Source: Eledone cirrhosa
Taxonomy: Eukaryota
Length of the DNA stretch: 64,000 nt
Direction: 5' to 3'
Assembly (NCBI GenBank): GCA_964016885.1
Contig: OZ024765.1
Coordinates: 9,300,001-9,364,000 of the forward strand
Numbering within the stretch: position 1 is the first letter of the stretch; every line of letters starts with the position of its first letter. The notes under the pieces are model-generated. The model saw nothing but the letters and a program-made list of their open reading frames with translations, made no database searches and was not told where the DNA came from. Shown here one piece after another: positions 1 through 64,000 of the stretch. The translations under genes and the position numbers were made by a program.

Positions 1-110
1 GCTTGAGCTCTGCCGTCGGGATCATACATTTTTCGATTACCCACTCTACTACCCTAAGTATTGAGTACTCTGGTGCGTTATGGTCCATCTGGTTCCTTAC
101 CACATCTTCG

Positions 111-157
<47 letters not shown>

Positions 158-443
158 AAAAAAGGAAAAGAATGACTTCACTTGTAGTTCTAAATAATTT
201 GATTTAATTTTATAATATTATAATATTATAAAATTAAATCAAATTGTTTAGAACTACAAGTGAAGTCATTTTTTTCATCTTTTCAAATATATATCAGAAG
301 ATCCCGTTAAGGGTGAAAGCACCGATTCTTTGCTTAAACTTTAATCTGTTATTTTAATAAATATTTGCTCTAGGGTTCTTATATATTTGATATATTTATC
401 CTTATCGAGCCCCCTTTGGATTTTAGTCTTCACATTTATTATT

Positions 444-555
<112 letters not shown>

Positions 556-695
556 TATACATACAACTGGAACTCGCTGTTGAAACGGCGAGTACTCAGC
601 GGTCGGGATCCCGACTCTTTCATATTTCCATATCCCAATACTCTGGTGAGTCTAAACAGGTTTTTGATGCATCCTTTTTGATATATGTATATATA

Positions 696-1015
696 GATGA
701 GTTGAGAGAGAAACTGTGTATAAGAGGGATAAGTTGTAGTGTGCGGGAGAGAAGACTGCGATGGTATGGCCATGTGATGCGCATGGAGGATGACCGCTGG
801 GTAAAGAAGTGCCAATAAATCCCAGTAGAAGGAAGATGCAGTAGAGGAAGACCACGAAAGACATGCGCGGAGGTGGTGAGAGCTGACCTCAGATCACTGA
901 AGCTCACGGAGGAGATGACGAAGGACCGTGGCAAGTGGAGAGATGCTGTGCTGAATAAGACCCGTCCCACCCTTGCAAGCAGGGAAAAGTGGACGTGATA
1001 TGATGATGATGATGG
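696..1015 (+). mobile_element. RTE-clade LINE 3' fragment
   Basis: RERRLRWYGHVMRMEDDRWVKK*..EGRCSRGRPRKT..VRADL..DRGKWR is a typical RTE ORF C-terminus; internal stop; (tga)n tail. Confidence 0.85.
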
Positions 1016-1053
<38 letters not shown>

Positions 1054-1622
1054 ATACTTTGGGAGGGTCATGTTGCCAATAAGAAACACACGCACCAGTT
1101 GCTTTCACTTCAATTTATTATAATAAATTTATAAATTTAGGAATTTATAAATTTCCGGTTGGTTGGTTGGTTCCACAACCAGATGATTGTTTATATATTG
1201 TCAAAGTTCTTTCGTCACACATCCTGTGCCCTCTTCAGTGACTGGGGAGTCTTTTCTTTGTTTTTGTGCCTCTCCTTTGTTCTGTCCTACGCCATCTTGT
1301 TTTTGTGTGCGTCAATACTAATATATATATATATATAAATATTAGTATTGGTGCTCTGAAATAGCGATGTATACATGAATGTATGTATAGTATATTTGAC
1401 AATATACTGTATGTTTAATTAAAAACATTTTAGAAGACCATACGCTATGAGTTTTCAAGTAGTCACTATGTCACTTACTTAGTCTCGGCAACTCTCTGTT
1501 ACTTTTGCCGAGATTAAGTAAGTGACATAGTGACTACTTTAAAACAATAGCGTAAGGTCTTCTAAAATGTGTTTAATTAAACATACAGTATATTGCCAAA
1601 TATACTATACATACATTCATGT

Positions 1623-1663
<41 letters not shown>

Positions 1664-1918
1664 AAAGTTTTATTTAAGATTGTTGGGTTACAACGAGTAA
1701 ATATTTTATAACTGATATAAAAGCACTCAACAGTTTCTGGAGTAGGTTTACGATATTAAACAAATGGAAACTATATTTATAAAACCATATTTATTTCGTT
1801 ATATATATTTCTGGGATATCATATTAAAAATATGGTATGCCTTCCTCAGACAAAATACAATATATAAGCTGTTTTCTAAGGTATGTCAAAATTATTTATA
1901 AAACAGCTTATATATTGT

Positions 1919-1987
1919 ATTTTGTCTGAGGAAGGCATACCATATTTTTTTTTTAATATGATATCCCAGAAATATATATAACGAAAT
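1919..1987 (+). ncRNA. Type I HHR, family F (mirror copy on - at 1793-1856)
   Basis: AUUUUGU-CUGAGGA-helix II-GAAA-UAUAUA-UA-ACGAAAU inside the inverted repeat 1750-2030; truncated relative at 25687-25770. Confidence 0.8.
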
Positions 1988-2521
1988 AAATATGGTTTTA
2001 TAAATATAGTTTCCATTTGTTTAATATCGTATATATATATATATATACAAAATTTAGTACAGCATGAACGAAACCATGGTTGCAGCCAAGCTAACGAATG
2101 CAGTTTCGGTGTGCAGCTAAGCACTCGGATAGGGTATATAACCCTAGAGTTATAACATTACGTTTAGACAGCTTTGCAAAATGAAGACAGCGACCGATAG
2201 AAGGGCCGCGGTAACCATAGCCACGAAAAAGACTGAACTCAGGAAAAATTTGACTAACCTGGACCGTCACGTCGACATCATACATAACACATAATACATA
2301 TAATATACATACCATATAACATACATCACATGTATTCCACAATATCTCCGCTAGGTGTCTGTAAATCCGAAATCAACAAAATCCACTTGCAGGGGTCTGC
2401 AAGTTAATGGTTTTTGAAGATAGAACAATGGAGTTTTACTTCGTCAACAAGTTTTTCGTTCTGGTCCGCTCGGGTGTTTTATGCTTGAGTAAGCGCTGCT
2501 AGCAAACACATGGTTTTCCCA

Positions 2522-2557
<36 letters not shown>

Positions 2558-2657
2558 AACCAGTAAGACCCCGACAGCTGAGCTCAAGCCGTTACCTCAA
2601 GTATTGAGTACTTTGGTGCGTTATGGTCCACCTGGTTCCTTACCACATTTCCTTCGT

Positions 2658-2835
<178 letters not shown>

Positions 2836-2867
2836 ACAGTTGATCGACAAGACGAGTGGGGTGCGGC

Positions 2868-2987
2868 AGCTCGTCAAATCGAACCGAGAAACAATGTTTC
2901 CATTGATCTTTCTAATTTCTAATACTATCTGCCCGTCGCAAATCCAGGCAGAAGGACCAACATGAGATAAAGTGCCTTGCTCAAGGT
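2868..2987 (-). mobile_element. Old partial S2 SINE
   Basis: cgtcaaatcgaaccgag..tgtttccattgatctttc..ataaagtgccttgctcaagg. Confidence 0.65.
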
Positions 2988-3046
2988 GTAACCCTATGCT
3001 ATAAAGCATGTTCGACACTACACATATACTACCAAACCAATAATAA

Positions 3047-3226
3047 TTGTTTCTACTTTAGGCACAAGGCCAGCAATTACCCAGTACATTACTGGTTCTT
3101 TATTTTATCGACCCCGTAAGGATGAAAGGCAAAGTTAACCTCGGCGGGATTTGAACTCAGATTGGAAAGGGCCGTAACTCTATTTGTCAAAGCATGGCGG
3201 CCGACCCTCCACCGATACTGCCAAAT
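3047..3226 (-). mobile_element. tRNA-headed SINE, family S1 (Meta-like central domain)
   Basis: Minus strand: A box TGGCAGTATCGG, B box GTTCAAATCC, then gcctttcatccttacggggtcgataaaataa. Confidence 0.8.
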
Positions 3227-3230
3227 AATA

Positions 3231-3810
3231 ACACCTATCCCAGACTCATTATAAAAGATGGAGGCACGATAGCATAGGAAAAGTGATTCACTGGCATCTA
3301 TGCAAACTGAATAATTGACCTCATTCTGAGAAATGCTATGAGCATAAACCAGAGTCGGTGATAGAAAACGAATGGGTGAAGGTGCTGGGATTTCAGGATA
3401 CAAAATAGATAAAGAATTTGAACACAGCTGGCCTGATCCAATGGCTTCTGACAAGGGAAAAAGATCTTGTTTGATTATAGATATAGCTTGACACATAAGT
3501 GCAAAAAAAGGAGGAGAAAATTAACTGGTACAAGGATCTAAAGTGGGAACTAAAAAGGATTAAGGATTGTCATGAGATCAAGGTTGCCCCCATCACCACA
3601 GGAGCAAGAGGTCCTATCTCGAAGAGTTTCCACAACTGGTTAAAGAACATTAGTCCAGCCCCCTTTTTTTGGAACACTTCAAAAGGCATGTCTACTGGGA
3701 ACAACAAGGACCCTCCGATATGTCCTGAATATCTGAGGCTGCAGGCAGCGGCTTGATGTTCATTTGGGCAAACTTTCCAATTAAATAACATCACATGACT
3801 GAGATATCAC
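3231..3810 (+). mobile_element. Degenerate copy of the R4/Dong-like RLE fragment
   Basis: Aligns by eye with 16030-16600 (RHDSIGKVIHWHLCK...YKDLKWELKRI); frameshifts and stops; same 3' UTR tgaggctgcagg. Confidence 0.85.
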
Positions 3811-3816
3811 ATTCAT

Positions 3817-4625
3817 TATTGTTTCTACTTTTGGCACAAGGACAGCAACTACCCCAGTACATTACTGGTACTTTATTTTATCGACCCCGTAAGGATGAAA
3901 AGCAAAGTTAACCTCGGCGGGATTTGAACTCAGAATGGCAAGGACCGTAACTCTATGCGCAAAACATGGCGTCCGACCCTCTACCGATACTGCCAATCCA
4001 CCGCCTATGACAATAATAATTGTTTCTACTTTTGGCACAAGGCCAGCAATTACCCCAGTGTATTACTGGTACTTTATTTTATCGACCCCGTAAGGATGAA
4101 AGGCAAAGTTAACCTCGGCGGGATTTGAACTCAGACCGTAAAGGGACGTAACTATGCTAGAAAGTATGGCGTCCAACCCTCTACCGATACTGCCAATTCA
4201 CCAATAATGATTTCTGATTTAGGCACAAGGCCAGTAATTTTGGGGTGAGGGGGAAAGTTGATTAGATAGATCCCAGTGCATTACTGGTACTTTATTTAAT
4301 CGACCCGGTAAGGATGAAAGGCAAAGCTTACCTCGGCGATATTTGAACTCAGAACGTAAAGGGCCGTAAATCTATGCTGCAAAGCATGGTGTCCAACGCT
4401 CTATCGATTCTGCCAATCCACCGCCCTAATAATGATGATAATGTTTCTACTTTTGGCACAAGGCCAGCAATTACCCAGTGCATTACTGGTACTTTATTTT
4501 ATCGACCCCGTAAGGATGAAAGGCAAAGTTCACCTCGGCGGGATTTGAACTCAGAATGTAAAGGGCCATAACTCTATACTGCAAAGCATGGCGTACGACC
4601 ATCTACCGATAATGCCAAGCCACTA
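3817..4625 (-). mobile_element. Four head-to-tail S1 SINE copies separated by (TAA)-type spacers
   Basis: Copies at about 3817-4007, 4020-4203, 4210-4427 and 4441-4625. Confidence 0.85.
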
Positions 4626-5122
4626 ACTTTTTGCCAATCCACTATAATAATCTAAACTATAATAAAGTAAGGGGTGCGGGACTGCGTACGGTTTATTTCT
4701 TTTAATCCAGTTATTTAAATAAGTTGGATTACTTTGAATAAATAATGAATGAATATTACATAATTATCTACTAATTTTCGTGGCTGTTGATTAAATATAT
4801 TTTATTGCTTATTTAAAGATTCCCTTCTTTAAAACTTTCAAATGTCAACACTTCCGGTTAGCGATCGCTTAAATAAACATTCATATATTTCTGTCACTAA
4901 TTTTCTCCTAATGCAGTTTATATATAATATCGTCTTTTTTTAATGTATCCTGGATTACGTTACTGATTACATAAGACAGTGTAACACAGTCTTCGTTCAC
5001 TTTCTGTGTATTATATATTGTCAATTACGTTGTTATTTGATGTATCATATCTACATGTATATATACCTGCGTATAATATCAATATGCACACTACACATAA
5101 TAATAATAATTTTTATTTGTAG

Positions 5123-6333
5123 GTAGACCCTACTATTACCAGCCGACGGTGTATTACAGACCTGATATATGCACCCTTACGGCAATGAGCATAATAATGT
5201 CATTCATGGTGTTACCAGCATCACTCGTCTTGTGTGGCCTTATAAAGAGAGCTGAACTGGAGTCAAAGGCCAAAGAAGACGACACCACGCAATCTCAAGA
5301 ATATCCTCCGTATTATAATGAAAGTCCTCGAAGTGTACCTCGTAGCATGTCAATACAATATGCTTCTCCACATGATAGCATGCGATCATCACAATTTTCT
5401 AATGTACATCGTCAGGGGTCATCTTCATCTCCACTTGATTACGGTTCACCACCATCTCCTGGTGGCAGGACAATACCATCTCCTGCTTACAGGTCCGCAC
5501 CATCTCCTAGTACACCTGATATGACATCAAAATTTTCTGGTGAAATTGGGAAAAAGTCATCAAAATCTTCTGAACCTAAGTACAGGTCCGGAAAATCTTC
5601 TCCTGATTCTAAGTACAGGTCCGGAAAATCTTCTGATTCTAAGTACAGGTCCGGAAAATCTTCTGAATCTAAGTACAAGTCCAGAAAATCTTCTGGTGAA
5701 CCTATGACCAGGTCCGATAAATCTTCTCTTGAATCTAAGTACAGGTCCGGAAAATCTTCTGAATCTAAGTACAGGTCCGGAAAATCTTCTGAATCTAAGT
5801 ACAGGTCCGGAAAATCTTCTGAATCTAAGTACAAGTCCGGAAAATCTTCTCCTGAACTTATGACCAGATCCAGAAAATCTTCTGATTCTAAGATGAGGTC
5901 CGAAAAATCTCCTTCTGAAGATAAGAAGAGGTACCGAAAATCTATTTCTGAAGATAAGAATAGGTACCGAAAATCTTCTTATGAAGATAGTGACCCAGAA
6001 CCAACATCTGATGCACCTAGGGAGTCTACTGGTAACATGTCTACTACACAATCTCGTACTAGTAAAAGACAATCCAGTAAATCACCATCGAATAAATTAC
6101 CATCGATTAAATCATCATCGAATAAATCAACAAATAAATCAAACCCAAGTAAATCACAGACATCGCATAAATTACAATCACGATCGAGTTACGATGCAGA
6201 TTCTCAAAATGAACAAGACAGTTCAACACGATTCGATCCTGTATATAATCGTATAAATTCGCCACAATTGACTGCACCAGAAAGGCGACCTTCGATTTCT
6301 CAAACATCTGTTCGAAGTAAGTCGCTAAGATAG
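5123..6333 (+). CDS. Terminal coding exon of a probable membrane protein: one TM helix, then a long S/K/R-rich low-complexity tail
   Basis: Acceptor ttttatttgtag ends at 5122 (phase 1). The frame reads RPYYYQPTVYYRPDIC-TLTAMSIIMSFMVLPASLVLCGLI-KR (hydrophobic helix with basic stop-transfer) and stays open ~400 codons to TAG 6331-6333 in non-microsatellite sequence. Possible ATTAAA polyA signal at 7333. Upstream exons not identified. Confidence 0.72.
5563..5985 (+). repeat. In-frame coding minisatellite, 30/33-bp unit (KSS[E/D]SKYRSG)
   Basis: aaatcttctgaatctaagtacaggtccgga repeated about 13 times; length variants add whole codons. Confidence 0.9.
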
Positions 6334-6584
6334 TCGGGTACTTCAAAAACTTCTTTACAGAAGTAACACTTCAAAACCATCTGCTGTATATACTAATCGC
6401 AACTCTGCAATGAGGGATCGATTATTGATGATGCCGGGCTCAGCGACGCAATCGTCAGCCCGTACATCATAGTCAACATAATCTACTAGAGGCTTCGTCG
6501 TATAATCCGTTATTCGTCTGATGCAACTGGAAATGCAAAATCTGTTACATCTGAAAATGCACATTTTATGAATGTAAAAATGCA

Positions 6585-7130
6585 ATGTTTGATGCATCTA
6601 AAAATTCAGCATCTGGTGCAGCTGAAAATTCAGCATCTGGCGCATCTGGAAATTCAGCGTCTGTTGCATCTAGAAATTCAGTATGTAGTGCATCAGGAAA
6701 TTCAGCATTTGGTGCATCTAGAAATTCAGCATCTGGTACATCTAGAAATTCAGCATCTGGTGCATCTAGAAATTCAGCATCTGGTACATCTAGAAATTCA
6801 GTATCTTGTGCATCAGGAAATTCAGCATTTGGTGCTTCTGGAAATTCAGCATTTGGTGCTTCTGGAAATTCAGCATCTGGTGTATCTGAAAATTCAGCAT
6901 CTGGTGTTTCTGGAAATTCAGCATCTGGTGTTTCTGGAAATTCAGCATCTGGTGTTTCTGGAAATTCAGCATCTGGTGCATCTGAAAATTCAGCATCTGG
7001 TGCATCTGGAAATTCAGCATCTGGAAACGTATATGCTACATCTGAAAATTCAGCATTCGGTATATCAGGACGTTCAACGTCTTGTGCATCTAGAAATTCA
7101 GCATCTGATGCAGTTTGGTGCATCTAGATA
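6585..7130 (+). repeat. 24-bp minisatellite downstream of the stop codon (GNSASGAS in one frame)
   Basis: ggaaattcagcatctggtgcatct, about 22 copies; open in two + frames and one - frame. Confidence 0.9.
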
Positions 7131-7463
7131 CGCAACAACTACAGCATCTAGATTGCACAGTTTGAAATGTAACAACCCGTATATTGCCGCATCTGGTCTA
7201 TTTGCAAATGAAGTGTGTAGTACGTCAAATATAGAAACAGTTATTGGTAATGCACTTGGCAATTGCTGGCCTTGTGCCAAAAGTAAAAGCATTGTTAATT
7301 AGACAACCTGTCACCCATTGGGTCACATCTCAATTAAAAATATATTTTAAAAAATCATGTTCACTTAAAAATAATTTTTAAATAATTAAAATATACACCG
7401 ACATGTATATAATGTAAAATGAAATTGGAAGGCCCATATATATATATATATATCTATATCTAT

Positions 7464-7846
7464 CTAAGGCGGGTAAAATTCCCGAGATCCATGGACGAGT
7501 TCTCTCCAGCGGTCTCTGTCCCTCATTATCGCTGCCATGTCCTGCATCTCCAACAGACCAGTGTCTGTCCTTAGGGCATCAACATATGTTAACCTTGGTC
7601 TTCCTCTTCTAGTGTGTCCATGTAGGGGCTCCCAAAGGAGCACTGAGTGCAATGTCAACTCTGGATGTCGGTAAGCATGTCCAGCCAACCCCAGTCTCCT
7701 CTGTGTCACTTTTGAGCTGACTTTTGGGATGCTCCCATACAGCTCTGAGTTTTTCATCCTCAGTGTATACTGATTAATGTTCAGAGCCATCCTCAGCATT
7801 CTCGTGTAGCACCCATCCACCATCTGAGTGAGTTTCTTGTAGGAGG
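7464..7846 (-). mobile_element. RTE-clade LINE 3' fragment (second family)
   Basis: DGCYTRMLRMALNI..RRLGLAGHAYRH..LLWEP.HG..RRGRPRLTYVD..DRDRWR; 3' end abuts (TA)n. Confidence 0.85.
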
Positions 7847-8046
7847 TGAGTTTTATTGTAGTACAATAAAGCAATGCAGATATCGGATAAGAAGCACTCT
7901 ACAGTTTGTGGGACTGGAGTATACATAATATATAAGAACAAAAGATGGTTAAAAGAGTTCCATGTATTTTATTATGCGCATTTTGATATGTTGATTTAAA
8001 ACTGCACTATCCACAAGTGTTTTTTAACCTTCATATCATGTCCTCC

Positions 8047-8117
8047 TGTTTTATCTGATGAAAACACAAATATTATTGCATGATGATATTTGTTTTTGAA
8101 ATGCGCATAATAAAATA
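8047..8117 (+). ncRNA. Type I hammerhead ribozyme, PLE family B
   Basis: Helix I UGUUUUAU/AUAAAAUA; CUGAUGA 8055-8061; long helix II; GAAA 8098-8101; palindromic helix III AUGCGCAU; AUA cleavage site after 8109. Confidence 0.85.
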
Positions 8118-8147
8118 CATGGAACTCTTTTAACCATCTTTTGTTCT

Positions 8148-8187
<40 letters not shown>

Positions 8188-8217
8188 GTGTCTGTGATCT
8201 ACATACAGTGGTCACAG

Positions 8218-8252
<35 letters not shown>

Positions 8253-8311
8253 CACACATATATATATATATATATACACACACACATATATATATATATA
8301 TACACACACAC

Positions 8312-8367
<56 letters not shown>

Positions 8368-8836
8368 GGCGTACATATATATACGCCATCAGCGCTCTCT
8401 CTCTCTCTCTTCTAATTTCCTCCCCATCTCTCTCTATCTACTCTCTTTCAATCTACTCTCTCTACAACCACTATCTCTTTCTTTCTATCTTTCCCTCTCT
8501 ATGAAGGTACCCGGAAAAAACCCCATATCTGGGGAACCCGTGCTTTGGTTTACGCGAAACTTGTTTTATTCCATTTCTATTCCCATTTCAGGGTCAACTT
8601 CCTTTCAAAGTATTTTCCCATTATGCGCCGTTTTGGTTGTATTAAATTACAGACAAGCACACAACCCCACAGTCTTAGTTGTATACTAGATAGAGAAACT
8701 AAGATTGCTGCTTTTGTTGTTGTTGTAATTGCAGTTATTATATTATTACTGTTGTTGTTGTTACAGTTGTTGTTCTATTTGCTTATGTTGTCAAGGCATC
8801 AATCAATACAATTATATATATATATATATATATATA

Positions 8837-9049
8837 TAGGAAAAAGTATGACCCCGACGGCAGAGCTCAAGCCGTTTCGACGACTATTTCTGGACTAAAT
8901 TAGAATTCTAATTTAGTCCAGAAATAGCCGTCGAAACGGCTTGAGCTCTGCCGTCGGGGTCATACTTTTTCCTATTTCCCACTCTTACTCTAAGTATTGA
9001 GTACTCTGGTGCGTTATGGTCCATTTGGTGCCTTACCACAATTCCTTTG

Positions 9050-9051
<2 letters not shown>
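8837..9051 (+). mobile_element. PLE-like family A terminal fragment with 5' inversion (8 copies in window)
   Basis: Carries the HHR 3' half GAAA-CGGC(9 nt)GCCG-UC-GGGG. Other copies: 1-112, 2554-2658, 19706-19903 (-), 22018-22097, 25359-25433, 43346-43464 (-), 61816-61948. All share the same 3' terminus (variants of ccttcgtt) followed by (AT)n. Confidence 0.8.
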
Positions 9052-9087
<36 letters not shown>

Positions 9088-9095
<8 letters not shown>

Positions 9096-9280
9096 AATGG
9101 CTTCTACAGGACTAGAACTGTTTCATTCGGGAGAAATCATCAGGAAGCTTCCTGGTGATTTCTCCCGAATGAAACAGTTCTAGTCCTGTAGAAGCCATTT
9201 CTATATTAAATATTTATACTCTGTTATGTATTGAGTACCTTACTTACTGTGGTTACCCCCGATTGAACCCGGGATAAACT
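9088..9280. mobile_element. PLE family E hairpin insertion with HHRs (- 9100-9148 intact; + 9147-9195 with A6G)
   Basis: GCUUC-CUGAUGA-UUUC(UCCC)GAAU-GAAA-CAG(UUCUAGUC)CUG-UA-GAAGC; palindrome centred on aagctt 9145-9150. Confidence 0.85.
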
Positions 9281-9896
9281 TATATATATATATATATATC
9301 CATGATCCCCAGCAGACAAGTGATGAAGGAACATTTCCCCCCGTTCATGCTTTCCTCTTCTTAATAGGTACCCCTTATCCACCAACTACACAACCACTGT
9401 TTCTTCTTATATACATACATATATATAGTATTAAGGATACTATTTATGGTTATGTGTATACTAAAACCTTTTTTAGTTATATATATTTTAAACCCTAAAC
9501 AGTGAAAGACAGTAATTTATTACTACCTTATTACCAGTAAGATAAATAGCTCAATGTAATAACATCAGTTGTTTTACAGAGCAGTTATATAGAATACACA
9601 TGAATCAAAGTTCTGATTAAATCATTTATTCGCTTACAATTGTTTCTTCCAATTGTAAGTAAATAAATGATTTAAACAACTTTGATTCATGTAATTTCTA
9701 TATATATATCTATGACCTTTTCTGTTTCCAACTGAAATTTCAATACTTATATATATATATATATATATATAGAATTAGTAAATTTATAATATTTTTATAT
9801 TATTCAAATAGCGAGGTATAGGTAACCCATACACTATAGAAACAATTGTTACCTAATAAATTCTGTATACCCGCATTTCCATTTCGTAAACTTCTT

Positions 9897-9962
<66 letters not shown>

Positions 9963-10047
9963 CAATTCTGTTTTATTACTACTTCTACCAAACTCGTCCC
10001 ATGGACTGAGTGCTCTACCACTACGGATATCAACTTCCAGTGTTCTA

Positions 10048-10098
<51 letters not shown>

Positions 10099-10137
10099 CG
10101 AGTTTGGTATATATATATATATATATATGACGAGTTT

Positions 10138-10170
<33 letters not shown>

Positions 10171-10282
10171 CGAGTTTGGTATATATATATATATATATAT
10201 ATGACGAGTTTGGTAGAAGTAGTAATACAACAGAATTGTTCTCGATATGGTGAACTAACTGGTGTGTTCCTGCCTTGACCCT

Positions 10283-11273
10283 CTGACCACTTCCTGTTAC
10301 GCGCGCACCCCACATCTCCCCTCTTCCGACCAACCCAACCACGGATTACACACATTGGCCATCGTTCCCACCAATCAACTCCATCACAAGGAAAATATCC
10401 AGCAGCTCACCACACCCTCTACGGAACTACCTTAGGAACTTACCCACGGACATACACTCACAAAAATCTTTTTTCTCACACGCCACCTACATCCACAATA
10501 CGTATAAACACCACCCACACACACGTGCGTACCCCCACATATTTACACACTCAGCCGCCGGAATCCTCTCCCCCACCCACCCCTCTGACCCCCTCCCCAT
10601 CCACACACGCATACACACACCGACCCAAACCCCACCCCACACACACACCTTTTCCTGAACATAGAACCTCGTTCCTCCCCCAACTCTCACATTCACACAC
10701 ACACACACACACACGTACACCTACACACATACACCACATTCAGCCCTCCCCGCTCGGACACCCCGCCTCCCTCTCCCCACTTCACCCGCCACCACCCCTA
10801 TAAGCCCCACACCCTTCCACCACTTGTTAAACTTCATTCATGTTTATTTTTATTTTCATTTTTTTTATATTTATTTTTTTATTTGTCTAAATGTCTCTCC
10901 CCCACTCCCCAACACACCCTTGGAACTCTCTTCCGACATACTTTTCGCCTGAAAAATGGCTTATGCCCGAAACGTACCCACTCCACTCTCAAGAGCGTGA
11001 AACTAATAAACCTTTGTTCGTACTGCCTCTCTGTTTTGTTCCGTTCTATTTTTCACTATGTGTGTGTGTGTGTGCGTGTGCGTGTGCGTGTGTGTGTGTG
11101 TGTGTTCACATATGTAATATATATATATGTGTGTGTATTACATTTTTTATATATTATTATTACATAAAATGGCCTATGCCCGAAACGGTCCCCCCTCCAC
11201 TCTCAAGAGCGTGAAACTAATAAACCTTTGTTCGTACTGCATCTCTGTTTTGTTCCCGTTCTATTTTTCACTA

Positions 11274-11329
<56 letters not shown>

Positions 11330-11498
11330 CACATAAGTAATATATATATATATGTGTGTGTATTACATTTTTTACATATTATTATTACATAAAATGGCTT
11401 ATGCCCGAAACGGTCCCCCCTCCACTCTCAAGAGCGTGAAACTAATAAACCTTTGTTCGTACTGCATCTCTGTTTTGTTCCCGTTCTATTTTTCACTA

Positions 11499-11548
<50 letters not shown>

Positions 11549-11610
11549 CACATAAGTAATATATATATATATGTGTGTGTATTACATTTTTTACATATTA
11601 TTATTACATA
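10283..11610 (+). mobile_element. Family D copy whose 3' ~220 bp plus (GT)n is tandemly triplicated
   Basis: aaaatggc[ct]tatgcccgaaacg..ctcaagagcgtgaaactaataaacc recurs near 10953, 11167 and 11391. Confidence 0.75.
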
Positions 11611-11724
11611 TTCTATTTATTTTAGTTTTATTTTATTTCATCGTCAAACGATCTGTTGTCGCTATCCTGTCTGAGTAGCTGGTCAGTTCTGGTGCATTTC
11701 CTCGTGTCTTGCTTGCTACTCCAT

Positions 11725-11799
<75 letters not shown>

Positions 11800-11869
11800 A
11801 GACCACTGGTCAGGCTATCTGTGTCTGCTCGCTTTTACTTCTGGATAATCTTTATTTGTCTGTTATTAG

Positions 11870-13084
<1,215 letters not shown>

Positions 13085-13111
13085 TAGAAAGAGAGAGCTT
13101 GATACACACAC

Positions 13112-13173
<62 letters not shown>

Positions 13174-13670
13174 AGGGAGACACAAAGCTAACGAATTATT
13201 TGAAAATTAGGTTAGTAACATCTGCTTACGCTGTATTTGACTAAATAGAATTAGTCTGTTAGTTGGGATTTAAAAAAACCCCTCTGAATAGAAAAAAGGA
13301 TTCGTATTGATGTACATGGAACACGAACCCTCATCTTTGGTTTGCCGGACGTATGTGTTATCATTACACCAACACGCCACCCAAAAATCTCTCCGATGAT
13401 GCAACGGGGAAGGTAAATAATTTGACGCTTTAGCGACATCAGTTCCTTAAATTTCTCCAAGCCTCTCAAGAATTGCAAAAATGGGTGAAAAAAAGTTTTA
13501 CCCGAAATCGGCGAAAGTTTTTTCTGAGTATGTATGTTTATTTATATATACATCACCTTGATCACCTTGACCGACCAGCTTATCAGGTGCCATTCAGCGC
13601 CGCTGGTCACAGAACGTTGCTGTTTTAGCCATACGATGACGCCATCCCACTGGCTGGGCGGGCAGGCCGT

Positions 13671-13950
13671 AAGTCTAAAGTCTGTCTTAAGCCAGAAGGC
13701 TCATTTGGCCGGTGCTTATCCCGGTTTCATGGCATGAAGAGACAGAGTACAAGACTCCCCCTTGGACAGGACGCCAGTACATCGCAGGGTAAACCTCCAG
13801 CTATTGCTAGTACTCATTTTCAGCTGAGTAAACTGGAGCAACGTGAAATAAAGTGTCTTGCTCAAGGAATCAACACATCACCCGGTCCGAGAATTGAACT
13901 CACAATCTTTCGATTGTAAGCCTACTGCTCTAACCACTAAGCCATGCGCC
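13671..13950 (-). mobile_element. tRNA/CORE-like SINE, family S3 (S2-like head, different 3' half)
   Basis: Head ggcgcatggcttagtggttag..gagttcaattc, CORE-like block, then ctcagctgaaaatgagtac..gataagcaccggcc..agactttagactt. Confidence 0.8.
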
Positions 13951-43348: not shown

Positions 43349-43459
43349 CAAAAAAGTATGGTAAGAAACCAGGTGGACCATAACGCACCAGAGTACTCGA
43401 TACTTAGGATCTAGCTGTCGAAACGGCCAGAGCTCAGACGTCGGGGTCCTAACTCTTTT

Positions 43460-43530
<71 letters not shown>

Positions 43531-44037
43531 AATATAAATTAACGTATTTCGGCTTTGGAATTAGCGAAAAACAACTTCCGAGATGTGTGGCAAGCGCTCA
43601 ATAATTCTGACGAACCAGAGCTACAACATACGTTAAAGGTCAAACACACTGAGACGATGGTTAAACCGTCATCCGCACAACCATAGAAACGACCAAGTAA
43701 TTCGGGTCAAACAAATAAAAAAATATGTGATTGATAACAGATTTCTATTTGGCTCATAGTGAAATGAATGACATTGCAATGAGGAAAGAAAAAACAAGTA
43801 GAAAATGTATATATATAGAGTGAGTCAAAAGGAATCATCCGATTTCAAAGGGTTATGTATATAAATATATATACACACACACACACATTTCGTTTTTGAA
43901 TATGTTTTGCAAGATTTCTTATCACAAAACGGGTCTTGTTGCCAATAAAAACACATACACCTGTTGGTTTCCCTTCAATCTATTATAAATGTCCAGTTGG
44001 CTGACTGGTTCGATAACCGGATGGTTGTTTATATATT

Positions 44038-44078
44038 GTCAAAGCGCTTTCGTCACACATTGAGACCTCCTCAGTGAC
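44038..44078 (-). ncRNA. Type I HHR, family H (diverged copy at 1200-1242, -)
   Basis: GUCA-CUGAGGA-GGUCUCA(AUG)UGUGAC-GAAA-GCGC-UU-UGAC; host fragments 1047-1310 and 43930-44192. Confidence 0.75.
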
Positions 44079-44186
44079 CAGGGTTTTATTTTATGTCTCT
44101 CATTTGTTCTGCCATACACCATCTTGTTTTTGATGGTGTAGGACAGAACAAAGATGTTTTTTGGCAGCATGACCCTCCCAAACTAT

Positions 44187-44235
<49 letters not shown>

Positions 44236-44745
44236 CGTATATATGTATATATAAATATACGTATTATATATGTATAGATAAATATACGTATTATATATGT
44301 ATAGATAAATATACGTATTATATATATATATATATAAATATATATATATATACATATATATAATAAGAACAGATTATATATATATTTATACGTATATATA
44401 TATATAAATATATATATACGTATATATATATAAATATATACGTATATATATATATATATACGTATATGTATATATATATATACACACGCATATATATATA
44501 CATATAAGTTAAAACAATGAAATAAAAAATCAAGTCATTAGAGATATACTTCACTGCTTTACGATCGTTTCTAGGTGATGATAATACATTGTAGCTATAC
44601 ATATATATGTATATATATATACGCATATATGTATATATATACGCATATATGTATATATATATACGCATATATGTATATATATATACGCATATATGTATAT
44701 ACGCATATATGTATATATATATACGCATATATGTATATATATATG

Positions 44746-44779
<34 letters not shown>

Positions 44780-44808
44780 CGTATATATATATATATATGT
44801 ATATATAC

Positions 44809-44866
<58 letters not shown>

Positions 44867-44868
44867 GC

Positions 44869-44907
<39 letters not shown>

Positions 44908-44962
44908 TATATATATATATATACGTATATATACATACGTATATATATATACGTATATATAT

Positions 44963-45000
<38 letters not shown>

Positions 45001-45084
45001 GTATATATATATATATATTTATAGGTATATATATATATACCTATATATATATATATATATATATATAGGTATATATATATATAC

Positions 45085-45147
<63 letters not shown>

Positions 45148-45331
45148 TATATAGATATATACGTATATATATGTATGTATGTAGATTTTGAGTATATGTT
45201 GGTTGTATACCAACACCTAAGTATGCAGGCTGGAGCACTCGACGAAGTGGGCAGGTTGGTTTGGTTACTCCGAAGTAGTGTAAAATAAAGTTAAATAAAA
45301 GACAAATGATTAAAATTTAGCTTCGTTTATT

Positions 45332-45386
45332 ACTGCTATATATATTTCAGTGACAGCCATCTTTGGCTGTGACCTCTTCAGGCAGT
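45332..45386 (-). ncRNA. Type I HHR, family G
   Basis: ACUGC-CUGAAGA-GGUCACAGCCA(AAGA)UGGCUGUCACU-GAAA-UAUAUA-UA-GCAGU. Confidence 0.88.
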
Positions 45387-45672
45387 CCGAATTAGTGTGG
45401 TATAGACAAGTACATATGTTGTTGAGGTGTATAATATTGTCAATACTCTGATATACCCAGTTCCTGGTTGGGTTGTTATTTCACTGTGGAACTGTGTTTC
45501 CATTTGTTAATATCCTATGTTTACTCCAAATACTTGTTGAGTGCTTTATATCAGTTATAAAAATATTTGCTTGTTGTATCCCAACAATTTAAATAGAACT
45601 TTTGTGTGTGTATGTATATATATATATATATACATACACAAAAGTTCTATTTAAATTGTTGGGATACAACAA

Positions 45673-45727
<55 letters not shown>

Positions 45728-45731
<4 letters not shown>

Positions 45732-45938
45732 AGGCGTGTGGCTGAGTGGTTAGAGAAATGGATTCGCAGTCGTAAGGTCGATTCCTGGACCAGGTGATGC
45801 GTTGTGTCCTTGAGCAAGACACTTTATTTCACGTTGCTCCTTCTACCTGGAGTTGCGACCGATAGATAGTATTAGCAATTGGAAAGACCAACGGAAACAT
45901 TGTTCCCTCGGTCCGATTTGACGAAAGTCGATCGTTCC
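45728..45938 (+). mobile_element. S2 SINE with part of the B box deleted
   Basis: Reverse complement of 42033-42249 lacking tgtgagtt. Confidence 0.85.
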
Positions 45939-46174
45939 TTTATATATATATGTATTTTTTCTCGCTAGTCAGTTCTTTCGTTGCTACCGACCCCGCGATT
46001 GAATTACCGGTCGCTATCTTTAATTTGCAAAGCCCTTTAAACGGTATGTTATAACTCTGAGGTTTTATACCTTGTCCAGTGCTTGGCTGCACTTCTGAAT
46101 GCTTGAGCTTCGAATATGCTGTACTTCCATTTGTGTATACACACACACACACACACAGACACACATACACACAC

Positions 46175-46208
<34 letters not shown>

Positions 46209-47065
46209 TTAGAAACACACAGATACATGCGGACACACACATATACATGAATGCATCCACACCCAACCGTGAGTTAATGGTGCCAACCTTACCGATGTTG
46301 CTCAATGAATGACTGGGACAGACCAATCCGGTTGAATTAGACTGAACCAGTATCAGAGTTAAAAATACATTATGAAGAGAGAAGAAACATTTAGATATAA
46401 TATATATTTAGATATACATATATATATATATATGTATTTAAATGTATTTAACTGCTCGGAAGAGCCCCTTCCTGGAGCTTAATTATTGTAAACGACTGAG
46501 AGTTTATTCTCAAAATATAATATAATATATATATATATGTATGTATGTATGTAAACCATGTATGTAACAACCCAATTTGTGCTCGTAAGCAGATGGCTGT
46601 GATTGTGCGCAGACTCATTAAAGCAACGCCAGTCCAGGACGGCGAGGGTGGGGTGGTGGTGAAAGGTTACCAGCTGACGAAAGTCTAGAAGTAGGCCACC
46701 GCGTGTTGTGTCATGTAGTGAGGGGACACGTGTGACTTCGGCTTGTGCCGCCCTTCCTCTGCATGCCCTACCCACCGAATCTTCTCCCCGCATACGCTTT
46801 CTTCCCTGACCACCAACCACCAACCACCACCAACCACCACCGCCGCCGCCGCCTAACCTCCGCTTCCTTTCTTATTGTGCCGCCATGTTGGAACCAGACG
46901 TGACTGGCGGGGAAGGGAGTGGGAGTGGAGATTTGCACAAGTAGCTATATTCGTTTTAAAGACTATTAGCAATGTGAATCTCTTGTGGCTATTGTCTTAT
47001 ATGCAATATATACTCAGTATATACGTGTGTATGTGTGTGAGTGTATATATATATATATATATATA

Positions 47066-47435
<370 letters not shown>

Positions 47436-47512
47436 CATAAATGAAACAAAAGGAAGCACAGGGAGCAAAATTACACGCTTGGAGGAGGTTGTTTCGGACA
47501 TATATAATTATG

Positions 47513-47557
<45 letters not shown>

Positions 47558-47838
47558 TATATATATATATTATATTATACAATAATATATATATAATTAT
47601 ATAATATATAATTATAAGCAAATTCAACCTATTTCGCCTCCTATCATTTTACTTTATAATATATTTGACTCCGTTCCCGCACCACCAACATGATTCAACA
47701 TCAAAGATGGATGAGTTGCGTAACGCCGAGTGCTTTACTTATATTACATCATGTTTAACATTGCAGAATGACCAATTCTATCCAGTTGTAAACCACCAAA
47801 TTTATGTGCGTGTGTCTGTCTGTCTGTCTGTCTGTCTG

Positions 47839-47872
<34 letters not shown>

Positions 47873-47927
47873 TGTGTGTGTGTGTGTGTCGTTGGGTCTC
47901 GTTGGATGTATAAAGAAATATATATAC

Positions 47928-47969
<42 letters not shown>

Positions 47970-47972
<3 letters not shown>

Positions 47973-48240
47973 TCTAAAGTCTGTCTTAAGCCAGAAGGCT
48001 CATTTGGCCGGTGCTTATCCCGGTTTCATGGCGTGAAGCGACTCAGAGTACAAGACCCCCCCTGGACAGGACGCCAGTCCATCGCAGGGTTAAACCTCCA
48101 GCTATTGCTGGTACTCATTTTCAGCTGAGTATTCTGGAGCAACGTCAAATGAAGTGTCTTGCTCAAGAACACAACACACAACCCAGGAATCGAACCCACG
48201 ACATTATGATCGTAAGTCCAACACTAGGCCACGTGCCTCC
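47970..48240 (-). mobile_element. S3 SINE
   Basis: Matches 13671-13950. Confidence 0.8.
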
Positions 48241-48266
48241 CCTTATATATATATATACATGTATAT

Positions 48267-48312
<46 letters not shown>

Positions 48313-48394
48313 ACATGTATATATATATATATATATACATGTATATATATATATATATACATGTATATATATATACATATATATATATATATAC

Positions 48395-48425
<31 letters not shown>

Positions 48426-48444
48426 TACATATGCATATATATAA

Positions 48445-48478
<34 letters not shown>

Positions 48479-48539
48479 GTACATACATATTTATTTATAT
48501 ATATATATATAGATATACATACATATGCATTTATATACT

Positions 48540-48571
<32 letters not shown>

Positions 48572-48602
48572 TATACATACATATATACATATATATACAT
48601 AC

Positions 48603-48653
<51 letters not shown>

Positions 48654-49396
48654 GATATATATACATATATATATTCACATGTATTTACATACAAAGCCGT
48701 ATAAGGCCTATAAAGACCACCAACAATAAATAGTAATAAACGCTAATATTAATGGTCATGATTATCCTAGTTAATTAGTTCCGGTTGGGCTCGTAAAGTT
48801 GCCCTTGACAACTGAGTGGCAACCATGTCTACATTGGGTCAAAATATTAGAGGACAGCTACTCCACATTTAACGAGCATGTTTCCGATCAACTGACCAGT
48901 ACGTAAAGCGGATTCTAGTCGTAAACGATTTCCCCACTTAACGAACAAATTTCCGTTCCGGTGACCGAGATGTAGCGCGAAAACAGTCTGTGAATGAATT
49001 TCTCATTTAACGAATAGTTTTCCGTTCCACTGACCTGGAAGTAGAGATAATTGGTTGGAAAACGGATTCCTCACTTAACGACCAAGTTGTTTTTCTTGAG
49101 ATATTGTCGTAAAACGAATTTTTCGGTCAGCGGATGTCCCACTTAACGACATTATGTACAGCGACTTGGTTGGTAAACAAATTTAATTCTTCACTTAACG
49201 ACCAAGTTGTTTTCTAGAGATATTGTCGTAAAACGAAGTGTTCGGTAAGCGAATGTCCCAGTTAACGACAAGATTCGTTTAAGTGGCTTGGCCGATAAAT
49301 GAATTTATCGCTAGTTTTCCTCGTCGATAGATCAAAGCATCAATATTATGAACATGTGATTAGAATGTCCAAGAGTATATATATATATATATATAT

Positions 49397-49805
49397 AATA
49401 TAAGATCAAAAGATGGTTAAAGGAGTTCCATGTATTTTATTATGCGCATTTCAAAAACAAACATCATCATGCAATAATATTTGTGTTTTCATCAGATAAA
49501 ACAGGAGAACATGATATGAAGGCTAAAAAACACTTGTGGATAGTGCAGTTTTAAATCAACATTTAAAACTGCACTATCCACAAGTGCTTTTTAGCCTTCA
49601 TATCATGTTCTCCTGTTTTATCTGATGAAAACACAAATATTATTGCATGATGATGTTTGTTTTTGAAATGCGCATAATAAAATACATGGAACTCCTTTAA
49701 CCATCTTTTGATCTTATATTATGTATACTCCAGTCCTACAAACTGTAGAGTGCTTCTTATCCGATATCTGCATTGCTTTATTGTACTACAATAAAACTCA
49801 CCTCC

Positions 49806-49809
<4 letters not shown>
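49397..49809. mobile_element. PLE family B inverted pseudo-LTR insertion with two HHRs (- 49433-49503, + 49614-49684)
   Basis: Essentially perfect ~157-bp inverted arms with a short spacer near 49555; both cores intact; (TA)n flanks. Confidence 0.85.
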
Positions 49810-49860
<51 letters not shown>

Positions 49861-49960
49861 CAAGAGATGCCAACATGAATGGACCTGTTATTTTTATCTA
49901 AACAGATTTTTTCCAATTCCATCCCACCTGACCACTCAATCTATCTTATTTCTCATTCTT

Positions 49961-49996
49961 TCTTCTGATGAAGGACTAGTGTCCGAAGCGTTAAGA
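49961..49996 (+). ncRNA. Minimal HHR, family L (A15.1G); degenerate relative at 56509-56541 (-)
   Basis: UCUU-CUGAUGA-A-GGAC(UAGU)GUCC-GAAG-CG-UU-AAGA. Confidence 0.65.
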
Positions 49997-50132
49997 CCCT
50001 CTTCCTGCTATATCAAGTGTTAACCTAATACATCCCTTCCATATATATAAATATATATATATATATTTATATATATATATATATATATATATAAATATAT
50101 AAATATATATATATATATTTATATATATATAA

Positions 50133-50179
<47 letters not shown>

Positions 50180-50705
50180 TTGGTGGATAAAAACAGACAG
50201 AAATATGAAGCATAAAATTACTACGTAAAAGGATTTTAAAAAAATTATACAACAAAAATGTTTACACAAACGAAAATTACGGGCATAGAAGTGAGCGGTC
50301 GTTAAACGAGATAGTGTTGAAATGAGAAAAAGGGTGCATTTCTTCAATACATGGTCGTTAAGCGAGGAAAATACGGTATAACAGTTGTCGTTAAGTGAGG
50401 AAAGTGCTATATTACAACATAGATGACCAATAAATATATCTATTTATTCTTTGACGACGGAGGGGGAAAGAATAATGAGGGTGGTGTATGGGTGTGCATC
50501 TGGGGAAGAAGGTGAAGGGGTAATATTTCTTTCTTTCTTTTTACTACTTCTTGTAATGGCTTGGCTACCTATGGTTTCCTCGTCTACCCCGCCTCGCCAC
50601 TTGCTCACGTGACACTAATTACACGAAACAACAGCACGTGGTACTAACGGAAGTTGTCAGTGACCGACCGCTTACGATTTTCTGTGTCAAATAATTCCTC
50701 GAACA

Positions 50706-50752
<47 letters not shown>

Positions 50753-51803
50753 AATAAAAAAAATAATAATAAAATAGAAAAATAAAAAAATAAAAATAAA
50801 AATAGAAAAATAAAAATAAAAATAAAAATAAAAATAAAAATAGAAAAATAAAAGTAAAAATAGAAAAATAAAAAATGGGGCGAGAGGGGCTGACCAAACT
50901 CCTTACCGAGACGAACCCAATTTTTATGACCATTGCTTAGTTTGATCCCTCTTCTGAAATAATTGACCCCTCTCCGTGCTTATATAGAATGTTTGCCACC
51001 CATCAAACACCAATACCGCTACCACTGACCACCATCACTAACGTCGCCGCCACTGCCATCACCCCCATCACTATCACTACCACCATCATCACCACCATCA
51101 CTAACCCCCCCCCCACCACCACCACCACCACCACCATCGTCACGACTACTACCAGTAATTACCATTACCACCACTATCATTACTACCACCATTACCATAT
51201 TGCCACCCCCATTACCACCACCACCACCACCACCACCATTACCATTACCACCACCATCATTACCACTACCACAATTACCACCACCATTACCACCATCACT
51301 ACCACCACCATTACCACTATCACTACTACTATCATTACCATCATCACTACCACCACCATCACCACCACCATCACCACCATCATTACCACCCTGCCACCAT
51401 CATCACCACTACTACTACCAGTAATCACCATTATCACTAACACCACCGCCACCAATACCATTACCACCATCACTACCACTACCATTACAACCACCATCAC
51501 CACCATCATTACTACCACCACCATTACCTACCACACTACCACCACCATTACCACCATCATCACCACTACTACTAATAATCACCATTTCCACCAGCATCAC
51601 ATTCACCACCAACAACAATAACGACACCACCACCATCACAACCACCACCACCACCACCACCCGACTCTTTAACGGACGAAGAGCAAATTTAGACATCTTG
51701 CCAGGCTGACCTTAATGACCTTAACTACAATGACTTGGATGGCTTCGACAGCCTCTGTCCAGCTGGTCTGGGGTGGCTGGACCATTGATCACAGCAATTG
51801 GTT

Positions 51804-52908
51804 GAGGCTCAAGTTAAACGTTAATTTTGACTCTGGTCACCGACCGTGGTGATCGTTGTCATGGAGGCTCAAGTTAAACCTTAAGTTTGACTCTGATCAC
51901 CGACCGTGGTGATCGTTGTCATGGAGGCTCAAGTTAAACCTTAATTTTGACTCTGATCACCGACCGTGGTGATCGTTGTCATGGAGGCTCAAGTTAAACC
52001 TTAATTTTGACTCTGATCACCGACCGTGGTGATCGTTGTCATGGAGGCTCAAGTTAAACCTTAATTTTGACTCTGATCACCGACCGTGGTGATCGTTGTC
52101 ATGGAGGCTCAAGTTAAACCTTAATTTTGACTCTGATCACCGACCGTGGTGATCGTTGTCATGGAGGCTCAAGTTAAACCTTAATTTTGACTCTGATCAC
52201 CGACCGTGGTGATCGTTGTCATGGAGGCTCAAGTTAAACCTTAAGTTTGACTCTGATCACCGACCGTGGTGATCGTTGTCATGGAGGCTCAAGTTAAACC
52301 TTAATTTTGACTCTGATCACCGACCGTGGTGATCGTTGTCATGGAGGCTCAAGTTAAACCTTAATTTTGACTCTGATCACCGACCGTGGTGATCGTTGTC
52401 ATGGAGGCTCAAGTTAAACCTTAATTTTGACTCTGATCACCGACCGTGGTGATCGTTGTCATGGAGGCTCAAGTTAAACCTTAATTTTGACTCTGATCAC
52501 CGACCGTGGTGATCGTTGTCATGGAGGCTCAAGTTAAACCTTAATTTTGACTCTGATCACCGACCGTGGTGATCGTTGTCATGGAGGCTCAAGTTAAACC
52601 TTAATTTTGACTCTGATCACCGACCGTGGTGATCGTTGTCATGGAGGCTCAAGTTAAACCTTAATTTTGACTCTGATCACCGACCGTGGTGATCGTTGTC
52701 ATGGAGGCTCAAGTTAAACCTTAAGTTTGACTCTGATCACCGACCGTGGTGATCGTTGTCATGGAGGCTCAAGTTAAACCTTAATTTTGACTCTGATCAC
52801 CGACCGTGGTGATCGTTGTCATGGAGGCTCAAGTTAAACCTTAATTTTGACTCTGATCACCGACCGTGGTGATCGTTGTCATGGAGGCTCAAGTTAAACG
52901 TTAATTTT
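51804..52908 (+). repeat. 60-bp tandem array, 18 units plus a partial one
   Basis: Consecutive 60-nt lines are identical except for a t/g variant (ttaattttga versus ttaagtttga). Confidence 0.97.
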
Positions 52909-52914
52909 TAGTTT

Positions 52915-53640
<726 letters not shown>

Positions 53641-54089
53641 AATAGATCGTGACGGTCATTGATATAAAGGTTCGGGTTAAACGTTAGTTTTTACTCTGAT
53701 TAGGGATCATGGTGGTCGTTGTCATAGAAACGTCACGTCCAGTCCCGTTCCGAGAATCTCTTTTATTCTCTTTTACTGCCGGACTGTTTATTTTATCGAT
53801 TTCTTTTTGTCGAATCGCTATATCACGAGGCATAAACACAGACAAACACCACACACTCACACACACGCATACATACGTACAGACATACGTACGTACGTAC
53901 AAACATACACACATACACACACACATGCATGCATACATACATGCACACATACGTACGTCCAGAAATACATACATATACCCATACATATATAATGACTGCC
54001 TCCACGTTATCGAATATGGCCATTGCACGATAAAAAAAATTATATATACATACATGCATACCTTACATAGATACATGCATACATGCATA

Positions 54090-54805
54090 CGGGACAGACA
54101 AAAGAAGGCATGCACAGTAGTGGAAATCAGCAATCCAGCAGATGCCAATATAATGCTAAAGATTAGTGAAAAGAGAACATTTATGCTGAACTAATGAGGA
54201 ATCTGCAGATACTCCAACCCGACTATACTTTTAGATTTGTACCTGTGATTATTGGGGCACTGGGATATGTTAGTAACTGTCTCAGTAGACATCTTGATAG
54301 CCTACAGATACTCAACCCCGACTATACCTTTAGATTTTTACCCATGATCATTGGGTCTCTATGATATGTTACAGCCTGTCTCAGTTGAAGATACTTCACC
54401 CTGACAATACTTTTAGATTTATATCTGTGATCATTGGGTTTCTACCTCATGCTATTAACTACCTCAGTGGAAATCTTGAGAAGCCGGGCTTCACAGAACC
54501 AGAAAGAGCATTGCTAGTTAGGAAGTTACAAGTACAGTCCATTAATGGAACAGTAAAAATATGTAAAATTTTTCAGAAATCCTGCATGTAATAACTGCAT
54601 ATACACATGTATAGACACACAAACATATGACGTGTGTACATATAACTCAAAACATGCAGATTCACACATACAATAATATCCATACCTGCACACACATACA
54701 GACATAGACACATGTTTACCTAGTTGCTGTCTAAATCCCAATGAAAGTCTTGTGTCTATGATAGAAGCCGGCTCTCCTCCTCTCCCAATTGGTGGTAATA
54801 TAGAC
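54090..54805 (+). mobile_element. Second R4-like RLE retrotransposon 3' fragment, with an internal triplication
   Basis: RDRQKKACTVVEISNPAD...FRFVPVIIGALGYV...KLQVQSINGTVKICK; the segment cagatact..tttagattt..gtgat[ct]attggg recurs near 54206, 54305 and 54388; preceded by (CATA)-like repeats. Confidence 0.7.
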
Positions 54806-55764
54806 AACATAGAAATTAAACTAATATCTAAACATAGAAATGACTCAACAGGTAGGCAAATTAGAGAAGCAACTGAGATAGAACTAAGAAGACCGAAGTT
54901 GAACAGAAAAAAAGAATGGAATAACAACAACCACAACCATACACAGACACATAATACTGACCTAAGATAAATATAAATAAATAAATATACACAGGTGCAA
55001 TAACAACGACCACACATAAACACACACTAGTGAACAAAGATAGAATACAAACACACAGAGACTCAGACACGAACACACACCAAACAGAAAACACACACAC
55101 AAACGCATGCGCAAACAGATACAAAAATAAATAAATAAATAAATAAATAAAAATAGAGTAGGCATTACAATGCAACGGAAGGAAACATAATAGTACAATT
55201 GATGATGTCACAAGTATGTGATGAAAGAACTTTGATAGACTATATATATATATATATTTTTTTTTTTTAACCGTTGGTCAATCAATGATAAACATTGATT
55301 GCCAGCTAAATTAACTATAGGGATGTAAAATATAAAGAAGCGAAAACCAATCCAAACTAAACAGTGGGTGTGTTTTATTATTATTTCTGGCAATATTATA
55401 ACAATATGACCCTCCGCAAATATAACAATATATATAGATATATATATATAGTTATGTAATAAACAACATAAGGCAATTCCATGGTGTATGTTGGTTAAAT
55501 TCCTGAAAACTGTAGAGTGCTCAACTAATCGGGCTGGAAAGTGCCAATCGTATATGTAATATAGAATATGCTTCAATATATATATATATAAATCAGGAAA
55601 GAGGGTTGACATGGTTTGCTATACAAAAAAGGTTTTTAATCTCATAGCTGACAATTGTTTCTCTGAACTGGTAGGTCTAGAGATCGCTATTCGCTTATTT
55701 TCACGTTACTCGATCGCCAATACTTTACCTAAGTGGACTGCATTTAACTATTATTTGTTACCCC

Positions 55765-55809
<45 letters not shown>

Positions 55810-55953
55810 CGCTACTTTCACCCTTAACGGGATCTTCTTTGCTTAAACTTTAATCTGTTATTTTAATAAATATTTGCTCTACGGTTCTTATATATTTGAT
55901 ATATATTTATCCTTATCGAGCCCTCTTTGGATTTTAGTCTTCAAATTTATTAT

Positions 55954-55991
<38 letters not shown>

Positions 55992-56086
55992 ACAGGGGAA
56001 AAGAGACGATTATTAGGAAGAAAAAAAATGTTTTCCCTTTTTTGTTGCTCTCTCTCTTTGTGTGTGTGTATATATATGTATATATG

Positions 56087-56301
56087 AGGAACGATCGACT
56101 TTCGTCAAATCGGACCGATGGAACAATGTTTCCGTTGGTCTTTCCAATTGCTAATACTATCTATCGGTCGCAACTCCAGGTAGAAGGAGCAACGTGAAAT
56201 AAAGTGTCTTGCTCAAAGACATAACGCATCGCCTGGTCCAGGAATCGAACTCACAACCTTACGATTCCGAATCCAATTCCCTAACCACTCAGCCACACGC
56301 C

Positions 56302-56305
<4 letters not shown>
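56087..56305 (-). mobile_element. S2 SINE
   Basis: Near-identical to 42033-42249. Confidence 0.85.
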
Positions 56306-56341
<36 letters not shown>

Positions 56342-56727
56342 ATGTTTTACCTTATTGACATACACACATGCACACAGAATTATGTGTGTGTGTATGTATA
56401 TATATACATACACACACACATATAATTCTGTGTGCATGTGTGTATGTCAATAAGGTAAAACATCACAGAAGAACGATAAAATATAATAGTGGTTTATTAG
56501 TTTAAAGGTTGATGTATCGGACACTAATCCTTCATCAGAACATAGAAAAGGAGAGAAGAGAGGGCGTTGTTTGGAAGATAAATAGCAGCCATGTTTGCAG
56601 GTTTGCACCTAGAAAATTCCTTGCCGAGGCACATGTCCGGTAAGGTGATTGTATGTGCGTGTGTGTGTGTGTATATACATATAATATAGACACACACACA
56701 CACATATATATACATGTATGTATGCAT

Positions 56728-56760
<33 letters not shown>

Positions 56761-56761
56761 C

Positions 56762-56856
<95 letters not shown>

Positions 56857-56893
56857 TATATATACACACACACACATATATATATATATATGT

Positions 56894-56960
<67 letters not shown>

Positions 56961-56985
56961 CACACACATGTATATGTATACATAC

Positions 56986-57050
<65 letters not shown>

Positions 57051-57539
57051 CGTGTGTGTTTATATATAAATGTGTGTTTTGAGTGATTGTGAGTGTGTAC
57101 TTTGTAAAGAAGAAAGGGTCATGGCTGGAATGTCTGTTATTATAGGTAGGTCAAGTTTATTAGGGTCCAATATAGGGCTGAAACAACAAAAAGGGGACGG
57201 GGTCAGCAAGTTTGGTGTGTGGTGGTCACTAGCTCGTGCCTCTCAGCTGTTGTCGCTAACATAGCAAATCAGTTGACACACACACACATATATATATATA
57301 CACACACACATATATATATACACACACATATATACACACACACACAAACATATACACACACACATACACACAAATATATATATATATACACACACAAACA
57401 TATATATATATACACACACAAACATATACATACACACACACATATATACACACACACACACACATATATATATATACACACAAACATATACACACACATA
57501 TATATATATATACACACAAACATATACACACACACACAA

Positions 57540-57639
<100 letters not shown>

Positions 57640-57674
57640 GCATACATAATATATACACGTGTGCACATATATGC

Positions 57675-57719
<45 letters not shown>

Positions 57720-58289
57720 ATAGAGAGACGAAGTAGGCTGTCACCCCACCCCGTCACGGACACACCCCGTCCCCCCGTAACACCCGTATTTGTCCATCTC
57801 TGCACCCTTCCTCCCCCATCCACCTCCCTCCCTCCTCTATTTGCACCCCTGCCCTACCTCAATCCCATCCTCTACCCATCACCCCACTACCCCTTGTCTC
57901 TTCTCCCCCCGTCTTACACCCCCTCCTACCCGCCCTCTTCCCCCTACACTCGCCTATTACCCCCCCCCCCTCCCAGCCTACTCCCCTATCCCCCACCATC
58001 CCACCCCTCCGATACCCCAAACCCATCCACCCCTACTCCTTTATACCCTCCCCCCCCCGCTATGCTCGCCTGCCACCCTTCAGTCTACTCCTCTGTCCTG
58101 CACCCTCTCACCCCTCCCCTCCATCAGCTCCCCCACTCCGCCATCCCATCCACCCCTTCCTACCCTTCCCCCACCCCGATTCATTTGTTCCTTAGTTTTC
58201 GTTCATCTGTTAATTCTTTCTTCTCGATTACTTCCACCCACAACGTGCCGCCGCCGCCGCCGCCGAGAGCAGCTCCCCCTACCCGCAGT

Positions 58290-59515
58290 CACACCGCCAC
58301 CATCACCATCATCATGACCACAAACAACAGCAACACCGCCGCCATCACCACCACCACCACCACCGCCTTCATCACCACCACCGCCGCCGCCGTCATCCCC
58401 ATCAACACCACCATCGCCACCACCACCACCACCGCCTTCATCACCATCAACACCACCACCACCGTCGCCGTCATCCCCATCAACACCACCACCACCACCA
58501 CCACCACCACCACCGCCTTCATCACCATCAACACCACCACCGCCGCCGCCGTCATCACCATCAACACCACCACCACCACCGCCGCCGCCGTCATCACCAT
58601 CAACACCACCATCGCCATCACCATCAACACCACCATCGCCACCACCACCACCACCGCCTTCATCACCATCAACACCACCACCACCGCCGCCGCCTTCATC
58701 ACCATCAACACCACCACCACCGTCGCCGTCATCCCCATCAACACCACCACCACCACCACCGCCGCCGCCGTCATCACCATCAACACCACCATCGCCATCA
58801 CCATCAACACCACCATCGCCATCACCATCAACACCACCATCGCCACCACCACCACCACCACCGCCTTCATCACCATCAACACCACCACCACAACCCCCGC
58901 CGCCGTCATCACCATCAACACCACCACCGCCATCACCATCAACACAAACACCGCCATCATCGCCATCAACAACACCACCACCACCACCATCATCATCGCC
59001 ACGAACAACACCACCATCATCACCACCACCACCGCCATCATCACCATCAACATCACCACCACCACCATCATCACCACCACCACCGCCTTCACCGCCATCA
59101 TCAACACCATCATCAACACCAACACCACCGCCTTCATCACCATCAACACCACCACCACCGCCATCAACACCATCAACAACACCACCACCACCAACACCAC
59201 CACCTTCATCACCATCAACACCAACACCACCACCTTCATCACCATCATCATCACCACCACCACCTTCATCACCATCAACACCATCATCACCACCACCACC
59301 GCCTTCACCGCCATCATCAACACCATCATCAACACCAACACCACCACCTTCATCACCATCAACACCAACACCACCATCACCCCCACCAACACCACCACCA
59401 TCATCAACACCACCCCCACCACTACAAACACCACCACCAACAACACCACCACCAACAACACCAACACCACCATCATCAACACCACCCCCACCAACACCAC
59501 CAACACCACCACTAC
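58290..59515. repeat. (CAC/CAT/CGC)n degenerate trinucleotide tract; similar tracts at 20240-20745, 39230-40765, 51020-51660 and 63300-64000
   Basis: Direct inspection. Confidence 0.9.
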
Positions 59516-59771
59516 ACGTATAACATAAGCCCATACTGACACACACAACCATATATGATAGACCCCCCCCCCACACACACACACGCACTCGATCGCCAAC
59601 GTATACATGCATATATATATATATATATATATATATAGCACATATATATACATATACATATATACATATACATATATATACACATATATATACATATACA
59701 TATACACATATACATATATATACACATATATATACATATATACATACACATACATATATATATACATACAC

Positions 59772-59851
<80 letters not shown>

Positions 59852-60493
59852 GCATATATATATATGTATATATACATATTTCGTTTCTGAATTTGTTTAG
59901 CAAGATTCTTTACACAGAATCACACACAGCTATCACTCCATCTCCTGGTCATTGTGGGGGGGGGGGGGGGGTCATTCATTTGGACACTCAGTGGACCAAT
60001 TTGTCAAGATAAACACACAATAACACCGAAATCCCTAAACGCTTAACCTCCTCCCTAAACAACTAAACACCATCGTCTCTCGCCTCATCTTTAACCACAC
60101 CCCACTAGTCCATCCTGCTTAGCTTATTCTATTGCAGCTTCTCCTACCTTAATATAAGGTAGGGAGAGGGAAGAGTCAAACAGAGAACCACTAACCACCC
60201 TCCACATTAATTATATGTTAATTATACTAAACCACTACCTCAACCGCTAATCTTTCATTCCCTACGCAGATATCTTTCTCCCTTTCACCTATCTTCGTTC
60301 ATTTTTCGTTCCTTTTCTGGTTGTCATTCTTCAATTGCCATCCTATGGTCTCAGGTCCATTGCTTTAATGCGGATGACCTGCTGTTACAATAACATGGAA
60401 TCGAAGGGCCTTCCCCGGTTCAAAATCGGTCCTTCACTTTCTATTTGTGTTTGTCAAAATCCTGTTCTTTTATATAACTAATCCTGCAATTTA

Positions 60494-60573
60494 ACACCTG
60501 ATGAAATCGCCTGTGTCTTGCATTATATTCCGATGATGAAGCAAGGACATTGAAATATGTACGAGTATAGTGT
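60494..60573 (+). ncRNA. Type I HHR, family K, in a probable PLE 3' end (about 59880-60633)
   Basis: ACAC-CUGAUGA-..UGUCUUGC..GCAAGGACA..-GAAA-UAU(GUACGA)GUA-UA-GUGU; upstream ..TITPKSLN* weakly recalls a GIY-YIG C-terminal T..P.GLN. Confidence 0.72.
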
Positions 60574-60632
60574 CGTCACGGAATTAAAATTATAAAGTTT
60601 CCAGTCCGGTCTTCTCTTGTTGTTTTTAACGA

Positions 60633-60750
<118 letters not shown>

Positions 60751-60933
60751 AAAACAGATTAAAGTTTAGGCAAAGAATCGCTGCTTTCACCCTTAACGGG
60801 ATCTTCTGAAGTTTCAGAATTCAGAAGATTTTAATAAATATTTGCTCTATGGTTTTATATATTTTTATATATGTATTATCTTTATCGAGCCCTCTTTGGA
60901 TTTTAGTCTTCAGATTTATTATTATTACTATAT

Positions 60934-60988
<55 letters not shown>

Positions 60989-60992
<4 letters not shown>

Positions 60993-61201
60993 CCCGGATT
61001 TAATCGGGGGTAACCACAGTAAATACTCAATTTGTTAGTAGAGTGTAAACGTCATGTTTAATATAGAAATGGCTTCTACAGGACTAAAACTGTTTTATTT
61101 AAAAGAAATCATCAGGAAAGCCAACCGTTTTGTAAGGACAGTTGGCTTTCCTGGTGATTTCTTTTGAATGAAACAGTTCTAGTCCTGTAGAAGCCATTTC
61201 T
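60989..61201. mobile_element. PLE family E hairpin insertion; both HHR cores mutated
   Basis: Inverted arms 61066-61125 and 61142-61201; G12A on the - copy, A6G on the + copy. Confidence 0.8.
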
Positions 61202-61219
61202 CTCTCTCTCTCTCTCTAT

Positions 61220-61316
<97 letters not shown>

Positions 61317-61393
61317 GCTGCCGATCGATGTTCTGTTTTAAGCACCGAAACATCTATGATTCGTAGTAAACAGCTGATGAAGGGTTACTTTTC
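61317..61393 (+). ncRNA. Strand-permuted HHR-like motif, family P
   Basis: GCUG-CC-GAUC-GAUGU-U-CUGUUU-linker-GAA-ACAUC-UAU-GAUU-CG-UAGU-AAACAG-CUGAUGA-AGG. Confidence 0.55.
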
Positions 61394-61483
61394 TTCTCTT
61401 GTTCACGTCCCTATTACCATCTTACACTCTTTGTTTACAGTAACCACACAGCCTGCCTCATATATATATATATATATATATAT

Positions 61484-61810
61484 CTAAGGCGGGTAAAATT
61501 CCCGAGATCCATGGACGAGTTCTCTCCAGCGGTCTCTGTCCCTCATTATCGCTGCCATGTTCTGCGTCTCCAACAGACCAGTGTCTGTCCTTAGGGCATC
61601 AACATACGTTAACCTTGGTCTTCCTCTTCTAGTGTGTCCATGTAGGGGCTTCCACAAGAGCACTGAGTGCAATGTCAACTCTGGATGTCGGTGAGCATGT
61701 CCAGCCAACCTCAGTCTCCTCTGTGTCACTTTTGAGCTGACTTTTGGGATGCTCCCATACAGCTCTGAGTTTTTCATCCTCAGTGTATACTGATTAATGT
61801 TCAGAGCCAT
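61484..61810 (-). mobile_element. Near-identical copy of the RTE fragment at 7464-7846
   Basis: Same sequence with few substitutions and the same 3' end in (TA)n. Confidence 0.85.
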
Positions 61811-61946
61811 ATATAGAATTAGCCGTCGAAACGGCTTGAGCTCAGCCGTCGGGGTCTTACTGGTTCCTATTACCCACTCTACTACCCTAAGTATTGAGTA
61901 CTTTGGTGCGTTATGGTCCATCTGGTTCCTTACCACATTTCCTTCG

Positions 61947-61980
<34 letters not shown>

Positions 61981-62586
61981 CATCTCATTATATATATATA
62001 TATATAATGAGATGCAATGAAATGCAAGCAGGGCGTTACAATTGAAAAAGAAAACAAGCTCAGTTTGTTTGATTGAAGCTAAACGAAAGATCGTATTAAA
62101 TAGAATAGGAAAATTCAACACATGCAGACGACAAGAAGTAAAATGGTTGAGCGCGAAGTAGAGAAGGGTAACGAGAAGAGTGTCGAGAAAAAGCGAGAGT
62201 ACAGAAGAGAAGAGACGTGAGTACAGAAGAGAAAAGAAAAAACAGGATTGAGGGAGGGGTGGGGGAGAATGTCGGTGTGGGAAGTGAAAAGTGTTTGAAA
62301 ATAATAGATTAGAAATGAAAATGAGAGAGAAAGAGATGGGAGGGGAAGTGATTAGAGGAAAGAGTTTGTAGAAATAGACTGGGAGAGGGGGAGGGGCATG
62401 GAGGAGAAAGAGGGGGCGGAGAGAGAGTGGAGAGAGAGGGGGAGTTTGCGGGGAGAGAAGAGCTAGAAATAGAGAGATATGGGGGGGGGGGGGGTGAAAG
62501 AGGAAGATGATGAGGAGGGAGAGACAGAGGAAAAGTGTGAGGAGGAAGAGAGAGAAAGTGAAAGAGAAGGAAAAAACGTGACGAGG

Positions 62587-62632
<46 letters not shown>

Positions 62633-62832
62633 GGGAGAGGGAGAGAGTTAGCGAGAGAGGAAGAAAATGAGTGAGAAGGAGATATATAGAGAGGAGAGAG
62701 AGAGATAGTGAGGAGAATGAGAGAGAGAGAGAGAGAGAGAGTGAGGGAGATAGAGGAGAGAGTGAGAGAGATAGTGAGGAGGGAGAGAGTGTGAGAGAGA
62801 TAGTGAGGAGAGAGAGAGAGAGAGAGAGAGAG

Positions 62833-62863
<31 letters not shown>

Positions 62864-62894
62864 TGAGAGAGAGAGAGAGTGTGAGAGAGACAAT

Positions 62895-62930
<36 letters not shown>

Positions 62931-62937
62931 CAATGAA

Positions 62938-62968
<31 letters not shown>

Positions 62969-63532
62969 CAATGAAAGAGTGAGAGAGACAGAGAGGGCGA
63001 GAGAAATATGGGGGGGGGGCGATAGAAGGGGGAAGATGAAATGAAAATAAACGAAGGGAAAAATAGAATATTAAGTGTGAACATGCATGCGATGAAATCT
63101 AAAATTTGGTTGATTTATGCAGAAGACACAGAGATAAAGGACGCAGACGACATGAAGATGGCGGTCTTTACCTGACATCTTTGCCTGCAAGTCAACAACA
63201 ATGTTATTTAATATGATAAATATACGTTAAACATGACAGATTTTTTCGTTCATGATATATCTTTAAGAGCAATGGCGGATAAGTGTCAACGTAGCAGATG
63301 CAACAACATCAATAGCAACAACAGCAACGACAGAAATGAAAGCAACAATAACAGCAACGATAGGAACAATAGCAACGACAGCAACAACGACATGGAGCAA
63401 TAGCGACGACAATAGCAAAAACAGCAACGACAACAATAGTAACAACAACAACAACAACAACAACAACTGCAACCATTGCAACAGTAGTAACAACAACAGC
63501 AATAGTAACAAGAGCAACGACAGGAACAATAG

Positions 63533-63563
<31 letters not shown>

Positions 63564-64000
63564 AGTAACGACAGCAACAGCAACTGCAACAATAACAACA
63601 ACATCTGCAACAACAACAGTAACAACAACAACAACAACAACAACATCTGCAACAACAACAACAACAACAACAGTAACAACAACATCTGCAACAACAACAA
63701 CAACAACAGTAACAACAACAACTGCAGCAACAACAATAGTAACGACAGCAACAGCAACTGCAACAATAACAACAACATCTGCAACAACAACAGTAACAAC
63801 AACAACAACAACAACAACATCTGCAACAACAACAACAACAACAACAGTAACAACAACATCTGCAACAACAACAACAACATCTGCAACAACAACAACAACA
63901 ACAACAGTAACAACAACAACTGCAGCAACAACAACAACAACAACAACAACATCTGCAACAACAACTGCAACAATAGTAATAACAACAACAGTAACAACAA

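Follow-up and report, generated by a model that had tools for sequence, protein, structure and literature searches.

The question raised by this locus is whether several short helices at positions 61317-61393 of the window (the whole stretch of 64,000 nt of Eledone cirrhosa DNA analysed here) form a hammerhead ribozyme with an unusual order of its parts, and what kind of element carries it. In our reading, to which we assign a probability of about 0.7, this is a type-SGC motif that likely self-cleaves after U61332; the element around it is a repeat of non-coding tandem units, present here as a truncated copy, which a Penelope-like retroelement (PLE) likely copies in trans and which likely took its ribozyme from the 3′ end of a Naiad.

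Eckert et al. (2023) split the hammerhead into blocks S, G and C, with types I-III reading CGS, GSC and SCG and with SGC, CSG and GCS as the non-circular orders (PMC10085705). In our motif the blocks run 5′ to 3′ as cleavage site (S), GAAA (G) and CUGAUGA (C), and the permutation described in the earlier note already has a name, the type-SGC non-circular hammerhead. Helix III is formed by five Watson-Crick pairs between GAUGU (61327-31) and ACAUC (61350-54), helix I by six pairs between CUGUUU (61333-38) and AAACAG (61368-73), and U61332 stays unpaired within a GUU triplet. These helices, the unpaired U, GAAA and CUGAUGA were all found where the earlier note had placed them. The outer helix, drawn there as GCUG-CC-GAUC / GAUU-CG-UAGU, is also present, and proved to be one pair longer and interrupted by a single C.C mismatch (GCUGC 61317-21 with GUAGU 61363-67, then GAUC 61323-26 with GAUU 61358-61). 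By analogy with the RNAs of PMC10085705, the cut likely falls after U61332; in the sister copy of family A it is predicted after A21761. Features of the locus and of the sister copy are collected in Table 1.

Table 1. Features of the SGC motif, its host copy and the sister copy (positions of the window)
Feature	Position	Strand	Details and basis
Outer helix, 5′ strand (extends helix III)	61317..61326	+	pairings; compensatory changes
Block S	61327..61338	+	helix III strand 61327-31, U16.1 = 61331; helix I strand 61333-38
Short linker and block G	61339..61354	+	helix II strand 61341-46; GAAA 61347-50; helix III partner 61350-54
UAU bulge and outer helix, 3′ strand	61355..61367	+	pairings, covariation, folding
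Block C	61368..61386	+	helix I partner 61368-73; CUGAUGA 61374-80; extra A 61381; helix II partner 61382-86
5′-truncated family-B copy (unit about 750 nt): ribozyme and 3′ tail	61315..61459	+	blastn extent against full copies, 83-90% identity
(AT)n run at 3′ end, likely insertion target	61460..61483	.	window sequence; family statistics
(TA)n and (GA)n run at truncated 5′ end	61220..61313	.	window sequence
Sister copy, family A (unit about 630-760 nt)	21693..21882	+	SGC order; AUA triplet; GAAA 21778-81; CUGAUGA 21805-11

A scanner for all six block orders, which requires at least 5 bp in each of helices I and III, found two SGC matches in the 64-kb window, namely the present copy and that at 21747; in 30 dinucleotide-shuffled versions of it there was no SGC match and one GCS match. 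Rfam gave no hammerhead match in 61290-61480, and its scan of the whole window was dominated by microsatellite miRNA-like matches. A conventional hammerhead, in which CUGAUGA would be served by a downstream helix II-GAAA partner and which the earlier note had set against its own reading, was rejected, since such a partner is absent within 110 nt in 53/53 family-B copies (3/208 of all copies have one by a loose criterion).

Like the published type-SGC ribozymes (HRIMA-1 motif and variants in the accessible text of PMC10085705), the motif combines the S-G-C order with all conserved core letters (CUGANGA, GAAA and the NUH triplet), three mutually crossing helices and a short linker that joins helix I with helix II. 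In all families position 17 and GAAA are 14-16 nt apart, a distance made up of 6-7 nt of helix I and 5-7 nt of helix II strand, and the short linker of about 3 nt that marks type-SGC occurs in every one of them. Published SGC examples, so far as that text goes, come only from metatranscriptomes, where they stand beside hairpin ribozymes, and none from the genome of a known organism. In contrast, the present motif is animal genomic DNA with more than 1000 copies, its helix II is minimal, no I-II interaction helix is evident, and helix III is prolonged by a covarying outer helix as far as the point where helix I begins. In our searches of the open-access literature we found neither type, SGC or CSG, reported from a genome or a PLE. 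It is a variant of a known ribozyme in a new setting, an animal genome with retrozyme-like repeats.

The exact core pattern has 1115 matches in the 3.0-Gb genome versus 7 for its reversed control, and this count is a lower bound because the pattern misses families C, D and E. The window copy at 61315 retrieves at least 46 family-B matches (40 of 1372 candidates scored), and the 21747 copy retrieves family-A matches at 98-100% identity (40 of 2313 candidates scored). Altogether six families (A, A3, B, C, D and E) have different helix sequences and the same pairing; A3, C, D and E come from the core-pattern list and from scanning of genomic loci. For D and E the first copies were picked up with a scanner in which helices I and III are obligatory, and E comprises two copies only. 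Among 208 collected copies, 14 without a recognisable S block were set aside. The core is intact in 176 of the remaining 194, and 172 also have helices I and III, in a set whose collecting pattern favours intact cores and whose A3 bin is mixed. Triplets follow the families, with AUA in A, AUC in C and E, and GUC in D and most of B (GUC 25/46, GUU 12/46). The span from GAAA to CUGA is 27 nt in 169/194 copies and 28 nt in the other 25/194. Compared with the commonest family-B letters, the window copy shows five differences, all of them unpaired or kept as G.U.

Families A, A3 and C are homologous, and B and D have common flanks. The present copy has the permuted order in common with the 21747 copy but is no diverged form of that element; the two belong to separate families, whose units share only (TC)n by blastn. 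Metagenome loci that match the core pattern by primary sequence were put to a structure test: a cleavage block lying upstream and closing both helix I and helix III was present in 0/80, versus 22/30 pattern-picked matches in the Eledone cirrhosa genome. A pattern demanding a pyrimidine before CUGA gave 7 matches, of which 6 belong to variants of family A or B. In contigs of four sequencing runs, family A stands at high depth in one sequenced sample, which is possibly the source sample and so not independent, and at a depth of only 2-24 in two other organisms; these depths carry no weight in the argument.

Covariation was read from a sequence-only alignment of 15 copies that we picked to represent the families. 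Pairing reaches 97.4% in helix I, where 6/6 pairs show double changes, and 94.7% in helix III, where 3/5 do; the two parts of the outer helix are 88.3% and 60.0% paired, as against 33-40% in controls with slid partners. The family alignment and the covariation agree with a permuted hammerhead whose helices have been substituted, as the earlier note proposed, and we regard a real, covarying type-SGC structure as almost certain. Helix II is less regular. Its proposed register, AGC(A)CC/GGGUU with an extra A, GG pairing with CC and 61344 bulged, was retained over the register lacking the extra nucleotide, which scored lower and was rejected (42.9% vs 58.7% paired); the helix itself is weakly supported, with compensation at 1/5 pairs. 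Its core-proximal pair (C-G or U.G), which follows one extra nucleotide behind CUGANGA, is kept in 14/15 copies, and the G at 61382 is invariant (15/15). In families A and C, helix II may amount to a single G.U pair. Both AUA triplets and an additional A between A9 and G10.1 have natural precedents, and in a natural viroid hammerhead an extra A at that place slows cleavage moderately, according to the available parts of PMC1636495 and PMC3705267.

We consider it probable that the motif is self-cleaving; RNAs with the SGC block order do so in vitro at 0.007-0.19 per min (PMC10085705, accessible text). The tested SGC-3 ribozyme of the same text requires its stem I-II interaction helix. For the window copy, the candidate for such a helix reaches only -0.4 kcal/mol and overlaps the outer helix. 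Nested folding predicts helix III with a probability of 0.84, but prefers a loop occupied by other pairs to the open state by 4.6 kcal/mol. We propose that helix III and the outer helix would form first as one hairpin, with the S and G strands presented as a loop, and that block C would then dock via helix I and a minimal helix II consisting of one to two core-proximal pairs after the extra nucleotide and a loose distal part. The outer helix, which ends where helix I begins, would keep the 27-28 nt span and may act as a brace that replaces the stem I-II contact of other hammerheads.

The ribozyme is carried by units of 673 (A), 632 (A3), 527 (C) and 749 nt (B, measured at locus L014). They are 67-74% pyrimidine, their longest ATG frame is 64-136 codons (four units), and their predicted circular fold is 33-47% paired. 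No tRNA was found in 6 unit-bearing loci. Like the non-LTR retrozymes of animals (Cervera and de la Peña 2020, accessible part of PMC7229834), these are non-coding tandem units with one hammerhead each, and they further resemble them in a GC content under 50%, in dispersal as monomers to multimers and in co-occurrence with PLEs (PMC7229834 and the available text of the Li et al. 2026 preprint, 10.64898/2026.07.22.740005). Unlike retrozymes, the units are pyrimidine-rich and sparsely paired when folded as circles, and at 527-750 nt they exceed the 170-400 nt given for retrozymes (51-972 nt in the preprint 10.64898/2026.07.22.740005). Moreover, these sources define non-LTR retrozymes by a type I hammerhead, and because the order here is SGC we file the units as retrozyme-like and not as members of that class.

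In 173/204 classified copies the core is followed within 260 nt by the start of a (TA)n run, versus 27% at random places (A 58/74, A3 11/16, C 34/34, B 44/53, D 26/27). The distance from predicted cut to (TA)n is 100-119 nt in 47/58 copies of A, 110-119 nt in 31/34 of C, 130-149 nt in 27/44 of B and 140-159 nt in 24/26 of D. Inverted 5′ copies occur at 9/40 family-B and 11/49 family-A loci, some of which overlap, and locus L097 holds six SGC cores in tandem. Such traits (5′ truncation, partial tandems, inverted 5′ copies and a microsatellite target) are described for PLEs in the accessible text of PMC8557442, where Naiad elements in particular share (TA)n targets and all the others with our units, and internal initiation of reverse transcription has been demonstrated for a PLE (PMC11167929, available part). 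We hold PLE-type mobilisation of the units to be very probable. As to the steps, a tandem transcript would be cut once per unit to give unit-length RNA, which may circularise; a PLE reverse transcriptase/endonuclease would nick a (TA)n target, and copying would start inside the unit, at an AT-rich site that follows the cut by 100-150 nt, and run through the ribozyme, sometimes round more than one unit. Run-through copying from a fixed internal start would thus produce partial tandems with fixed 3′ and variable 5′ ends. Both family-E copies (L102:6450-6536 and L238:1167-1253) have a G-rich/C-rich outer helix, and each adjoins another SGC-family copy within one (TA)n tract.

The earlier note expected a parent element with RT and GIY-YIG. 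This expectation was not borne out: the units are non-coding, no RT or GIY-YIG ORF of an autonomous PLE and no PLE motif lie inside them, and among the loci examined no PLE ORF was seen attached to a unit. All GIY-YIG matches examined were C-terminal, together with RT and a cysteine linker, an arrangement that we label Neptune-type by domain order alone. Young intact elements of this type are abundant in the genome, some with intact ORFs of 938 and 1096 codons; loci L167 and L169, with intact-looking RT plus GIY-YIG ORFs of these lengths, are helper candidates. In the 900 nt after 7 such ORFs there is no SGC motif, and a type I core in 2/7. Naiads, on the other hand, are present as decayed remnants only, with 111 protein matches mostly interrupted by stops. 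A first Naiad motif search of the genome gave 1 match and a second 10 versus 6 in the control, no recognisable ribozyme was found in 20 stretches downstream of Naiad remnants, and a short motif built after the ribozyme of the published octopus Naiad had 0 matches. At L178:2900-5100 a decayed Naiad-like remnant with many stops has a short stretch in its 3′ region that faintly resembles a helix I strand. Since Naiads are decayed and without a recognisable ribozyme in the stretches examined, while family-A copies are 98-100% alike, the present helper is probably not a Naiad of this assembly; the probable copier of the young families is another PLE, or else a Naiad that the assembly lacks.

The source of the ribozyme is a separate matter. 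Craig et al. (2021) stated that Naiads lack canonical hammerheads and marked some as 'HHR_core' or 'HHR_half_core' without structure, as given in the accessible text of PMC8557442. Its File S5 contains 54 Naiad consensus records, and their unsplit CUGANGA passages, which offer limited context, were read by eye. Complete permuted hammerheads, SGC or CSG, appear in this way near the 3′ end of 15/54 records. SGC is seen in Naiad_Amil, _Aacu, _Anas, _Obim and _Ovul and in four records of uncertain name, two in part 12, one in part 19 and one in part 25 (probably _Esco); CSG is seen in Naiad-1, -2 and -3_Nbra, in _Hcon and in two unnamed records in parts 13 and 16. By the same kind of reading, two octopus records have the 27-nt span of the Eledone families plus an outer helix. 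In the record of part 25 the triplet is GUU and helix I comes close to that of family B; in the CSG records one sees the linker of 2-5 nt and the I-II interaction helix that Eckert et al. described. In the bivalve records of parts 20-23 no permuted hammerhead passage was seen by eye. Unlike Naiads, the units here are without ORF and have no link to a Naiad ORF in the Eledone cirrhosa genome. On these likenesses, read by eye, we lean towards a Naiad origin of the ribozyme. With little better than even confidence, we suggest a broader picture, in which SGC and CSG would be the standard ribozyme of much of the Naiad clade (corals, nematodes, arthropods, cephalopods), which would resolve the reported absence of hammerheads; SGC would here have outlived its Naiad host and would drive six or more families of retrozyme-like circles, whose copying would now be done by a different PLE clade, with the outer-helix brace as a new core stabilisation.

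Several other explanations must be weighed. Chance pairing within an amplified repeat would gain something from the fact that repeat copies are not independent; however, compensatory changes between families at 6/6 helix I pairs, together with the shuffle, slid-partner and metagenome controls, make it practically negligible, and they uphold the argument of the earlier note that three helices which change while pairing stays speak against chance. It is quite unlikely that the fold is real and not, or only weakly, catalytic, serving as an RNA handle for a helper PLE protein with uncleaved read-through RNA as template. A weak helix II, the want of an evident I-II interaction helix, competing nested folds and insertions that run through the cut site all fit such a handle, and so does the report that cleavage of a Poseidon PLE needed protein and was dispensable for insertion in vitro; in that PLE, the one tested, no RNA-seq ends were found at the hammerhead cut (both in the available part of PMC11167929). 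Nevertheless, the catalytic core letters and a NUH triplet (GUC, GUU, AUA or AUC) are kept across six families despite turnover of helices and flanks, which speaks against this reading. Cleavage might instead require a dimer or a partner in trans, with block C of another unit or molecule completing the S-G hairpin, and this we judge improbable. Minimal PLE hammerheads do cleave as dimers, units are found in tandem and inverted pairs, and a rigid outer helix that ends directly at helix I may strain the monomer. Yet a trans arrangement would not need a GAAA-CUGA span fixed at 27-28 nt across families, and monomeric SGC RNAs cleave in cis (PMC10085705, accessible text).

The Naiad origin has its own competitor, in which the ribozyme would be a rearranged canonical type I hammerhead of a Neptune-type PLE of the Eledone cirrhosa genome and the units its derivatives. 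Young intact RT plus C-terminal GIY-YIG elements are abundant, canonical hammerheads here also have CUGANGA followed by A-G-G as well as AUA triplets, and within the genome there is no Naiad link. The 3′ ends of the 7 ORFs examined point the other way, being without SGC within 900 nt and in two cases with a type I core, and in the available records of File S5 (PMC8557442) SGC can be read by eye in Naiads from corals, arthropods and cephalopods. We therefore consider this competitor unlikely, though worth keeping in view, and retain a Naiad 3′ end as the source of the ribozyme.

With these observations, non-circular RNA permutations are no longer confined to unassigned environmental RNA but extend to animal genomes, and the SGC copies provide natural compensatory variants, more than 1000 in number, for biochemistry and structure work. 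SGC and CSG ribozymes in Naiads may answer the stated puzzle of elements that 'lack canonical HHR' and of unexplained 'half-cores' (PMC8557442, accessible text). It is also implied that searches for retrozymes and PLE ribozymes restricted to type I miss a whole class. In a tandem-repeat setting, SGC, CSG and GCS interconvert as circular permutations of one another, and this bears on the evolution of such permutations. At L030:1590-1700, a 78-nt internal duplication of a family-B ribozyme gives overlapping SGC, GCS and CSG orders; it is a natural route between the three non-circular orders.

The window also carries seven canonical type I hammerheads (1926+, 1849-, 8055+, 21246-, 45381-, 49495- and 49622+), with AUA triplets and 5-8 bp of helix I, in PLE-like 3′ fragments. 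Type I hammerheads in the pseudo-LTRs of canonical PLEs (Neptune, Penelope/Poseidon and Hydra) likewise lie near the 3′ end of the mobile unit, whereas the SGC motif differs from their C-G-S order and hairpin-closed helices II and III. Minimal type I-like cores at 49965+, 56538-, 19020+ and 42863- have CUGANGA followed by A-G-G, as in SGC block C, and this likeness hints that block C has relatives among canonical PLE hammerheads. Finally, an inverted-repeat fragment at 60990-61200, whose minus strand has a hammerhead core at 61115, is inserted in the same microsatellite tract as the SGC motif.
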